Source: Candidatus Giovannonibacteria bacterium RIFCSPLOWO2_02_FULL_45_28
GTDB lineage: Bacteria; Patescibacteriota; Minisyncoccia; UBA11713; 2-01-FULL-45-33
DNA length: 51,926 nucleotides
Reading direction: 5' to 3'
Assembly: GCA_001780725.1 (NCBI GenBank)
Contig: MFIM01000006.1
Coordinates: 1 to 51,926 of the forward strand
Within the stretch, counting starts at the first letter, position 1, and every line of letters starts with the position of its first letter. Positions 1 to 51,926 of the stretch are shown piece by piece. The position numbers and the translations under genes were made by a program. Below the pieces are notes generated by a model. That model was not told the origin of the DNA. It worked only from the letters and a program-made list of their open reading frames with translations, and did not search any database.

Positions 1-1
1 C

Positions 2-226
2 AAAAAATATGACACGGCGGTTTTCTTTACTGGAGATTCCGACTTTCTGGCGCTTGTAACCCATCTAAAGAATCACGGGAAAAAAGTTTTTATATTTTCT
101 TCAAAAAACAATGTATCGCAGGAGCTGAGAACTGGCGCAGATGGCTATACCGATGTTTTGGATATTGATGGTATCTGGGGTAAAGATTTAAAACATAGAG
201 CTGAATTAGAGAAAGATAGTAAATAA
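2..226 (+). CDS. NYN (LabA/DUF88) domain protein, 3' end only (runs off left edge)
   Basis: Manual translation from nt 2: KKYDTAVFFTGDSDFLALVTHLKNHGKKVFIFSSKNNVSQELRTGADGY...; GDSDF motif; TAA at 224-226. Confidence 0.8.
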   Translation, partial: KKYDTAVFFTGDSDFLALVTHLKNHGKKVFIFSSKNNVSQELRTGADGYTDVLDIDGIWGKDLKHRAELEKDSK

Positions 227-233
227 CAAAGCC

Positions 234-251
234 GCCCTCCTCGCGGAGGGC
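234..251 (+). terminator. Hairpin after NYN gene
   Basis: gccctcc-tcgc-ggagggc just after the stop; no clear U-tract. Confidence 0.4.
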
Positions 252-502
252 GACCCTTGGATGTTATACCCTTTCAGTTATGACTAACCGAAAGACATTA
301 TCAGTGTAGCAAGCCCCAGTAATCCGTCAATGGAGGGGATGGGGATGGGGATAAAAAAAGTGAGTAGCGGGGTGGGGCTAGTTCGTGTATCATAAAGCTT
401 ATGTGGAACTTGCTTGACCATAAAGTATTACCATACGCCATCATCATCGGAATAGTTGTATTTGTCGCCGCTTTCTTTTTCTTCTCAATCTTTTTCTAAA
501 AA

Positions 503-1174
503 TCACTTTTTCTTATGGGCTTTCTTTTTGTTGCTTAACGCCCTTAGCGCTTTCTCTTTTTCTTTAATTTTTTTCTCTTGGGCATTAACTACACCTCTTT
601 GAATAATGTATTCTAACGCGCGCAAATCCCCATTATCCGCCAGCAACATAGCTTTCTTATATTTTTGCTTGTTTATTTCGTCTGCTGCAATCGGGGACTC
701 GCTAAGTCCCACACGAAGCAGAATAAGGTCGGTCAAAAGACGAGAAACCCGGCCATTGCCGTTTTCAAAGGGGTGAACGCGGACAAATCTATGAATTAAA
801 GCAGCAAGTTGTTGAAAAAACAAAGTTAATCCATCTCTTGTGTTTAAAGGCGGCGGGTTGGAAGTAAGCGCTCTAATGTCATATTCTAGTGCCGCCGTTT
901 GCTCTGGAATCTTTGTCCAATGAGCAAAATGCAGAGTGGAGCCATCAATTCTTTTCATATAATTATTCACGCCAGACCCTCTGTATTTGCCACCCATTGT
1001 TTTAGACGGAGAGAGTTCAAAAATAAATGAGTGGGCGGTTTTTATTATTCCCAGACTTACCGGCTGATTTTTCCTTTCTAATTTTTCCGCCGTTTTCCTG
1101 ATAAAACTAGAGGCCTTCCATAGGCCTTTAGTTTCAAGAATGTCTATATCTTTTTTCTTGGCAGACTTTATCAT
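503..1174 (-). CDS. Fic-family AMPylase (toxin)
   Basis: Canonical Fic motif HPFENGNGRVSR. Confidence 0.9.
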   Translation of the reverse strand: MIKSAKKKDIDILETKGLWKASSFIRKTAEKLERKNQPVSLGIIKTAHSFIFELSPSKTMGGKYRGSGVNNYMKRIDGSTLHFAHWTKIPEQTAALEYDIRALTSNPPPLNTRDGLTLFFQQLAALIHRFVRVHPFENGNGRVSRLLTDLILLRVGLSESPIAADEINKQKYKKAMLLADNGDLRALEYIIQRGVVNAQEKKIKEKEKALRALSNKKKAHKKK

Positions 1175-1380
1175 TAACGAGAGGCAATAACTTTTTGCAC
1201 CTCTTCTCTTGAAAGCTTGCTGCCCTCTAAACGCGCGGAACCATACACGGAATCAACAAGCAATTCTCCCTCTATGATTTTTGCGCGCGCGGCAGAAAGA
1301 GGAGCAAGCCCGTTGTCCTTCTCTCTTAGTTTGAGAATGGTTTTCACTAAATCTTTTTTCGTTTTTATCATTTTTGGCAT
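1174..1380 (-). CDS. Putative Fic antitoxin (VbhA/FicA-like)
   Basis: 68 aa; SARLEG matches the inhibitory (S/T)xxxE(G/N) motif; stop overlaps the Fic start (TAATG). Confidence 0.7.
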   Translation of the reverse strand: MPKMIKTKKDLVKTILKLREKDNGLAPLSAARAKIIEGELLVDSVYGSARLEGSKLSREEVQKVIASR

Positions 1381-1681
1381 TACCTTCTTACAATAATAAT
1401 TTTATCATTTTGTGGGCAACTCCCATAACAAGGGTTATCCACAACCTTCTGATATACAATCCTTATCATTTCTTAGTATTTTTGTCCAGCCCTAAAACGA
1501 AAAACCTCCTGCGAGAGGAAGTTCTTCGCGCCTTGTTTTGAGAATCGCACAAAGCCGGCGATTTGCCTCGGCAGGTTAATTTAACCGTCAAAATCGCGGA
1601 ATCAGTTAAACTCGTTTTCTCACTTTTCCCTATATTGCTCTTTGTGCTTGTAATTATTTAGTCAATGTCTCGCGAATCTTG

Positions 1682-1749
1682 TGACCAAATAGTGACCAAA
1701 AAGTGATAAAAGATGACTAAAACTGATTACGAGTGATAACAGTTGATAA
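1682..1749. repeat. Helically phased TGA(C/T)NA repeats, possible integrase arm or excisionase sites
   Basis: TGA-starting hexamers at 1682, 1693, 1704, 1714, 1724, 1734, 1744 (10-11 bp period), about 90 bp from the tRNA fragment. Confidence 0.5.
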
Positions 1750-1840
1750 CCTGATGTTTTTCCAATAAAGCCTTAGAATAAGCCATATTTCTTAATTTTC
1801 CTTACCTTTTTACGAGTTTCTGAATTGCCGACACAATCGT

Positions 1841-1882
1841 CTCATAACCTTGAGACGCCGGTTCAAATCCGGCCCCCGCAAC
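1841..1882 (+). mobile_element. tRNA-fMet-like 3' half; probable att site of an integrated element lying to the left
   Basis: CTCATAA loop, ccttg, agac, T-arm gccggTTCAAATccggc, ccccgca-a; no matching 5' half upstream. Confidence 0.65.
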
Positions 1883-1936
1883 AAGTTGCAGTAATTAGAA
1901 TATGGGTGTAATCTTTATTTAGAAATAGGGAGTTTT

Positions 1937-2473
1937 TTGATGCGAAAGTTTTTGTTTGCTCTTATTTTGTCCATTTGCGCGACAGCAGGACCAACTTTTG
2001 CTAACCAAACCACCGGAGAAATAACTTTTATAGCCTCAAATGCTGAATTACAACTTGCTCTTGAGAAGCGGCTAGAATTGAAGGGTCTGGCTGTGTCCAG
2101 CGATTTTTACGCAGTTATCGAAAACGGCGGAAAAGAAAAAATTGATGAACTTGCAAAGTTTTTGCTTGATAAAGCTCTGCGCCCAGTTTTTATTTACGGA
2201 TATAAGATTGACGCATCGGTTTTGTATAAGTGGTTTGGAAGCCACGGTGAGTTTGGATGCAAGCCATTAGTTATGGCCGGCATTTTTCCTACTTTGTTAT
2301 TGAATTTGTTATTGAATGGCAACTTCTTGCAGGGCTTGCAGGGCGCAACTGTCGAGATGTGTGGCGGCGACGAGCCTGTTAGATCAGAAGAATGGTTGAG
2401 AAATTGGGTTGCCGAATCTTGGCGTGCAACAAAAGAAGATTTAAAAAACAAAGGATATGCAACTTTGCCATAG
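1937..2473 (+). CDS. Hypothetical secreted protein
   Basis: ORF with N-terminal signal-like peptide; followed by a terminator. Confidence 0.6.
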   Translation: MMRKFLFALILSICATAGPTFANQTTGEITFIASNAELQLALEKRLELKGLAVSSDFYAVIENGGKEKIDELAKFLLDKALRPVFIYGYKIDASVLYKWFGSHGEFGCKPLVMAGIFPTLLLNLLLNGNFLQGLQGATVEMCGGDEPVRSEEWLRNWVAESWRATKEDLKNKGYATLP

Positions 2474-2476
2474 CAA

Positions 2477-2506
2477 CCCCCGCCGAATTGAACGCGGGGT
2501 TTTTTT
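2477..2506 (+). terminator. Intrinsic terminator
   Basis: ccccgc...gcgggg followed by a T-run. Confidence 0.6.
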
Positions 2507-2524
2507 GTTGTATAGTTCGTGTGA

Positions 2525-2598
2525 GGCTGGGTAGCTCAGTTGGTTAGAGCGTGGCACTCATAAAGCCAAGGTCGTGGGTTCGATTCCCACCCCAGCCA
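2525..2598 (+). tRNA. tRNA-Met(CAT), probably elongator (Ile2 not excluded)
   Basis: Cloverleaf GGCTGGG...CCCAGCC-A, loop CTCATAA, GGTTCGATTCCC; A31-A39 mismatch; no encoded CCA. Confidence 0.9.
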
Positions 2599-2615
2599 AT
2601 GCAGTAAAAATTTAT

Positions 2616-2690
2616 GCGGGCGTAGTGTAGCCTGGATAACACGCCTCCCTGTCACGGAGGAGATCGTGGGTTCAAATCCCATCGCCCGCG
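2616..2690 (+). tRNA. tRNA-Asp(GTC)
   Basis: GCGGGCG...CGCCCGC-G; anticodon arm cctcc-CTGTCAC-ggagg; GGTTCAAATCCC. Confidence 0.95.
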
Positions 2691-2714
2691 CCCAGAACCA
2701 TTTTATAAAAAAAT

Positions 2715-3287
2715 ATGCGTACTGTTTACATTATCCACGGATGTCCTGCTGACAAAGAAACGGCGATGAATCCCGAAAAAAGGACTTATGACAAACATTG
2801 GATTCCTTGGTTTAAAAGAGAGTTGCTTTTGAGGGGCATTAAAGTTGAGGCGCCTCTTATGCCGAATCCGTGGGAGCCGGATTATGATGCTTTCAAAAAA
2901 GAGTTTGCAAAATATAAAATTTCGGAAGAGGACTTATTGGTCGGCCATAGTTGCGGCTCCGCTTTTTTAGTCCGCTGGCTTGGTGAATCAAAGCAAAAAG
3001 TAAGCAAACTAATACTTGTGGCTCCATGGAAAATTCCAAAGAAGGGCGACGAGTTCAGAAAAGCGTTTTATGAATATCCAATAGACGAATCTATCAAATC
3101 GCGCGTCAAAGAGATTATAATGTTTACCGCAGACGATGAAGTGGACGACGGAAAAAAGAGCTTAAAAATATTTCACGAAGCTCTGGGCGGCAAAATAATA
3201 GAACTTAAAGGCGTGGGGCACTACACGCTAGACGATATGGGCAGAGAGGAATTTCCGGAATTACTGCAAGAAATCGTTGCAAACTAA
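2715..3287 (+). CDS. Alpha/beta hydrolase, RBBP9/YdeN family
   Basis: IIHG start, LVGHSCG nucleophile elbow, C-terminal GH. Confidence 0.85.
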   Translation: MRTVYIIHGCPADKETAMNPEKRTYDKHWIPWFKRELLLRGIKVEAPLMPNPWEPDYDAFKKEFAKYKISEEDLLVGHSCGSAFLVRWLGESKQKVSKLILVAPWKIPKKGDEFRKAFYEYPIDESIKSRVKEIIMFTADDEVDDGKKSLKIFHEALGGKIIELKGVGHYTLDDMGREEFPELLQEIVAN

Positions 3288-3312
3288 AAACCCCTCAACA
3301 AGGAGGGGTTTG
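3286..3312. terminator. Terminator between convergent genes
   Basis: aaaaacccctc-aacaag-gaggggttt. Confidence 0.6.
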
Positions 3313-4491
3313 GCGTTCATAAATAGGAAAATCTTTTTTGAGGGCGTCCAGAACGAGTTTTGGGTTCATGGTGATCTCCGGAGGATAAGCTCCAACAGTG
3401 GCTTTGCCTTCTGCGATCAGTTTGGCAAGAACTGCTGTTGTAAAACCGGTGGATTTTTGCATAGAGTTCCACGTGTTATCCGACTCAACATACATAAAAC
3501 ACTCTATTTTGGTCCGCTTGCCGGTGGTTTTGGCTTTGCCGATTGCCACAACTCTCAAAATAGAAAAATCTTTTTGTTTATGTGGATATGTATTCAATAG
3601 CTTCTCAAATTCTTCAATAAAGTTTTCTCTCTTGATTTTTTTTATAATATCGTAATGCCCGGGCCATCGTAGAGTCTTTTCCTGCAGTTTAAGCACATGA
3701 TTTTTGAGATAATATGGAAGCGCTCCTAATCCGCCGGTTACTGCCGCTTCAAATTTGACGCTTCTCTCTTTTTCGCCGAAGAAAAGGTCAAAATCGCTGG
3801 TTGGTATAGTTTCATAATGCGAGCGCGGCATGATTGTCCTGGGCTTCCCTCGCGACAGTACAAACGGCCAGTTGTAATAAATTTCTTCAAGCCCTTTTAA
3901 ATTGAAAAGTTTTTTATAAAATTTTTCCGGCAGACCGCCGACATAGATAATCAGAGATTCCAGCGGCTGCGAGAGATCAAAATTTTCTAACAGAGAAATC
4001 GCCATGATATTGCCCAAGCCCGGTTCTAATCCGCAATCAGGCACCAAAGAGATTCCGTATGATTCTGCACGGCGCGCCATATCGCCGAAAATAATTTTTT
4101 TAGTGATTCCAAGCACTCCGCCCAAATCACAGTAGTGGGTTTTGCCTAAACGGTGCGGCGGCAAACGCGACTCGTTGGTTTTAAGTATGGCTTCTATCGC
4201 AATGGGATTTAAATGAGCAGGAAGCGCGCTTATAACTATATCTTTGTTCCGGAAAAAAATCGGGAGGTCGTCTTTTCTTTTGACGACATCCAGTCCGTCT
4301 CCGCGGACGTTTGCCAAAACCAATGCGGAACGATGCCCAGTTGGACACGTTTTAAGTTTGTTGGCGGTTGCCAGCTCGTATTCCGGATTTTGATCCGCTA
4401 TAAACACAACTGAATCAGTTTCCCGAAGCAGCCTTGCGGCAATAGCCGGACCCATAGAATCTGGACCGCAGCCTAAAACAAGGTAGAGCAT
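3295..4491 (-). CDS. Saccharopine dehydrogenase-family oxidoreductase
   Basis: N-terminal Rossmann-like segment; HYCDLGG, VPDCGLEPGL, KTLRWPGH and MQKSTGF motifs. Confidence 0.8.
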   Translation of the reverse strand: MLYLVLGCGPDSMGPAIAARLLRETDSVVFIADQNPEYELATANKLKTCPTGHRSALVLANVRGDGLDVVKRKDDLPIFFRNKDIVISALPAHLNPIAIEAILKTNESRLPPHRLGKTHYCDLGGVLGITKKIIFGDMARRAESYGISLVPDCGLEPGLGNIMAISLLENFDLSQPLESLIIYVGGLPEKFYKKLFNLKGLEEIYYNWPFVLSRGKPRTIMPRSHYETIPTSDFDLFFGEKERSVKFEAAVTGGLGALPYYLKNHVLKLQEKTLRWPGHYDIIKKIKRENFIEEFEKLLNTYPHKQKDFSILRVVAIGKAKTTGKRTKIECFMYVESDNTWNSMQKSTGFTTAVLAKLIAEGKATVGAYPPEITMNPKLVLDALKKDFPIYERQTPPC

Positions 4492-4550
4492 TGCGGCCTC
4501 CGTTTTGTCAATTTCTGGCTAAATCTTAGCAAAAATTGTATAATAAATCA

Positions 4551-5582
4551 ATGGAAGAGGCGATCAAAAATTTTCCGAAGCAATTTGGCTGGCGACCGGA
4601 GATAAAAAATAAAATATCAAAAATAAAATATAATAACTTTATTGTTTGTGGGATGGGAGGATCAGCGCTAGCTGGGGATTTGCTGCGTGTTGTGACCCAA
4701 ACCGAGTTTGGGTCAGTGAGGATTTGGAGGGATTACGGTCTGCCTGACAATATAAATAAAAAGACATTAATCATCGCCAGTTCTTACTCCGGCAATACCG
4801 AGGAAACGATTGATGCTTTCCTTGAAGCGAGGAGGCGTGGTTTGCCGCTTGCCGCAATAACGACAGGTGGAAAACTGTTGGAACTGGCTAAAAAATACAA
4901 CATACCCCATATTCAAATTCCAAACACAAATATCCAGCCGCGGATGGCTACGGGGTTTATGATTACGGCGTTGATGAAATTAATGCGCTTTGAAAAGCTT
5001 TCGCATGACGCAGGAAACTTGCCTCGGAGCTTGAACATAAATATATCTCAACGCGCCGGTAAGGCGCTGGCAGAAAAACTACGCGGGAAAATACCCATAA
5101 TTTATTCCTCCGCCAAAAATTTCCCGCTTGCCTATAACTGGAAAATAAAGTTTAACGAGACAGCGAAAATTCCGGCGTTTTGCAATGTTTTTCCGGAGCT
5201 GAATCATAATGAAATGAGTGGGTTTGACTTTGGAAAATTTAGCGAAAGAGGAGGAATAACTCCTCCCCCTACCACCTCCCATTATTTTAAGGGGAGGGGG
5301 GGTGGGGGTAGGGTTACTCTCTTTCCGCAATTTCATTTCATCTTCCTTGAAGACAAAGCTGACGACCCTCGCATCATAAAACGCATGAAAATCACTAAAA
5401 AACTTTTTGAAGCAAGGAGGTTGGAAGTGAGAGATGTGAAGTTGGAAGGCAAGGGCGTTCTCCATAAAATTTTTCAAAATCTTCTCATTGTTGATTGGAC
5501 GGCTTTTTATCTTGCGCAATCCTACGGCCACGACCCAGAACAAGTCCTAATGGTTGAGGAGCTTAAAAAGATGATCAAATAA
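4551..5582 (+). CDS. pgi/pmi: Bifunctional phosphoglucose/phosphomannose isomerase (SIS)
   Basis: GMGGS, SYSGNTEET, KFNETAK, PELNHNE motifs; ATG 4551 preferred; in-frame palindromic insert at about 5254-5319. Confidence 0.9.
   Translation: MEEAIKNFPKQFGWRPEIKNKISKIKYNNFIVCGMGGSALAGDLLRVVTQTEFGSVRIWRDYGLPDNINKKTLIIASSYSGNTEETIDAFLEARRRGLPLAAITTGGKLLELAKKYNIPHIQIPNTNIQPRMATGFMITALMKLMRFEKLSHDAGNLPRSLNINISQRAGKALAEKLRGKIPIIYSSAKNFPLAYNWKIKFNETAKIPAFCNVFPELNHNEMSGFDFGKFSERGGITPPPTTSHYFKGRGGGGRVTLFPQFHFIFLEDKADDPRIIKRMKITKKLFEARRLEVRDVKLEGKGVLHKIFQNLLIVDWTAFYLAQSYGHDPEQVLMVEELKKMIK
5254..5319. repeat. Imperfect C-rich/G-rich palindrome, in-frame in pgi/pmi
   Basis: Arms cccct.accacctccc / ggggagggggggtggggg; encodes ITPPPTTSHYFKGRGGGGRVT; similar element at about 36106-36142. 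Confidence 0.65.
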
Positions 5583-5662
5583 TTTTTTTATATAACCCTA
5601 ATTCGTGCGAATATGCGCATATAATTGTTGCATTGCTGCGTGTAGAATGTTAGATTGAATCA

Positions 5663-5926
5663 ATGAAAAATCTTGAGCGTATGCTAAAAGCACTGGCTAA
5701 CAAACGACGTTTGGAAATTCTTAGGGCCCTCAAAAAGGAATTTGGTGATGAATTATCTGTGGGGGAAACCGCAGAGAAAATAAATTTGTCTTTTAAGGCA
5801 ACTTCCAGGCACTTAAAACTTTTAACCGATGCAGATATTTTGGAAAAGGAGCAGCGCGGCATACAGGTGTTTTATCGCATTGGCTCCAAAGATGGGCTTA
5901 TAAAATATATTCTTTCCATTCTTTAA
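5663..5926 (+). CDS. ArsR/SmtB-family transcriptional regulator
   Basis: LKALANKRRLEIL...LSVGETA...ATSRHLKLL wHTH. Confidence 0.9.
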   Translation: MKNLERMLKALANKRRLEILRALKKEFGDELSVGETAEKINLSFKATSRHLKLLTDADILEKEQRGIQVFYRIGSKDGLIKYILSIL

Positions 5927-6042
5927 TCTTTAAAGCCATTCTAACAATTTGTTCTGTTATACATCCCTAATTCGAACGAATTAGCCCGAATAGCTTGCAA
6001 GTTTATTTTGTTTTTTAAGCTTTTTAAGTTATTATTAATAAT

Positions 6043-6522
6043 ATGCCAAATCAAAAACTGAAAGAATCCAAGATTGCTAAATTGATCAAAATCGCGAAAA
6101 GATTGATTGGAAGGCCATATAAATATGGTGCGAAGATTGAAGAGGCTCCGCGTTTTTTTGACTGTTCTCTTTTTACTCAATACGTTTTTAAGCAAGTCGG
6201 CGTAAAATTGCCGAGGACGGCCATTGAGCAGGCAATGGTCGGAAAAAAAGTCGCGCTCGGAAAAATAAAGGAAGGTGATATTATCTTTTTAAAAGGCGAA
6301 ATAGGAAGATACAATAAATATTTTCCACAGGGCGTCGGGCACGCCGGAATATATATCAGAAAAAATAAAGTAATTCACGCAGCAAGGCGCAGGATAAGCG
6401 GAAAATACGAAGATATATATAATCCCAAATTAATCAAAGAGGTTGGCAGGGTTGTTATTGAAAACTTAAATCAATTTATAAAAAACAGAAAACCGCCCAT
6501 CATAATCAAAAGATATGTCTAA
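6043..6522 (+). CDS. NlpC/P60 cell-wall peptidase
   Basis: PYKYG, FDCSLF, LPRTA.EQ, GHAGIY, IHAA. Confidence 0.9.
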   Translation: MPNQKLKESKIAKLIKIAKRLIGRPYKYGAKIEEAPRFFDCSLFTQYVFKQVGVKLPRTAIEQAMVGKKVALGKIKEGDIIFLKGEIGRYNKYFPQGVGHAGIYIRKNKVIHAARRRISGKYEDIYNPKLIKEVGRVVIENLNQFIKNRKPPIIIKRYV

Positions 6523-7645
6523 AATAAAAATTGAATCTAAAGAAGAAGCCGGGATAAAAAAAGCGCTGGAGAAAAGAAACGACCCCGAAGCAAAAAGGCT
6601 TCTGCGGTTTTTAAATATGCCCGACCTATCGCGCGCGGAAGGAAGCCCGCTAAAAGAAATAGTTGAAAGAGCTTCAAAGGTTAAGAGTTTGGAAGGGTTT
6701 GATGTGATCCAAATTCCGGAAATCATACCCACCAATATTTTATTTGATCTATTTAATATGCCGCCGGGGCATCCCGCCCGCAGCAAATCCGACACTTATT
6801 ATATCGGCGACGATTATGTGTTGAGAACCCACGATACGGTGTTTTGGTACTACTATTTAAATCATCTGGAAATTAAAAAAAGAATTGAAAACAAGGAAAC
6901 CTTGGGCGTAATTTGTTATGGAAAAGTATATAGAAAAGATGAAATTGACAGAAGCCACATGAACGTGTTTCACCAGTTTGGCGGGCTCTATATCGGACAT
7001 GACGACAAAAAAACCATAACGCCGGACGACTTAAAAAATGCCCTTTCAGAAGTGGCCAGAAGTATTTTCGGAGACGTCAACTTCAGATTTTACGATCACA
7101 ATTTTCCTTACACGGATCCAAGTTTTGAGATGGAAGCGGAAATTAACGGACAATGGATAGAAATGCTCGGCTCCGGCATGGCAAGAAAGAGCGTATTGGC
7201 AAATTTTGGGCTCATCGGATACCATGGTTGGGCTTTTGGTTTTGGTTTAGAGAGGCTGGCTATGGCTTCTATGAGTCTGCCGGATATCCGGCTTTTATGG
7301 TCGGAAGACCAGCGAATTAAGCGACAGCTAAAACTCGGGCAAAAATATGTTCCGGTGAGCAAATATCCGCCGATTACGCGCGACATATCTTTTGTTGTCG
7401 CGAGCGATTTTGTGCCAAACAATTATTTTGATTTGATAAGGGACCTCGGGGGCGATTTGGTGGAAGAAGTCGCACTTTTGGACAAATACGAAAATCCGGA
7501 AAAATTCGGCGCCGACAAAATCAGTTACACTTACCGGATGACTTTTAGAAGCAATGATAGGACATTGATTTCCGGCGAAGTTGACGAGATAATGTCCAAA
7601 ATTTACTCCGAAACCGCCGAACAGTTTAACGCCGAATTGAGGTGA
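6515..7645 (+). CDS. pheS: Phenylalanine-tRNA ligase: alpha catalytic domain fused to FDX-ACB anticodon-binding domain
   Basis: HPARSKSDTYY, LRTH, YRKDEIDRSH.FHQ, FPYTDPSFE, GWAFGFGLERLAM, then YPPITRDISF...RSNDRTL. Confidence 0.9.
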   Translation: MSKIKIESKEEAGIKKALEKRNDPEAKRLLRFLNMPDLSRAEGSPLKEIVERASKVKSLEGFDVIQIPEIIPTNILFDLFNMPPGHPARSKSDTYYIGDDYVLRTHDTVFWYYYLNHLEIKKRIENKETLGVICYGKVYRKDEIDRSHMNVFHQFGGLYIGHDDKKTITPDDLKNALSEVARSIFGDVNFRFYDHNFPYTDPSFEMEAEINGQWIEMLGSGMARKSVLANFGLIGYHGWAFGFGLERLAMASMSLPDIRLLWSEDQRIKRQLKLGQKYVPVSKYPPITRDISFVVASDFVPNNYFDLIRDLGGDLVEEVALLDKYENPEKFGADKISYTYRMTFRSNDRTLISGEVDEIMSKIYSETAEQFNAELR

Positions 7646-8370
7646 AATCTTTTTTTCGTATTTTTTATAAATTTCGCGGATGGTGGTTGGAAAGACAAGC
7701 AGAAATCGAAATCAGAAAATTAAAAGACGGTGAATATCGCTTACCATACAAAATTCCATATATTTCGCAATATGCCAGCGCCGAGAGAGCAGAGGAGTTT
7801 GTAAAACACGAGGAGCTGCTCAAAATGGATGCGCAGTGGTGCGAATCGGGCGCGGATTCGCCGGAGGACTACGCCTTTTGGGCGCCGAAACTTTGCGGGA
7901 TGGCGTGTTTTAAGATGATTTTGCTATCACTTGGGTGTCGGACACCCAAGTTGGTAGAACTTGGCAAACAAGCCATGGCGGCCGGATGCTACTTGCCCGA
8001 CCCAAAAAATCCCAAGCGGCTTATCGGACTTTTGCATAAGCCGTTTTTGAAATTTGCGGAAAATTTTGGTTTTCACGGAAAACTTATCTGGCACATTTGC
8101 CCTTGCGCTATTGCCAGCGAAATTTTAAAGAACAACTTTATTATTGCCTCCGTTCATCACGACATGCGCTATGCTGGCGCGCGCCACGATTCAAAACAGG
8201 GCCATCTCGTTTTTGTTCACGGGTTTAAAATTGATGGCGGCAAGGTTGCTGGATTTTATATTCATAACCCATCAGGATTTTTCGGCATCTCCCAAGAAAA
8301 TCATTTTGTTCCGGTTGACGATTTCCTAAATTGTTTTTCCGGAAGGATTATTGTTTTATGGAAAAAATAA
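7642..8370 (+). CDS. Peptidase C39-like protein
   Basis: PYISQ...CGMACFKM Cys motif; GHLVFVHG; HNPS. Confidence 0.65.
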   Translation: MKSFFRIFYKFRGWWLERQAEIEIRKLKDGEYRLPYKIPYISQYASAERAEEFVKHEELLKMDAQWCESGADSPEDYAFWAPKLCGMACFKMILLSLGCRTPKLVELGKQAMAAGCYLPDPKNPKRLIGLLHKPFLKFAENFGFHGKLIWHICPCAIASEILKNNFIIASVHHDMRYAGARHDSKQGHLVFVHGFKIDGGKVAGFYIHNPSGFFGISQENHFVPVDDFLNCFSGRIIVLWKK

Positions 8371-8394
8371 AAAAGCGCTCTCGGCGCTTTTTTT
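8369..8394. terminator. Bidirectional terminator
   Basis: aaaaaagcgc-tctcg-gcgctttttt between convergent genes. Confidence 0.7.
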
Positions 8395-8399
8395 GGATA

Positions 8400-9020
8400 T
8401 TATTCAAATTTTACACGGAGACTTTTGAACCCGAATGAATTTTTTGGATCGGCGTCTCCACGGAAGACAATAAAGTGAAGGTGATCGCGGTCTGTCCACC
8501 CAGTTTTTCCAACAGTCGCGATGGTTTGCCCCTTTTTAACTAAACTGCCAATACGTAAGCCCGCGTTAGAAACAGAAAGTTTGGATAAGTGGCAATATTG
8601 AGAGTATTCACCGTCTTTGTGCTGAACGGTAACAAAATTAAGCAAATCCCTAAACTTTGGCGACGCACCCCATTTATTTGAATTTTCTTTCAGTTCAATC
8701 ACCTTGCCATTTTCTGCTGCCAATACTATCGTGCCGTCCGGCACCAAAAAATCTATTGCCCAACGAAACGGCCCTTTATGAGAGTGCGGGCTTATAGCAG
8801 TAAGAAATGGTCCGATTTTGCGCAACTAGTCTTTATTTAAGAAATTTTTCGCAAGAGCGGCGTTCTTTTTCAACACAGATTCATCTTGCGGAATAGGATA
8901 TGCGTAAATCAATTTTGTTTCTTCCGCATTCCAAATCGGATCATCGGCAACCTTATCGAGCTCTGTTAGTCGCATGCCGCGAAATCTCCATTTTGCATTG
9001 TTCTTACTCTTGTTTAACAT
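8400..9020 (-). pseudogene. M23 peptidase interrupted by one in-frame TAG (or two abutting in-frame ORFs)
   Basis: ORF 8826-9020 stops at TAG 8826-8828; same frame continues as M23 domain (AIDF, YCHL, HLHF). Confidence 0.6.
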
Positions 9021-9205
9021 ACCTTTTAATATAAAGCAATTTAACGCTTTTTAAAAATTGTTCATTCTTAATATTTAGAACAATTCGCGCGCCTGCCCGC
9101 CTATGGAGGGAATTGGCGAATGCAGATATGGGGATTTTTGAACTCTATTGGTTTGCAATTTTACAGTCATAGCGCTATTTTAAGGGTAGATTCTGGACTT
9201 GCAAA

Positions 9206-9832
9206 ATGGTTGACAAAGAAACAGGTTCTGACTCCGGGCTTATTATTGTTAATTCAATGGACGAGAAATCGGCAAAAGAGTTTAGGGAAGCCGTGTTTTC
9301 ACAATCAAACGAAAATAGTGAGAAGCCGTTAATTGTTACAATAGATACACGCGGTGGCGATGTTTATGCATTAGCTTCTATGGTAGAAACCATGCGGAGT
9401 GTGCCAAACCCGATAATTACATCTTGTTCCGGAAAGGCTTTTAGCGCCGGAGCGATCCTGCTAAGTTACGGATTGAAAAGATACTGCGGTCCACATAGCA
9501 GAATTATGATTCATGAAATGGTGGGTTGGACTGAAGGAAATATCCACGAAGTCCAAGCGGATTCCGAAGAATTTGTCAGAATAAATCAATGCTGGCTTGG
9601 TGAACTGGCAAGAAATTGCAAAATTGAAGGCGGCTATAACGCATTGAAAGAATTAATTAAGAATTCTAAAGACAACAGGACTATCCGGCTTACGCCGGAA
9701 GAAGCAGTAAAATTTGGAATTGTTGACGGCATCGGCATCCCGATAATTGAAATTGCGTATAACTTGATTGTGACAGTTGCGCCAAATTACGAAAAAAACG
9801 GTGCGAATGATGAGCCAGAAAAAAGTTCCTAA
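9206..9832 (+). CDS. clpP: ClpP-like protease 1
   Basis: IDTRGG, KAFSAG (Ser), IMIHE (His), LTPEEAVKFGIVD. Confidence 0.75.
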   Translation: MVDKETGSDSGLIIVNSMDEKSAKEFREAVFSQSNENSEKPLIVTIDTRGGDVYALASMVETMRSVPNPIITSCSGKAFSAGAILLSYGLKRYCGPHSRIMIHEMVGWTEGNIHEVQADSEEFVRINQCWLGELARNCKIEGGYNALKELIKNSKDNRTIRLTPEEAVKFGIVDGIGIPIIEIAYNLIVTVAPNYEKNGANDEPEKSS

Positions 9833-10388
9833 GGCGGTTTTCGTTGAAAAGAAAAAACTTGGGATTTTACGGTATGATCTGAAAAATAGGAGAATCTACT
9901 TGGTTGGAGAAATTATTCGCGGCATGTCGCGGATCGTTGAGAGGGCCATAAATTTAATGCAGAAAAAAGATCCGCGCGCGCCGATCACGCTGTGTTTATC
10001 AAGCGATGGCGGGTCATATCCGGAATCTTTAGAAATTTATCAAATCATTAGGAATAGTCGGACGCGCGTTGATATCATTGTTTCTGATAAGGCGTTTTCC
10101 GGAGCATCCTTGATTTTACAGGCCGGCAAAAAACGCATCGCTTTTCATGGAGCCAAGATCGGGTTTCATAAAGCGCTTGGATGGCCAGTGCTTAGCGAGG
10201 GTCCGTTTAATTACGATGCTTATATGGATATGGCAAAAGAACACTTGGAAATAGACACTCTTCAGCGATTTATTTACACGCGGCGAGGCCGGCCGGTAGA
10301 AAAAATTTTGGGATTTTTCAATCTCGGAGCGCAATTTACCGTAGCGGAAGCCAAAGAGCTTAAATTGATTGATGAAATAATGAAATAA
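9807..10388 (+). CDS. ClpP-like protease 2 (divergent)
   Basis: RRIYLVGEI, LSSDGG, AFSGASLILQAG, IGFH, EAKELKLIDEI; start estimated. Confidence 0.65.
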   Translation: MMSQKKVPKAVFVEKKKLGILRYDLKNRRIYLVGEIIRGMSRIVERAINLMQKKDPRAPITLCLSSDGGSYPESLEIYQIIRNSRTRVDIIVSDKAFSGASLILQAGKKRIAFHGAKIGFHKALGWPVLSEGPFNYDAYMDMAKEHLEIDTLQRFIYTRRGRPVEKILGFFNLGAQFTVAEAKELKLIDEIMK

Positions 10389-10390
10389 TA

Positions 10391-10419
10391 AAGCCCACCG
10401 ATTAGTTCGGGGGCTTTTA
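10391..10419. terminator. Terminator between convergent genes
   Basis: aaagccc.ccga...tcgggggctttt. Confidence 0.5.
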
Positions 10420-10433
10420 TGTTTTTACTTAAT

Positions 10434-10853
10434 TTAGGAATCCGTTTCGTCTTTCGGAATAAAACTTCTTAGCGCGCGTTTTTGCTGCGGCGTGAGTTTT
10501 TCGAACAAGATATTTTCAAGCTGATTTATATTTCTTTCGCGAATTGATTCAAAAAGTATATGCCCAAGTTCATGTATGAACGATTGAAGAATATCATACG
10601 ATTTTTTGTGCTTATATTTTGCGGGGTTTAAGTAAAGAGTGTGCGTGTTCGGTTCCCACAACCCGTCCAACAACTCTTCTGTTTCATATTTCAATCTGCG
10701 CTTTAATACGATTTGTTTGATTTTTGTATTGATCGATTCAATAAACCTGCGAAATATCCAATCAACTAAAGCATCGCCGCTCTTATAATGTTTGCCATAG
10801 AAATGCCTTGGTTTTTGCATTGGCAGCTCCTTTTCGGCAAATTCTGTATTCAT
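10434..10853 (-). CDS. Hypothetical HExxH metallopeptidase-like protein
   Basis: GLWEP...LYLNP...FIHELGHI zincin motif; start uncertain (track extends to 10925). Confidence 0.55.
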   Translation of the reverse strand: MNTEFAEKELPMQKPRHFYGKHYKSGDALVDWIFRRFIESINTKIKQIVLKRRLKYETEELLDGLWEPNTHTLYLNPAKYKHKKSYDILQSFIHELGHILFESIRERNINQLENILFEKLTPQQKRALRSFIPKDETDS

Positions 10854-10948
10854 TCTAGCACGCAGAATCGTTTTTGTAAAGTCGTTGCTTTTTGCTGTGC
10901 TTCTTGTTAGTCTTTGCGTAGACAAAAGAATATTGAAAGGAGCAAAAA

Positions 10949-12192
10949 TGGCGCGATCTTTGCAAGAAACCGTGCGCGAAGATGGGTTGAGGGTGATTAC
11001 GAAAAAGTTGAAAATTGCTAAAAGCGTTATTGTGTCTGTCTCGGCTTTGGGCGGATGCGCTTACGATCCTCAAGATAAAACAGGCCTCTTTCATTTTTTT
11101 GAGCACATGGCCTTTAAAGGAACCAAAACAAAATCAATGCATGAAATTAAAGAGGCGTTGGGTAGGCTTGTGATGAGCAATGCGGGCACGCATAATCTGC
11201 GAACTACTTACTGGGGCGAAGCTGTGCACACAAAACTGCCTTTATTGCAGGAGATTGTTTTTGATATTTATTTAAATCCCGTGTTTCCGCCGGAAGAAAT
11301 AGAAAAGGAAAAAGAAGTAGTGCTTAATGAAGCGGCAATGTATGAGGACAATGACAACCATAAAGCGTGGTATTTGCTTTATGGATTATTGTGGGAACAT
11401 AATCCGCAGAGGCGGTTGGGTGTGGGGATCGCCGCCGGCCTTTCAAATATAAACAGAGGGATTTTGCTTGAGACGCATAAAAAATGGTATCAGCCATCTA
11501 ATACGATCGTTGTGGCTGTGGGAAGAATTGACCACGATAAGTTTTTGAATGACGTTAATGACTCGTTTCCATTTGTCGCCGGAAAAGTTGTGTTGTCTGG
11601 TTGGGGCGATGAGGCGGATCAACCCCCGTTTCATAAAGCAATTATTGTTGAAAGAAAAAATCGCGAAAAAGGCGTGGTGGTATGGGGTTGCAAGGTGCCC
11701 AAACTATCTGATCGGGAAATAGATGCGGGAGTAATTTTGTCCAATATGCTCGGCGGCGGTTTTGATTCTTTGCTTTGGACAGAAGTTAGGGAGAAGCGAG
11801 GCTTAGTTTATTCTGTCCACAGCTACTTTGATGTCAATGGCCTCGGAAATTATTTTGGATTTGTTGGGACAATGCTGCCGCCGCGTTTAGATGAAGTTAA
11901 AGACCTTATTTGCGATGTGATTTGCAATTATAATTTAAACGAAGCGCATTTTTGCCGAGCTAGAGAGGTTATAGAAGACGAACATTTGCTTAGTTTGGAG
12001 GACTCTCATGATTGGAACAGAACTATTCACAATCGGATTATTGATGACCGCAAGGATATTTCTATCCTAAATAATTATATCGCTAGGCGTATCAAAAGAT
12101 TGCAAAGCATAACTTTTGAAGAGGTTTTGGAGATGAGGAGAAAGCTAATAACGCCGGAGCGTCTGGCTTGCGCCGTAGTAAAGCCCTGTTAA
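10949..12192 (+). CDS. M16 (pitrilysin/insulinase) family peptidase
   Basis: HFFEHMAFKGT (HxxEH), NAGT, VREKRGLVYSV; ATG 10949 preferred. Confidence 0.9.
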
Positions 12193-12208
12193 CGCGGGGC
12201 TTTTTTGT
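12181..12208 (+). terminator. Intrinsic terminator
   Basis: aaagccct...ggggcttttttg. Confidence 0.55.
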
Positions 12209-12249
12209 TTCTTGATTGCGGTTGACATCGGATGTATGATTACTAATTC

Positions 12250-15138
12250 ATGCCCGGCGAATCATATATAAAAATAAGGGGCGCCAAGGTTCATAATCTA
12301 AAGAATATTGATTTAGATATCCCCAAAAATAAGCTTGTGGTGATAACGGGGCTTTCGGGGTCCGGGAAGTCGTCGCTTGCCTTTGATACTATTTACGCCG
12401 AAGCCGAGAGGAGATTTGTGGAGTCGCTCTCTTCCTACGCGCGGCAGTTTTTGGGAGTCAAAGAAAAGCCGGATGTTGAAGCAATCTCCGGCCTTTCGCC
12501 TGCCATTGCTATTGACCAAAAAAGCGTTACAAAAAATCCGCGCTCAACGGTGGGGACGATTACGGAGATTTACGATTATCTCCGTATTTTATTTGCGCGC
12601 GCAGGCGTGCCGCACTGCCCAAATTGCGGCAAAAAAATAGGCAAGCAAAGTACGGACGAGATTTTGAAACACATCCTAAAATTAAAAAACGGCGCGCATA
12701 TTTCAGTGTTGGCCCCAGTGGTGCGCGGCAAAAAAGGCGAGCATAAAAGCATTTTTGCTGAAATTAAGCGCGGCGGATTTTTGCGCGTGAGAATTGACGG
12801 AGACACAATGCGCGTGGCGGAAGCCGAAGAAAAAACATTGAATCCCAAAAAAGCGCACAACATAGAAGTCGTGGTGGATCGGCTGGTGATTGATAAGGAA
12901 CTTGATAGGCCGAGATTGCGCGAATCGCTTGAGACCGCGCTGAAAATCGGGAAAGGGCTTGTTTTGATAAACCACCACACCAAAGATTTTGGTGTGGGGG
13001 TAAATGACCAGCTTTTTTCAGAACACTTTGCCTGTCCTGATTGCGGCATCTCTCTGCCGGAAATTGAGCCGCGCCTTTTTTCTTTTAATTCTCCTTATGG
13101 CGCGTGCCAGCATTGCACGGGTCTTGGCAGCACTCTTGAGGTAGAGCCGGAATTGGTTATTCCAAATAAAAATTTAACTTTGGCCGAAGGGGCGATTCGT
13201 CCGTGGGCTACCGCTTCGCATAAGGTTGGCAGGCAATCGTGGTACTGGTGGATTTTATCGGACCTGGCGGAACGGCATAATTTTTCTTTAAATGCGCCCT
13301 TCGGTAAATTACCTGCGAGTATTCAAAAAATTATTTTGCACGGAGATTCGCCTCGCTCCTCGAGTGTTTTCCCGCGAGGCGAGGAATCAAAATTTGAAGG
13401 AGTAATTGAAAATCTAAAGCGCCGGTGGAAAGAAACGGAGTCGGAATGGACGCGCGAAGAAATTGAAAAATATATGCGCGTGGAGCAATGCCCTGTCTGC
13501 ATGGGGAGGCGGCTTAAACCCGAAGCGCTCTCAATAACTTATTCCGGTAAAAATATTTCCGAGATTTCGGCGATGACAATTTTTGATGCGCGAGAATTTT
13601 TTGCGCCGCCCTCTTTGAAATCCGACTTCAAATCCTCAAAGAAGTCGGACTTCTTCCCGGTCGGCGGCGCCGCGTTTAAGCCTCTTCTTAAAGAAATTCT
13701 GCGCCGGTTGGAATTTTTATTGGAGGTCGGTTTGGATTATTTGACCATAGACCGCGAGTCTACCACTTTGGCGGGAGGCGAAGCGCAGAGAGTGCGTCTC
13801 GCTACGCAAATCGGCTCGTCTTTGACCGGAGTGATTTATGTTTTAGACGAGCCGTCAATCGGTTTGCATTCAAGAGATCACGCGCGTTTGATTAAAACAT
13901 TAAAAGACCTCCGCGATTTAGGGAACACGGTTTTGGTTGTGGAGCACGACGCCGAGACGATGCGCGAGGCGGATTGGATAATTGATTTGGGTCCGGGTGC
14001 TGGCAAGCACGGCGGAAAAGTAATTTTTGAAGGCGAGCACCGCGAATTACTAAAAGCCAAAACTTTGACAGGAGAGTATTTGAGCGGGAAGAGGGAGGTG
14101 AGAGCTACCGCACCCTCTTTGAAGTCGGACTTCTTCTCGGGCGCGACGAACCTTTTCATTAAGGGCGCATCCGAACACAACCTCAAAAATATTGATGTAA
14201 AAATTCCGCTTGGGAAATTCGTTGTTGTCTCCGGCGTTTCTGGCTCCGGAAAATCTTCTTTAATTTCCGACATTTTGGCGAAGGCATTATTAAAATATTT
14301 TTACGGGGCGAAAGAAGAGCCCGGCCAACACAAAAAAATAGAAGGGCTGGAAAATATTGACAAGGCTGTTTTGGTGGATCAATCTCCGATCGGGCGCACG
14401 CCCCGCTCCAACCCCGCGACTTATACAGGCATGTTTTCATTTATGCGCGAAATTTACGCGCGCACGGTTGAGGCGCGTGCGCGAGGATACAAATCTGGCC
14501 GCTTCAGCTTCAATGTAAAGGGCGGGCGGTGCGAGGTTTGCGAAGGGCAGGGGGTTAAAAAAATAGAAATGTATTTTTTGCCGGATATTTACGTGGAGTG
14601 CGAGGAATGCCGTGGCAAGCGGTACAACAAAGAAGCGCTTGAGATTTTGTATCAAAATAAAAATATCGCTGATGTTCTGGATTTATCAGTTGAGGAAGCG
14701 CATCAATTTTTCAAAGATATTCCGCAGATTGACCAGCGCCTGAAAACTTTGGTGGATGTTGGTTTGGGCTATATGAAATTGGGCCAGCCGGCGACGACGC
14801 TTTCCGGAGGAGAAGCGCAGAGAGTAAAACTTGCTTTTGAGCTTTCCAAAAAAGCTACCGGCAGGACGCTTTACATTTTAGATGAGCCGACCACCGGCCT
14901 CCATTTTGACGATATCCAAAAACTTTTAAACATTCTCCGCGCGCTGGTGGACAAGGGTAACAGCGTCGTGGTGATTGAGCACAACATGGACGTTCTTAAA
15001 AACGCCGACCACATTATAGACATGGGTCCCGAAGGCGGCGGCGGCGGAGGAGAAATTATTGCAGAGGGAATACCCAAAGAAATCGCGGCTCATAAAAAAA
15101 GCCACACCGGAGCGTGGCTCAAAAGGGTTTTGGCGTAA
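12250..15138 (+). CDS. uvrA: Excinuclease ABC subunit A
   Basis: Two Walker A motifs ([16 protein letters not shown]), Zn fingers, LAGGEAQR and LSGGEAQR; several short in-frame inserts. Confidence 0.98.
12971..13001. repeat. CCCCACACCAAA-type palindrome, copy in-frame in uvrA
   Basis: accaccacaccaaagattttggtgtgggggt; sister copies at 44558-44588 and 48223-48251. Confidence 0.85.
13345..13388. repeat. GCCTCGC...GCGAGGC palindrome, in-frame in uvrA
   Basis: Encodes [15 protein letters not shown]. Confidence 0.55.
13609..13653. repeat. GAAGTC(C/G)GACTTC palindrome, double copy in uvrA
   Basis: ttgaaatccgacttcaa and gaagtcggacttc; encodes [15 protein letters not shown]. Confidence 0.8.
14113..14133. 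repeat. GAAGTC(C/G)GACTTC palindrome, third copy in uvrA
   Basis: ccctctttgaagtcggacttc shares 5' context with the 13609 copy. Confidence 0.8.
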
Positions 15139-15352
15139 TATTTTCCCACCCGTAAAGTTCTGGGAATACGAATTTTAGGCGCTTATAATTTATTTCGCGA
15201 ACAATTATTACATCATAGTTTTGATCAGGATATTGTTTGATTAGTGCGCGCCGCTTTTTAAATAGCCTCTCGTACTCGATTGGCCCTTCCAACACTTTTA
15301 CTACTTTGTGTGTGTTTAAATCAGCAACAACGCAAAAGTGTTTTTTTGTCAT
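15119..15352 (-). CDS. Hypothetical protein
   Basis: 77-aa ORF filling the gap after uvrA. Confidence 0.5.
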   Translation of the reverse strand: MTKKHFCVVADLNTHKVVKVLEGPIEYERLFKKRRALIKQYPDQNYDVIIVREINYKRLKFVFPELYGWENITPKPF

Positions 15353-15523
15353 TTATAGTTTTCTCTCTGATTTAAGCATAGCAAAATAAGTTTTATTGTA
15401 AAGTGTATGGCGCGCAATTTTCGCTGGTTCTGTTAAACCCACAGCGGGGGCAATTTTGACTTGGGAGATTATGTTTTGATCCGCTTTTTTGTACAAGCCT
15501 TTTATCTAGGTCTAGCCCTTAAA

Positions 15524-15563
15524 GACTTGCAACCTGATTGCTATAGCGCTCAAGTTGCAAATT
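15524..15563. repeat. 40-bp palindrome, copy 1 (AATTTGCA-N8-GCTATAGC-N8-TGCAAATT)
   Basis: gacttgca-acctgatt-gctatagc-gctcaagt-tgcaaatt. Confidence 0.8.
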
Positions 15564-15590
15564 GGTTTTACGCGGGTTATTATTAAGTTT

Positions 15591-16163
15591 ATGGCAAGAA
15601 GATCAAGATATTCAGAGATTAGATTGGGACCAACGGCCCAAAAGGTTTTGGTTTTACTCTTTGGCGGCCTGGCTTTGGGTTTGACTTCTTCTCCGGATAG
15701 ATATTTTCGCATAATCAGGACCATCAGGAAAGATTTTGAAAAAATAAACCGTTATGCGTTACACCGCACCATAAGAAATCTTTATCGTTCTAAATTGGTT
15801 AATGTCAAAGAAAATGCTGATGACACTGTCACCTTGGTTTTAACCGACAAGGGGAGGGTGAAAGCTCTAACTTATAATATAGAAAACGTTAATGTGCCGG
15901 ATATGAAGCGGTGGGATAAGCAGTGGCGGGTTGTAATGTTTGATATTCCGGAGCGCTACAAAAAACCTCGTGATGCTTTAAGCAAGACCCTTAAAAAAGC
16001 CGGTTTTTATAAGTTTCAGAAAAGTGTTTTTGTGCATCCGTTTGAGTGTAAGAACGAAGTTGATTTTGTGGTGGAATTTTTTAACCTGCGGCCATACGTG
16101 CGTTACATGTTGGCCAGTCATATTGATAATGAACTGGATATTAAACAACACTTTAATTTATAA
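15591..16163 (+). CDS. PaaX-like wHTH protein with C-terminal Cas2-like ferredoxin domain
   Basis: LTDKG wing; WDKQWRVVMFDIPE...RDAL...LKKAGF...QKSV; ATG 15591 preferred. Confidence 0.8.
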   Translation: MARRSRYSEIRLGPTAQKVLVLLFGGLALGLTSSPDRYFRIIRTIRKDFEKINRYALHRTIRNLYRSKLVNVKENADDTVTLVLTDKGRVKALTYNIENVNVPDMKRWDKQWRVVMFDIPERYKKPRDALSKTLKKAGFYKFQKSVFVHPFECKNEVDFVVEFFNLRPYVRYMLASHIDNELDIKQHFNL

Positions 16164-16201
16164 TTTGCAGTTTCACTGCTATAGCTGTCAGAATGCAAAT
16201 T
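16162..16201. repeat. 40-bp palindrome, copy 2 (starts in the stop codon)
   Basis: aatttgca-gtttcact-gctatagc-tgtcagaa-tgcaaatt. Confidence 0.85.
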
Positions 16202-16259
16202 GGGTTTTTGCTATTTTTTCCCTATACATAAATCTAACGAAGGGATATAATCAAATCAT

Positions 16260-19200
16260 ATGAAAAACATAAAACTAGCTTTGGCGGGTGCGGTCTATTT
16301 CGGCCTTATTTCGGTCATTTTTACAGCTATGCCGCAGGCGGCAAGTGCGGCTCTTACCGAGAGCCAAATTCAGGCGATTTTGAGCCTGCTCCAATCGTTC
16401 GGAGCCGACCAGACGGTTGTCGGCAATGTTAACAGCTCTCTTCGCGGATTGCCGACAACGGGCGGGGGCGGCGGGACAGCCGCTTTTTGCCCTAATTTTA
16501 CCTACAATCTCTACCTCGGGCTCAACGATTCCGATACCGAAGGACAGGTTTCCAAGCTTCAAAAATTTCTAGCTCAAGACCAAACCGTTTATCCAGAAGG
16601 GACAATCACCGGCTTTTACGGACCCTTAACCGAGCAAGCGGTCAAACGTTGGCAGGCTAAAAACAGCGTGGTTTCTTCCGGCTCTCCTGATACTACGGGC
16701 TACGGCGTGGTTGGCTCAAGGACAAGAGAAAGAGTAAGAGCGAATTGCGGTTTTTCAACTCCGGTTCCTCCTACCCCAATTCCTCCTCCAAGCTCGTCAA
16801 ATCTCCCACCAGTCATCAGTGGAGTTTCCGGCCCAACAACTCTTAATACAGGCCAATCAGGAACTTGGACTGTAACTGCCCGCGACCCTGAAAACGGCCC
16901 GCTTTCTTACAATGTTGTTTGGGGTGATGAGAATGTTTACTCTGTTCCAACACTGGCGCCATCCGCATCCGCACCAGTCCAGCAAACCGCCACCTTTTCT
17001 CATACTTATTCCAGCTCCAGAGTTTATACACCCGTTTTTTACGTCACCGACAGCCAAGGCCTTTCCGCGAAAACCAGTTTAAGCGTTAATGTAGGCGGTA
17101 CTGTAACAACTCAACCCTCCATCACTGTTCTTTCTCCGAATGGAGGAGAGAGCTGGGCTGTTGGATCATCTCATGGTATTAGTTGGACGGATTCTAATTT
17201 GGGATCTTTGGGTATATCTATAACACTTGTAGATAGTGCTACGGGCGGACAAGTGTTCGCGCGCGATTTAGCGACAAATATAGGAAATAATAGATATTAC
17301 ACTTGGACCATTCCGAATGACGTGCCAGCAGGAAGCTATAAAATTAACATTTACACATCTGATTGTTGCAAACCGTCGGCATCAGATTCCAGCGACGCGC
17401 CGTTTAGTGTTACATCTCAAGCACAGCCGTTGGTAAAAATCACGTCTCCAGTCGCTAATTCAACTCTCACAAGCAAGAACATCACTGTTAGCGGAACGTG
17501 CTCAAACTATTTTGGTGCGGTGGATGTGTTTTATTATAGTGATAAAAAAGAAGAAGTATTTGTACAATGTATCTCTGGCAAGTGGTCAACAAATATTTCC
17601 GTAAACAGCAATGCCGGTTCCGGAAGTTTTGATTTATATGCCCAGCTGTATCCCAACAACACTTCAGTACAAGATATAATAAAACTTTATTTCAACTGGT
17701 CTAGCGCCCCCTCCATCACCGTTCTTTCTCCGAATGGAGGGGAGAGTTGGCAGATGCAGAATATCCATACCATTCGTTGGACGCCGTATGATCCAAACAC
17801 CGGCGTAAACTCTGCTGATAAAGTCACGGCTTATCTTGAAAGGTTGGAGGGCGGAAATTTTGTTACTGTAGGTAAAATAGTGCCTGCCGGCAAAGCATCT
17901 ATTCATTGGGCCGGAGAAATTGATCAGTTTGGCAAATATGCTTCCCCGGGTGATTACTACGTTCGGACTGTGAATAATATTACCGGCGCTTCTGATCGTA
18001 GCAATAACTCTTTTAAACTTGTCGATTTCGGAACAATAAAAGCCGATTTGAAAATCGGTGGTTTAGATGGTCCTATAACCGTGCCGCTGAGCGGCGGAAC
18101 GTATCAAGCGTCATGGACGTCAGTTAATGCCGATAAGTGCTTGCTCATAAATGGCACTCTTTCCACGTCTGATCCGGAATTTAATATACAAATGCCGCCG
18201 TTGGGTAGCAGAAGTATAAAATTATTCCCGGGCTTATATGGAGAATCTGGACGAGAAGGATATGTCACTATTTCTTGTACTGGCAGCACCAAAGTAGAAG
18301 GCGAAACATCTGATCAGGTCAAAATCCTTCCCGAAACATCAACTCCGTTTGTAAGGGTAGGAGTGCCTAATGGCAAAGAGATTATTGATTTCTCTAAACA
18401 ATATACGATCAGTTGGGCTTCTGCTGGTGTAGCCTATTTTAATATAGCGCTTTATAAAAATGACGCGTTTTTTAACTGGATAGCGTTTAATATTCCCGCA
18501 AGCCCATCCTATTACAACTGGACACCATCAAATACCATTTCTCAAGCCAATATTGGCAACGACGTTTTCAAAATATATATTCTTGGCTACAAAAAACCAG
18601 ATGGTGGGACGGTTGACGACAAAAGTGACGCGCCGTTTAGTATTGTGAGCGCGCAGAATGTGACAGCCACAGATTCCGACGCAAGCCCAAACTATTTAAC
18701 GACATCGCCGTATCCGGTTGAACAACGTCCCGACCTTTTTATATTGGGAGTTGCTAAAGGAACTTATGTCGGAGGTGGAACGTGTTTATACGGCACGGAA
18801 CCCAATCCTACATCATGCAAGCCAACTACGGATAATTTCACGACTTATTATGATCATTGCGCTAACGAGTCGCAATTAAATGAGGCGTATCTTACCGGAG
18901 ATGGAAAGTTTGGCGCTTACGGCGTTTCAGCGCCTAGCGGTTACGTTTGTAAAAATGGCATCTTAGTAAAAACAGTTTCCACCCAACCCTCTATCACCGT
19001 TGTTTCTCCGAATGGGGGAGAGAGCTGGCAGCAGGGCAGTCTTCAGACTATTCGCTGGTCAGCACCATCGTCATCCTCCTACGTTTCTATTTCTCTGATT
19101 GGATATTCCCAACCTTGCACGACAGAGCCATGCCCGCTTTACGCGGTACAAAGTTTTACATTAGGAAAGGCTCCGGCAAGCGGAGGATATTTTAACTGGA

Positions 19201-20444
19201 CTGTTGGAAAAGACATTAACGGCTACGCAATTCCCAGCGGACAATATCTTGTGCAGATTACTGATACGACAACAAACGCTTCAGACCAAAGCAACGCGCC
19301 GTTTAGTATTGTAGATGTTGTTACTGGTGTTCCGGATTTGACCATTACTAAGCTTTCTGTGTATAGAATGGATTCTCTCAATGTCGGAATTGATTATTGT
19401 ATAAAGAATATTGGGAATGCCGATGCGGGTAAATTTTATTTAGAATTTTACAACCTAGACAACCCCTCCTGGGGTTTTGGCGGAGCTGGCTTCGACTCGC
19501 TTGCTGTTGGAAAAGAATTTTGCAGTAAATCAAGCAGAAGTGGTGTTGGATCAAGCGGCGGCAACGGATATGTTCAAGGAAACAACAGAATCAAGGTCTT
19601 TGTAGACGCGAGATATGAAGTGAAAGAATCTAATGAAAATAATAATGAACTAACTTACACTTTTGACACAACACTGACTAGTCCTTCCATCACCGTTCTT
19701 TCTCCGAACGGGGGGGAGAGTTGGGCAGTTGGTTCGGTTCAAACAATTAAGTGGAATTCTACAGGAGTTGGCAAGATTTCCATTTGGCTTTGCAAATCCG
19801 GAGTTTGCGGGCGTTTTGGAAACATTCCTGCGACTGGCATAAATAATACGGGTTCTTACACATTCACTGTAGACACGAGCGTAACTCCCTTTGGGGCTTA
19901 TACGCCAGGTTCCGATCTGAAAATCAGAGTAGCGAGTGAAGATAACTATCCAACCTCCACTGTTTATGACGACAGCAACGCGCCGTTTAGTATTGTTGCC
20001 CCGAGTCCAGATTTAGTTGTTACCTCATTTAGCGTGCCAAGTGGAACGCTTGGACAGGTCGTGAACGCTTCCGCAACCATCTTAAATCAAGGTTCGGCCA
20101 GCACAGGTAGCGGCTTCAGAATAGAGATTGACTATAGCTATCCTCCCGACCTACCATGGGATTGTTCCTACGCGTCGCAGGGCTCTGCCAACACAGACGC
20201 CCTTGCAGTAGGAGCTTCCCGCACCGTTTCAATTCCGCTTACGTTGCCTTCCGTCCGAACCGGCCCTTTCAACGCTGTGATTATGGCTGATTCCGATTGC
20301 GCCATCAGCGAGTCAAATGAAGACAATAATTTCCGCTCTGCGACATATAGCGTTGCGTACAATTCTACGCTTTCCCCGAGCTTTTCAGGGATTGCAAATG
20401 TTCTTGAAGCCGCGAAGCCCTTGTGGTGGCCGACAGGATTTTAA
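16260..20444 (+). CDS. Large modular secreted/surface protein (peptidoglycan-binding, PKD-like, Ig-like repeats, CARDB)
   Basis: Signal peptide; VSKLQKFL...TGFYGPLTEQAVKRWQ; four SITV(L/V)SPNGGESW repeats closed by S(D/N)(A/N)(P/S)F; two PDL CARDB-like modules. Confidence 0.85.
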   Translation: MKNIKLALAGAVYFGLISVIFTAMPQAASAALTESQIQAILSLLQSFGADQTVVGNVNSSLRGLPTTGGGGGTAAFCPNFTYNLYLGLNDSDTEGQVSKLQKFLAQDQTVYPEGTITGFYGPLTEQAVKRWQAKNSVVSSGSPDTTGYGVVGSRTRERVRANCGFSTPVPPTPIPPPSSSNLPPVISGVSGPTTLNTGQSGTWTVTARDPENGPLSYNVVWGDENVYSVPTLAPSASAPVQQTATFSHTYSSSRVYTPVFYVTDSQGLSAKTSLSVNVGGTVTTQPSITVLSPNGGESWAVGSSHGISWTDSNLGSLGISITLVDSATGGQVFARDLATNIGNNRYYTWTIPNDVPAGSYKINIYTSDCCKPSASDSSDAPFSVTSQAQPLVKITSPVANSTLTSKNITVSGTCSNYFGAVDVFYYSDKKEEVFVQCISGKWSTNISVNSNAGSGSFDLYAQLYPNNTSVQDIIKLYFNWSSAPSITVLSPNGGESWQMQNIHTIRWTPYDPNTGVNSADKVTAYLERLEGGNFVTVGKIVPAGKASIHWAGEIDQFGKYASPGDYYVRTVNNITGASDRSNNSFKLVDFGTIKADLKIGGLDGPITVPLSGGTYQASWTSVNADKCLLINGTLSTSDPEFNIQMPPLGSRSIKLFPGLYGESGREGYVTISCTGSTKVEGETSDQVKILPETSTPFVRVGVPNGKEIIDFSKQYTISWASAGVAYFNIALYKNDAFFNWIAFNIPASPSYYNWTPSNTISQANIGNDVFKIYILGYKKPDGGTVDDKSDAPFSIVSAQNVTATDSDASPNYLTTSPYPVEQRPDLFILGVAKGTYVGGGTCLYGTEPNPTSCKPTTDNFTTYYDHCANESQLNEAYLTGDGKFGAYGVSAPSGYVCKNGILVKTVSTQPSITVVSPNGGESWQQGSLQTIRWSAPSSSSYVSISLIGYSQPCTTEPCPLYAVQSFTLGKAPASGGYFNWTVGKDINGYAIPSGQYLVQITDTTTNASDQSNAPFSIVDVVTGVPDLTITKLSVYRMDSLNVGIDYCIKNIGNADAGKFYLEFYNLDNPSWGFGGAGFDSLAVGKEFCSKSSRSGVGSSGGNGYVQGNNRIKVFVDARYEVKESNENNNELTYTFDTTLTSPSITVLSPNGGESWAVGSVQTIKWNSTGVGKISIWLCKSGVCGRFGNIPATGINNTGSYTFTVDTSVTPFGAYTPGSDLKIRVASEDNYPTSTVYDDSNAPFSIVAPSPDLVVTSFSVPSGTLGQVVNASATILNQGSASTGSGFRIEIDYSYPPDLPWDCSYASQGSANTDALAVGASRTVSIPLTLPSVRTGPFNAVIMADSDCAISESNEDNNFRSATYSVAYNSTLSPSFSGIANVLEAAKPLWWPTGF

Positions 20445-20511
20445 AAAATGTAAAACATAAAAAATATTAAGCTCAACTCGCTTAATCCATTAAATTTGCT
20501 ATAGTTAAAAT

Positions 20512-21483
20512 ATGGCAAAAATAGCGATTAACGGATTTGGGAGGATAGGGAGGTCGTTTTTCAAAGCCGCGTACGGAATGCCCGATTTTGGTATTGTAGC
20601 GATTAACGACTTGGCGGATGAAAAAACACTTAAGTATCTCTTAAAATACGACTCGGTCTACGGGCGTTATTTAAAGGAGCCGCATGGCGTCCAATTTTTG
20701 GCGGAAAAAGATCCGGCTAAGCTCCCGTGGAAAAAATTAGGGATTGACGTGGTTGTGGAATCCTCCGGTTTTTTTACAACTTCGGAAAAAGCCAAAGTGC
20801 ATTTGGATGCCGGAGCGAAAAGAGTAGTGATTACAGCTCCTGCGACCGGAGATGTGGTTACGGCTCTTGTGGGCGTGAATGACGACCTGTTCAAAAAAGG
20901 CCATCCGCTAACTTGCAACGCTTCCTGCACTACAAATTCTGTGGCGCCTGTTTTGAAAGTTCTTCTGGAAAATTTCGGCATTAAAAAAGCGGCGATGACG
21001 ACCGTGCATGGTTATACGGCGACTCAAAAATTAGTTGACGGGCCGGATTCCAAAGATCCGCGCCGCGGGCGGGCAGCCGCTTTAAATATTGTTCCTTCCA
21101 CGACCGGCGCGGCGGAAGCGGTGATTCAATCAATTCCGGAGCTTGCAGGAAAATTCCAGGCGGAATCAATACGCGTGCCGGTGATTACCGGCTCTATCAG
21201 CGTAACCACAGCATTGGTTGAGAAAAAAACCACTCGCGAGGCGGTAAATGATGTTTTCAAAAAAGAAGTGGCGAAACCCCGCTGGGCGCATGTTTTGAAA
21301 GTAACTGAAGATCCTATCGTTGTTACAGATATAGTGGGCGAACCCTACGGCGCGATAGTTGACACGACGCTCACGCAAGTTTTGGGAGGTGATTTGGTGA
21401 AAGTTTTCTCCTGGTACGACAACGAAGCCGGCTACACCGCGACATTAATGGAGCATGTAAGAAGAGTGGCCGAAGGATTATGA
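20512..21483 (+). CDS. gap: Glyceraldehyde-3-phosphate dehydrogenase
   Basis: INGFGRIGR, NASCTTN, WYDNE. Confidence 0.97.
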   Translation: MAKIAINGFGRIGRSFFKAAYGMPDFGIVAINDLADEKTLKYLLKYDSVYGRYLKEPHGVQFLAEKDPAKLPWKKLGIDVVVESSGFFTTSEKAKVHLDAGAKRVVITAPATGDVVTALVGVNDDLFKKGHPLTCNASCTTNSVAPVLKVLLENFGIKKAAMTTVHGYTATQKLVDGPDSKDPRRGRAAALNIVPSTTGAAEAVIQSIPELAGKFQAESIRVPVITGSISVTTALVEKKTTREAVNDVFKKEVAKPRWAHVLKVTEDPIVVTDIVGEPYGAIVDTTLTQVLGGDLVKVFSWYDNEAGYTATLMEHVRRVAEGL

Positions 21484-21788
21484 AAAAATTTTTACCGTTT
21501 TTTGGCATTTTATTATGTTTGACTGGCGGCATTTTACTGGCGTATTCTAGCGCGTGGTATTTTAGTAAAACACACACTGATCCAAATACAAATAATCTTA
21601 CTTTTGGGTTAGTTCCTATTTTCTTTATTGGTATCGCATTGGTTTATTTTCTTCTAAAAATGTTTTTCCCAGAATTTATTAGCAATGAAGAACACCGCGC
21701 AGTATTTAAACCGGCTACTAGAAAACGGTGGATTATTTTAATAATCATTATATTTGTTATCCTAAGTTATCTAGCTGGCGTAGAATAG
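21480..21788 (+). CDS. Small membrane protein (accessory)
   Basis: Three hydrophobic helices; ATGA-coupled to gap. Confidence 0.7.
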   Translation: MKKFLPFFGILLCLTGGILLAYSSAWYFSKTHTDPNTNNLTFGLVPIFFIGIALVYFLLKMFFPEFISNEEHRAVFKPATRKRWIILIIIIFVILSYLAGVE

Positions 21789-21797
21789 ATCTGTGAT

Positions 21798-21848
21798 ATG
21801 AAAATCTATATTGGAGCGGATCATGCGGGGTTTGAGTTGAAATTTTAA
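21798..21848 (+). pseudogene. rpiB 5' stub 1
   Basis: MKIYIGADHAGFELKF*, versus true RpiB MKIYLGADHAGFELKE. Confidence 0.85.
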
Positions 21849-21871
21849 TAAGAATATGATATAAATTAAAT

Positions 21872-22066
21872 ATGGCGCTAAAATTAGACGATAGAAAAAT
21901 AAAGCTTCTGGTTAAAGAGGGCGTAAAAGAGGCCATGGATTCTCAATTTATGAAATTGAGCGCATTATTGTTGCCGCACGTATCGCCAAAAGAACAGAAA
22001 GAAATCGTAAGGCTTTACGGAAGGCCATCAAGAAGGGTTGCTAAAAGTTATATTATTAAAGCATGA
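21872..22066 (+). CDS. Small protein, probable antitoxin
   Basis: 64 aa; ATGA-coupled to a RelE-like ORF. Confidence 0.55.
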   Translation: MALKLDDRKIKLLVKEGVKEAMDSQFMKLSALLLPHVSPKEQKEIVRLYGRPSRRVAKSYIIKA

Positions 22067-22218
22067 CATGGCTGGTAAATTTTTCTGCGCAGGCAGAAAA
22101 ATTTTTGGAACAGCAACAAATTCCGAAAGATGGCGTTTATGAACTGGTTCAGAAAGCATTGATGAGATTTCGAAACCCAATTAATGGTCAATCTACAGAA
22201 GAAGATAGAAACAACTAA
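22063..22218 (+). pseudogene. Truncated RelE/ParE-like toxin
   Basis: MTWLVNFSAQAEKFLEQQQIPKDGVYELVQKALMRF then unrelated tail and stop; C-terminal half absent. Confidence 0.5.
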
Positions 22219-22223
22219 AAATT

Positions 22224-22628
22224 ATGATCGAAACTATTTTATCTCCTATCAGTTTTATCGCGGCTCTTTATTTTGTTTTTAATTTGATTACATGGATAGC
22301 GTGTAGGTTCGGCGACTCTATTTGTCAAGAAAGCTTTCCAGTAATTTCTCTTGGTGTGTTGGTTGTTTCGGAAACACTAAGGAGGTGGTCTAAAAGTAAA
22401 ATCCGCCAAAAAGAGTTCGGTTGGGAGAAAAAATTCTTTTTGAGACTTATTCCGGCCCTAATTTTAAATCTCATCTTTTGGATAGGCGCTTGGGGTAATC
22501 CTTACGCATATACATATCTTGTGCTTATACCTTATATTTCCTTAAATGGTTTTTACTTGTTGTTCATAATTGCTAAGGCTATAGAAGATCATAAAATTCA
22601 AAATGAAACGCCGCTTCGCATCAATTGA
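22224..22628 (+). CDS. Membrane protein (accessory)
   Basis: About four TM segments. Confidence 0.7.
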   Translation: MIETILSPISFIAALYFVFNLITWIACRFGDSICQESFPVISLGVLVVSETLRRWSKSKIRQKEFGWEKKFFLRLIPALILNLIFWIGAWGNPYAYTYLVLIPYISLNGFYLLFIIAKAIEDHKIQNETPLRIN

Positions 22629-22642
22629 TTATATAGAGCGTA

Positions 22643-23158
22643 ATGTCATTTTTTCGTCCAAATTGTTCTCTTATCATTTCGTTACTGATTTGTATTGCTC
22701 TGATTGGCTTGACCTATTTTTATTATTTGAACATAAAACCTACCCAAGTTTTTAGTAGTAATTGTTTAAATCAGAATGCAGATAAAAATCCGCAGGAACT
22801 GGTTAAAAATGTTATAATTGAATTTGAGGAAGCCCAAATTCTCGGTGATCAGCGCGCTTTATCGGATTGCGTCTCGCCGTCGCTGGATTTAAGCTTTTTG
22901 AGAACTCCTACCAATCGCGGTCTCGGTTGCTATACTGAATGTGTAGGGCCTGTTTATGAAATAGTGTATGTTCAACAAAGCGGCTCTGACGAATACATTG
23001 CGGATGTAAATGAAAAGCGCCGGTTTTATAGCCCGGGTATCGGCGGGGGCTCTTATCCCGAAGCAACGGTTCCGGTAAAGTTTGTTTTAAAGAAATTTAA
23101 TAATCAATGGCTTATTACCAGTTATAATACTAAACTGTCCCATTCCTACGGTGAATAA
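22643..23158 (+). CDS. Membrane-anchored exported protein
   Basis: N-terminal TM; NTF2-like C-terminal pattern (KFVLKKFNNQWLITSY). Confidence 0.6.
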   Translation: MSFFRPNCSLIISLLICIALIGLTYFYYLNIKPTQVFSSNCLNQNADKNPQELVKNVIIEFEEAQILGDQRALSDCVSPSLDLSFLRTPTNRGLGCYTECVGPVYEIVYVQQSGSDEYIADVNEKRRFYSPGIGGGSYPEATVPVKFVLKKFNNQWLITSYNTKLSHSYGE

Positions 23159-23180
23159 TAATTGAGCTAATAACAATCTT

Positions 23181-23240
23181 ATGAAAATCTACATCGGAGC
23201 TGACCATGCGGGATTTGACGTGCTTTTAATAAATTTTTAA
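23181..23240 (+). pseudogene. rpiB 5' stub 2
   Basis: MKIYIGADHAGFDVLLINF*. Confidence 0.85.
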
Positions 23241-23249
23241 TATATAAAT

Positions 23250-23516
23250 ATGCCAAAAGAAATAACAAATGATGAATTAGCGCGGATGATTGCCAAAGGA
23301 TTTGATGATATGGGCAATCGTTTTAAGGAAACAGCTTCAAAAACCGATACCGAGCATTTAAAGTTGCGGGTAGATCATATAGATGCCACATTAAGCGTTA
23401 TGAGCAGGGATGTTGCTGATATTAAGAAACATTTTGTTTACAGAGATGAATTTGAGGATCTTATGGCTCGCGTAAAATATCTTGAAACAAAGTTGGACGT
23501 AGAAAGCGGAAAATGA
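23250..23516 (+). CDS. Small coiled-coil hypothetical protein
   Basis: ITNDELARMIAKGF...LMARVKYLETKL. Confidence 0.7.
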   Translation: MPKEITNDELARMIAKGFDDMGNRFKETASKTDTEHLKLRVDHIDATLSVMSRDVADIKKHFVYRDEFEDLMARVKYLETKLDVESGK

Positions 23517-23611
23517 CTACTACTTTAAAAGTTTTTAGCTGGTACGACAACGAAGCCGGATACGCGGCTACTTTAGTTGAGCATGTTAGAAGGGTGGCAG
23601 AGAATTTATGA
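23513..23611 (+). pseudogene. gap 3' stub forming a 32-aa mini-ORF
   Basis: MTTTLKVFSWYDNEAGYAATLVEHVRRVAENL*, versus gap VKVFSWYDNEAGYTATLMEHVRRVAEGL*; ATGA overlaps at both ends. Confidence 0.9.
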
Positions 23612-23892
23612 GCGAACCAAATTTAATAATTCAGATAATAAGTTGGACTTTGGTTCTAATATCGCCATATCTGATTGCAAGTTTTGCTACTCAGTTTTCC
23701 ACAAAATGGGTTAGATATTTTGGTGCTATGGCTGGCTCCATGGCATGTGTTGCGATTTTGTATTTTCTTTTTGGTAAACTTGGATTTCTTGCGGCAAATC
23801 CATCGGCCCTAGTAGTCTTTTTTATTCTTTTGCCGCTTTCTATACTTATACCATTCGCAGTTATATCAACTTACGAAAGTCATCAAAGATAA
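23608..23892 (+). CDS. Small membrane protein (accessory)
   Basis: Three TM helices; ATGA-coupled to the gap stub. Confidence 0.7.
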   Translation: MSEPNLIIQIISWTLVLISPYLIASFATQFSTKWVRYFGAMAGSMACVAILYFLFGKLGFLAANPSALVVFFILLPLSILIPFAVISTYESHQR

Positions 23893-23902
23893 TTTATTTC
23901 CG

Positions 23903-24346
23903 ATGAAAATTTATCTTGGCGCTGATCATGCGGGGTTTGAGTTAAAAGAAACTCTAAAAAAGTTTCTTTTAGAGTTAGGCCACGAGGTTGAGGACAAAGG
24001 CGCGTTTAAATATGAGCCGGAGGATGATTATCCGGATTTTATCTTGCCAGTTGCGAAAGCAGTAGAGCAGAGTCAAGGAGCGAAAGTTCGAGGGATAGTT
24101 ATCGGCGGTTCCGGTCAAGGAGAAGCAATGTGTGCGAACCGTGTCCGAGGCGTTCGTACCGCGGTGTACTACGGAGGTGATTTTGAAATTGTGCGGCTTT
24201 CCAGGGCACATAATAATGCGAATGTTTTGGCGTTGGGAGCGCGAATGATGGATGACGAACTTGCCAAAAAGGCAGTGAAGCTGTGGTTGGAAACTCCGTT
24301 TGATGGTGGACGGCACCAGCAGAGAATTGAAAAGCTAGATGTTTAA
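23903..24346 (+). CDS. rpiB: Ribose-5-phosphate isomerase B
   Basis: GADHAG, DDYPD, GGSGQG, HNNANVL, GGRH. Confidence 0.95.
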   Translation: MKIYLGADHAGFELKETLKKFLLELGHEVEDKGAFKYEPEDDYPDFILPVAKAVEQSQGAKVRGIVIGGSGQGEAMCANRVRGVRTAVYYGGDFEIVRLSRAHNNANVLALGARMMDDELAKKAVKLWLETPFDGGRHQQRIEKLDV

Positions 24347-24477
24347 GTATACACAGTTTTTTTATCGAGCGAGCTTGTATTATTTTTGCTTTCCTCGCGG
24401 CTGCGAAGCGCAGCCCTCGGGGTTGCCTGCTGGCAAAACCCGCAAAAACAACACAAGCTCGCTCTTGTGTTATACTT
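24345..24477. repeat. MITE-like or structured element with nested inverted repeats
   Basis: aagtatacaca / tgtgttatactt and gagcgagcttgt / acaagctcgctc enclose two inner hairpins. Confidence 0.65.
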
Positions 24478-24482
24478 AGCGC

Positions 24483-25118
24483 ATGGTTGAAATAATACCA
24501 TCCATCAATGTTTCTGATTTTGATGAGCTAAAAAAGCGGATAAAAAAAGTTGAGCCATACGCCAAGTGGGCGCATTTGGATGTGTCGGACGGTGTTTTTA
24601 CAAAACATGTCAGCTGGCACGAGCCGAAAGATTTGGTTTGGATTAAAACCAAGCTGAAATTGGAAGTTCATTTAATGACTGACCGGCCGGAAAGGACAAT
24701 TGAAGAATGGCTGATAAGGCCGGTTTCGCGCATTATTTTTCATCAGGAAGCCACAAAAGATCACCGGCTTTTGATAGATAAAATTCATAAAGCCAAAAAA
24801 GAGGCGGGGATGGCGATAAAGCCGGATACGCCGTGGCTTAAGCTGTTCCCTTATATCAAAAAGGTTGATATGTTTCAGCTTTTAGCGGTCTCTCCTGGAC
24901 CGTCCGGCCAGGAATTTAGCGAAGAAATTCTCCACAAACTGGGGCATATACGGCACGTCTGCCCGGAGTGTATAATAGAAGTTGACGGCGGAGTGAATAA
25001 ACGCGTCGCAGCCAGATGCATTAAAGAAGGCGCAGATTTGCTTGTGGCTGGCAAAGCGATTTTTGAATCGGAGAATATTAAAAAAACAATTAAAGAGTTA
25101 TCCGGCAAAATTAAGTAA
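24483..25118 (+). CDS. rpe: Ribulose-phosphate 3-epimerase
   Basis: HLDVSDG, EVHLM, IEVDGGVN, LVAG. Confidence 0.93.
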   Translation: MVEIIPSINVSDFDELKKRIKKVEPYAKWAHLDVSDGVFTKHVSWHEPKDLVWIKTKLKLEVHLMTDRPERTIEEWLIRPVSRIIFHQEATKDHRLLIDKIHKAKKEAGMAIKPDTPWLKLFPYIKKVDMFQLLAVSPGPSGQEFSEEILHKLGHIRHVCPECIIEVDGGVNKRVAARCIKEGADLLVAGKAIFESENIKKTIKELSGKIK

Positions 25119-25123
25119 TTTTT

Positions 25124-25984
25124 ATGCTCCACTTGCACGAAAGTAAAATTAAATTTTTAGAAGAAAGGGCGAATGCCGTACGGCAGTCCATTATTGAGAT
25201 GCTGGTGGAGGCGGGGAGCGGGCATACGGCCGGACCTTTGGGTATGGCGGACGTTTTTACCGCTTTTTATTTTCACATTTTAAATCACAACCCAAAAAAA
25301 CCGTATTGGGAGGAGCGTGACCGCCTGATTTTATCCAATGGGCATATTTGCCCTGTGAGATATGCCGCAATGGCGCACGCGGGATATTTTCCTCTGGAAG
25401 AATTAAAGACATTAAGAAAATTGGGAACGCGTCTTCAAGGGCATCCTCATCGCGCCGCTTTGCCGGGAGTTGAAACAACCTCCGGTCCATTGGGATCCGG
25501 ACTTAGTCAGGCATCTGGCTATGCTTACGGCGCGAAAATTGACGGTAGGAAATTTAAAGTTTATTGTTTTATGTCCGACGCCGAACAGCAAGCCGGAAAT
25601 ACCTGGGAGGCAGCGATGTTCGCTGGGAAATACAAGTTAAATAATCTGATCGGGCTTATTGACCGCAACAACATCCAGATTGACGGGATGACCGAAGACA
25701 TTATGCCTCTGGAGCCGCTTCGCGCAAAATACGAGGCATTCAATTGGCATGTTTTGGAAATTGACGGGCATAATTTTGAGGAAATTGTGAACGCAGTTGA
25801 AGAAGCCAAAGCGATTTATGAAAAGCCGACCGTCATTATTTCACACAACATTCCGGGCAAGGGAATAAAGGAAATAGAATTTGATTACAAATGGCACGGC
25901 ATTCCGCCAAATAAAGAGCAAGCCGCGAAGTTTTTAGCGGAGCTCCGAACATTAGGAGGCAAAATAAAATCTGAACACGAATAA
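25124..25984 (+). CDS. tktA: Transketolase, N-terminal subunit
   Basis: GSGH, DRLILSNGH, LQGHP, GPLGSG, SDAE (GDGE equivalent). Confidence 0.93.
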   Translation: MLHLHESKIKFLEERANAVRQSIIEMLVEAGSGHTAGPLGMADVFTAFYFHILNHNPKKPYWEERDRLILSNGHICPVRYAAMAHAGYFPLEELKTLRKLGTRLQGHPHRAALPGVETTSGPLGSGLSQASGYAYGAKIDGRKFKVYCFMSDAEQQAGNTWEAAMFAGKYKLNNLIGLIDRNNIQIDGMTEDIMPLEPLRAKYEAFNWHVLEIDGHNFEEIVNAVEEAKAIYEKPTVIISHNIPGKGIKEIEFDYKWHGIPPNKEQAAKFLAELRTLGGKIKSEHE

Positions 25985-25985
25985 T

Positions 25986-27008
25986 ATGCCAATCAATCCA
26001 AAAGTAAAATTAGTTGAGAATATTTTGGAAAAAGAGAAGCTTGAGCAGGCGCCGACCAGGAAGGGCTATGGCGAGGGGCTTTTGGCTGCCGGAGAGCTAA
26101 ACGAAAAAATCGTTGCGCTTTGCGCGGATCTCACAGAATCAACCCAGATGCATCTCTTTGCCAAGAAATTCCCGCAAAGATTTATTGAAATGGGCGTGGC
26201 CGAACAAAATTTGGCAACTATTGCGGCTGGGCTCGCCAATTACGGTAAAATTCCTTTCATTTCTTCTTATGCGATGTTCAGCCCGGGGAGAAATTGGGAG
26301 CAGATCCGGACTACGATTTGCTATAATGATGTTCCTGTTAAAATTGCCGGATCGCACGCTGGTGTGTCTGTTGGGCCGGACGGCGCGACTCATCAGGCTG
26401 TTGAGGATATCGCGATTATGCGGCCGATTCCGAATATGACGGTTATCAATCCCTGCGATACCAATGAAGCAAAGAAAGCTACAATGGCTGCTGCTTTGGT
26501 AAATGGGCCGGTTTATTTGCGCTTCGCGCGGGAAAAAACGCCTGTTTTTACGACGCTGGATACGCCGTTTGAAGTTGGAAAAGCGGAAATTTTCTGGGAT
26601 TCTCTGATCGAAGTCCGACTTCAATCAGCACTCGATGTTGCGATTATCGCTTGTGGTCCGCTTGTGCACAATGCTATTTTAGCTACGGCCGATTTGGAAA
26701 AAGAAGGCATTAAAATTCGCGTAATAAACAATCATACAATAAAGCCAATGGATGAAAAAACTATTATTCAGGCGGCTAAAGATTCTGGCGCGGTAGTAAC
26801 TGTAGAGGAGCACCAAGTGCAAGGCGGGATGGGCTCGGCGGTGGCGGAAGTTTTGGCTAAAAATTATCCGGTGCCGATAGAATTTGTCGGAGTTCAAAAT
26901 CGCTTTGGTGAAAGCGGTACGCCGAATGAACTCATTGAACACTTCGGCATGGGTGTTTCGCATATTAAAGAGGCGGTTAAAAAGGTTTTAAAAAGAAAGA
27001 TTAAATGA
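25986..27008 (+). CDS. tktB: Transketolase, C-terminal subunit
   Basis: GVAEQN, GPDGATHQ, VTVEEH; insert IEVRLQS. Confidence 0.93.
   Translation: MPINPKVKLVENILEKEKLEQAPTRKGYGEGLLAAGELNEKIVALCADLTESTQMHLFAKKFPQRFIEMGVAEQNLATIAAGLANYGKIPFISSYAMFSPGRNWEQIRTTICYNDVPVKIAGSHAGVSVGPDGATHQAVEDIAIMRPIPNMTVINPCDTNEAKKATMAAALVNGPVYLRFAREKTPVFTTLDTPFEVGKAEIFWDSLIEVRLQSALDVAIIACGPLVHNAILATADLEKEGIKIRVINNHTIKPMDEKTIIQAAKDSGAVVTVEEHQVQGGMGSAVAEVLAKNYPVPIEFVGVQNRFGESGTPNELIEHFGMGVSHIKEAVKKVLKRKIK
26610..26622. repeat. GAAGTCCGACTTC palindrome, in-frame in transketolase C
   Basis: Same family as the uvrA copies. Confidence 0.7.
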
Positions 27009-27994
27009 AACAATACGACCTTATTGCAATAGGGGATTCAACTACGGATGCGTTTATACGGCTGAAAGACGCATCCGTACATTGCAATATTGATCATGAA
27101 AAGTGTGAGATTTGCCTGCGCTTTAAGGATAAAATTCCTTACGAGGAGGTTTATGTCGTCCCGGCGGTCGGCAATGCAGCCAATGCTTCGGTGGCCGCCG
27201 CTCGACTGGGACTTCAAAGCGCGCTTATTTCAAACATCGGAGACGATTATTTCGGTGAAGAAGCCTTGAGCGCTCTCAAGAAAGAAAATGTCGGCACGGA
27301 ATTTATTACTGTAAACAGCGGCAAAAAAACAAATTACCACTACGTGCTTTGGTACGAAGATGACCGCACTATTTTAATCAAACACAATGAGTATGACTAC
27401 AGGCTTCCATATTTTAACGACCCAAAATGGGTTTATTTTTCTTCAATTGGTGAAAATTCTGTGCCATTCCACGAGGTGTTTGAAAAATATATGAACGAGC
27501 ACCAAAATGTAAGATTGGCTTTCCAGCCGGGGACTTATCAGATGAGATTTGGCCGAAAAAAACTTTCTGGTATTTACAGGCGCACGGATGTTTTTATTTC
27601 CAACAAAGAAGAAGCGCAAAGAATTTTGGAAGTTGGCGAACCGGACGTTAAAAAATTAATGAAAGGCATAATGGAGCTCGGCCCGAAAATTGTTGTGGTT
27701 ACTGACGGTACGGAAGGCGCTTATGTTTACGATGGGAAATCTGCTTGGTTTATGCCTCCTTATCCCGATCCAAAGCCGCCTTATGAAAGAACCGGCGCCG
27801 GGGATGCGTTTTCCTCCACTTTTGTGGTGGCGATGTGCCTTGGGTTTTCCGTGCAGGACGCTCTCCGTTGGGCGCCAATTAATTCAATGTCTGTGGTGCA
27901 ATATGTTGGCGCAAGAGAAGGGCTTTTGACTCGCTACGCGCTTGAAAAATATTTATCGGAAGCCCCGGCAAATTATATCCCAAAACTGATATGA
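27005..27994 (+). CDS. PfkB-family carbohydrate kinase
   Basis: GNAANASVAAARLG; RTGAGDAF. Confidence 0.9.
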   Translation: MKQYDLIAIGDSTTDAFIRLKDASVHCNIDHEKCEICLRFKDKIPYEEVYVVPAVGNAANASVAAARLGLQSALISNIGDDYFGEEALSALKKENVGTEFITVNSGKKTNYHYVLWYEDDRTILIKHNEYDYRLPYFNDPKWVYFSSIGENSVPFHEVFEKYMNEHQNVRLAFQPGTYQMRFGRKKLSGIYRRTDVFISNKEEAQRILEVGEPDVKKLMKGIMELGPKIVVVTDGTEGAYVYDGKSAWFMPPYPDPKPPYERTGAGDAFSSTFVVAMCLGFSVQDALRWAPINSMSVVQYVGAREGLLTRYALEKYLSEAPANYIPKLI

Positions 27995-28875
27995 TTTTAA
28001 GTGATTATTTAAATAATGCTCTGAAAGAAAAATGGGCTTTGCCGCATTTTAATATTTCAGATGCGGTAACTCTTGCAGGGATTTGCGAGGCGGCAAAAGA
28101 GTTAAAGTCGCCTTTAATGATTGGCACATCCGAAGGGGAGAGAAAATTTATCGGGTTGCGTCGAGCGGTTGCCATGATTAATGTTTACCGCGAAGAATAT
28201 AAACTCCCAATTTTTCTAAACGCCGATCATCATCGTAGCGTAAGCGCGGCGGAGGAAGCTGTAAATGCCGGATATGATTCTGTGCATATAGATTTGTCCG
28301 CGGCGAAATTGGAAGAAAATATAAAAAGCACAAAAGAAGTTGTGGAGTACGCTAGATCCAAATTTCCAATTTCCAATTTCCAATTTCCAATTAGTGTGGA
28401 AGGCGAGGTTGGGTATTTGGTCACGGAGTCGTCTAAAATTTATAAAGAAACGATTCAAATTCCTCCGGAGAGTTTAACCAAGCCGGAGGAAGCGGCGAGA
28501 TTTGTACAAGAAACCGGCGTAGACAGATTTGCTCCGGCGGTGGGAAATCTGCACGGCATTTCGGCGAACGTAAAACAGTTGGATTTTGAGCGCATCAAGG
28601 CAATCCGAAAAGCTATAGGTGGCGAAGTGGCGCTGGTACTTCACGGCGGATCTGCTATTCCGGATGATCAAATTAAAGAAGCTATAAAGTGCGGAATAAA
28701 TAATATACATATAAATACGGAACTGCGCGTTGCGTATACCGAGGCGCTCCGCAAGTTTTTAGCCGAACATCCAGACGAAACTACACCTTATAAATTCTTC
28801 GCGCCCGTCATAGAAGCCGTAAAACAAAAAGCCGCCGAGAAAATTACTCTCTTTGGTAGTAAGAGTAAGATATAA
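27991..28875 (+). CDS. fba: Class II fructose-bisphosphate aldolase
   Basis: NADHH, VEGEVG, GNLHG, LVLHGGS, HINTE. Confidence 0.9.
   Translation: MILSDYLNNALKEKWALPHFNISDAVTLAGICEAAKELKSPLMIGTSEGERKFIGLRRAVAMINVYREEYKLPIFLNADHHRSVSAAEEAVNAGYDSVHIDLSAAKLEENIKSTKEVVEYARSKFPISNFQFPISVEGEVGYLVTESSKIYKETIQIPPESLTKPEEAARFVQETGVDRFAPAVGNLHGISANVKQLDFERIKAIRKAIGGEVALVLHGGSAIPDDQIKEAIKCGINNIHINTELRVAYTEALRKFLAEHPDETTPYKFFAPVIEAVKQKAAEKITLFGSKSKI
28361..28392. repeat. Heptamer tandem repeat (AATTTCC) x4.5 inside fba
   Basis: Direct reading; encodes KFPISNFQFPIS. Confidence 0.9.
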
Positions 28876-28889
28876 TATACAATAAACCT

Positions 28890-29870
28890 ATGCCCAAAAT
28901 TTTTGTGACCAGAAAAATTCCGGAGGCGGGGATTAGGAAGTTAAAAGAAGCTGGCTATGAGGTGGAAGTTAATCCGGAAGACAGAGTTTTGAAGAAAGAG
29001 GAGTTAAATAAACAGATTAAGCAAGTTAAGCCGGACGCGGTTTTGGCGCTTTTGACCGATAAACTGGACGCCGATGTTTTTGAAGTTGCGTCTGCGCAAA
29101 AGCCATCCGTTAAAATTTTCGCCAATATGGCGGTCGGGTTTGATAATGTGGATTTGGAAGCCGCAAAAAAAGCCGGAATAATGGTCACAAACACTCCGGG
29201 CGTGCTTACGGATACTGTGGCCGAACATACTTTTGCTTTGATGCTCGCGATCGCGCATAGGATTTCTGAAGCCGACCGTTTCGCGCGCGCCGGGCAGTTC
29301 AAGGGCTGGGAGCCGATGATGCTTTTGGGGACGGACCTTTCTTACAAAACCGTTGGGATTTTGGGTTTGGGGAGAATCGGTTCCAGAGTTGCGTATCACG
29401 CCGTGAAAGGATTTAACGCGAAAGTGATTTATTATGATGTAAAGAGAAACGAAGAGTTTGAAAGGGAATTCGGGGCCAGATTTTGCATGGCTCCGGAAGA
29501 GGTTCTGCGCGAGGCGGATTTCGTTTCTATTCATGTTCCGCTTTTGCCGACCACGCATCATCTAATAAACGCCGAGCGTCTGCTAATGATGAAGCCTACG
29601 GCTTATCTTGTAAATACTTCGCGCGGACCGGTAATTGATGAAGAAGCGCTGGCAGATGCGTTGAAGGCGGGAGTCATCAAGGGAGCGGCGATTGACGTTT
29701 TTGAAAATGAACCCGCTATTCATCCCGAGCTTTTGAAATTGGATAATATAATTTTAACTCCGCACATCGCCTCGGCTACCGAAGAAACCCGCGCCAAAAT
29801 GGCCGAACTTGCCGCCGAAAACATTATCGCCGCCCTTTCCGGCAAAGAACCCCCGAATCTTGTAAAGTAG
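28890..29870 (+). CDS. D-2-hydroxyacid dehydrogenase (glyoxylate/D-glycerate reductase type)
   Basis: AVGFDN, GLGRIG, VNTSRG, DVFENEP, PHIAS. Confidence 0.9.
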   Translation: MPKIFVTRKIPEAGIRKLKEAGYEVEVNPEDRVLKKEELNKQIKQVKPDAVLALLTDKLDADVFEVASAQKPSVKIFANMAVGFDNVDLEAAKKAGIMVTNTPGVLTDTVAEHTFALMLAIAHRISEADRFARAGQFKGWEPMMLLGTDLSYKTVGILGLGRIGSRVAYHAVKGFNAKVIYYDVKRNEEFEREFGARFCMAPEEVLREADFVSIHVPLLPTTHHLINAERLLMMKPTAYLVNTSRGPVIDEEALADALKAGVIKGAAIDVFENEPAIHPELLKLDNIILTPHIASATEETRAKMAELAAENIIAALSGKEPPNLVK

Positions 29871-29894
29871 CCCGTTTTGGGCTATTATGGCTTT

Positions 29895-30560
29895 ATGCAA
29901 TCAATTGTTGCTGAAAAACGCGATATTTTGGGTAAAAAAGTGAGAAACCTGCGCAAGCAGGGCTTTTTGCCTGCAGCAGTATACGGGGGAGGGAAAAACG
30001 CCGAAGCTATTTCTGTCAAAGAAGCTGATTTCATGAAGCTGTGGAAATCCGCAGGCGAATCAACCGTGGTGGAGCTAGATGTCGGCAACGACCGCAAAAA
30101 TGTATTAATTCACGATGTTGATATTGATCCGATAAAAGATAAGCCGATTCATGTTGATTTTTATGCGGTGGATATGACCAAAAAAATTCATGTGGATGTC
30201 GCTTTGGAATTTATCGGGGAATCGGAAGCGGTCAAGAGCGGCGGAGTTTTGGTGAAAGTTTTTCATTCGCTCAAAGTTGAGGCGCTCCCTAAGGATTTGC
30301 CACATACAATCAGCGTTGATATTTCAGCGCTTAAATCTTTAGAAGATTCCATTAAAGTAAAAGATCTTGCGTTGCCAGCCAAAGTTAAAGCCTTGGACGG
30401 CCCGGATGAAACTGTCGTTTTGGTTGAAACTCCTAGAGTCGAGGAAGAAGTAAAAGCCGAGGAAACTCCATCGCTGGAATCTATTGAAGTGGTGAGCAAA
30501 AAACCAAAAGCAGGAGAAGAAGAGGAGGCGGCCGAAGAAACGCCCAAGAAAGAGAAATAA
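29895..30560 (+). CDS. rplY: 50S ribosomal protein L25/Ctc
   Basis: LRKQGFLPAAVYG, HVDFYAV, acidic tail. Confidence 0.92.
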   Translation: MQSIVAEKRDILGKKVRNLRKQGFLPAAVYGGGKNAEAISVKEADFMKLWKSAGESTVVELDVGNDRKNVLIHDVDIDPIKDKPIHVDFYAVDMTKKIHVDVALEFIGESEAVKSGGVLVKVFHSLKVEALPKDLPHTISVDISALKSLEDSIKVKDLALPAKVKALDGPDETVVLVETPRVEEEVKAEETPSLESIEVVSKKPKAGEEEEAAEETPKKEK

Positions 30561-30568
30561 TACACACA

Positions 30569-31876
30569 ATGACATTATCTTTTTTTGCGAAGATTTTAAT
30601 TGCAACTTTCGCTTTCCCGCTCGCTTTTGCGCAGGTGGACCCATCGCTTGTCCTCTCCCGCCGCGCCGAATTGGAAGCGGAACTGAAACAATACGAAGCT
30701 CAAATTGATCAGTACCAAGATCTTATTTTGGCAAAACAAAAAGAAGCCGATTCTTTAAAGCGCGAAACCGACATATTGAACGCGGAGATTGCAAAGTCAA
30801 AGCTGGAGATTAAAGCAAGAACTTTAAATATCCAAAAACTTAATTCCGAAATTGACCAAAAATCAAAAAACATAGATGTTCTTGTTTCAGATATCGTGGA
30901 TACCAAAAAGACGCTTGCGGAATTTTTGCGCAAAGTCCGGCAAAACGACGATTTTTCTATTTTGGAACTCGCGCTTATTTACGGCAACATTTCACAATTT
31001 TTTAATGAGCTTCAGTCAATTGACAACCTGCAGGTTTCTTTGCAGGAAGCCGCGGCGAAATTCAGCAATTTGAAAATTGCGGAGGAAAAGGCTAAAGATG
31101 AATTAGAGAGCGCAAAACAGGAAGAAATGGAGCTTAAATCTTTGCAAGAACTGCAGAAAAAGTTTTTAGAAGGGCGTGAGCGCGAAAAACAAAAATTATT
31201 GAAAGAAACCAAAGGCAAAGAATCGGAGTATCAAAAAACCTTAAAGGAAAAACAAAAAAACGCAGCCAGCATTAGAAGTCAGCTTTTTTTGCTGGTTGGT
31301 TCTCCGTCAATCCCGTTTGAAAAAGCTTTGGAATACGCTAATTTGGCGGAGCAAGCTACCGGTGTGCGTCCCGCATTCCTTTTGGGGCTGATTACGGAAG
31401 AATCAAATTTGGGGCAAAATATCGGCAAGGGGAACTGGAAAGTTGATCTTTCTCACGCCAGATGCGCCTCGCAACGGACGGCGTTCCTCTCAATTACTTC
31501 CGAACTCGGCTTGGATCCGGATCTTATGCCGGTGTCTAAAAGGGCATGGTATGGCTATTGCGGAGGAGCAATGGGTCCGGCTCAATTTATGCCGACCACA
31601 TGGCTTCTTTATAAAGCGGCGATTGCGCGCGCCACCGGGCACAATCCGCCTTCGCCGTGGGATCCAAAAGACGCGTTTATGGGAGCGGCTTTGCTTTTAA
31701 AGGACAACGGCGCGCGCGCGGGGGATTATAAATCGGAGTGGACCTCTGCAATGAAATATCTCGCCGGAGCCAACTGGAAAAAAGCCGCTTACCGTTTTTA
31801 CGGCGACGATGTTATGGCGATTGCTGTAAAATACCAGGAGCAGATTGATCTTTTGAAGGGTTTGGCGCAACGTTAA
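30569..31876 (+). CDS. Coiled-coil protein with lytic transglycosylase (SLT-like) domain
   Basis: Long coiled coil; [26 protein letters not shown]. Confidence 0.85.
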
Positions 31877-32817
31877 ATGTTTCTAAACTTGTCAACAATT
31901 TGGTCAATGTTGCCGGACATTATGTTTTTGATGTTGTGCCAGGATTTATTTATGCGGTGGTCGGTGACGCGGTCCTGCAGGAAATTGTACGTGCGGATTT
32001 TCTCGCTTCTGTCGGCCGTGCCGATTTGCTCTTTCCTTTCTTTTCGTTCCGCTTCCTCCTCTTTTCTTATTTTTTCGTCCAAAAGCTTGGAGCGGAGTAT
32101 TTCCAAGGCGCGGTCACGGTTTGCTTTTTGAGACCTTTCTGTGCGCGAAGACACTATAATGCCACTTGGCTTATGGAGGAGCCGCACTGCCGTTTCTACT
32201 TTATTTACGTTTTGCCCGCCGGGGCCCCCTGCGCGGGAAAAGGTGACTTCCATGTCGGCGTCTTTGACTTCTATTTCTTTTTCTTCCGCAACAGGGAGGA
32301 TTGCAACCGAAGCGGTGGAGGTGTGAATTCTGCCCGATTTTTCGGTTGCTGGGACGCGCTGGATTCTATGCACGCCTGATTCTCGGCGCAACAAATCATA
32401 AATGTCCTTGCCTCTAATTTCAGCAACCGCCTCTTTGTATCCGCCCAAATCGTTTTTGGATTCGTCTAAAATTTTAAATTCCCAGTTCTGTTTTTGGGCA
32501 TAGGCCTTATACATATTAAATAAATCCGCCGCAAAAAGAGCCGCTTCGTCGCCTCCGACGCCGGCGCGGATTTCTAAAATTGCTTTGTTGCGGCTTGTTC
32601 CGTTAAGGCCCAGTAATTCTTTCAGTTTTTCTTCAATGTCTTTTTTTCTGGTTTCGCTGGATTTTTGATATTCATCAGCTAAAGTTTTTGTTTTAGATAG
32701 TTCTCCGAATCGGGCCATTTTTTCCCGCGGCCACTTAAAGCTTTCAGCCACGTCCATTTCCAATGAGTCATACTCTCGAACAGCTTCATCGAGTTTTTTT
32801 TGTAGCTCGTGGTTCAT
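31873..32817 (-). CDS. prfA: Peptide chain release factor 1 (short N-domain)
   Basis: [18 protein letters not shown] (PxT), [15 protein letters not shown]. Confidence 0.9.
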
Positions 32818-32819
32818 GG

Positions 32820-33077
32820 TTACTTTTTAGATTTTTTCGGTGCGCTTTTTGCAGTCCGCCTAGACTCGGCGAAGCTGGCGGCGAGGCTGGCCCGCGATCT
32901 GAATTTTTCCACCCGACCGGCAGCATCCACCATTTTTTCCTTGCCTGTGTAAAAAGGGTGGCAGTTTGAGCAGATTTCAACGGACACCTTTTCTTTAGTG
33001 GAGCCAACGCCCAACTCCGCGCCGCAGGCGCATTCTATTTTGGCTTTATGATATTTTGGATGAATATCTGATTTCAT
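32820..33077 (-). CDS. rpmE: 50S ribosomal protein L31
   Basis: [29 protein letters not shown]. Confidence 0.95.
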
Positions 33078-33138
33078 AGAAGCTATTTTAGCACAACTGC
33101 TTTGCTTTTACAATGCTTTATGATATACTCCATTTCAT

Positions 33139-33849
33139 ATGAATATTGAGGAACTTTTTGAAGCTGGCGCGCACATTGGTTACTCCAAAGCACGCCGCAA
33201 TCCAAAGATGCAAGAATACATTTTCAGCACGAGAAATAATGTTGAGATTTTTGACCTCGGCAAAACATTGGCTAAAATAAAAGAGGCAGAAGATTTTCTG
33301 ACTGCGCTCGGCCAAGAGAAAAAAAACATCCTTTGGGTTGGCACAAAACCTCCTGCCGGCGCGCATGTTGCGGAGGTTGGCGCAAAAACCAATACGCCCT
33401 ATGTGGCAGAGAGATGGCTTGGCGGAACCCTGACGAATTTTAAAATTTTGGAGGGGAGGCTGTCTTATTGGGCCAGTCTTGAGAGCGAAGAAAAATCCGG
33501 CGGGTTTGATAAATATCCTAAAAAAGAGAGGTTGATAAAAATGACGGAGCTGAAAAAGCTCGCCAGAATGTTCACCGGTCTACGGAATTTAAAGGCTATG
33601 CCTGGGGCGCTTGTTATTGTGGATTCGGGCGAAGAACGAACTGCTCTCGCCGAGGCTAAAAAGAAAGGCATTCCTGTCGTTGCTTTGCTGAATGTGGACT
33701 GTAATCCCGCTGGCATAGCGCACCCGATTCCGATGAACGATAATTCTTCCGCCGCGATTGCTCTTGTGTTAAAACAACTCGCAGCTGCTTACGATGGCGG
33801 AGCCAAAACCGTGGCGCAAGATAAAATTCAAAACAATGGCAATAACTAG
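33139..33849 (+). CDS. rpsB: 30S ribosomal protein S2
   Basis: LFEAGAHIG, WVGTK, RWLGGTLTNF, PMND. Confidence 0.95.
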   Translation: MNIEELFEAGAHIGYSKARRNPKMQEYIFSTRNNVEIFDLGKTLAKIKEAEDFLTALGQEKKNILWVGTKPPAGAHVAEVGAKTNTPYVAERWLGGTLTNFKILEGRLSYWASLESEEKSGGFDKYPKKERLIKMTELKKLARMFTGLRNLKAMPGALVIVDSGEERTALAEAKKKGIPVVALLNVDCNPAGIAHPIPMNDNSSAAIALVLKQLAAAYDGGAKTVAQDKIQNNGNN

Positions 33850-34423
33850 CGATTTAGTAAAACACTTGCGGCAACTCACCGGCGCTTCCATCGCGCTTTG
33901 TAAAAAAGCGCTGGAGGAAACCGCTGGCGATATGGATCGCGCTATGGCTTTGCTTAAAAAATCCTCCGAGGCTTTGGCATCAAAAAAAGAAGGGCGCAGC
34001 ACCGGATCGGGATTAATTGAGTCTTACATACACGGCGTTGGGAAAGTCGGCGTGCTTTTGGAGCTCCGGTGCGAAACCGATTTTGTGGCGCGCAACGCCG
34101 AGTTTAAGACCCTTGCCCATGACATAGCGCTTCACATAGCAGGGGTGAAGCCGGGTTATATAGATCAAAACCATGTACCGGAAGAAGCCAAAGAGGAGGC
34201 GAAGAGGCTTTTTTTGGAAGAGGCGGGGAGTCTTGGCAAATCAAAAGAAATGACCGAGCGTATTGTTGCAGGGAAAATGGAGGCTCACTTTAGAGAAGTT
34301 TCTTTATTAAGCCAGCAATATGTAAAAGATCCGTCTATCAGCGTGGAAGAGCTGATCAAGCGGCACATCGCGCATTTCGGGGAAAAAATAGAAGTAACGA
34401 GATTTGTCAGATACGAAGTGTAA
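33836..34423 (+). CDS. tsf: Elongation factor Ts (short form)
   Basis: VKHLRQLTGA..ALCKKAL, ELRCETDFVA, FVRYEV; ATG 33836. Confidence 0.95.
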   Translation: MAITSDLVKHLRQLTGASIALCKKALEETAGDMDRAMALLKKSSEALASKKEGRSTGSGLIESYIHGVGKVGVLLELRCETDFVARNAEFKTLAHDIALHIAGVKPGYIDQNHVPEEAKEEAKRLFLEEAGSLGKSKEMTERIVAGKMEAHFREVSLLSQQYVKDPSISVEELIKRHIAHFGEKIEVTRFVRYEV

Positions 34424-34433
34424 ATATAGTATT

Positions 34434-34763
34434 ATGTTGTTTTATTTAATTATTTTTGTTTTAAGCGCTGGCGGCATTGTTACAATAATTCTCCGTAATC
34501 GCGAAGAATTTGCTGCGTTTAATTTCGCGAATTTTATGGAAGGGCTTGTCGCCGACGCCAAGGCGGCGTGGCATTCGCACTTGCGCGAAAGATCGTTTAC
34601 TTTTTTGGAAAAGCGCCTTCATAATGTGAGAATTTTGGCGCTTAAAGCGGAGACAAGGCTCTTTAGGGCCGCCAAAACCATTCGTGGAATAAAAGAAAGA
34701 AACGGGAACGGTGGCGGCGCGAATGGGAATGATCACGGAAACGGCGCTGATCTAAATCATTAA
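34434..34763 (+). CDS. Hypothetical membrane-anchored protein
   Basis: N-terminal TM followed by a helical region. Confidence 0.65.
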   Translation: MLFYLIIFVLSAGGIVTIILRNREEFAAFNFANFMEGLVADAKAAWHSHLRERSFTFLEKRLHNVRILALKAETRLFRAAKTIRGIKERNGNGGGANGNDHGNGADLNH

Positions 34764-34834
34764 GCCGGCGGTCAGATTTGAACTGACGACCTACGGTTTA
34801 CAAAACCGTTGCTCTACCGCTGAGCTACGCCGGC
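34763..34834 (-). tRNA. tRNA-Thr(TGT)
   Basis: Reverse complement GCCGGCGTAGCTCAGCGGTAGAGC...acggt-TTTGTAA-accgt...GTTCAAATC...GCCGGC. Confidence 0.95.
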
Positions 34835-34895
34835 AATTTTTTAATTTTACACCTTTTTTTTAAATAATCAACTCCAACTTAAAGAGCTTAAATTG

Positions 34896-34935
34896 AATTT
34901 GCAATATGACAGCTATAGCGCTGAAAATGCAAATT
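34896..34935. repeat. 40-bp palindrome, copy 3
   Basis: aatttgca-atatgaca-gctatagc-gctgaaaa-tgcaaatt. Confidence 0.85.
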
Positions 34936-34981
34936 GACGGATAGTTGCAAAAAATTAAAAAGTTGTGTATAATAAAGCTTA

Positions 34982-35377
34982 ATGAAAAAGCTTGCTTTTG
35001 TTGTTTCTGTTTTGCTTTTAACGGCTGTTTTTACAGCTCCTCTTTCCGCCTCGGCAGCCGAAAGCCCGAAAATTAAACCGGGCAGTTTTTTATACGGCTT
35101 TGTCACAACTTTTGAGAAAGTAAACCTATTTTTTACTTTCAACATTTGGATAATACTTGGCATTGTTTCAATAATTTTATTAGCCGTATATTTTAGGCGT
35201 GGACGGAATGCTCTTTGGGGTGGCCTCACTGCTGGAGTAATCATTGGTTTTATAATTGCCTTATTTTCTGGATTTAATTGGTATATTGTAGGAAAGGGAG
35301 CTATATCAGGAACGATGGTTGGATTTGTTACAGAGTTGTTGGGAACACTCTCAGATTATTTGAAAAAAAGGACTTGA
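34982..35377 (+). CDS. Membrane protein, probably chimeric
   Basis: Signal peptide and DUF5667-like start (IKPGSFLYGFVTTFEKVNLFFTF), then an unrelated 3-TM segment. Confidence 0.55.
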   Translation: MKKLAFVVSVLLLTAVFTAPLSASAAESPKIKPGSFLYGFVTTFEKVNLFFTFNIWIILGIVSIILLAVYFRRGRNALWGGLTAGVIIGFIIALFSGFNWYIVGKGAISGTMVGFVTELLGTLSDYLKKRT

Positions 35378-35441
35378 TATTGTCAGATCAAACCCAATAA
35401 TTGTTTAACTTGGCCGAAGTAAAATTTCAAAATGGAAAAGA

Positions 35442-35939
35442 ATGAACAAACATAAGTCAGAAGAAGGGTGGGCGTTGATACTTTTGCGATATTTAAATAC
35501 AAATGGGTGTGATTATGAAATTGGAGAGAATTATACTCTGCCAGCCCACTGGGCAGACGTCGATGTTTTTGCAAAATCAGCCTCGGGCAAGTACCTACCC
35601 CTTTATATTCAACTGTGTTTGGATGTTGAGCCAAAAAATGAGGGGTACGAAGAAATTAGGAAAAAACCGAAAGTGTACACATTTAACAACTTTGGTGAAA
35701 CGCCGGAAGCGATAAAAGGTAAGGTTGAAAAGTACGAAAAACAAAAAAAGGATTATTCTCAAATAACCTTGGCAATACAAACAGATTTAATACAAGATGA
35801 TGAAATATATCATGTTCCGCGGTTGCGTGAGGAGTGCAAACAGTATAATTTTAAAGCGATTTATTTACTCTCTCCCCATGGAGAAATTTATGGCCCTCCG
35901 GCGGAAGAAGTTCCTGAACTAGTATTCCAAATACATTAA
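35442..35939 (+). CDS. Hypothetical protein, possibly PD-(D/E)xK-like
   Basis: 165-aa ORF; DVDV...YIQL pattern only suggestive. Confidence 0.55.
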   Translation: MNKHKSEEGWALILLRYLNTNGCDYEIGENYTLPAHWADVDVFAKSASGKYLPLYIQLCLDVEPKNEGYEEIRKKPKVYTFNNFGETPEAIKGKVEKYEKQKKDYSQITLAIQTDLIQDDEIYHVPRLREECKQYNFKAIYLLSPHGEIYGPPAEEVPELVFQIH

Positions 35940-36163
35940 TTAGTCATCAATGTCATAATTGTTTAGAGTAAAATTTAGTACGCAGCATTCCGCAATCATT
36001 TTTTCGGCGGGCGGGGATAAAAAATTAAGGAAATTCTTTCTGCTAACTTTCAGCGATCGCTTTAGAATGGCATAGTTGTGAAAATAGGAAAAAGACGGAA
36101 GGTAAAAATCCCCTCCTTTAGAAGGAGTGGCAAGGGGGGGTAATGGTATGTTATAATTTAAAA

Positions 36164-37423
36164 ATGGTCCACGAAATTGTAATTGTCGGCGGGGGGTTTG
36201 GGGGAGTGAGGACGGCAAAGATTTTGTCAAAATGGGCCGGAGGAAGCAATCACCATATTCACATTACTTTAATAGACAAAAGCCGCTACCATACTTTTTA
36301 CCCCAATCTTTACGAGGTGGCGACGGCTCACCTGCCGGAGGTTTTCGGGCATCTGCCGGTGAATTTTTTTGATTTGAAATCGTCCGCTATCTGTCCGCTG
36401 GAGGACATTTTTTTGGATGACCTTAATGTAACCGTTTTAGAGAGCGAAGTTCTTGGGGTTGATTTTAAAAAGCACAAAATTGAGCTTAAAAACGCCTCGG
36501 CTTTGCATTACGATATTTTGGTTTTGGGCGCAGGCAGTGAGACCAATTATTTCAATATCGCTGGTATGGAAACGCACGCGTTGCCGCTAAAGAACTTTTT
36601 TGACGCGCTTAAAATAAGAAACGCCGTGGACGAAGCTTTTTACAGAATCCCGAAAAACCAACTGGTCAAGGTTGTTATTGGCGGCGGAGGATTTACCGGT
36701 TGCGAGCTGGCTGGCGAACTTATCGGCTACATGAAAAAGCTTGCCAAAATTCACGGCCACCCGGAATATTACGCGGAATGTTTGATTGTTGAAGCGGCGG
36801 AGTCGCTTTTGGGGAGCGCAAGTCTGTGGATACAGAAGCGCGCCAAAGCGCGGCTTGAAAGTTTGGGCGTCAAATTTAAGTTTAAAAGCGGAATAAAAGA
36901 TGTTGAGGACGGCGAAGTTGTTTTGGCGGACGGATCAAGAATTCCTTATGACGTGCTTGTCTGGACAGCCGGCGTGAAGGCGAATGATCTGGCCAAAACG
37001 CTTTTCGGAGTGAAGCTTGAAAAAGGATCATGCCTTATGGTTGATAAACATCTTCGCATAATGCCTTACGAAAATGTTTTTGGAGTGGGGGATATGACTT
37101 ATTGCGTTGACGAGTCAACCGGAAAATCTCTGCCGATGACCGCCTCGGTTGCAATACGCGAAGCAAAATATGTTGCCAAGAATATCAAGAAAATGATTTT
37201 AAAAAAACCGCTTATAGATTATAAGCCGTACCACGCCGGATTCGTTGTGCCGTTGGGGGGCAAATACGCCATTATGGAAATCGGCGGCTTGCGGCTTTCA
37301 GGATTTTTGCCTTGGGCGTTGAAGCATTTGGTTTCTCTGCACTATTGGAACGAGCTAATCGGCTGGAGACGCGCACTCGGCATATGGAAACGGGGCCTCC
37401 GGATTTACACGGAGAACGATTAG
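36164..37423 (+). CDS. ndh: Type II NADH dehydrogenase-family FAD oxidoreductase
   Basis: GGGFGG, GGGGFTGCELAGE, VWTAGV, FGVGD. Confidence 0.85.
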   Translation: MVHEIVIVGGGFGGVRTAKILSKWAGGSNHHIHITLIDKSRYHTFYPNLYEVATAHLPEVFGHLPVNFFDLKSSAICPLEDIFLDDLNVTVLESEVLGVDFKKHKIELKNASALHYDILVLGAGSETNYFNIAGMETHALPLKNFFDALKIRNAVDEAFYRIPKNQLVKVVIGGGGFTGCELAGELIGYMKKLAKIHGHPEYYAECLIVEAAESLLGSASLWIQKRAKARLESLGVKFKFKSGIKDVEDGEVVLADGSRIPYDVLVWTAGVKANDLAKTLFGVKLEKGSCLMVDKHLRIMPYENVFGVGDMTYCVDESTGKSLPMTASVAIREAKYVAKNIKKMILKKPLIDYKPYHAGFVVPLGGKYAIMEIGGLRLSGFLPWALKHLVSLHYWNELIGWRRALGIWKRGLRIYTEND

Positions 37424-37435
37424 TATTAACGGTTT

Positions 37436-38647
37436 TTATTCATATCTTAGCGCTTCAATCGGATTTAATGAAGCGGCGCGACGCGCCGGGTAGTAGCCGA
37501 AAATAATTCCGATTGCCGCTGAAACTCCAAAAGCCATCAAAACCGCCTGAATTGAAACAGACGTAGCGATGCCAGCGAGTTGCGAAACCAAAATTGCAAC
37601 TATCCATCCCAGCGCAACCCCGATTACTCCGCCCAAAAACGTGAGCATCACCGCCTCTGCCAAAAATTGCAAACTTATATCTTTGTTTTTGGCGCCGACT
37701 GCTTTTCTAAGTCCAATCTCCCGCGTGCGCTCGGTTACGGTTGTAAGCATCATATTCATAATGCCGATGCCGCCGACCAAAAGCGAGATTCCTGCGATTG
37801 AAGCAAGGAAAATCGTAAAAGTTTGGGTAACTTGAGTCAAAGCTCCCAAAATATCCGCCTGCGAAATTATTGAAAAGTCAGGCTCGGCAACGCGATGGCG
37901 CTCCAAAAGAAGCTCGGTTGCCCGATCCTGCACCGCTGGCATTTTGTCTTTATCAGAAACAGTAATGGCAATCGTGGAAAGATAATCAACCCCCGCCAAA
38001 ATTTTTTGCATTGTAGTCAAAGGCACAATCGCGACGTCATCTGGATTGAAAAAACCGGCGCCGCCTTTCGGCTTTAAAATGCCGATAATTTTAAAATTTA
38101 TTTTATTGATGCGTACTGTTTTACCCAAAGGGTCATCAGAGCCAAAAAGATCCGTGGCAACAGTAGGCCCCAAAACCGCAACCTTGGACAAACTGCGGTT
38201 ATGCTGGTCGGAAATAAACGTACCACGGTCTATGGAAACATTGTGAACATACTCGTATTCCGCTGTCGCGCCGATAACGGTGGAATTTGTATTATTGCCT
38301 GCTTGCGAAGCAATTTGCAGCCGTCTTTGGTGCTCGGCCGATACATAAAGCACTTCCGAAATCGCGCGCAAAGCCTCGGCATCCTCGTTTTTAACAGTTT
38401 GCGCCGTTCCGCGTCCGGCGGAAACAATTCCCCGGCCCGGCTGGACTATGCCCGGCATAATTGTCAGAAGATTGGAACCCAAGCCTTCAATGCTTGTCTG
38501 GATCGCTCCCTGCGCGCCCTGCCCGATTGAAACCATGGCGATTACGGAAGCGATGCCGATAACAATGCCCAAAATTGTAAGGCTTGACCGCGCTTTATTT
38601 GAAAGAAGCGCGAAGTATGTTTCCTGGAATAAGTCGGACGGGTTCAT
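37436..38647 (-). CDS. ABC transporter permease, MacB/FtsX family
   Basis: RSSLTILGIVIG, VGGIGIMNMM, ERTREIGLRKAVGA, YPARRAA.LNPIEALRYE. Confidence 0.95.
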   Translation of the reverse strand: MNPSDLFQETYFALLSNKARSSLTILGIVIGIASVIAMVSIGQGAQGAIQTSIEGLGSNLLTIMPGIVQPGRGIVSAGRGTAQTVKNEDAEALRAISEVLYVSAEHQRRLQIASQAGNNTNSTVIGATAEYEYVHNVSIDRGTFISDQHNRSLSKVAVLGPTVATDLFGSDDPLGKTVRINKINFKIIGILKPKGGAGFFNPDDVAIVPLTTMQKILAGVDYLSTIAITVSDKDKMPAVQDRATELLLERHRVAEPDFSIISQADILGALTQVTQTFTIFLASIAGISLLVGGIGIMNMMLTTVTERTREIGLRKAVGAKNKDISLQFLAEAVMLTFLGGVIGVALGWIVAILVSQLAGIATSVSIQAVLMAFGVSAAIGIIFGYYPARRAASLNPIEALRYE

Positions 38648-39351
38648 AAATTATTTATCAATCGACGGTGGTGATTTTTGCTGTCCTCAACAATTTCGCC
38701 GTCTTTTATGTGGATAATCCTTTCAGCGTGCTCTGCTACATACGGCTCGTGAGTAATGAGCACTATGGTGCGGCCTTGTTTCTGATGAAGCTGTTGAAAA
38801 GTTTGGAGCACGGCCTCGCCGGTTTTGGTATCCAAATTCCCGGTCGGCTCGTCTGCCAAAATCAAGGCGGGGTTATTTACAAGCGCGCGGGCAATCGCCA
38901 CTCTTTGCATCATGCCTCCACTAAGCTGGTTCGGCATATGATCCCAAAAATTTTGCGGAAAAGCGGCCGAGGTGAGCGATTCTCCCGCGGCTTTCTCGCG
39001 CGTTTCTTTGTCCACTCCAGCGTAAACCAAAGGCAATGCGACGTTCCGAAGAACACTTGCGCGGGGCAGTAAATTAAATGCCTGAAAAACAAAACCGATT
39101 TTTTTATTGCGAATATCGGCAAGTTCGTCGTCGTCCATAAGCGAAACATCTTTGTCATCCAAAAGATATGTTCCGAGAGTCGGCGTATCAAGGCAGCCCA
39201 AAATATGCATCAGCGTTGATTTGCCGGAACCGGAAGGCCCCATTATCGCTATAAACTCTCCATCTTGTATAGTAAAAGTCGCGCCGCGCACGGCAACGGT
39301 CTCAATCTCGCCGTTGCGATAAGTCTTAGTAATGTTTTTACAAATAATCAT
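38644..39351 (-). CDS. ABC transporter ATP-binding protein (LolD/MacB type)
   Basis: GPSGSGKST, LSGG, ILADEPTGNLD. Confidence 0.95.
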   Translation of the reverse strand: MIICKNITKTYRNGEIETVAVRGATFTIQDGEFIAIMGPSGSGKSTLMHILGCLDTPTLGTYLLDDKDVSLMDDDELADIRNKKIGFVFQAFNLLPRASVLRNVALPLVYAGVDKETREKAAGESLTSAAFPQNFWDHMPNQLSGGMMQRVAIARALVNNPALILADEPTGNLDTKTGEAVLQTFQQLHQKQGRTIVLITHEPYVAEHAERIIHIKDGEIVEDSKNHHRRLINNL

Positions 39352-39355
39352 TGTT

Positions 39356-40999
39356 TTATCTTCCTTGGCCTCTTGCTCCTCCTTGGCCTTGCAAACCCGG
39401 AATTCTCAAGCCTCCGGATTGCTGCTGCGTTTGGGTTGTGTTTGTTTGCGCGCTAATCGTACCTGATACGACATTGTCTCCTTCTTTTACGCCCGAAATT
39501 ATTTCAATAAATTCATCGTTTGCGATGCCGGTTTCAACTTGCATCTGGACCGGAGCGGCATCGCTGTTTTTTATTTCAGCATATTGCATTCCTCCCTGCG
39601 ATTTTACCGCGGAGACCGGCGCCATAAGAACATCAGTTTTTACATTCGTAATTATTGCGGCGGACACGCTCATTCCGGGTTTTACCCGTTCATCCTGCGT
39701 GTCAAAAGTTATTTTAACCATATAAGAAACAACTCCTTGCGAAACCGTGCCTATTGTGTCAATTTCGGCGACTTCCCCGGAAATAGAAAGATCAGGTATT
39801 GCGTCAAAAGTAAGAGTTGATTTTTGGCCGACTTTTATTTTTGCGACGTCAATTTCGTTTAAAGAAATTTCGGCTATGCGCTGGTTGGTGATAAACGTAG
39901 CCGCGATTGCACCGCCGGAAACCGAATCGCTCTTTTTGAAATTGATTTTTGCGGCAACGCCGTCAGCCGGAGCGCGCACAAAATAATCGGAGAGTTTTTC
40001 TTTGGTGTCCTGCAGGGCGTTTTCACGCTGTTTGACGGAAAGCTCTTGTGATTGCAGATCAAAATCTGCGTTTACGAAAGCGTCTTTTTTGTCTTGAATT
40101 GTGTCTCTAACGGAAAGAAGACTCGTGATGTGAGCATTTGTTTTACTTGTGTAAGTGTTGAGGCTTGAAAGATGGGTGTCTGCCAAAGCATTGGGTTTGA
40201 GATCCTGCTCTATTAATTTGTCTTTGTAAAACTGTATTAGATTGGACGCATCCTTCGCCGCTTCGGAGATTAGTTTTGTGGCATCGTAAGTTTGATTTAC
40301 AATTTTTTCTACGGAGGCCTCATCGGAGAAGCGGGAAGTGGATTTGTAATCCGTAAAATTTTGATCATACGCTTTGCGTGCGGCTTGATAGGAGTTGAAA
40401 GCGTCGTCTTTATACAAAACAGCTTTTTCGTCATAGGATTTTACCGCATCCGAATAATAATTGAGATTGGTTTGGCTACTTATAAAATTATTTTTAAAAA
40501 GCAAATCGTTGAGCCCGGCCATAATCGTCGGCAGGTCCAAAAAAGCGTTTGAAGTCTCGTTGAAGCCGTCCTCATAAGCTTTTTTCAGATCTGCTTCAAG
40601 CTTCTCTTTTGAGTTTGTGACTTTGAATTTTTCCAAAGAAAGCTTGGCGTTTTCCAGATTCGCCTCCGCGTCGCGGACGGATTTTTGAGCGTCTCTAGCG
40701 TCAAGCTGCAATAGAAGCGCTCCTGCCGCCACCCCGTCTCCGTTTTTTGCTCCGACATAAACAACGTCTCCCGAGGCTTTGGCTTTGATATCTACCTGAT
40801 TGGAAGCCGAAATCTGCCCGCTTCCGGAAACGGACGCGGTAATAACGCCGCGCTTAATTTGCGCCAGCAAATATGTTGGCTGGCCGCTAGTATCGGTCAT
40901 TTTTTTATATCCCCAATATCCGCCATAAGCCAGCGCCAAAAAAAATAAAGCGGCGATAATTTTATGGCTTGATATGAATTTTATAAATTTTTGAATCAT
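39356..40999 (-). CDS. MacA-like periplasmic adaptor (membrane fusion protein)
   Basis: SGSGQI, KASGDV, long helical hairpin, VRAPADG, VKPGMS, ETGIAND. Confidence 0.9.
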   Translation of the reverse strand: MIQKFIKFISSHKIIAALFFLALAYGGYWGYKKMTDTSGQPTYLLAQIKRGVITASVSGSGQISASNQVDIKAKASGDVVYVGAKNGDGVAAGALLLQLDARDAQKSVRDAEANLENAKLSLEKFKVTNSKEKLEADLKKAYEDGFNETSNAFLDLPTIMAGLNDLLFKNNFISSQTNLNYYSDAVKSYDEKAVLYKDDAFNSYQAARKAYDQNFTDYKSTSRFSDEASVEKIVNQTYDATKLISEAAKDASNLIQFYKDKLIEQDLKPNALADTHLSSLNTYTSKTNAHITSLLSVRDTIQDKKDAFVNADFDLQSQELSVKQRENALQDTKEKLSDYFVRAPADGVAAKINFKKSDSVSGGAIAATFITNQRIAEISLNEIDVAKIKVGQKSTLTFDAIPDLSISGEVAEIDTIGTVSQGVVSYMVKITFDTQDERVKPGMSVSAAIITNVKTDVLMAPVSAVKSQGGMQYAEIKNSDAAPVQMQVETGIANDEFIEIISGVKEGDNVVSGTISAQTNTTQTQQQSGGLRIPGLQGQGGARGQGR

Positions 41000-41424
41000 G
41001 GTTGCGGCAGCAACTGAATTGTTTGCGCAGTGATGCTGCCGTCCGAATTGGGGACGCCGTTTACGGAGATATTTTTGCCCACTTCAAGATCGCTTAAAGC
41101 GCCGTCCGTAGATTTTGCGATTTTCGTTGAGTCGGAAAGGAAGATAATTTTTGATCCGCCCTGCCCGTCCGGCAGGCGGGCATCTTGTATCTTAATAGTA
41201 ACGCTTTTGTCGTCCTTAGCAATGATTTCTCCGGCCGTGAATCCTCCCTGTCCGTCTCGTTGACCAGCCCCACTGCGAAACCCAGCACCGGCGTTTGCGC
41301 CAAATTGCTGCATCCTTTCTTGGCGATCTACCGCCGCTTTATTTCCCGCATATGTCATCCCGCCGTAAAAAGAAGCTCCTCCAACCACTAACGCAACCGC
41401 TATTATTGGAATAAATTTCTTCAT
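40996..41424 (-). CDS. DUF5666-like exported protein
   Basis: GEIIAKDDKSVT...LSDLEVGKNISVNG...ITAQTIQ; palindromic insert DARLPDGQGG. Confidence 0.65.
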   Translation of the reverse strand: MKKFIPIIAVALVVGGASFYGGMTYAGNKAAVDRQERMQQFGANAGAGFRSGAGQRDGQGGFTAGEIIAKDDKSVTIKIQDARLPDGQGGSKIIFLSDSTKIAKSTDGALSDLEVGKNISVNGVPNSDGSITAQTIQLLPQP

Positions 41425-41431
41425 GTAATTT

Positions 41432-41884
41432 TTAAAACAATCTGATAAACTTGGCCTCAATTTGCCCTTGCTCGTTTGGGGAGCCGATAATTACAACACG
41501 ATCGTCAACCTTAAGATCGCCCGCTTTAATTGTTTTGCGGCGGGATGCGATTGTGGTTTGATCCGAAATAAGAATCGTTTTTTCAACATTATCGCCCCCT
41601 TTAATCATAAGGGTTGAGCCGTCAATTTTAATAATTGATCCGGAAGTGCCGTGAGCGCCTATAAAATCTTTGTCTTCAAAACCGCGCCCAAAATCGCTCA
41701 AAAATCCTCCGCGGGGACCAGCGAAGTTGCGATGGTAATTCTCGCCCCAACTGTAGGAAAACGACGCTTTTTTGTAACCAACGAAAACCCCGGCCTTAAA
41801 AACTAAGAGAAGCAAAATTAAAGCGCCGATTGATAAAACGGCTAATTTAAAAGTTTTTTGCTTCAAAAAATTATTTATATCCAT
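41432..41884 (-). CDS. DUF5666-like exported protein
   Basis: SWGENYHRNF, GSIIKID, LKVDDRVVIIG.PN..GQIEAKFIR. Confidence 0.65.
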   Translation of the reverse strand: MDINNFLKQKTFKLAVLSIGALILLLLVFKAGVFVGYKKASFSYSWGENYHRNFAGPRGGFLSDFGRGFEDKDFIGAHGTSGSIIKIDGSTLMIKGGDNVEKTILISDQTTIASRRKTIKAGDLKVDDRVVIIGSPNEQGQIEAKFIRLF

Positions 41885-42230
41885 AAATTAGTTTTAAATC
41901 ATTACTAATAAATTTAAGTGATTGCAACGAAACAAATATTATAACCATAAGCGCGACTACGCTCATTGCCGGCAAAGATTCGGCGAGCGCAAGAGTAAAG
42001 CTTTGCCAATAAGTCAGTACTGCGCCGAAGTCAGAAAATAAAAGCATGGCTAACTCTGTAAATCCGGAGCTGGCGAATTCCGCCTCGGCCATGCGGAGAA
42101 TTTGCAGAAAGGCGGCTGCGAACCCGATAAAAACGAGAAAAAAAACAGCCATTCTGCGTTTCGCGTAAAAAAGCCCCTTTTTTCTAATACAGCCGATTAT
42201 TTCCTCAAAAAGCTCCTCTCGAGGTTCCAT
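41871..42230 (-). CDS. Membrane protein, putative anti-sigma partner
   Basis: Two TM segments, directly downstream of the ECF sigma. Confidence 0.55.
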   Translation of the reverse strand: MEPREELFEEIIGCIRKKGLFYAKRRMAVFFLVFIGFAAAFLQILRMAEAEFASSGFTELAMLLFSDFGAVLTYWQSFTLALAESLPAMSVVALMVIIFVSLQSLKFISNDLKLIYGYK

Positions 42231-42252
42231 AATATATAATACGATATGGAAG

Positions 42253-42816
42253 TTATTTTTGGCGCAAAAAGACCGATTTCAGAATCATAATTGCCCGGCG
42301 ATGGCGGCTTTTGACGGTGTTTAGTTTTTCGCCCAAAAATCGCGCAATTTCCGAAAAAGATAGGTCCTTATCATATCTTAAAGAAAGCACTTCCCCGTAT
42401 TTCTGCGGCAGTTTTGCTGCCACTAAAGCGAGGCAGCGGTATTTCTCTTTTCTTTCCGAGAGTTCCGACGGGATAGGCGAGAGATCGCGAAAAGTTTCGG
42501 CGATCACATTTTCTCCGTATTTGTTCTCGAATTCGGAGAAGGGCACGGCTTTTTTTTTCTTGAGAAAATCAATCGCCGAATTTTTGGCAATGGCAAAAAG
42601 CCATGTTCTGAAATTTTTGTTCTGATCAAATCGCTTAAGATTTTTCCACATTTTCACAAAAACGTCTTGGGTGATATCTTCCGAATTTTCTGCGTTGCCG
42701 GCGTATTTATACACAAAACCGTAAACAGGCTTAAGATTCCGTTTAATCAAAACCTCCAGCGATTTTTCATTGCCAGAAAGATGGTCGGCCACAAGCTCCG
42801 CGTCCGAGCGATTCAT
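42253..42816 (-). CDS. ECF RNA polymerase sigma factor
   Basis: EDITQDVFVKMW, FRTWLFAIAKN, LSFSEIA...NTVKSRHRR. Confidence 0.93.
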   Translation of the reverse strand: MNRSDAELVADHLSGNEKSLEVLIKRNLKPVYGFVYKYAGNAENSEDITQDVFVKMWKNLKRFDQNKNFRTWLFAIAKNSAIDFLKKKKAVPFSEFENKYGENVIAETFRDLSPIPSELSERKEKYRCLALVAAKLPQKYGEVLSLRYDKDLSFSEIARFLGEKLNTVKSRHRRAIMILKSVFLRQK

Positions 42817-42993
42817 TACAGCGGGCCTATTGGTTGATTTTTTTCCAGAGCAGGGCGACGAGGAGAATGCCCACGGCCAGCCAAACGAGCCAGGTTATGA
42901 CGCCCAAAAGCCCGAAAAGACCGGCGCCGCCGCTTCCCATCATCGGCCCCCAATACCCATAATTCATCATAAACTTATTATAGCACAAAATTT

Positions 42994-43800
42994 TTATTGC
43001 CACTCTTCAACCATGACTGCCGATTGTCTCCGGCAATATTCACGGTGGAGGAAGAAAATACCCAAAATAAGCAGAAAAAGGCTTGCTATCTGCAAAATGA
43101 AAAATATTCTCAAATTTACCAAAACGACATACCAAAATTCCGGTGGATACGCCAGCACGTTTTTAATAATGAGGATGTTTCGGATAATGCCGAGAACCGA
43201 CTCTCCCATTATTCCTGCGGCGCCAAGGATGCTGTCTAAGTTTGGGGCCGTCGGGCGGCCCATAAGCCACTTGGCCAAAACAAAGATAATAAGCAGGCGA
43301 ATGGGAAGGTAAAAAACGAGATTGCCGATGAGCGGCAGAGAATAAGTTTCAATTATTCCGCCACGGGCAATAAAATGGTAAGCAAAAAATATTACGGCGG
43401 CCAGAAAATATCCGGTCAATAAGAACTTCGTTGAAGATTTAAGGCGAATTTCTAAAATATCCACCAGCCCAATATAAAGAAAAACAAGCGCCAAAAACGC
43501 GATAGGCAGCGTGAGAGCAAAAAACAAATTAAAATCCTTAACCCTGATCGCCCGACCGAGATTGGCCAAAATCATCGGTATCTGAAACCAGTACATTAAA
43601 AATAATGCCGCCGCCCAGAATAAAAAAAATCTCGGCCGCCTTTCCGTAGGATGCCCAACCCATTGTTTAACCAAATACGCGCTTAAAAAGACTCCCAGTA
43701 TAAGAGCTAAAGCCGGCAATATAACCCCAGTGCTGACTATCATAATGCTATGCATGTTAACATAAAACTCGTTTTGCACTAAATTTGACAAACATATCAC
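42994..43800 (-). CDS. Multi-pass membrane protein
   Basis: About seven hydrophobic segments; start uncertain. Confidence 0.7.
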   Translation of the reverse strand: MICLSNLVQNEFYVNMHSIMIVSTGVILPALALILGVFLSAYLVKQWVGHPTERRPRFFLFWAAALFLMYWFQIPMILANLGRAIRVKDFNLFFALTLPIAFLALVFLYIGLVDILEIRLKSSTKFLLTGYFLAAVIFFAYHFIARGGIIETYSLPLIGNLVFYLPIRLLIIFVLAKWLMGRPTAPNLDSILGAAGIMGESVLGIIRNILIIKNVLAYPPEFWYVVLVNLRIFFILQIASLFLLILGIFFLHREYCRRQSAVMVEEWQ

Positions 43801-43835
43801 AGCGTTCTATCTTATGGAAAGAAAAATAGTCGGAT

Positions 43836-44407
43836 GTGAAATTTAAAAAAACGAGCTTTTTGCTTTTGGTATTCTTGTGCTTAAGCTGCGCCGGCATAAA
43901 AAGTGCTGATTACGATTACAAACCCTCAACGTTTTACGCGGAAAAAGTGGTGCTCATTAGCATAGACGGACTATCCTCCGAAGTTTTGCTAAAAACCTTC
44001 CCTGATTTGATTAAAGTCTTTGTGGAAAATGGATCGTATTCTTGGAAAGCAAGGTCAGTGTTCCCGAGCCAGACTGTTCCGGCACATATCTCAATGATAA
44101 GCGGAGTTGTTGTTTTGAGCCACGGTTTTATATCAAATTGGATGCCGTTTTCAAGTAAAATATCCGTTCCCACGATTTTTTCTACAGCTCATTCATATGG
44201 AGTTTTTACCGCTACGGTTTTTGAGAGCCACAGATTGGATAAAATTTTTGCGTTGCAAAAAGGTATGGATATAGAAAGCGCGGGCACGCAATTGCGGCTC
44301 CAGTAAAAATTTTCGATACCGCCGCAACCGTTTTATACGCTTTGGGCATCAAGCCGGAAAATATGGACGGCAAAGTTATTGCCGAAGTTTTTGATCAATA
44401 TCAATAA
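43836..44407 (+). pseudogene. Alkaline phosphatase/phosphodiesterase-family lipoprotein, internally deleted and frameshifted
   Basis: LISIDG and SQTVPAH.SMISG in frame 1; C-terminal IFDTAATVLYALG...MDGKVIAE in another frame ending 44407. Confidence 0.7.
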
Positions 44408-44557
44408 GCCTTTACAGGGGGCTTATTTTATTAAATAAAAAAGCTAGCCTTATCTGGCTTTTGTGGGTGGCTCCGCATTGTGAACAATGTTACTGTGTCC
44501 GTCCGAAACTTTAGTGAAGGAGGAGAACCATTTTTGAGAGGCAAAATGAGTATATTT

Positions 44558-44588
44558 ACCCCCACACCAAAGTTTTTGGTGTGGGGGT
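44558..44588. repeat. CCCCACACCAAA-type palindrome, intergenic
   Basis: acccccacaccaaagtttttggtgtgggggt. Confidence 0.9.
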
Positions 44589-44694
44589 TTACATCCCCGA
44601 TTTGCGAGAATATGCCAACCTATAAACTTATTTATCTTGAGCGTAGTCGAAAGACCCCACCCCGCTACTCACTATTGTTTGAAAATACAAACTA

Positions 44695-44723
44695 TTGACT
44701 TTTGGTTGACGATTTGCTACAAT
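44695..44723 (+). promoter_or_regulatory. Sigma70-like promoter for the DGR target gene
   Basis: TTGACT, 17 bp, TACAAT. Confidence 0.55.
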
Positions 44724-44743
44724 TATAGTGTTCGTTGAAAATC

Positions 44744-44799
44744 AATGAGACGAGCATTTTGGACGCCAAACACTTGGTTTCTAAAGTGCTCGTCTCATT
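44744..44799 (+). other. Long leader hairpin upstream of the DGR target
   Basis: aatgagacgagcatttt / aaagtgctcgtctcatt; AGGAGG at 44902-44907. Confidence 0.65.
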
Positions 44800-44915
44800 C
44801 CGAGATGAGACCGCCTGCCGGTAGGCAGGACCGCAAGCCGTCGGATACGGCTACATCTCTCTAAAGTCTCCCAGAGGGACAAAGAGAGAAAATCCAAGAA
44901 AAGGAGGAAAGTGCC

Positions 44916-45758
44916 ATGAAAAGCACAATCCAAAGCGGTCTCTGGAAAGTAGAGTTCGGTGAGCTTGGGGCTACCCTCAAGGTGCTCCAAGACCACGGCG
45001 TCACCCCTGACCATCTGGCGAGGCTTCGTGCCGAGCCCGACTACGCCAAGCGGGTGGCGGAGTTCATGCTCCGAGGCGGTCTCGACGCCTCCATCCATCA
45101 GAAGCTCGCCCGTGCAGTCATGGGCAAGGACTTCTTTGGCGTGGAGGACTGGTCAGCTCTCTACGGCGTGAACTTCAGTCAGAAGCAACTCCGTCAAGTC
45201 GCCGAGTTCCCGTGGGGTGAGGACATTCTCAACTCCACCTGCCCGCTTTGTGGCAAGGTGGTAAAGGACTGCCACTTCGCCTTCGTGGGGCTCGACCGCA
45301 TCAACGGCAAGCCGCTCACCATCCTGAAGTTGCAGGAGCTTCATCCTGCCACGGGGCAACCGAAGTTTCACTCCTACACGAGTGCGTGGTATTCCGAACA
45401 GAAGTTTGCGAGGGAGACCACGATGAGCTTCAGGTGGTATCTGCTCCATCAGAACATCGTCCCGAAGTCGGAGGACAAGACCTACGACGACCAGAAGGCG
45501 ATGCTCACTGCCGACTACGAAGTGCCGTCTGCCGTGACCGAGTCCACGAAAGACCTGCTCGTGTTCCGTAAGACGGGCAACTTCGTGAACTCCTCACGGT
45601 ATGCTCGTTGCGAATGTGTCGCTTCGGTCGGCCGCCGTGTCGATGTCGGCTACTTCGGCGAGAGCGGGCTCGTTGTCTACAGCTACTGGGGCGGCGGCCA
45701 CCGCTGCGGCATCGGTCTGGCCGCCTCTCGGAAGTTCCCCGCAGCTCAGCGAAGCTGA
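44916..45758 (+). CDS. DGR target protein with C-terminal variable region (CLec-fold expected)
   Basis: C-terminus contains the VR; ends GLAASRKF; visibly GC-richer than its flanks. Confidence 0.9.
   Translation: MKSTIQSGLWKVEFGELGATLKVLQDHGVTPDHLARLRAEPDYAKRVAEFMLRGGLDASIHQKLARAVMGKDFFGVEDWSALYGVNFSQKQLRQVAEFPWGEDILNSTCPLCGKVVKDCHFAFVGLDRINGKPLTILKLQELHPATGQPKFHSYTSAWYSEQKFARETTMSFRWYLLHQNIVPKSEDKTYDDQKAMLTADYEVPSAVTESTKDLLVFRKTGNFVNSSRYARCECVASVGRRVDVGYFGESGLVVYSYWGGGHRCGIGLAASRKFPAAQRS
45615..45731 (+). repeat. DGR variable repeat (VR)
   Basis: 117-nt ungapped match to TR; all 22 mismatches lie opposite TR adenines. Confidence 0.95.
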
Positions 45759-45766
45759 GTGCGGGG
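45737..45766 (+). other. Post-VR hairpin (retrohoming hairpin/cruciform candidate)
   Basis: ccccgca-g-ctcagc-GAA-gctgag-tgcgggg; followed by five CTTGA repeats. Confidence 0.7.
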
Positions 45767-45812
45767 CAGGCTGAACCTTGAAGTCTTGAGGGCTTGACTC
45801 TCTTGAACCCTT

Positions 45813-45849
45813 GAGCCTCCGTCCGATTTTTTTCGGCGGAGGCTCTTTT
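45813..45849 (+). terminator. Terminator after the DGR target
   Basis: gagcctccg...cggaggctc-tttt. Confidence 0.75.
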
Positions 45850-46126
45850 CTTTTGTTTTTCAAAAAGTTATTCTGTAAATGTTCTGCTAATGCAGGTGCG
45901 GCTACGGTTTCACCTCGCAGAACATCTCATCTTTGAGATTTCACCAGAGTATCGTCGCCTACGGGTTACGATAGCGTGTGAACCAGATGGAGATAGAACT
46001 TCTTGCTCATCTTTAGCGGAGGTAGCGAAAACATCGCTTGCTCCCGAATAAAATACAGGAAAGAGAGGATATAAGCCTTTGGCAGTAAACCTCAATTTCC
46101 AGTGTCACGGACGAAGATGGGCAAAC

Positions 46127-46243
46127 TATGTCACTTCGGACGGCAACCGTGTCAATGTCGGCAACTTCGACGAGAACGGGCTCAATGTCAACAACTACTG
46201 GGACGACAACCACAACTACAACATCGGTCTGGCCGCCTCTCGG
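46127..46243 (+). ncRNA. DGR template repeat (TR)
   Basis: AAC-rich in-frame copy of the VR; 31 adenines. Confidence 0.95.
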
Positions 46244-46262
46244 CAGTCATTCTCCGTCAATT

Positions 46263-46292
46263 TGAAATACCCTCCTTTCCGAGGGTATTTCA
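46263..46292. terminator. Hairpin between TR and the avd stop
   Basis: tgaaataccctc-ctttcc-gagggtatttca. Confidence 0.65.
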
Positions 46293-46643
46293 TTTAACGC
46301 TCTTGGTTGACCTAATCCATCCGCCAAGCTGTCTTCCTATTTCATCAACCGTCTCCTGCCACTTAATATATTTATTGGCATCAATAACTTTTACTTCTTT
46401 GCAAAGCCGTAAAAACACTCGCAGAAAGTTTAGTTTGATGCTGATTTTTTCTAACACAGGCAGTTTCTCGGCCTTTGAAAGCTGGCTTGCCCAAAGTAGA
46501 TTTTCCAGCACATCCAAAGTAATGTTTTCGCATCTCTGCCAAAGCGTGTGGCGGTCTTGTTTCTTAACATTATTTCGGTAAGAATAAAACTCCTTATACA
46601 GCTCGTAAGTTATTTTGAAAATTGGTATATCAAAATCATCCAT
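46290..46643 (-). CDS. avd: Accessory variability determinant (four-helix bundle)
   Basis: IPIFK.TYELYK...KQDRHTL...LNFLRVFLRL...VDEIGRQLGGW; adjacent to TR. Confidence 0.88.
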   Translation of the reverse strand: MDDFDIPIFKITYELYKEFYSYRNNVKKQDRHTLWQRCENITLDVLENLLWASQLSKAEKLPVLEKISIKLNFLRVFLRLCKEVKVIDANKYIKWQETVDEIGRQLGGWIRSTKSVK

Positions 46644-46646
46644 ACT

Positions 46647-46706
46647 ATGAAAATCTATAAAAATGTTTTTGAGAATACAAAATCTGTCGGTTGGCGGATA
46701 GCTTGA
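46647..46706 (+). pseudogene. Putative DGR reverse transcriptase N-terminal stub
   Basis: MKIYKNVFE then stop after 19 codons; resembles CPR DGR-RT N-termini as I recall them; sits where the RT is expected. Confidence 0.55.
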
Positions 46707-46771
46707 GCATTAGCTAGCGCTGTTCCAAGAAAAAACAGACCGGCGCATACAAAAATTTTTGTTTTCATTTT

Positions 46772-47485
46772 TTAAACCGGTTTAATACCCACCGAAACTA
46801 TTTTGCCCTTTAAAAGCAACCATAGCGTGCCTACTAAAATTACAAATTCTGACCAAAAATCCCACTGGAACCAGTATTGGCTAAGCAGTTCCATTCTGGT
46901 AAATCTGGAATAATACCCTCCGGTCGGGTCTATGTTAAAGATTAAAAATGAGAAATGTCCCAACATTAAAAATGCTGTAAATATTACTGCGCCGATTAGT
47001 ATAAGCTTATAACTCTTTGATGTTTGCGGGGTTGATTTTGTCAAAAACAAAATTCCAAATAGTAAAGCTAAAACTGTCGTATCCGTACTGTGGATATTAA
47101 GGAAGTCCCATAAAAGCTGCGGCCAAACCCTAATATTGCCGCTTCCGGCGGGAAATTCAAAACTTCGCATTCCAAAAACAGAATATCCTTGTTTGTACGG
47201 CAGCCAAACCTCCTGAACAAAAATCATTATCAGTATAATCAAAAGAAGAAATCCTCCCGCCAGAATCCATTTCCAATTTGTGTCTCTTTTTAGATTCAAG
47301 CTTGGTTTGAACATTTCGCATGCCAAACCAATAAGAATAACCAGAAAACCGATCCATGGAGGGCCATAACTTATTGACGGAACATCTCCCAAGTTTATTT
47401 TTGTCCATGTGGGCATCCAGAGCAGCAACAGTAAAACTATTGCGAAGAAAATAAATGCAAAAATGCGATTTGAGGCGTTGCTCAT
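46772..47485 (-). CDS. Multi-pass membrane protein
   Basis: About six TM segments; start MSNASNR at 47485 avoids overlap with the amidase. Confidence 0.7.
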   Translation of the reverse strand: MSNASNRIFAFIFFAIVLLLLLWMPTWTKINLGDVPSISYGPPWIGFLVILIGLACEMFKPSLNLKRDTNWKWILAGGFLLLIILIMIFVQEVWLPYKQGYSVFGMRSFEFPAGSGNIRVWPQLLWDFLNIHSTDTTVLALLFGILFLTKSTPQTSKSYKLILIGAVIFTAFLMLGHFSFLIFNIDPTGGYYSRFTRMELLSQYWFQWDFWSEFVILVGTLWLLLKGKIVSVGIKPV

Positions 47486-47504
47486 ATTTTTAATTATACC
47501 AATT

Positions 47505-48173
47505 CTATCGCGGTTTGCCGCCGCCTTTTCCTCCGCCAGAAGATTTATTGGTGAAATAATTTGCCAACCCAGTAAATTGCGCGTCTGCTTCTTCATCCAC
47601 GCGATTGCCGTATTTATAGTTGTACGCCTCCGTATCGTTTGTAATGTAATAAGCCTCTGTGAGCGCGGATACAAGATGGTTGTACACGGTAATGCCGTAA
47701 CCGCCGTTGAGATATCCTTCATCCTGTCCCGTTAGCGGAACGAGCGTATCGTGCAACGCTTTTGCCAGCGGCACATCCTGTTTTTCATTGTAAATAACGA
47801 GCGTGCCGTCATGTGCCGGATCGGAACTACTGTTGTGATGAACTGATACCAGAATATCGCATTTCCTTTGGTAAAACGTTTGGCACTTGTTTATTGCGAT
47901 TTGCACGCGCTCTTTCCTGCTTGAAATTGTCTCGTCTCCCTCTCTTGTCAAAACCACTTTCGCGCCGGCAGTTCGGAGTTTTCCCTGCAGCGCAAAAACA
48001 ACCGCCAAATTAACGTCTTTTTCCGCTACCTGGTAAGTCTCGTTCCGAGCGCCTGTTTCTGTGCCTCCATGCCCCGCGTCAAGAGCAATAAGGGCGCCGT
48101 CAAAAGGCGCTATGGCATTTACGGATAAAGCTATGACTATTAATAAAAACGAACATAAGATTGATTTATTCAT
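47505..48173 (-). CDS. N-acetylmuramoyl-L-alanine amidase (Amidase_3)
   Basis: IALDAGHGG, EKDVNL, LTR, VSVHHNS, LTEAYYITN. Confidence 0.92.
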   Translation of the reverse strand: MNKSILCSFLLIVIALSVNAIAPFDGALIALDAGHGGTETGARNETYQVAEKDVNLAVVFALQGKLRTAGAKVVLTREGDETISSRKERVQIAINKCQTFYQRKCDILVSVHHNSSSDPAHDGTLVIYNEKQDVPLAKALHDTLVPLTGQDEGYLNGGYGITVYNHLVSALTEAYYITNDTEAYNYKYGNRVDEEADAQFTGLANYFTNKSSGGGKGGGKPR

Positions 48174-48222
48174 AATTTAAGTATACCACACATTTTCTGC
48201 TCTACTTTACTCCGCGCGCTTC

Positions 48223-48251
48223 ACCCCCACACCAAATTTTGGTGTGGGGGT
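48223..48251. repeat. CCCCACACCAAA-type palindrome, intergenic
   Basis: acccccacaccaaattttggtgtgggggt (perfect arms). Confidence 0.9.
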
Positions 48252-48399
48252 TCACGCATTTAGAACCGCAATTTGGCAGATTCCCGGTAACATTTCTCCA
48301 TTCAAGATCGTGAATTACTGGTAGGGTTACCCCGAATTACGAGCTGTGTGCCCCCGTGGCAAGAGTTTGCCGCCAGGGCACAGCTTTGTACCCCTTGTA

Positions 48400-48430
48400 G
48401 CAAAAAACTCCCGAGGTGGGAGTTTTTTGC
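48400..48430. terminator. Bidirectional-type terminator hairpin
   Basis: gcaaaaaactccc-gaggt-gggagttttttgc. Confidence 0.65.
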
Positions 48431-48519
48431 GGGAACAGCGAGCGGGAGAAAAGAATCTCTCTTGCGCCCCTCGGCCCTCAGTATTTTGGTTATAATCCCG
48501 AAAGATCACTTCCAACTGC

Positions 48520-48828
48520 TTAAAGTTCGGCGTCAAGACTTGAGAGGTCGGTTTCGTTGAGGTCGGCTCCAATGGCGTCAAGCTCATCGGAAGTTCGCAC
48601 GCTTTGCAAATTTTTCGCGGCGGCGTCTTCTCTGGAAGGCATAGTGAGTCCTTCGGCTTGAAGCGCCTGTTTTTCCTCTTGGGTGAGCTCGATCGGCGTC
48701 AAATCTTGCTCAATTGTCAGTGACTCTTTTTGATACGAGGGTCCGCGATTCAAGAAAAATAATACTCCTCCAGCGACGACAACGAGAATAATGATTGCGA
48801 TGATAAGTTTGTTTTTGCTTGTAGTCAT
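48520..48828 (-). CDS. Hypothetical membrane-anchored protein
   Basis: N-terminal TM; acidic C-terminus DELDAIGADLNETDLSSLDAEL. Confidence 0.7.
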   Translation of the reverse strand: MTTSKNKLIIAIIILVVVAGGVLFFLNRGPSYQKESLTIEQDLTPIELTQEEKQALQAEGLTMPSREDAAAKNLQSVRTSDELDAIGADLNETDLSSLDAEL

Positions 48829-48830
48829 GA

Positions 48831-50501
48831 TTATAAACTGCTGCTATTTGATATTGAGCTATTATAATCCGTGCCTTGCGTATATATCTCAATAATTATG
48901 GCGCGGAGGTTTTCTATATCTGTTTTAAGCTCCGTGGCTATGGCGCGGGCTTCTTCCGCGACTCCACCCGCATTTTCGCCCAAAAGCAGCGATTCATATT
49001 TTGCCTTAAGTTCTTCCATCTTGGCCGCGTTTTCAACCTGCATATTTTTCGCTTCTTCAATAAGAACAGCTATGTTCGGTGGCGGAAGAATAATTTCTAT
49101 CTTGCCCTTTGCTCGCCCTTCGGTCTCAACTTCAATTCTGATTTTTTCAATCTGCGATTCCAGCCGGCCTAAAATATGGTCAAAGCGGGCCATTGCCGAG
49201 CGGAAACGATTAAGCATGCGCAGTCCTTTGCCGTGAGCGACAGCAATGCGCGCCGTCTTTCCGTGATCCACATGGCCTATTGTTGTCTTTACATTTTCTC
49301 GGAAATCCTCGCGGAGTGCTTTTGCGTTCTCACGAGTAGTTAAATTCATGGATACTATTTCTGTTAGGAACACTTTGCGGTTAGCTTTGAGATCTTCTTT
49401 CAAGCTCTCGCGCTCTTCGGGCGCGGCGGCTCTGATATTTCGAATGATGTCCGTTTGCGTATCATGAAACGCCTCTTTCTTTGGACACCCGCCCTTGGGA
49501 CAAGCGTGACTGATATTTAATCCCTTCAATGGATCTCCGCCTCCTTTTACAGGAGGCGCTGGAATACATAGACCCTTAAAACAAATATTCCCCGCAGAAC
49601 ACTGGCTATCGTTTTTACACCCCGTGGCTTGCCGTAGATCTGTTAACGTCGAGTCGATCTGATTTAAGAGAGCCCGCTCCAGTCCCAGCATATCCGCAAT
49701 CAAACCCTTGTCTTCCGTAGCCGCAAGCAACTCAATATCGCCCTCAATAATCCTTTTTACAGTACGAAGCGACTGGACTGCCTCTTCACTTTTGCCGGCT
49801 TTAATCGCCTTATCTGCCTCATTCGTCACGCCCGCCCTGTACTTGGCATGATCCCCAACCGTTATGCATACCTTTGTACCACAACCCTTGAGCCGTTCCT
49901 GTATCTTTTCAATGGTATTCCGCATCAACTCAATCTTTTTCACTATTGCGGTATCGGTCAGAGAAGTTGAAACTGGAGCGGTTGAGGGAACACCTTTTGC
50001 GCCCGTGTCTGCGGGTTGCGGGGTAGCTCCCGCGGCAGGAGCAGAAACTTTGCCGCTTGGTAGTATGCTATCAATTTGTCCCTCCGGTGCGGATTGCGGA
50101 GTACCTCCTGTAGTTCCAATTCCAAGCATGTCAAACTCTGCAAGTATTTTTTGAACTCCTTCCTCATTTATTCCGATTGCAATCAAAAATGATTTAAGTT
50201 CAGCTTCATATACTCCGCCGCCTTCAAGCGCGTCTGTAACCTTGTTGATTTCCGCGCCGCCAACGCCGTGGCGTAAAAGCACATCTCCGACCTCCATCCT
50301 TATTTGCCCAACCGATTTATTTGACAGTGAAGAATTATAATTTTTTCCAGAAACCCGGCCCCCGGGGATCTGCTCAATGGTTATGTCCAAACCGTCAACC
50401 GGGTCTCCGGCAAATGCAGGAATGACAAAACCCGCCGCAAGTCCGGCAGTAAACACCATCCCCGCAATCAATATTGTAATTTTTTTAGGCGTAAACCTCA
50501 T
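48831..50501 (-). CDS. Secreted mosaic protein (low-complexity linker, Cys-rich motif, coiled coil)
   Basis: Signal peptide; CKNDSQCSAGNICFKGLC; long helical C-terminal half. Confidence 0.7.
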   Translation of the reverse strand: MRFTPKKITILIAGMVFTAGLAAGFVIPAFAGDPVDGLDITIEQIPGGRVSGKNYNSSLSNKSVGQIRMEVGDVLLRHGVGGAEINKVTDALEGGGVYEAELKSFLIAIGINEEGVQKILAEFDMLGIGTTGGTPQSAPEGQIDSILPSGKVSAPAAGATPQPADTGAKGVPSTAPVSTSLTDTAIVKKIELMRNTIEKIQERLKGCGTKVCITVGDHAKYRAGVTNEADKAIKAGKSEEAVQSLRTVKRIIEGDIELLAATEDKGLIADMLGLERALLNQIDSTLTDLRQATGCKNDSQCSAGNICFKGLCIPAPPVKGGGDPLKGLNISHACPKGGCPKKEAFHDTQTDIIRNIRAAAPEERESLKEDLKANRKVFLTEIVSMNLTTRENAKALREDFRENVKTTIGHVDHGKTARIAVAHGKGLRMLNRFRSAMARFDHILGRLESQIEKIRIEVETEGRAKGKIEIILPPPNIAVLIEEAKNMQVENAAKMEELKAKYESLLLGENAGGVAEEARAIATELKTDIENLRAIIIEIYTQGTDYNSSISNSSSL

Positions 50502-50609
50502 TACTGTTAGTATATCATTAGTATATCAATAGTATATCAATCGTCTCAATAAAAGTCCAGAAAAACGCATTGATTCCGCAGGAATCGTGCAGATAATCAC
50601 GCAAGAATT

Positions 50610-50777
50610 TCAGCTTTGCTTATTCTCCTCGGCATACGCCGTGATTTCAATATTACAGCTCTTATGCTCCCGGCACCACGCCTCGCATTTTTCAGCCCAC
50701 TCCTTCTCGGCATAATGAAAACCGCACTCCTCGCATTGGTATAGCTCTTTATTTTCTTTTTGAATTGTCTTGACCAT
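50610..50777 (-). CDS. Small Cys-rich, putative Zn-binding protein
   Basis: YQCEECGFHY...AEKCEAWCREHKSC; start MVKTIQ. Confidence 0.6.
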   Translation of the reverse strand: MVKTIQKENKELYQCEECGFHYAEKEWAEKCEAWCREHKSCNIEITAYAEENKQS

Positions 50778-51075
50778 GTTGTTGATGATATTCCAGTAAT
50801 TTCTCTGCTGGTGAGATGCCACTGATGATCTTGTGCGGAAAATAATTCCAAGCGTCACTGACAAGCTCAAGAATGTTACTTAATTCCGAAGCGTCTCCAC
50901 CGCGATCAAACATCGCCACCACTTTCATCATGTCGTCAGTTTCCTCTTCGTTGTAAATCACATCTTTAATATCCGCCAGCCCAAAATCGCTTTTGGTTTC
51001 CTTGAGCAATTCCAAAAGCTCTTTTTCTATTTCTTTTCTCTTCTCAAGAATTTGCTGTTTTGATTCAATTTCCAT
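50749..51075 (-). CDS. Hypothetical protein
   Basis: 108-aa ORF, ...DAWNYFPH... motif. Confidence 0.7.
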   Translation of the reverse strand: MEIESKQQILEKRKEIEKELLELLKETKSDFGLADIKDVIYNEEETDDMMKVVAMFDRGGDASELSNILELVSDAWNYFPHKIISGISPAEKLLEYHQQHGQDNSKRK

Positions 51076-51151
51076 GTATTTACTGGCCTGTGGACAATTT
51101 TCCTTGCCTTATGCTATAGTGTAATTGATCGTAAGATCACTGATTTTAGAG

Positions 51152-51925
51152 CTAAAGGGCCTCGGTAACGGGGTCCTTTGTGCTTTTATAAGCTGATTCT
51201 TTTAGCCAACAAATAAACTCTTTGAGTTCAAAAATATCTACTATTTTGAGACCACTTTCTCTAAGTTCGTTCAATTCGCTGGAAATTCTGCCGGCTGTTG
51301 CGAATAAATAAACTCTTTTGCCGGCACTTATTAATTTTTTAATCGGATCAGCGAAATCGCTATCTCCGCTCCACAATATAAAAGTTTCCGCACTGTTCCG
51401 CTCGCAATCAAGAAGCATATCAACACCAATCTCCACATCAAAATTGCATTTCATGTCTTCTATAAAATATTCCCCTTTCTTGTTCATATCGGCAAAGCGT
51501 TGGTTCAAGTATTCAATCGTGCCCACCTCGTACTTCTTCAGTAACGCGCGTCGAATAAACTGCTTCACAAGAATCGTTGAATCTGCCGGCACGCTCGAAG
51601 CATTTATGGAAAAATTAAGTATCTTTACGGGTTTTGTCCGAAGAATGTATTTATAATTTTCTGCTTCCGTTTTTTCTTTTTCTGATCGCTCATTACCTGC
51701 CAGATATCCATTGTAAAAATTAATTGCCTGAATCGTGCTGAAAGAATCCAGAAATTGCTTGAGACGTTTTAAATCAATATGCCATCCGAGTTTTTCGCTC
51801 CACGGTCTGACATTAGCATAATCAATATAAACGCGAGTATTTGCATCAAAAATACTTTCAAGCCGTTTAATGACTTCCTGTTTATCTTCCGCAATATCTT
51901 TTATCCTTTGTGTTTTCGCCGTAAA
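51152..51925 (-). CDS. NYN (LabA/DUF88) domain protein, 5'-truncated by the window edge
   Basis: Open frame to the edge: VYIDYANV, FYNG, KCNFDVEIGVD, SGDSDF. Confidence 0.85.
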   Translation of the reverse strand, partial: FTAKTQRIKDIAEDKQEVIKRLESIFDANTRVYIDYANVRPWSEKLGWHIDLKRLKQFLDSFSTIQAINFYNGYLAGNERSEKEKTEAENYKYILRTKPVKILNFSINASSVPADSTILVKQFIRRALLKKYEVGTIEYLNQRFADMNKKGEYFIEDMKCNFDVEIGVDMLLDCERNSAETFILWSGDSDFADPIKKLISAGKRVYLFATAGRISSELNELRESGLKIVDIFELKEFICWLKESAYKSTKDPVTEAL

Positions 51926-51926
51926 C

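Follow-up and report, generated by a model that had tools for sequence, protein, structure and literature searches.

Gene X, encoded in a 51.9-kb stretch of DNA (the window) whose source organism is an ultra-small groundwater bacterium, Candidatus Giovannonibacteria (Patescibacteria), lies between two copies of a 40-bp palindrome, and we found that this arrangement of a gene between palindromes, which the initial annotation had pointed out, is a real and conserved architecture across the family of X. We propose that X is a two-domain PaaX-like DNA-binding protein that is bounded by two putative operators of its own and autoregulates via the upstream copy; judging from the sequences compared here, we regard this reading as probable, with modest confidence. 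A search of the literature for a palindrome-bracketed X module found no description, and the architecture of the family, of which the window is a local instance, is apparently undescribed. The features of the window discussed below are the following.

15524 to 15563, no strand: palindrome copy 1, GACTTGCA-N8-GCTATAGC-N8-TGCAAATT, predicted upstream operator of X
15555 to 15583, plus strand: predicted promoter of X, with a -35 box TTGCAA, a 17-bp spacer and a -10 box TATTAT
15591 to 16163, plus strand: gene X, 190 aa, with a probable winged-helix N-terminus and a PaaX_M (Cas2-like) C-terminal domain
16162 to 16201, no strand: palindrome copy 2, with perfect arms, the 3'-flanking site of X, overlapping its stop codon
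16223 to 16251, plus strand: predicted promoter of the surface-protein gene, TATACA-17-TATAAT, 21 bp after copy 2, a consensus match only
16260 to 20444, plus strand: surface-protein gene, 1394 aa, secreted, with PG_binding_1, PKD, Big_7, Kre9_KNH Ig-like and CARDB domains
34763 to 34834, minus strand: tRNA-Thr gene, divergent from the 131-aa gene
34896 to 34935, no strand: palindrome copy 3, with perfect arms, a solo site between the divergent tRNA-Thr and 131-aa genes
34945 to 34973, plus strand: predicted promoter of the 131-aa gene, TTGCAA-17-TATAAT, starting 9 bp after copy 3
34982 to 35377, downstream of copy 3: gene for a 131-aa membrane or secreted protein

A pattern search of the window with AATTTGCA-N8-GCTATAGC-N8-TGCAAATT returned three matches, all where they had initially been reported, with none expected from 100 dinucleotide shuffles. 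The octamer GCTATAGC occurs three times in the window, each time inside one of the palindromes, and no other 40-bp palindrome of comparable quality with the same core was found there. Written in full, copy 1 reads GACTTGCA ACCTGATT GCTATAGC GCTCAAGT TGCAAATT, its left arm having 2 mismatches. The spacing described in the initial annotation was confirmed at both ends of the gene: copy 1 ends 27 bp before the ATG of X (15591), and the first base of copy 2 is the second base of the TAA stop codon (16161-16163). Copy 2 in turn ends 58 bp upstream of the ATG of the surface-protein gene. In a 91%-identical ortholog, the downstream copy begins 20 bp past the stop and not inside the stop codon, and the overlap seen in the window is not a general feature. 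The N8 spacers had been described as variable; they do vary, but not freely, as the 39 distinct window-class sites that we collected share the half-site consensus RATTTGCAAT-T-N4-GCTA. The site orthologous to copy 1 is retained in L001-L006, L092, L110 and L134. Copy 3 is retained at 37 of 40 positions in the orthologous region of L140, a footprint that is uninformative because the entire intergenic region is 87% conserved.

The start codon assigned to X is backed by the 190-aa ortholog P0003 and by conservation of the 27-bp gap. The Pfam family PaaX_M (PF20803, 'PaaX protein central Cas2-like domain') matches residues 106-180 with E=3.7e-21 (75.5 bits against a cutoff of 24), which bears out the early description of X as a PaaX-like regulator with a Cas2-like fold, and the same family is matched by all 30 aligned X homologs. 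The NCBIfam model for PaaX itself (TIGR02277, an equivalog) gave 29.8 bits against a cutoff of 264.55, in an alignment limited to residues 83-174. No match to PaaX_C was found in X, and the protein stops at residue 190, directly after the Cas2-like domain. Two Cas2 profiles were also matched (TIGR01573, 26.8 against 24.5 bits; PF09827, 25.7 against 23.8), each over just about 36-40 profile residues. In the AlphaFold2 model of X (mean pLDDT 78.5), confidence exceeds 87 for the C-terminal half but is 55-70 for the N-terminal half. The C-terminal part resembles Cas2 (3exc, 5zyf, 2ivy), VapD, PaaX (8a39) and Rv0674, while the N-terminal 100 residues gave weak winged-helix matches, to MarR/SlyA in the PDB and to HTH_27 and TFIIE_alpha in Pfam, making a winged-helix domain probable at this end of the modelled protein.

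Conservation is distributed unevenly along the protein. Of the 28 invariant residues of the family, 19 fall in the C-terminal domain, whereas variation is seen in an N-terminal helix, the one aligned to the recognition-helix region of winged-helix repressors of MarR/SlyA type. The Asp of Cas2 catalytic type (FDIPE, D118) is invariant, and since it is, X may have room for a nuclease activity. Homologs of X come from Candidatus Giovannonibacteria and further Patescibacteria, and many are labelled 'CRISPR-associated endonuclease Cas2' by PGAP, a label in the public records that is most likely a misannotation. The window is without a CRISPR-like array, as had been noted before, and no cas1 was found among the called neighbours in orthologous loci. 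PADLOC yielded partial Cas2 hits only, and identity of X as a defence system was rejected. No paralog of X was found within the window, where the neighbours of the gene are UvrA, the surface protein and GAPDH, with no paa genes.

To see how far the unit extends, relatives of X were collected by scanning one genome per species, and 80 loci were kept for palindrome analysis. More than 551 relatives were found at this sampling of one genome per species, all of them in Patescibacteria; the family forms 466 clusters at 50% identity (E<=1e-30). About 66 of the 80 homologous loci have both palindromes, one upstream and a matching one just past the stop. When the best palindrome within 260 bp upstream was taken, about 70 of 78 usable loci showed RC(G/T)A|T(C/A)GY at its centre, the commonest cores being ACGATCGT (20), GCTATAGC (14) and GCGATCGC (10), and a second copy with matching arms directly past the X stop was present at 74 of 80 loci. 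The arms are locus- or lineage-specific and often perfect (20/20). A homolog that is 66% identical, at locus L007, has the same core with other arms, AAATCTTACCATTTGACCGCTA|TAGCTGTGAAATGGTAAGATTT. Ten genomes among the loci kept have two or three X copies each, and the question raised in the initial annotation, of whether each paralog has a flanking palindrome of its own, was answered positively: paralogs within a genome each carry their own arms. Both palindromy and identity between the upstream and downstream copies are high from -20 to -1 and at background beyond -21, and are strongest at -17 to -8 and at -4 to -1.

Signature palindromes are concentrated at X, with 102 in the 76.5 kb adjoining the gene against 3 in the other 408.5 kb, with 0.1 expected by chance. 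A chance origin of the palindromes is ruled out by the three window sites against none expected, and by these counts. The distant members L163 and L164 show one clear site each, and for this reason the bracket may fail for the superfamily as a whole.

The upstream copy has a fixed relation to a promoter. In the window, the predicted -35 box TTGCAA of X is the right arm of copy 1, and the ATG follows 7 nt past the -10 box. Over the family, -10-like hexamers cluster 13-16 bp past the edge of the upstream palindrome that faces X (these four positions account for 27 of 71 loci), with no such peak on the far side of this palindrome or on either side of the downstream copy. The register implied by this cluster puts the upstream dyad near -47 and the proximal arm over the -35 position, and on account of this fixed register and of the placement of the arm we read the upstream copy as a predicted autoregulatory operator of X. 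In E. coli, the PaaX operator is TGATTC-N27-GAATCA, 39 bp in length, and PaaX represses its own promoter through steric hindrance (PMC9493321). The X upstream site fits a PaaX-type operator in geometry and in promoter overlap, as far as sequence can tell. The -10 box predicted for the surface-protein gene stands 8 bp ahead of its ATG; as all three predicted -10 boxes of the window are placed 7-8 nt before an ATG, the mRNAs of X, of the surface-protein gene and of the 131-aa gene are suggested to be leaderless. Two other promoter arrangements were considered. A sigma-70 promoter inside the palindrome, with TTGCA as -35 and TATAGC as -10, was rejected because the spacing is 9 bp, and an antisense promoter running from the downstream site back into X was rejected for want of a -10 register.

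The downstream copy required a separate analysis, as it is kept in the most diverse contexts. At X loci with both copies, the strands of the upstream and downstream neighbours are ++ at 29, -- at 10, -+ at 10 and +- at 9. The confirmed convergent downstream neighbours are GatB, an AI-2E transporter, SecA, ThrRS, a subtilase, PGK, another class II aminoacyl-tRNA synthetase and RNase J, and at no fewer than 9 loci (at least that many were counted) the downstream copy lies between convergent stop codons. At L018 the intergenic space between X and its neighbour is the palindrome itself, and even with over 300 bp to the next gene the downstream site is still 29-66 bp from the X stop. At 45 other loci the neighbours of X, assorted housekeeping genes, had no common function, and no conserved functional partner gene of X was found. 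Because it is kept where the next gene is a convergent housekeeping gene, the downstream copy is an intrinsic part of the X unit and not simply an operator of the next gene. An intrinsic terminator at this site was rejected: there is no T-run, the next 12 nt containing a mean of 4.5 T with a T background of 28%, and the T count after the downstream site equals the A count before the site. The candidates for the role of the 3' copy are a loop, a roadblock or insulator, a 3'-end hairpin and a relic of mobility.

The analysis shows the sites and how they are conserved, their register with the promoter, the folds of the protein domains and a stable locus. From these data we infer a mechanism that comprises binding of X to its sites, the geometry of the dimer, repression and a role for the 3' site. 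A dimer of X would sit on the dyad, with the Cas2-like domains over the family-invariant core RC(G/T)A|T(C/A)GY and the two variable winged helices reading the 10-bp arms that differ between lineages and whose centres are about 12.5 bp from the dyad on each side. The complex would then cover roughly 40 bp, as the E. coli PaaX operator does. This geometry is suggested by the match of the conserved core with the conserved Cas2-like domain and of the variable arms with the variable helix. Cas2 dimers are known to lie along duplex DNA in Cas1-Cas2 complexes. Once bound upstream, X should hinder RNA polymerase, as the gene-proximal arm occupies the -35 of X's own promoter. The likeliest task of the 3' copy is to work together with its upstream counterpart, by forming a loop or by serving as a protein roadblock, which would insulate X from neighbouring transcription. 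A few solo copies, among them the one at 34896-34935 and perhaps also copy 2 through an effect on the surface-protein gene, would form a small regulon. The spacers of window-class sites are non-complementary, so that conservation is block-wise, as expected for a protein reading duplex DNA, and all pairings of half-sites between sites are equally similar, as expected if every half-site were selected towards one consensus. A few points stand against the operator model: a plain repressor needs no second operator at its own 3' end, solo sites are rare, and the neighbours of X are without a common function.

Other explanations of the unit were weighed against this proposal. The initial annotation had likened the palindromes to the recombination sites of a single-gene cassette. 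In a mobile cassette of this kind the palindromes would be recombination or cleavage sites, and either a host recombinase or X itself, by means of its Cas2-like nuclease fold, would excise the unit and insert it at solo palindromes, which would then be empty sites. The unit is indeed compact and self-contained, stands among unrelated housekeeping genes without a conserved partner, and has private arms for each paralog in the manner of transposase/end pairs; solo palindromes exist, and X retains the invariant Asp of the Cas2 motif. Single-palindrome empty sites had been named as a check, and loci of this kind were found in part: three UvrA loci without X (L128, L119 and L120; 84% UvrA identity) have exactly one palindrome, 22 bp past the UvrA stop, and their homology to X-bearing loci stops at the palindrome edge. 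However, the gene order differs on both sides of UvrA, and for this reason such a locus is not a clean empty allele. Likewise, L156 and L106 share 99.9% identity as far as the outer edge of the palindrome, beyond which they diverge, but L156 looks chimeric (an ORF has YjeF_C fused to the 3' end of MurA) and was set aside as an empty or recombinant allele, being a possible assembly chimera. The idea of recombination sites was further weakened by the absence of target-site duplications, by the similarity of the two copies, which is direct at 21 loci and inverted at 21 with 24 ties, and by the presence of X in 24 of 24 contigs read with an identical UvrA. At UvrA identities as low as about 83%, X and its two sites are still present in the order UvrA-X-surface protein, orthologs of 89-91% identity keeping all three in this context, and X-GatB synteny is found in two species. 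The paralogs of a genome share 45-55% identity with the window protein, have arms of their own and are not recent copies. With no target-site duplication, no orientation bias and divergent paralogs, a transposon-like insertion was rejected. A cut-and-paste cassette built on pairing of outer or inner halves was rejected too, as this pairing was not seen: outer-outer, inner-inner and direct half-site pairings are indistinguishable. No remnants of X and no second or tandem copies were found beside X, only winged-helix and Cas2 folds and no known recombinase fold were found in the protein, and, with no homolog in IMG/VR and weak PHROG hits, a phage origin was rejected. We consider the cassette very unlikely; there is no indication of current mobility of the X unit, and mobility in deep time may be conceived.

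A hairpin element, in which the palindromes would fold into hairpins of RNA or single-stranded DNA, serve as signals for 3' ends, termination or processing, and be recognised by the Cas2-like, RNase-fold domain for post-transcriptional control, would agree with the many perfect (20/20) sites, with a mean RNA hairpin energy of -17 to -19 kcal/mol, with a downstream copy that hugs the X stop wherever the next gene stands, and with solo sites 0-37 bp past stop codons. Two patterns of substitution go in the same direction. Where the two sites of a locus differ at a position in both halves, the change is symmetric within each site 97 times, compared with 34 direct and 25 cross differences (L087 is an example), and G.U-type mismatches on the sense strand exceed A.C mismatches only at downstream sites (66 against 39, p=0.011; upstream, 56 against 49). 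Quasi-palindrome template switching, however, can yield symmetric changes without a hairpin function, and most mismatches in the sites are not G.U. The spacers of window-class sites are non-complementary (3.7 of 8, with 3.1 in shuffles), hairpins formed by the window sites would be weak (-11 to -14 kcal/mol, z-scores -1.6 to -2.6), and no T-run follows the downstream copy. The upstream copy, moreover, would be outside the X transcript, given its place ahead of the -10 box and across the -35 position, and at 26 loci it occurs beside a divergent upstream neighbour; duplex DNA of the same span is what PaaX-type proteins bind. We therefore hold a hairpin element to be unlikely as the main explanation, the symmetric differences and the G.U excess giving a hint of added constraints at the hairpin level. 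An ordinary local regulon, with copy 2 as operator of the surface-protein gene, copy 3 as operator of the 131-aa gene and the bracket as a by-product of gene packing, is very improbable in our view. In its favour, copy 2 ends 21 bp before the predicted surface-protein -35 and copy 3 ends 9 bp before TTGCAA-17-TATAAT, the surface-protein gene remains beside X in orthologs (it adjoins X in L001, L092, L106 and L134), and pilin-like genes at L022 carry local-class sites. The suggestion in the initial annotation that the site controls the surface-protein gene may thus hold locally, this gene being a possible target of X via copy 2, but it cannot explain the family-wide pattern: a downstream copy is found at 74 of 80 loci, at least 9 of them with convergent housekeeping neighbours and with intergenic spaces down to palindrome length, it follows the stop of X and not the start of the next gene, its far side has no -10 register, and the downstream neighbours share no function.

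The sites that stand apart from X were surveyed by a metagenome scan for the window-class motif, which gave 74 stretches and the 39 distinct sites with TTTGCA arms mentioned above. These sites are mostly on Giovannonibacteria-like contigs with a GC content of 0.42-0.47, and most are without an adjoining X. All the scanned sites are intergenic, many of them 0-37 bp past the stops of ZnuB-like, UvrA, MurA, S5 and other genes. Among the 13 solo sites that could be classified, 6 lie between apparently convergent ORFs, and several solo sites have a TTGACA-type -35 hexamer 8-18 bp off on the other side. Sites of a different arm class are sometimes found 5-30 bp from window-class sites, and at L022 the pilin-like gene adjoining X is itself bracketed by local-class sites. 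Known RNA genes were looked for beside the solo sites and none was found.

The X unit shares traits with several known systems without coinciding with any of them. PaaX of E. coli and Pseudomonas, which responds to phenylacetyl-CoA (PDB 8A39, 3L09), has like X a central Cas2-like domain and a probable N-terminal winged helix, and its operator, like the predicted X site, is made of widely spaced inverted repeats that span about 39-40 bp and overlap its own promoter. X differs in its length of 190 aa, in being without the C-terminal helical ligand-binding (phenylacetyl-CoA) domain and in having no paa operon nearby; its sites have in addition an invariant central core and a second copy at the 3' end of the gene, and the family has many paralogs with different arms and is apparently confined to Patescibacteria. 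With Cas2, X shares a ferredoxin-like fold, its hhhFDI and QKSVF motifs aligning with the beta1 and beta3 motifs of Cas2, whereas its fused DNA-binding domain, the absence of cas1 and of a CRISPR array, and Cas2 matches over about 40 residues only set it apart. Integron attC cassettes resemble the unit in having a single ORF closely trailed by an imperfect palindromic site, but the X unit forms no arrays, has sites of the same specificity on both sides and no direct-repeat signature, and stays stable among strains; the region examined yielded no integrase. A regulator gene between two operator regions is known from lambda CI (OL/OR) and from DeoR, where cooperative binding over hundreds of bp sharpens autoregulation; unlike lambda CI, the X unit is not in a prophage and its second site abuts the stop codon.

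REP/RAYT systems likewise consist of a single gene flanked by its own extragenic palindrome, with one palindrome type per gene lineage and with further solo intergenic copies, often past the 3' ends of genes. The differences are that RAYTs (REP-associated tyrosine transposases) are HUH/Y1 enzymes and X is without a HUH domain, that REPs number hundreds per genome while X signature palindromes amount to about 3 solo copies per 408 kb outside the gene flanks, and that the upstream copy of the X unit is in a fixed promoter register. A broader reading, which we offer tentatively and think rather doubtful, is that X units are autonomous modules and not conventional regulators, the main targets of a Cas2-fold protein being the two ends of its own gene. 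They could then descend, in domesticated form, from an as yet unrecognised class of selfish elements with palindromic boundaries, the counterpart in Patescibacteria of REP/RAYT with a Cas2 fold as its basis, or they could be a dedicated protein roadblock and insulator that flags the ends of genes where the genome has few conventional terminators.

In summary, Patescibacteria (Candidate Phyla Radiation) have tiny genomes with few recognisable regulators, and to our knowledge most of their lineages have no experimental genetics. In the X family, the cognate 40-bp site of each member can be read from the flanks of its gene, giving putative pairs, so that the family offers hundreds of natural protein/site pairs for decoding the specificity of winged helices. 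The analysis also corrects what is most likely a widespread misannotation of X homologs as Cas2, and it poses the puzzle of why a regulator should need one of its own sites at the 3' end of the gene that encodes it. If this 3' site is a roadblock, an insulator or a relic of mobility, the X unit would represent a new principle of gene-unit organisation in reduced genomes.

The signature palindromes, 40-bp sites with a conserved core, vary among the loci compared with the window both in sequence and in what they flank. Locus L087 carries three of them (at -66, 0 and +645, counted from the upstream site), which have the outer arm AAGTTACAAA in common and vary over the inner 6 bp (ATAACAA against ACGCCAC). 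Each is perfectly symmetrical, a clear case of within-site, compensated change. Elsewhere, palindromes of two arm classes (lineage-specific arm sequences), one with the GCTATAGC core and the other with the ACGATCGT or GCTATCGC core, lie 5-30 bp apart within one intergenic region (L128, 2504-2610; L120, 13805-13912; L095, 5428-5512; L103, 1911-1995), pointing to either combinatorial sites or shared hot spots. At locus L022 (3569-4227), X, the mini-PaaX gene with a Cas2-like domain, is followed by two adjacent palindromes, a minus-strand prepilin-like gene and a third, perfect palindrome at the 5' side of that gene. The prepilin-like gene, next to which lie a gene for a prepilin peptidase and a further pilin gene, has palindromes on both sides, so a non-X gene is bracketed too.

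One metagenome contig of 2.5 kb, L156, was compared over 1475-1640 with loci L106 and L157. Its identity to the X locus is 99.9% as far as the outer palindrome edge, past which the contig runs on into the 3' end of MurA, in fusion with a YjeF_C-like ORF. Window copy 2 (16162-16201) has a long central stretch, its left spacer and core included, in common with the MurA-side site of L157. Either recombination at the palindrome really gave rise to L156, or the contig was assembled as a chimera.

The window itself holds further features, as follows.

15119-15352, minus strand: 77-aa ORF between the UvrA gene and X, a gene call in public records
15578-15591, 16246-16260 and 34968-34982: predicted promoters, -10 box to ATG
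20482-20521: weak signature palindrome (11/20), GCTATAGT core, overlapping the GAPDH gene start at 20512
36037-36076: weak signature palindrome (11/20), GCGATCGC core and different arms, 5' of the oxidoreductase gene at 36143

The palindrome at 36037-36076 may be a site for an X paralog encoded elsewhere in the genome. The 77-aa ORF had no Pfam match and is absent from L110 and L092, relatives in which a palindrome lies 22 bp past UvrA.

A GC-rich palindrome unrelated to the X sites, GTTGCAGTCCGG(C/A)GGCTATAGCCGCCGGACTGCAAC, was repeatedly present in peat and bog metagenome contigs of 54-61% GC (L089, L093, L096, L099, L114, L117, L122, L136, L137, L143, L145 and L147), and met the search pattern because of its TTGCA and GCTATAGC blocks.

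At all three predicted window promoters, the -10 box lies 7-8 nt before the ATG and no Shine-Dalgarno sequence was found, suggesting from sequence that their mRNAs are leaderless. Many X homologs likewise have a -10 box close to the ATG and an upstream region lacking a Shine-Dalgarno sequence.

In NCBI records, many X homologs are labelled "CRISPR-associated endonuclease Cas2". The homologs so labelled possess a DNA-binding domain and lie outside any CRISPR context. For this patescibacterial family, the Cas2 label is probably a systematic annotation error that stems from a marginal TIGR01573 match.

Follow-up and report, generated by a model that had tools for sequence, protein, structure and literature searches.

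A gene-accretion hotspot, on balance attributable to host recombination, at the gap/rpiB junction of a Giovannonibacteria bacterium

Gene-end-replacing behaviour is known from genomic islands whose sites are tRNA genes, the trmE 3' end or the dusA 5' end. Integrons combine IntI with attC. Tycheposons accrete in tandem, with partial copies of their target and with degenerate elements (10.1101/2020.12.28.424599), and the target of SGI1 is the trmE 3' end (PMC6531882). Other hotspots contain no mobile elements; these turn over by recombination in the flanking core genes and are enriched in transformable species (PMC5635113). The locus compared here with these systems lies in a window of 51,926 nt (the whole stretch of DNA that was analysed) from Candidatus Giovannonibacteria bacterium RIFCSPLOWO2_02_FULL_45_28. 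The host is a tiny groundwater bacterium. In contrast to integrons, the gap-rpiB array is accompanied by neither IntI nor attC in the window.

All genes and stubs of the array lie on the forward strand. The resident gap gene for glyceraldehyde-3-phosphate dehydrogenase (20512–21483, 323 aa; Pfam Gp_dh_N, E 6e-29, and Gp_dh_C, E 9e-50) and the resident rpiB gene for ribose-5-phosphate isomerase B (23903–24346, 147 aa; Pfam LacAB_rpiB, E 9e-46) are core genes of sugar metabolism; they enclose seven accessory ORFs together with three partial gene copies, two of the rpiB start and one of the gap end. The order is gap, 102-aa ORF, rpiB stub 1, 64-aa, 51-aa, 134-aa and 171-aa ORFs, rpiB stub 2, 88-aa ORF, gap-stub mini-ORF, 94-aa ORF and rpiB; the ORF list and a repeat search thus agree with the gene order and stubs reported in a preliminary description of this DNA. 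Direct repeats of at least 32 nt within 8 kb, sought over the whole window, included the gap and rpiB copies, the remainder being repeats within a surface protein, one pair belonging to a retroelement and a family of short palindromes. Of rpiB, the initial 45 nt were present in three copies, at 21798 (stub 1, used as reference), 23181 (78 % identity) and 23903 (89 %), and the last 84 nt of gap in two, at 21400–21483 (reference) and 23528–23611 (80 % identity). ATGA overlaps were present at 21480, where the gap stop overlaps the next start, and at 22063, 23513 and 23608. The G+C content, 0.46–0.53 in gap, goes down to 0.31–0.39 over the gap-rpiB interval. Just past rpiB, an inverted repeat without strand assignment (24367–24464; 23-nt arms, 91 % complementary) is a candidate end of the transcription unit.

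Two types of slot, whose alternation along the array was missing from the preliminary description, could be distinguished. The first consists of a gap end, a small membrane-protein gene and an rpiB start, and the second of an rpiB start, a connector and a gap end. TM-like segments were found in every cargo gene of the first type and in none of the connectors. Three such segments are present in cargo 1 (21480–21788, 102 aa, G+C 0.32), cargo 2a (22224–22628, 134 aa) and cargo 3 (23608–23892, 94 aa), and a single N-terminal one in cargo 2b (22643–23158, 171 aa), all taken from the ORF list. Cargo 3 is an orphan, its sole database match being its own 99 % identical variant, and the cargo 2b family is rare (14 clusters among 1.84 billion representatives). 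The start of cargo 2a has an ATGA context (AAAATTATGA) resembling the gap end; a possible gap-stub vestige at 22179–22202 is statistically insecure (p 0.014, against the resident copy only) and gave no match by nhmmer.

The genes of the second slot type form a separate class, with the connector being either a probable toxin-antitoxin pair or an 88-aa coiled-coil gene. Connector A starts with an antitoxin-like gene (21872–22066, 64 aa, no Pfam match), the stop of which overlaps (ATGA) the start of a truncated toxin-like ORF (22063–22218, 51 aa). Residues 1–38 of this ORF are 79–82 % identical to complete proteins of 89–90 aa (P0033, P0034), so the truncation in what had been called a broken toxin holds. 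Its identity as a toxin of RelE or HigB type is weakly suggested by a Pfam HigB_toxin match at E 0.27, a predicted model (pLDDT 62) with β-α-α-β-β-β order and a fold search with RelE as top, non-significant, match (E 0.57). Connector B (23250–23516) encodes the 88-aa coiled-coil protein, and ends with a stop that overlaps the beginning of the gap-stub mini-ORF; the family is restricted to Patescibacteria (31 clusters) and absent from viral contigs. Each connector is preceded by a promoter-like site. At stub 1 (21832–21860) the -35-like TTGAGT is formed by rpiB codons 12–14 and, 17 nt further on, the connector contains the -10-like TATGAT; at stub 2 (23215–23243) TTGACG stands at the stub end, TAATAT follows after 17 nt and the 88-aa gene begins with its ATG another 6 nt on. 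The first junction is also present in a related lineage, L144, and the second layout recurs once in L118 and twice in L002. Codons 12–14 of rpiB supply a -35-like hexamer 17 nt from a -10-like one in five junctions. Promoter-like sequence occurs in most connectors, with a total number of sites not above that in shuffled sequence.

The stubs retain the signature of coding sequence. Stub 1 (21798–21848; mini-ORF MKIYIGADHAGFELKF plus stop; nhmmer E 9e-11) is homologous to rpiB over 21798–21842, through codon 15, and stub 2 (23181–23240; MKIYIGADHAGFDVLLINF plus stop; repeat search and nhmmer) over 23181–23219, through codon 12–13. The gap-end stub (23513–23611; in-frame mini-ORF MTTTLKVFSWYDNEAGYAATLVEHVRRVAENL plus stop; nhmmer E 2e-25) is homologous over 23528–23611 and ATGA-coupled at both sides. 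As had been noted earlier, the differences from the resident genes are mostly synonymous, with four of five in stub 1, six of eight in stub 2 and 8.8 synonymous against 5.2 non-synonymous over 20 aligned codons of the gap stub. Pooled comparisons, which are short and mutually non-independent, gave, for rpiB stubs, 32 synonymous differences against 20 non-synonymous ones (p 2e-11) and, for gap stubs, 48.3 against 19.7 (p 3e-16), with pS 0.44–0.55 and pN 0.06–0.07. This indicates that the stubs descend from functional orthologues of other lineages. The gap stub matches the gap end of L118 at 88 % identity and the resident one at 80 %, and over its first 30 nt stub 2 has 97 % identity with both the L118 stub and the resident rpiB start of L108 versus 80 % with the window's own rpiB. 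Judged from these comparisons, the foreign origin claimed for the stubs may be regarded as established.

Among relatives the gap-rpiB interval varies from 12 nt to 5 kb, and stub-bearing arrays with different cargo were found in at least six other Parcubacteria/Giovannonibacteria lineages, as the preliminary description had anticipated. In the complete genome L149 the site is empty, and an ATGA overlap joins gap directly to rpiB. Insertions in which one terminus alone is duplicated occur in L001 (with the same arrangement in L153–157), where gap is overlapped by an rpiB stub followed by a 69-aa ORF, an AbiEii toxin gene and rpiB; in L118, where an rpiB stub overlapping gap precedes an 88-aa-family gene and rpiB; and in L008 (gap, VapB/PIN pair, gap stub). 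The two rpiB starts of L001 and L153–157 agree over 40 nt without mismatch (42 of 43 in register). Longer arrays were found in L119/L120 (rpiB stub, 88-aa-family gene, gap stub, 96-aa cargo, rpiB stub, MNT/HepT pair, rpiB), in L144 (123-aa cargo, rpiB stub, connector A pair intact at 64+90 aa, gap stub, 77-aa cargo) and in L002, with three stubs of each of the two genes, a gap stub and an rpiB stub being directly fused in one case. L120 also carries a tkt-start stub at its rpe/tkt junction.

Modules are more alike across lineages than the core genes beside them. The 96-aa cargo is about 96 % identical between two lineages with gap at 76 % and rpiB at 71 %, and the tract of identity stops inside the flanking stubs, in line with the earlier view that conserved gene termini serve as anchors. 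Cargo 1 belongs to the same family (40 % aa identity) as the 96-aa cargo of L002 and L119, which stands at another array position, behind a gap stub. Stub 2 with its promoter region (23179–23305) is 92 % identical to L118, versus 83 % for gap and 73 % for rpiB, and a 379-nt block that runs from the stub over the promoter-like site and the first connector A gene to the toxin N-terminus shows 82.9 % identity with L144, versus 71 % and 70 %. By these identity contrasts, cargo transfer between lineages may be taken as demonstrated. Every connector stands in permuted order, with the rpiB start before the gap end, so that the plain stacking of gap-end/gene/rpiB-start fragments proposed earlier is insufficient alone and duplication-type recombination, not simple replacement, is required.

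Such permuted order could in principle come from spontaneous micro-tandem duplication in situ, from gap end to rpiB start, making scaffold and stub boundaries first, with slots overwritten later by double-crossover exchange with alleles of other lineages and connectors inserted afterwards at the stub-stub joint. We consider this account possible but rather unlikely. It has most features in common with the explanation preferred below but lets the duplication precede, and be independent of, incoming DNA. In its favour, the fused rpiB and gap stubs of L002 are separated by no connector, just about 15 nt of filler, the mismatch-free 40-nt rpiB repeat of L001 is what fresh local duplication predicts, and replacement of cargo with breakpoints at stubs is documented. 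Yet the cargo genes of one array are mutually unrelated, an insertion mechanism for connectors is still needed and stub divergence is chiefly synonymous. In addition, stub-connector junctions recur in different arrays (the 88-aa gene in the window and L118; the toxin-antitoxin connector in the window and L144), and therefore stub and connector travel together.

It is less probable that a recombinase acts in trans on small, integrase-less mobilisable elements. Under that reading, which we think unlikely, the stubs are attL/attR-type sites, the elements insert at the rpiB start or at the gap end and bring a replacement gene end with them, and successive integrations push older elements inward. 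Direct repeats of gene termini do flank the inserts, with a diverged copy restoring the gene; the L001 repeat is free of mismatches; the stubs of rpiB and of tkt stop at comparable distances, mostly about 38–46 nt, from the ATG; and tycheposons and SGI1 provide precedents. Against this, three unrelated targets are duplicated (rpiB start, gap end and tkt start), repeat boundaries vary (rpiB nt 30–46, gap about 50–84 nt) and a permuted rpiB-start/gap-end pair around connectors is unlike the product of a single att site. No integrase, transposase, resolvase or recombinase family was matched in the cargo or the 49 large ORFs of the 52-kb window, which is integrase-free as had been stated, nor was an integrase, resolvase or transposase family found in any array examined. 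The only related match is a weak, hairpin-flanked Y1_Tnp gene that precedes gap in L144 and L149; the window lacks this gene, and the site in L149 is empty. A search for attC-like folding was negative (z-scores between -1.2 and +1.3), leaving the earlier term 'integron-like' apt as an analogy only.

Selection for function could also have kept the stubs, as coupling ORFs and promoter parts for accessory-gene expression, their protein-like conservation then reflecting selection on the mini-ORFs and not foreign origin; we hold this reading to be improbable. All six gap stubs examined are open and in frame, with an ATG overlapping the upstream stop (ATGA or TGATG), and the -35-like hexamer of the five rpiB junctions points the same way. 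This accounts for retention but not origin, however, and a coupling ORF has no reason to preserve GAPDH amino-acid sequence. Some stubs are, moreover, plainly decaying: an early stop and four amino-acid changes are present in gap stub 1 of L002, and both rpiB stub 3 of L002 and rpiB stub 2 of L119 are degraded. That the array is a chimeric contig joining strain variants at short shared sequences, as might be feared for a metagenome-assembled genome with repeats of 40–84 nt, close to usual k-mer sizes, can be dismissed because the identical gene order recurs in at least 24 long contigs, taken from independent assemblies in NCBI and ENA that cover different samples and several assemblers, the window copies are 78–89 % identical and therefore cannot collapse, and the arrangements of L002, L001 and L144 were likewise recovered repeatedly.

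The reading that we find probable, if by no means secure, is that the gap/rpiB junction in this clade of Parcubacteria is an accretion hotspot run by the host's general, homologous recombination without a dedicated recombinase. It keeps the variable cargo, foreign stubs, anchoring termini and absence of an integrase of the earlier interpretation and departs from its simple stacking. The ground state would be a gap/rpiB ATGA overlap, or gap, one small gene and rpiB. Modules would arrive from other lineages on DNA carrying a donor gap end (about 50–85 nt) and/or rpiB start (about 30–46 nt) as arms, which are the most conserved stretches beside the junction (WYDNEAGY..HVRRV and MKIYxGxDHAGF). The target would be duplicated instead of replaced on insertion, because the connector homologies stand permuted. 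We infer two possible routes, a circularised fragment with a single crossover or a linear transforming fragment, each end of which pairs with a different sister chromatid. In Streptococcus pneumoniae, experiments have shown that interchromatid integration of such DNA yields tandem duplications (PMC3784515), and natural competence is described in Saccharibacteria (PMC10633639 and preprint). Entry by natural transformation is plausible here.

Several points weigh against this recombination model. It offers no account of the initial illegitimate joins from which the stub boundaries arose, and the clustering of rpiB and tkt stub ends is not predicted by plain homologous recombination; a distance-measuring mechanism, shared junction ancestry or selection of the -35-like element could underlie it. 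Arms of 30–85 nt with 10–25 % divergence are poor RecA substrates in model bacteria. A recombinase may also be encoded in the genome outside the 52-kb window. Neither a recombination intermediate nor a circular form nor presence/absence polymorphism came to light, and the gene order, uniform in all long contigs of this species, gives no evidence of ongoing mobility.

If accretion by host recombination is correct, the stubs would be relics recording earlier events. They may also be translational adaptors that keep the operon translatable, as every gap stub is an in-frame mini-ORF with an ATG overlapping the upstream stop and a stop overlapping or abutting the next start, and the last codons of several rpiB stubs would supply the connector's -35-like hexamer. 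Toxin-antitoxin connectors would favour retention, the toxin of the window having since been truncated. The stubs would, finally, be portable homology arms, and therefore cargo would be swappable between diverged lineages.

The interval between gap (20512-21483, plus strand) and rpiB (23903-24346), both confirmed by Pfam, contains an array of short ORFs, all in the same orientation and several coupled by ATGA overlaps, as determined from the ORF list and the sequence. A 102 aa ORF directly follows gap, co-oriented with it, and leads to a 16-codon ORF at 21798 whose first 15 residues match the start of RpiB except at one position. This is followed by a pair of ORFs of 64 and 51 aa that share an ATGA overlap (21872-22218), by ORFs of 134 and 171 aa and by a second RpiB-start ORF at 23181. 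The array then continues with an 88 aa ORF (23250-23516), a 32-codon ORF (23513-23611) whose last 27 residues correspond to the C-terminus of GAPDH, and a 94 aa ORF situated before the intact rpiB. The short diverged copies of gene termini are referred to as stubs and the intact genes of the same genome as residents. The top direct-repeat families returned for the region by a repeat finder were the rpiB starts (three copies, 45 nt, 78-89 % identical) and the gap ends (two copies, 84 nt, 80 % identical), and a window-wide scan detected no further repeat pairs of the stub type. An accessory gene array punctuated by stubs, as proposed in a preliminary description of this DNA, was thus borne out by the ORF list, the repeat finder and Pfam. 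A candidate third, degenerate gap stub at 22179-22202 (P=0.014 against one copy only, with no nhmmer match) is not claimed.

The G+C content fell from 0.46-0.53 in gap to 0.31-0.39 over the interval, and none of the seven accessory ORFs had a Pfam or NCBIfam match above threshold. Cargo genes within one array are mutually unrelated; the family of the 171 aa cargo protein is rare, and the 94 aa protein is an orphan for which no donor was found. Rfam and tRNA scans identified nothing in or near the array, indicating that there is no tRNA-type attachment site. Between rpiB and rpe, positions 24367-24464 form a long inverted repeat (23 nt arms, 52 nt spacer) that has no Rfam match and could be a terminator or other structured element.

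Several other features of the window were recorded. Directly upstream of gap, positions 16260-20444 encode a 1394 aa secreted or surface protein in which four internal repeats (CARDB and Kre9_KNH-type domains) accompany a peptidoglycan-binding domain. At 15555-16163 lies a gene for a 202 aa protein with a PaaX_M/Cas2-like domain (PF20803, E 4e-21; CRISPR_Cas2, E 2e-5); no other cas genes were present among the large ORFs of the window, and in a complete 651 kb Giovannonibacteria genome (L149) the operon is followed by a similar PaaX_M gene. Parts of a diversity-generating retroelement occupy 44916-46643. They comprise a 119 nt variable repeat (45617-45735) at the 3' end of a 280 aa ORF, a template repeat (46129-46247), with visible mismatches in the repeat core at adenines of the template copy, and a bAvd-like gene on the minus strand (46290-46643; PF22296, E 6e-16). 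The large ORFs of the window did not include a reverse transcriptase. A short palindromic, REP-like intergenic repeat family, CCCCACACCAAA..TTTGGTGTGGGG, is represented at 44561-44592 and 48224-48255, with a weaker copy at 37065.

Exact-protein look-ups were performed with three cargo genes, and the contigs read belonged to GenBank assemblies (LCIN01, MFGY01) and to assemblies in ENA that had been made from other samples. Gene order was identical in 24 long contigs per look-up and no presence/absence variants of the array were found within the species. A chimeric assembly is ruled out by this recovery of the same order across independent assemblies, and the stub copies of the window are too diverged for collapse in an assembly graph.

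A scan of GAPDH proteins, with one genome per species, placed the window among the Parcubacteria. The nearest record was that of GW2011_GWC1_45_13 (locus L001; 94 % aa identity), with Giovannonibacteria and their allies next at 63-73 %. The order gap-rpiB was found in 30 Parcubacteria loci, at a spacing of 12 nt to 5 kb, and approximately one-third of these loci hold one or more unrelated genes between the two. This indicates that the junction is variable across the class. The content of the interval is wholly different between the window and L001, though gap is 88 % identical at the nucleotide level. According to motif scans and nhmmer profiles, the gap end and rpiB start have extra copies in the closest clade alone, and further arrays were recruited by searches with the 88 aa protein, the truncated 51 aa protein and GAPDH variants.

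The loci so assembled range from an empty site to multi-unit arrays. In L149, gap and rpiB overlap directly by ATGA, while L108 has a single gene of the 88 aa family between gap and rpiB and no stubs. In L118, gap is overlapped by an rpiB stub, which is followed by an 88 aa-family gene and rpiB. An rpiB stub also overlaps gap in L001 and in L153-157, where it precedes a 69 aa ORF, an AbiEii toxin gene and rpiB; there, 40 mismatch-free nucleotides are common to both rpiB starts (42 of 43 in register). Locus L008 contains gap, a VapB/PIN pair, a gap stub and the next gene. The order in L144 is gap, a 123 aa membrane protein, an rpiB stub, an intact pair of 64 and 90 aa ORFs, a gap stub, a 77 aa membrane protein and rpiB. 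In the genome represented by L119 and L120, gap is followed by an rpiB stub, an 88 aa-family gene, a gap stub, a 96 aa membrane protein, a second rpiB stub, an MNT/HepT pair and rpiB. Locus L002 has three stubs of gap and three of rpiB, and in one direct fusion of a pair the filler amounts to about 15 nt; this arrangement was likewise recovered in 24 contigs. The variable cargo and recurring stubs of these intervals bear out the hotspot envisaged in the preliminary description.

Stubs are not confined to gap and rpiB. At the rpe/tkt junction of L120 (7768-8545), a tkt-start stub, about 38-40 nt long and sharing 74 % identity with the start of the resident, precedes a 67 aa ORF, a 184 aa nucleotidyltransferase (DUF6036/DUF2204, AbiEii-like) and the intact tkt. 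In another bacterium (L100, 2691-3480), genes for a 108 aa membrane protein and an 88 aa-family protein lie between pfkB and fba without stubs, so that the same gene types are found at another tight junction of the sugar-metabolism cluster; in the window itself, pfkB and fba directly overlap. A gene with a weak match to Y1_Tnp (IS200/RAYT-like), flanked by palindromes CCACTTGGTAACC(C/G)GGTTACCAAGTGG, lies closely upstream of gap in L144 (2316-3050) and L149 (4930-5649). It is absent from the window, and L149 carries an empty gap/rpiB site.

The arrays alternate between two types of slot. Where a gap end precedes an rpiB start, the slot contains cargo genes for small hydrophobic proteins of 62-134 aa with one to four TM-like segments, and one such slot in the window additionally contains the 171 aa protein, which has one TM-like segment. 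Where the rpiB start comes first and the gap end second, the slot contains soluble connectors with zero TM-like segments, either a probable toxin-antitoxin pair or the 88 aa coiled-coil gene. The stacking architecture proposed initially was therefore correct as regards an accretion hotspot but too simple, in that these alternating, permuted slots had been overlooked. Each of the six gap stubs examined has an open, in-frame coding sequence, with an ATG that overlaps the stop codon of the upstream gene, and all six end at or beside the start of the next cargo gene. An AT-rich, promoter-like stretch was predicted at the start of most connectors, including both in the window. At five junctions, codons 12-14 of rpiB (TTTGAG or TTTGAC) form a -35-like hexamer with a -10-like hexamer 17 nt downstream, the -10-like hexamers of the window ending at 21860 and 23243; in a promoter scan of the region, the sites found were not above chance.

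The 51 aa ORF matches just the first 38 residues of complete proteins of 89-90 aa, indicating that it is a truncated gene. The full-length 90 aa protein gave a Pfam match to HigB_toxin at E 0.27. Its AlphaFold model (pLDDT 62, low confidence) has a β-α-α-β-β-β order, with RelE as the first-ranked fold match at a non-significant E of 0.57, which weakly hints at a toxin of the RelE/HigB type. Equivalent modules in the relatives are unambiguous AbiEii, MNT/HepT and PIN systems. The 64 and 51 aa ORFs of the window probably derive from a toxin-antitoxin pair, given the overlapping 64 and 90 aa pair and these clear modules in relatives. The 88 aa family looks like a length-variable coiled coil: its homologues, of 63-138 aa, have conserved N- and C-termini and a central run of 21 nt (heptad) repeats that varies in number (for example, L094 6087-6191, L099 4415-4494, L133 363-442 and L135 3313-3417).

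The origin of the stubs was investigated by comparison with their residents. For rpiB, 10 pairs gave 32 synonymous and 20 non-synonymous differences (pS 0.44, pN 0.06) and, for gap, seven pairs gave 48.3 and 19.7 (pS 0.55, pN 0.07). The departure from neutral expectation was marked for both rpiB (binomial P=2e-11) and gap (P=3e-16), for pairs that are short and not fully independent. Divergence dominated by synonymous changes arises while a sequence belongs to a working gene, and this pattern indicates that orthologues in other lineages gave rise to the stubs. The foreign origin, which had also been suggested from the codons alone, agrees with the closest matches, which lie in other lineages. 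The gap stub of the window shares 88 % identity with the gap end of L118, compared with 80 % with its own resident, and the second rpiB stub, over 30 nt, is 97 % identical to the L118 stub and the L108 resident rpiB, compared with 80 % to its own resident.

Comparison of modules between arrays also indicates, at the level of sequence identity, that they move between lineages. The 96 aa cargo gene is about 96 % identical in nucleotides over the ORF between L119 and L002, for which gap is 76 % and rpiB 71 % identical, and the tract of high identity breaks off in the flanking stubs, at most about 10 nt from either end of the ORF. This placement of the tract ends supports the earlier proposal that conserved gene termini serve as anchors. 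The segment comprising the second rpiB stub, the promoter-like region and the N-terminus of the 88 aa gene is 92 % identical between the window and L118 (gap, 83 %; rpiB, 73 %), and the window and L144 are 83 % identical over the toxin-antitoxin connector and its junction with the stub (gap, 71 %; rpiB, 70 %). The 102 aa cargo gene occupies the first position in the window, whereas its relatives occupy the third in L002 and the second in L119.

The possibility that the 88 aa gene is itself a mobile, target-duplicating element was rejected, as it occurs at 14 other loci, between other genes, without flanking repeats, the sole repeats there being its own internal 21 nt repeats; the family was also absent from viral contigs. 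A site-specific system is unlikely. No integrase, recombinase or transposase families were found in the cargo, in any of the 49 large ORFs of the 52 kb window or in the related arrays, consistent with the integrase-free capture proposed earlier. Stub and junction DNA showed no attC-like folding on either strand (z -1.2 to +1.3 against shuffles). The duplicated termini are of three kinds (rpiB start, gap end and tkt start) and their boundaries vary, with rpiB copies ending at nt 30-46 and gap repeats of about 50-84 nt; a single att core with a constant boundary common to all repeats was not found. The absence of recombinase families, the three kinds of terminus, the variable boundaries and the unfolded junctions all count against such a system.

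Another reading is that connectors, with an rpiB start as left arm and a gap end as right arm, are a distinct recombinase-free mobile element that invades naive junctions and forms a platform equivalent to an integron; we regard this as doubtful. Following DNA uptake, the permuted arms, of a length near the minimum for recombination, would force a micro-tandem duplication at a naive gap/rpiB junction, creating new slots that would later be filled by genes for small membrane proteins. Such a platform would extend itself and, in function, match an integron, while being built from host recombination and pieces of housekeeping genes alone. The tkt-start stub suggests that such a platform can arise at other operon junctions of Patescibacteria.

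Accretion by host recombination, with rare illegitimate joins making the first stub boundaries, is the mechanism that we infer and hold to be slightly favoured. Confidence is limited by three points: neither an intermediate nor a polymorphism was observed, the arms are both short and diverged, and the clustering of stub ends is not accounted for. These ends, in rpiB and tkt stubs, cluster near nt 38-46, and the -35-like element suggests that selection may lie behind this. Double-crossover replacement, the model accepted for hotspots that lack mobile elements (PMC5635113), accounts for the swapping of cargo, not for stacking, and the position of an rpiB start before a gap end at connectors is the signature of a duplication-type event. 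Such an event could follow from a single crossover with a circular fragment bearing the arms, or from a linear fragment whose two ends would pair with sister chromatids. Interchromatid integration gives tandem duplications in pneumococcal transformation (PMC3784515), and natural competence and recombination have been demonstrated in Saccharibacteria (PMC10633639).

Accretion by host recombination may be compared with several described systems. For the orphan immunity arrays of the Vibrio cholerae T6SS and for Rhs/CDI C-terminal displacement, homology-facilitated illegitimate recombination without a recombinase has been proposed (PMC5361080). In these arrays, which duplication alone does not explain, acquired heterogeneous modules are added beside a conserved anchor, and older modules are shifted downstream with remnants of the displaced gene end. 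The gap/rpiB arrays likewise contain heterogeneous acquired modules beside an anchor, with anchor remnants of other lineages between them. However, the anchor in T6SS, Rhs and CDI arrays is the conserved part of a toxin gene, on one side, and the cargo consists of immunity genes, whereas here the anchors lie on both sides, in two housekeeping genes of a central-metabolism operon, and the remnants alternate, permuted around a second class of module, and are retained as translationally coupled mini-ORFs. Hotspots free of mobile elements have been attributed to homologous recombination in flanking core genes, and are expected in naturally transformable bacteria (PMC5635113). The present locus shares with them a variable core-flanked interval, fast turnover between close relatives and the lack of an integrase, and has the high turnover between two core genes without mobile-element genes that characterises the hotspots of Oliveira et al. 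(2017). In contrast to their scarless double-crossover replacement, change at gap/rpiB is additive and leaves duplicated, diverged core-gene pieces.

Merodiploidy in Streptococcus pneumoniae arises by non-collinear pairing that yields a tandem duplication with the donor junction at its centre, which fits the order rpiB start, connector, gap end; the pneumococcal cases involve IS-sized repeats of about 1 kb and 96 % identity that duplicate 100-900 kb (PMC3784515), whereas an event at gap/rpiB would use arms of 30-85 nt to duplicate a unit of a few hundred bases. Integrons also stack small cassettes; theirs are promoterless, point the same way and occupy a fixed site that is expressed, while at gap/rpiB all ORFs are co-oriented and both connectors of the window bear promoter-like sites. 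Large integron arrays owe stability to toxin-antitoxin cassettes. The term integron-like, used in the preliminary description, is apt as an analogy, but IntI, attI and attC hairpins are lacking and the inter-cassette elements are gap and rpiB fragments. SCC elements sit at the 3' end of rlmH. SGI1 targets the 3' end of trmE (PMC6531882), and tycheposons accrete in tandem at tRNA att sites (10.1101/2020.12.28.424599). As in the present arrays, partial copies of the target gene lie between cargo in these three systems, the element brings a replacement gene end and integrase-less members exist. They rely on a recombinase of the tyrosine or serine class and on a core site that is defined, whereas the gap/rpiB arrays have no detected recombinase, several duplicated termini and varying boundaries. 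Literature searches found no description of such an array in Patescibacteria. Compared with the nearest described systems, the use of both neighbouring housekeeping genes as anchors, the permuted slots with toxin-antitoxin connectors and the coupled mini-ORF remnants are distinctive.

Patescibacteria have tiny genomes with few recognisable mobile elements, and their gain of accessory genes is poorly understood. The gap/rpiB locus is a readable record of repeated gene gain within an essential, highly conserved operon, for which related lineages supply a series from the empty site through single insertions to multi-unit arrays. The stubs provide a simple signature that can be searched genome-wide for mapping such hotspots, and the arm lengths hint at how genetic tools for naturally competent Patescibacteria might be designed. 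If host recombination suffices, conserved gene termini, though short, would provide universal docking sites across 25-30 % divergence, the spread of toxin-antitoxin pairs would require no plasmids, phages or integrases, and small membrane proteins would be shuffled as cassettes, perhaps for interaction at the cell surface or with a host.

Follow-up and report, generated by a model that had tools for sequence, protein, structure and literature searches.

Diversity-generating retroelements (DGRs) are well documented in CPR bacteria (PMC5758913, PMC8144416). The locus described here belongs to the same host group and to the same cassette family as the CPR/Patescibacteria DGRs of the 'CPR set' of Wu et al. 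2018 (PMC5758913) and of clade 2 of Roux et al. 2021 (PMC8144416). It is located in a stretch of 51,926 nucleotides from Candidatus Giovannonibacteria bacterium RIFCSPLOWO2_02_FULL_45_28 (GCA_001780725.1, MFIM01000006.1:1-51926), which was analysed as a whole and is hereafter called the window. For example, the CPR DGR of Candidatus Sungiibacteriota CP066690.1 (hereafter L006) has a cassette whose DNA is 91% identical to that of the window. Like the other CPR DGRs, the window cassette carries an Avd gene and an A-specific TR/VR pair, and like most of their targets (PMC5758913), its target has no known domain. However, the reverse transcriptase (RT), which is the feature used by surveys to detect the CPR DGRs, is deleted in the window, and the VR of the window is static in the sampled population, unlike in the surveyed elements.

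The same comparison can be drawn with the DGR of the Bordetella phage BPP-1 (mtd, avd, TR, brt). Both systems show an A-specific transfer from TR to VR, a VR located at the 3' end of the target gene, an identical G+C-rich IMH-like tail followed by a post-VR hairpin (PMC3240598), an Avd homologue and a stem-loop just downstream of the TR. Whereas the BPP-1 element is carried by a phage, that of the window is chromosomal in a CPR bacterium and lacks the RT, and its target protein has no significant match to Mtd. Furthermore, the TR of the window is preceded, unlike that of BPP-1, by a structured RNA domain of 245 nt with its own promoter-like box. In BPP-1, the surrounding RNA described as required lies mainly downstream of the TR (Sp).

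The window also resembles a decayed remnant found in another CPR genome (hereafter L007), which has the same target family and the same TR RNA and has likewise lost its RT, but the window shows neither the avd truncation nor the non-A mismatches nor the indel of this remnant. Taken as a whole, the locus is probably a chromosomal CPR (Patescibacteria) DGR cassette that has recently been deleted of its RT, that is non-autonomous and most likely inactive, and whose VR is fixed. It would thus be a defective addition to the documented CPR DGRs, notable for its lack of an RT and for its structured 5' RNA domain.

Adenine-Specific Differences between TR and VR

The repeat pair and the signals that surround the VR are the following:

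45615-45731, plus strand: VR, codons 234-272 of the target ORF, with all mismatches at TR adenines
45711-45731, plus strand: IMH-like G+C-rich 3' tail of the VR, identical to TR 46223-46243
45737-45766, plus strand: post-VR hairpin, 13-bp stem with one bulge and a GAA loop
46127-46243, plus strand: TR, delimited by alignment to the VR, with 31 adenines largely in AAC-type codons

An earlier note on this DNA, made from the sequence alone, had reported a gap-free alignment of TR and VR in which only adenines are changed. Realignment gives the same 117 columns without any gap, and the 22 mismatches all have an A in the TR (16 A>G, 4 A>T and 2 A>C), 22 of the 31 TR adenines being altered in the VR. 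Many mismatches at other bases would have spoken against a DGR; the realignment of TR with VR contains none. The probability that 22 mismatches all land on the 31 A positions of the 117 is 5.9e-17 (hypergeometric). All 22 are located at codon position 1 or 2 of the ORF 44916-45758, and the repeat has sharp edges, the similarity breaking off abruptly at either side. No third copy of the TR or VR was found within the 52-kb window by a repeat finder and by nhmmer.

The two signals that the earlier note had placed at the 3' side of the VR were also recovered. The invariant tail is a 21-nt sequence, ATCGGTCTGGCCGCCTCTCGG, which is identical in VR and TR and which L006 and L007 also keep in their VRs and TRs. 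The GAA-loop hairpin begins six nt past the end of the VR. The 70-nt stretch 45711-45780, which includes this hairpin, folds as single-stranded DNA with an energy of -19 kcal/mol (z = -3.0 relative to shuffled sequences). Target recognition by the Bordetella phage DGR requires a hairpin/cruciform (PMC3240598). The post-VR hairpin of the window occupies the same position and, by analogy, may play the same role.

The pattern of adenine mutagenesis, on which the DGR signature was claimed, thus holds. The TR/VR signature is genuine, and the cassette family is a bona fide family of CPR DGRs. The window contains an A-specific TR/VR pair, a VR at the 3' side of the target with changes that affect the encoded amino acids, an Avd gene, an accessory found in many though not in all DGRs, and an IMH-like tail with its hairpin; it lacks two other attributes of DGRs, an RT encoded in the element and, among the closely related genomes sampled, variation of the VR.

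The Target Gene and Its Product

The VR is carried by a transcription unit with these putative or observed parts:

44695-44723, plus strand: promoter-like site (TTGACT, 17 nt, TG-n-TACAAT), from a consensus scan, 10/12 matches with an extended -10
44724-44915, plus strand: 5' leader of the target, about 190 nt, within the block 91% identical to L006
44916-45758, plus strand: DGR target gene, an ORF of 280 aa, helical towards the N-terminus (about residues 14-95), with an alpha/beta domain at the C-terminus that includes the VR
45813-45858, plus strand: terminator-like hairpin and T-run closing the target transcript, read from the sequence

The promoter-like site lies inside the block common to the window and L006, which starts at 44654 and marks the left edge of the cassette; judging from its sequence, it would act as the promoter of the target. 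The leader holds an imperfect hairpin (44744-44799, inverted repeat I3) with 26-nt arms that are 85% complementary, and it matches no Rfam family. The sole Rfam signal of the terminator-like region is a weak match to a terminator-like ctRNA.

A total of 279 homologues of the target protein were found, most of them in CPR bacteria. The protein has neither a signal peptide nor a hydrophobic segment, in agreement with what had been noted earlier about the lack of an obvious signal peptide. Searches in Pfam (in which 52 family members were also run), NCBIfam, PHROGs and PADLOC returned no family for it. The AF2 models have a pLDDT of 87.7 for the full length and of 89.0 for residues 96-280, and the last strands of the C-terminal alpha/beta domain hold the VR. 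Foldseek found no significant neighbour, either in the PDB with the full-length protein and the C-terminal domain or in BFVD, and a sequence-profile search against the PDB gave nothing relevant. The weak Foldseek matches are mostly of CLec type (FGE, EgtB, CarF, TaqVP 5vf4 and mannose-receptor CRD4, with TM of about 0.42-0.45 on the target), with the TSG-6 Link module and a phage FGE-like protein as further ones. The best E was 0.2, and the best probability, 0.41, was that of an uncharacterised phage protein. In the C-type lectin-fold (CLec) variable proteins of DGRs, such as Mtd, TvpA, TaqVP and AvpA, a CLec/FGE-like fold presents the VR residues; such a fold is plausible for the modelled target. 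As in other DGR targets, the default assumption is that the variable face would bind a ligand.

The target genes of this family have a G+C content of 52-59%, that of avd and RT of the same cassettes being 32-38% and that of the host flanks 37-49%. This G+C excess spans the whole target gene, beyond the VR alone, in the window, L006, L007 and L008.

A Structured RNA Domain Upstream of the TR

Two RNA elements flank the TR:

45881-46126, plus strand: structured 5' domain of the TR RNA, 8 helices and 63 base pairs, directly upstream of the TR
46265-46290, plus strand: stem-loop 22 nt past the TR, 10 bp, loop CTTTCC, followed by T-rich sequence; read from the sequence

At the DNA level, a block of 435 nt (45860-46294) is conserved in about 50 RT-bearing CPR loci, as found by nhmmer. 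In these loci, the same search places the 245-nt 5' domain in front of the TR, for example at 10935-11180 in L006. RNAalifold predicts 63 pairs in this domain, 50 of which show compensatory changes. In the alignment, 96.1% of the cells are paired, versus 42-48% when the partners are slid, and none of 500 shuffles matches the observed values. The window copy keeps 62 of the 63 consensus pairs. The 5' domain has no match in Rfam 15: a search of the whole window at the gathering threshold and of 44400-46700 at E <= 1 returned only tRNAs and two chance-level matches.

The stem at 46265-46290 also covaries among family members (alignment A6). Avd-binding stem-loops were described just downstream of the TR in 207 of 278 DGRs (bioRxiv 10.1101/2023.10.23.563531), and that of the window can be regarded as a candidate Avd-binding element and/or as the putative 3' end of the TR RNA. 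Since the conserved block comprises the 5' domain, the TR and the stem-loop, the TR appears to be part of a separate non-coding RNA of about 400 nt. The published analysis of DGR RNA elements covered just 40 nt upstream of the TR (bioRxiv 10.1101/2023.10.23.563531).

Avd and the Lost Reverse Transcriptase

Downstream of the TR RNA lie two genes, one of which is reduced to its first codons:

46290-46643, minus strand: avd (accessory variability determinant), 117 aa, intact, convergent with the TR
46647-46671, plus strand: remnant of the RT gene, 8 codons (MKIYKNVF) and 1 nt, identified by tblastn with the L008 RT, a three-way DNA alignment and blastn to L006

The Avd protein matches Pfam PF22296 (bAvd, E = 5.9e-16) and PHROG 3206 ('Avd protein of DGR', E = 1e-19); against NCBIfam DivGenRetAVD (NF033474) it scores 77.9 bits, slightly under the 80-bit cut-off. 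The lineage-specific changes of avd comprise 5 synonymous and 2 non-synonymous substitutions in the window, versus 6 and 1 in L006.

In the intact relatives L006, L008 and L009 (the last two being a 769-kb JGI contig and a Logan contig), the order is target (plus), TR (plus), avd (minus) and RT (plus). Their RT is a protein of 349 aa of the RVT_1 family with the motifs IGNLTSQ and YTDD, which we take to be motif-4 and catalytic signatures of the DGR type. In all the intact relatives examined, 3-8 nt separate the start of the RT from the avd start codon. In the window, as in L006, the start codons of avd (minus) and RT (plus) are back to back, 3 nt apart (46641-46649 in the window, 11697-11705 in L006), which implies that each promoter is located inside the other gene or that a long transcript, antisense to avd, serves for the expression of the RT.

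In the three-way DNA alignment, identity runs through ATGAAAATCTATAAAAATGTTTTTG and is followed by unrelated sequence; likewise, in the blastn comparison of the window with L006, the homology terminates at 46671. This junction lies 428 nt past the TR, inside the RT coding sequence. The YxDD motif is absent from all ORFs of the six-frame translation of the window. The lone [YF]xDD match, FLDD in a 433-aa ORF, was rejected as a sign of an RT, this ORF encoding an oxidoreductase. The RTs of the relatives, run by tblastn against the whole window, retrieve the remnant alone, by a match of 9 residues, and an HMM built from 120 RTs of the family gives a best E of 0.46 against the 1232 six-frame segments of the window. 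No RT gene was called in the 10 kb beyond the window, and the extended loci likewise have none within 10 kb.

The identical junction is found in GCA_001001105.1 and GCA_001778415.1 (Candidatus Giovannonibacteria), in two JGI groundwater metagenomes and in several ENA assemblies. As these assemblies are independent, the loss of the RT is not an assembly artefact. At the sequence level, the RT gene is removed from codon 9 onward, the remaining parts of the cassette being the target gene, the TR RNA gene of about 400 nt and the intact avd. The earlier reading of the locus as a DGR is therefore right about the signature of A-mutagenesis and about the location of the VR, at the 3' end of an ORF of 280 aa, but the element is incomplete, with an RT cut to 8 codons.

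Relatives of the Cassette and Its Genomic Context

The window and L006 share 91% DNA identity over 44654-46671 and are unrelated beyond. Their flanking genes are wholly different, and both the identity of the cassette and the difference of the flanks extend to L010 (Paceibacterota); the hosts of the window, of L006 (Sungiibacteriota) and of L010 belong to different candidate phyla. Such an identity between candidate phyla, joined to different flanks, suggests from sequence comparison that the cassette has moved horizontally as a unit. Another locus, P0131, was considered as the intact sibling of the window; its RT is 95% identical to that of L006, and it belongs to the L006 lineage.

L007 (Logan SRR6056608 contig, 10700-11700) is a second and independent RT-less DGR remnant. 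Its avd is restricted to 17 C-terminal residues with a stop codon and adjoins a tRNA-His gene. Its TR/VR pair, which was found, like that of L008, by direct alignment, shows several non-A mismatches and a 3-nt indel. L007 thus shows a later stage of decay after RT loss. The window copy has none of these marks, which indicates that the loss of the RT is more recent in the window lineage.

On the right of avd lie a membrane-protein gene and then a gene encoding an Amidase_3 enzyme, both on the minus strand:

46772-47485, minus strand: membrane-protein gene, 237 aa, abutting the RT break

Homologues of this membrane protein occur on about 40 metagenome contigs with 51-89% aa identity (mostly 79-89%), and the flanks of these genes are unrelated to each other. 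In none of these loci does the gene lie beside avd, RT, target or amidase, except in L094, which belongs to the window's own lineage. L005 and L094 are otherwise identical in background, but their copy of the membrane-protein gene is 3-4% divergent, the divergence starting near 46750. This gene seems to be a single-gene module, prone to recombination, that has taken the place of the RT. The arrangement that preceded the deletion is not recoverable from the roughly 40 loci searched that carry this gene.

Other features of this neighbourhood can be mentioned. A perfect palindrome with a 14-bp stem, ACCCCCACACCAAA...TTTGGTGTGGGGGT, occurs twice in the window and no more (44558-44588 and 48223-48251). 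The DGR cassette and the membrane-protein and amidase genes lie between the two copies, and the homology with L006 starts immediately past the left one. The palindromes may be REP-like elements, or they may mark the boundaries of an island. Upstream, a Phosphodiest (PF01663) gene (43836-44408, plus strand) encodes 156 aa that cover profile positions 1-68 of 342, and the typical C-terminus carries on in another frame up to 44408. This gene is probably broken.

Past Homing and Apparent Stasis of the VR

Comparison of the target protein of the window with 59 homologues reveals a non-VR region that is 68-97% identical. Within the VR, 13-18 of the 18 codons that are not A-templated are identical, versus 1-8 of the 21 A-templated codons. 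The contrast is also seen in a sister lineage (P0006, P0014, P0015, P0019, P0020 and P0026), in which 0-1 of 233 non-VR positions differ and yet 12-17 of the 21 A-templated codons do. This is the appearance of active retrohoming in the family.

The window lineage behaves differently. Its nine protein variants carry 1-6 substitutions outside the VR, versus no difference in the 21 A-templated codons, and a single identical VR is found across all sampled assemblies of this lineage (dozens). The exact target protein is indexed in 57 collection blocks, and contigs of up to 87 kb are assembled straight through the VR. The genomes sampled are closely similar, for instance with 2 differences in 2.5 kb (44300-46800) between the window and L092, and the observed stasis of the VR therefore covers a short time.

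One contig, L091, has the same flank with a different VR and was examined as a possible case of VR turnover. It ends inside the VR, and its non-A differences match a distant family member; it was therefore treated as a chimeric or recombinant contig and not counted as VR turnover. Another contig, L093, begins with an inverted duplication at the hairpin.

Two positions distinguish the TR of the window from that of L006, and at both of them the VR of the window agrees with its own TR. Homing thus went on after the split from L006, and the RT was lost later. The heavy diversification of the target that had been claimed holds for the past, as attested by the 22 of 31 adenines changed and by the hypervariability of the A-templated codons. 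It does not show that the retroelement is active at present, the RT being reduced to 8 codons and one VR being found in every sampled genome of the lineage: 'heavily diversified' describes a past state.

Origin and Possible Activity of the RT-Less Cassette

The following scenario would account for the locus. The ancestral unit would have comprised a promoter and leader, the target with its 3' VR, a terminator, the TR RNA of about 400 nt, avd on the opposite strand and the RT. By analogy with the Bordetella phage system (PMC3240598 and bioRxiv 10.1101/2023.10.23.563531), RT and Avd would bind the TR RNA, which would be copied to cDNA with random bases opposite adenines; this cDNA would replace the VR, steered by the shared G+C-rich tail and the post-VR hairpin. 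Homing would have run in the window lineage until after the split from its closest intact relative. A deletion or replacement would then have taken the RT from codon 9 on, the unrelated membrane-protein gene now abutting the break, and the VR, deprived of an RT, would have become fixed in a single, heavily mutated form, with 22 of the 31 template adenines altered. The loss looks recent, with zero non-A mismatches between TR and VR, an intact avd and 62 of 63 RNA pairs kept. All parts other than the RT look functional, which fits equally well a very recent deletion and continued use by an RT located elsewhere.

According to this second view, which we consider unlikely, the cassette would be non-autonomous but active, an RT from elsewhere in the genome, from a co-resident element or from a phage acting in trans and occasionally rewriting the VR. 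The preserved RNA structure and the absence of non-A mismatches can be read in this way, as can the intact avd with its mostly synonymous lineage-specific changes and the intact IMH-like tail and hairpin. Furthermore, about 10% of the DGR-bearing complete genomes have more than one DGR (PMC5758913), and in CPR bacteria the RT belongs to a very large family, of at least 7991 proteins at E <= 1e-20. However, the VR is identical in 9 of 9 protein variants and in every assembly of the lineage, whereas RT-bearing sisters change 12-17 of 21 codons at zero background divergence. Moreover, no RT is found over about 45 kb on the upstream side and 17 kb on the downstream side, and no Giovannonibacteria appear among the 80 closest genome loci listed for the L006 RT query; their absence among the named matches in the 120 closest RT proteins argues weakly in the same direction.

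There is likewise a small chance that the TR RNA, Avd and target are kept under selection, either with an RT provided in trans or after a loss of the RT that was itself selected because it locked a useful VR.

It is very improbable that the locus is a complete and ordinary DGR whose RT escapes notice because the repeat was misassembled or because the gene sits slightly beyond the window. TR/VR repeats are frequent sites of breaks or collapses in metagenome assemblies, and such accidents are illustrated here by L091, which looks chimeric, and by the inverted duplication of L093, but the break in the window is away from the repeat, inside the RT coding sequence, and is the same in several independent NCBI, JGI and ENA assemblies; as for an RT further out, this gene begins within 3-8 nt of avd in every intact relative examined. 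Finally, chance or an ordinary duplication without retrohoming, for which nothing speaks beyond the existence of a 117-nt repeat, can be dismissed given the confinement of the mismatches to adenines (P = 5.9e-17) and to codon positions 1 and 2, the adjoining Avd gene and the RT present in homologous cassettes.

Implications for CPR DGRs

The window locus points first to a gap in detection. DGR surveys begin with the RT gene; RT-less loci that retain a target, a TR RNA and Avd therefore go unreported. The window locus demonstrates that RT-less cassettes exist, and L007 that RT loss recurs in the family.

The covarying domain of 245 nt is a possible new RNA element, located outside the 40 nt upstream of the TR that were covered by the published analysis. 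If it belongs to the RT-Avd ribonucleoprotein, the template RNA of CPR DGRs would be organised unlike that of the Bordetella phage model.

A lineage with a fixed VR, found beside sisters with differing VRs and an identical remainder, also bears on the question of when hypermutation is kept and when it is lost. Should the cassette be served in trans, or should the loss of its RT have been selected, this lineage and its RT-bearing sisters would constitute a natural experiment on the keeping versus the switching off of hypermutation.
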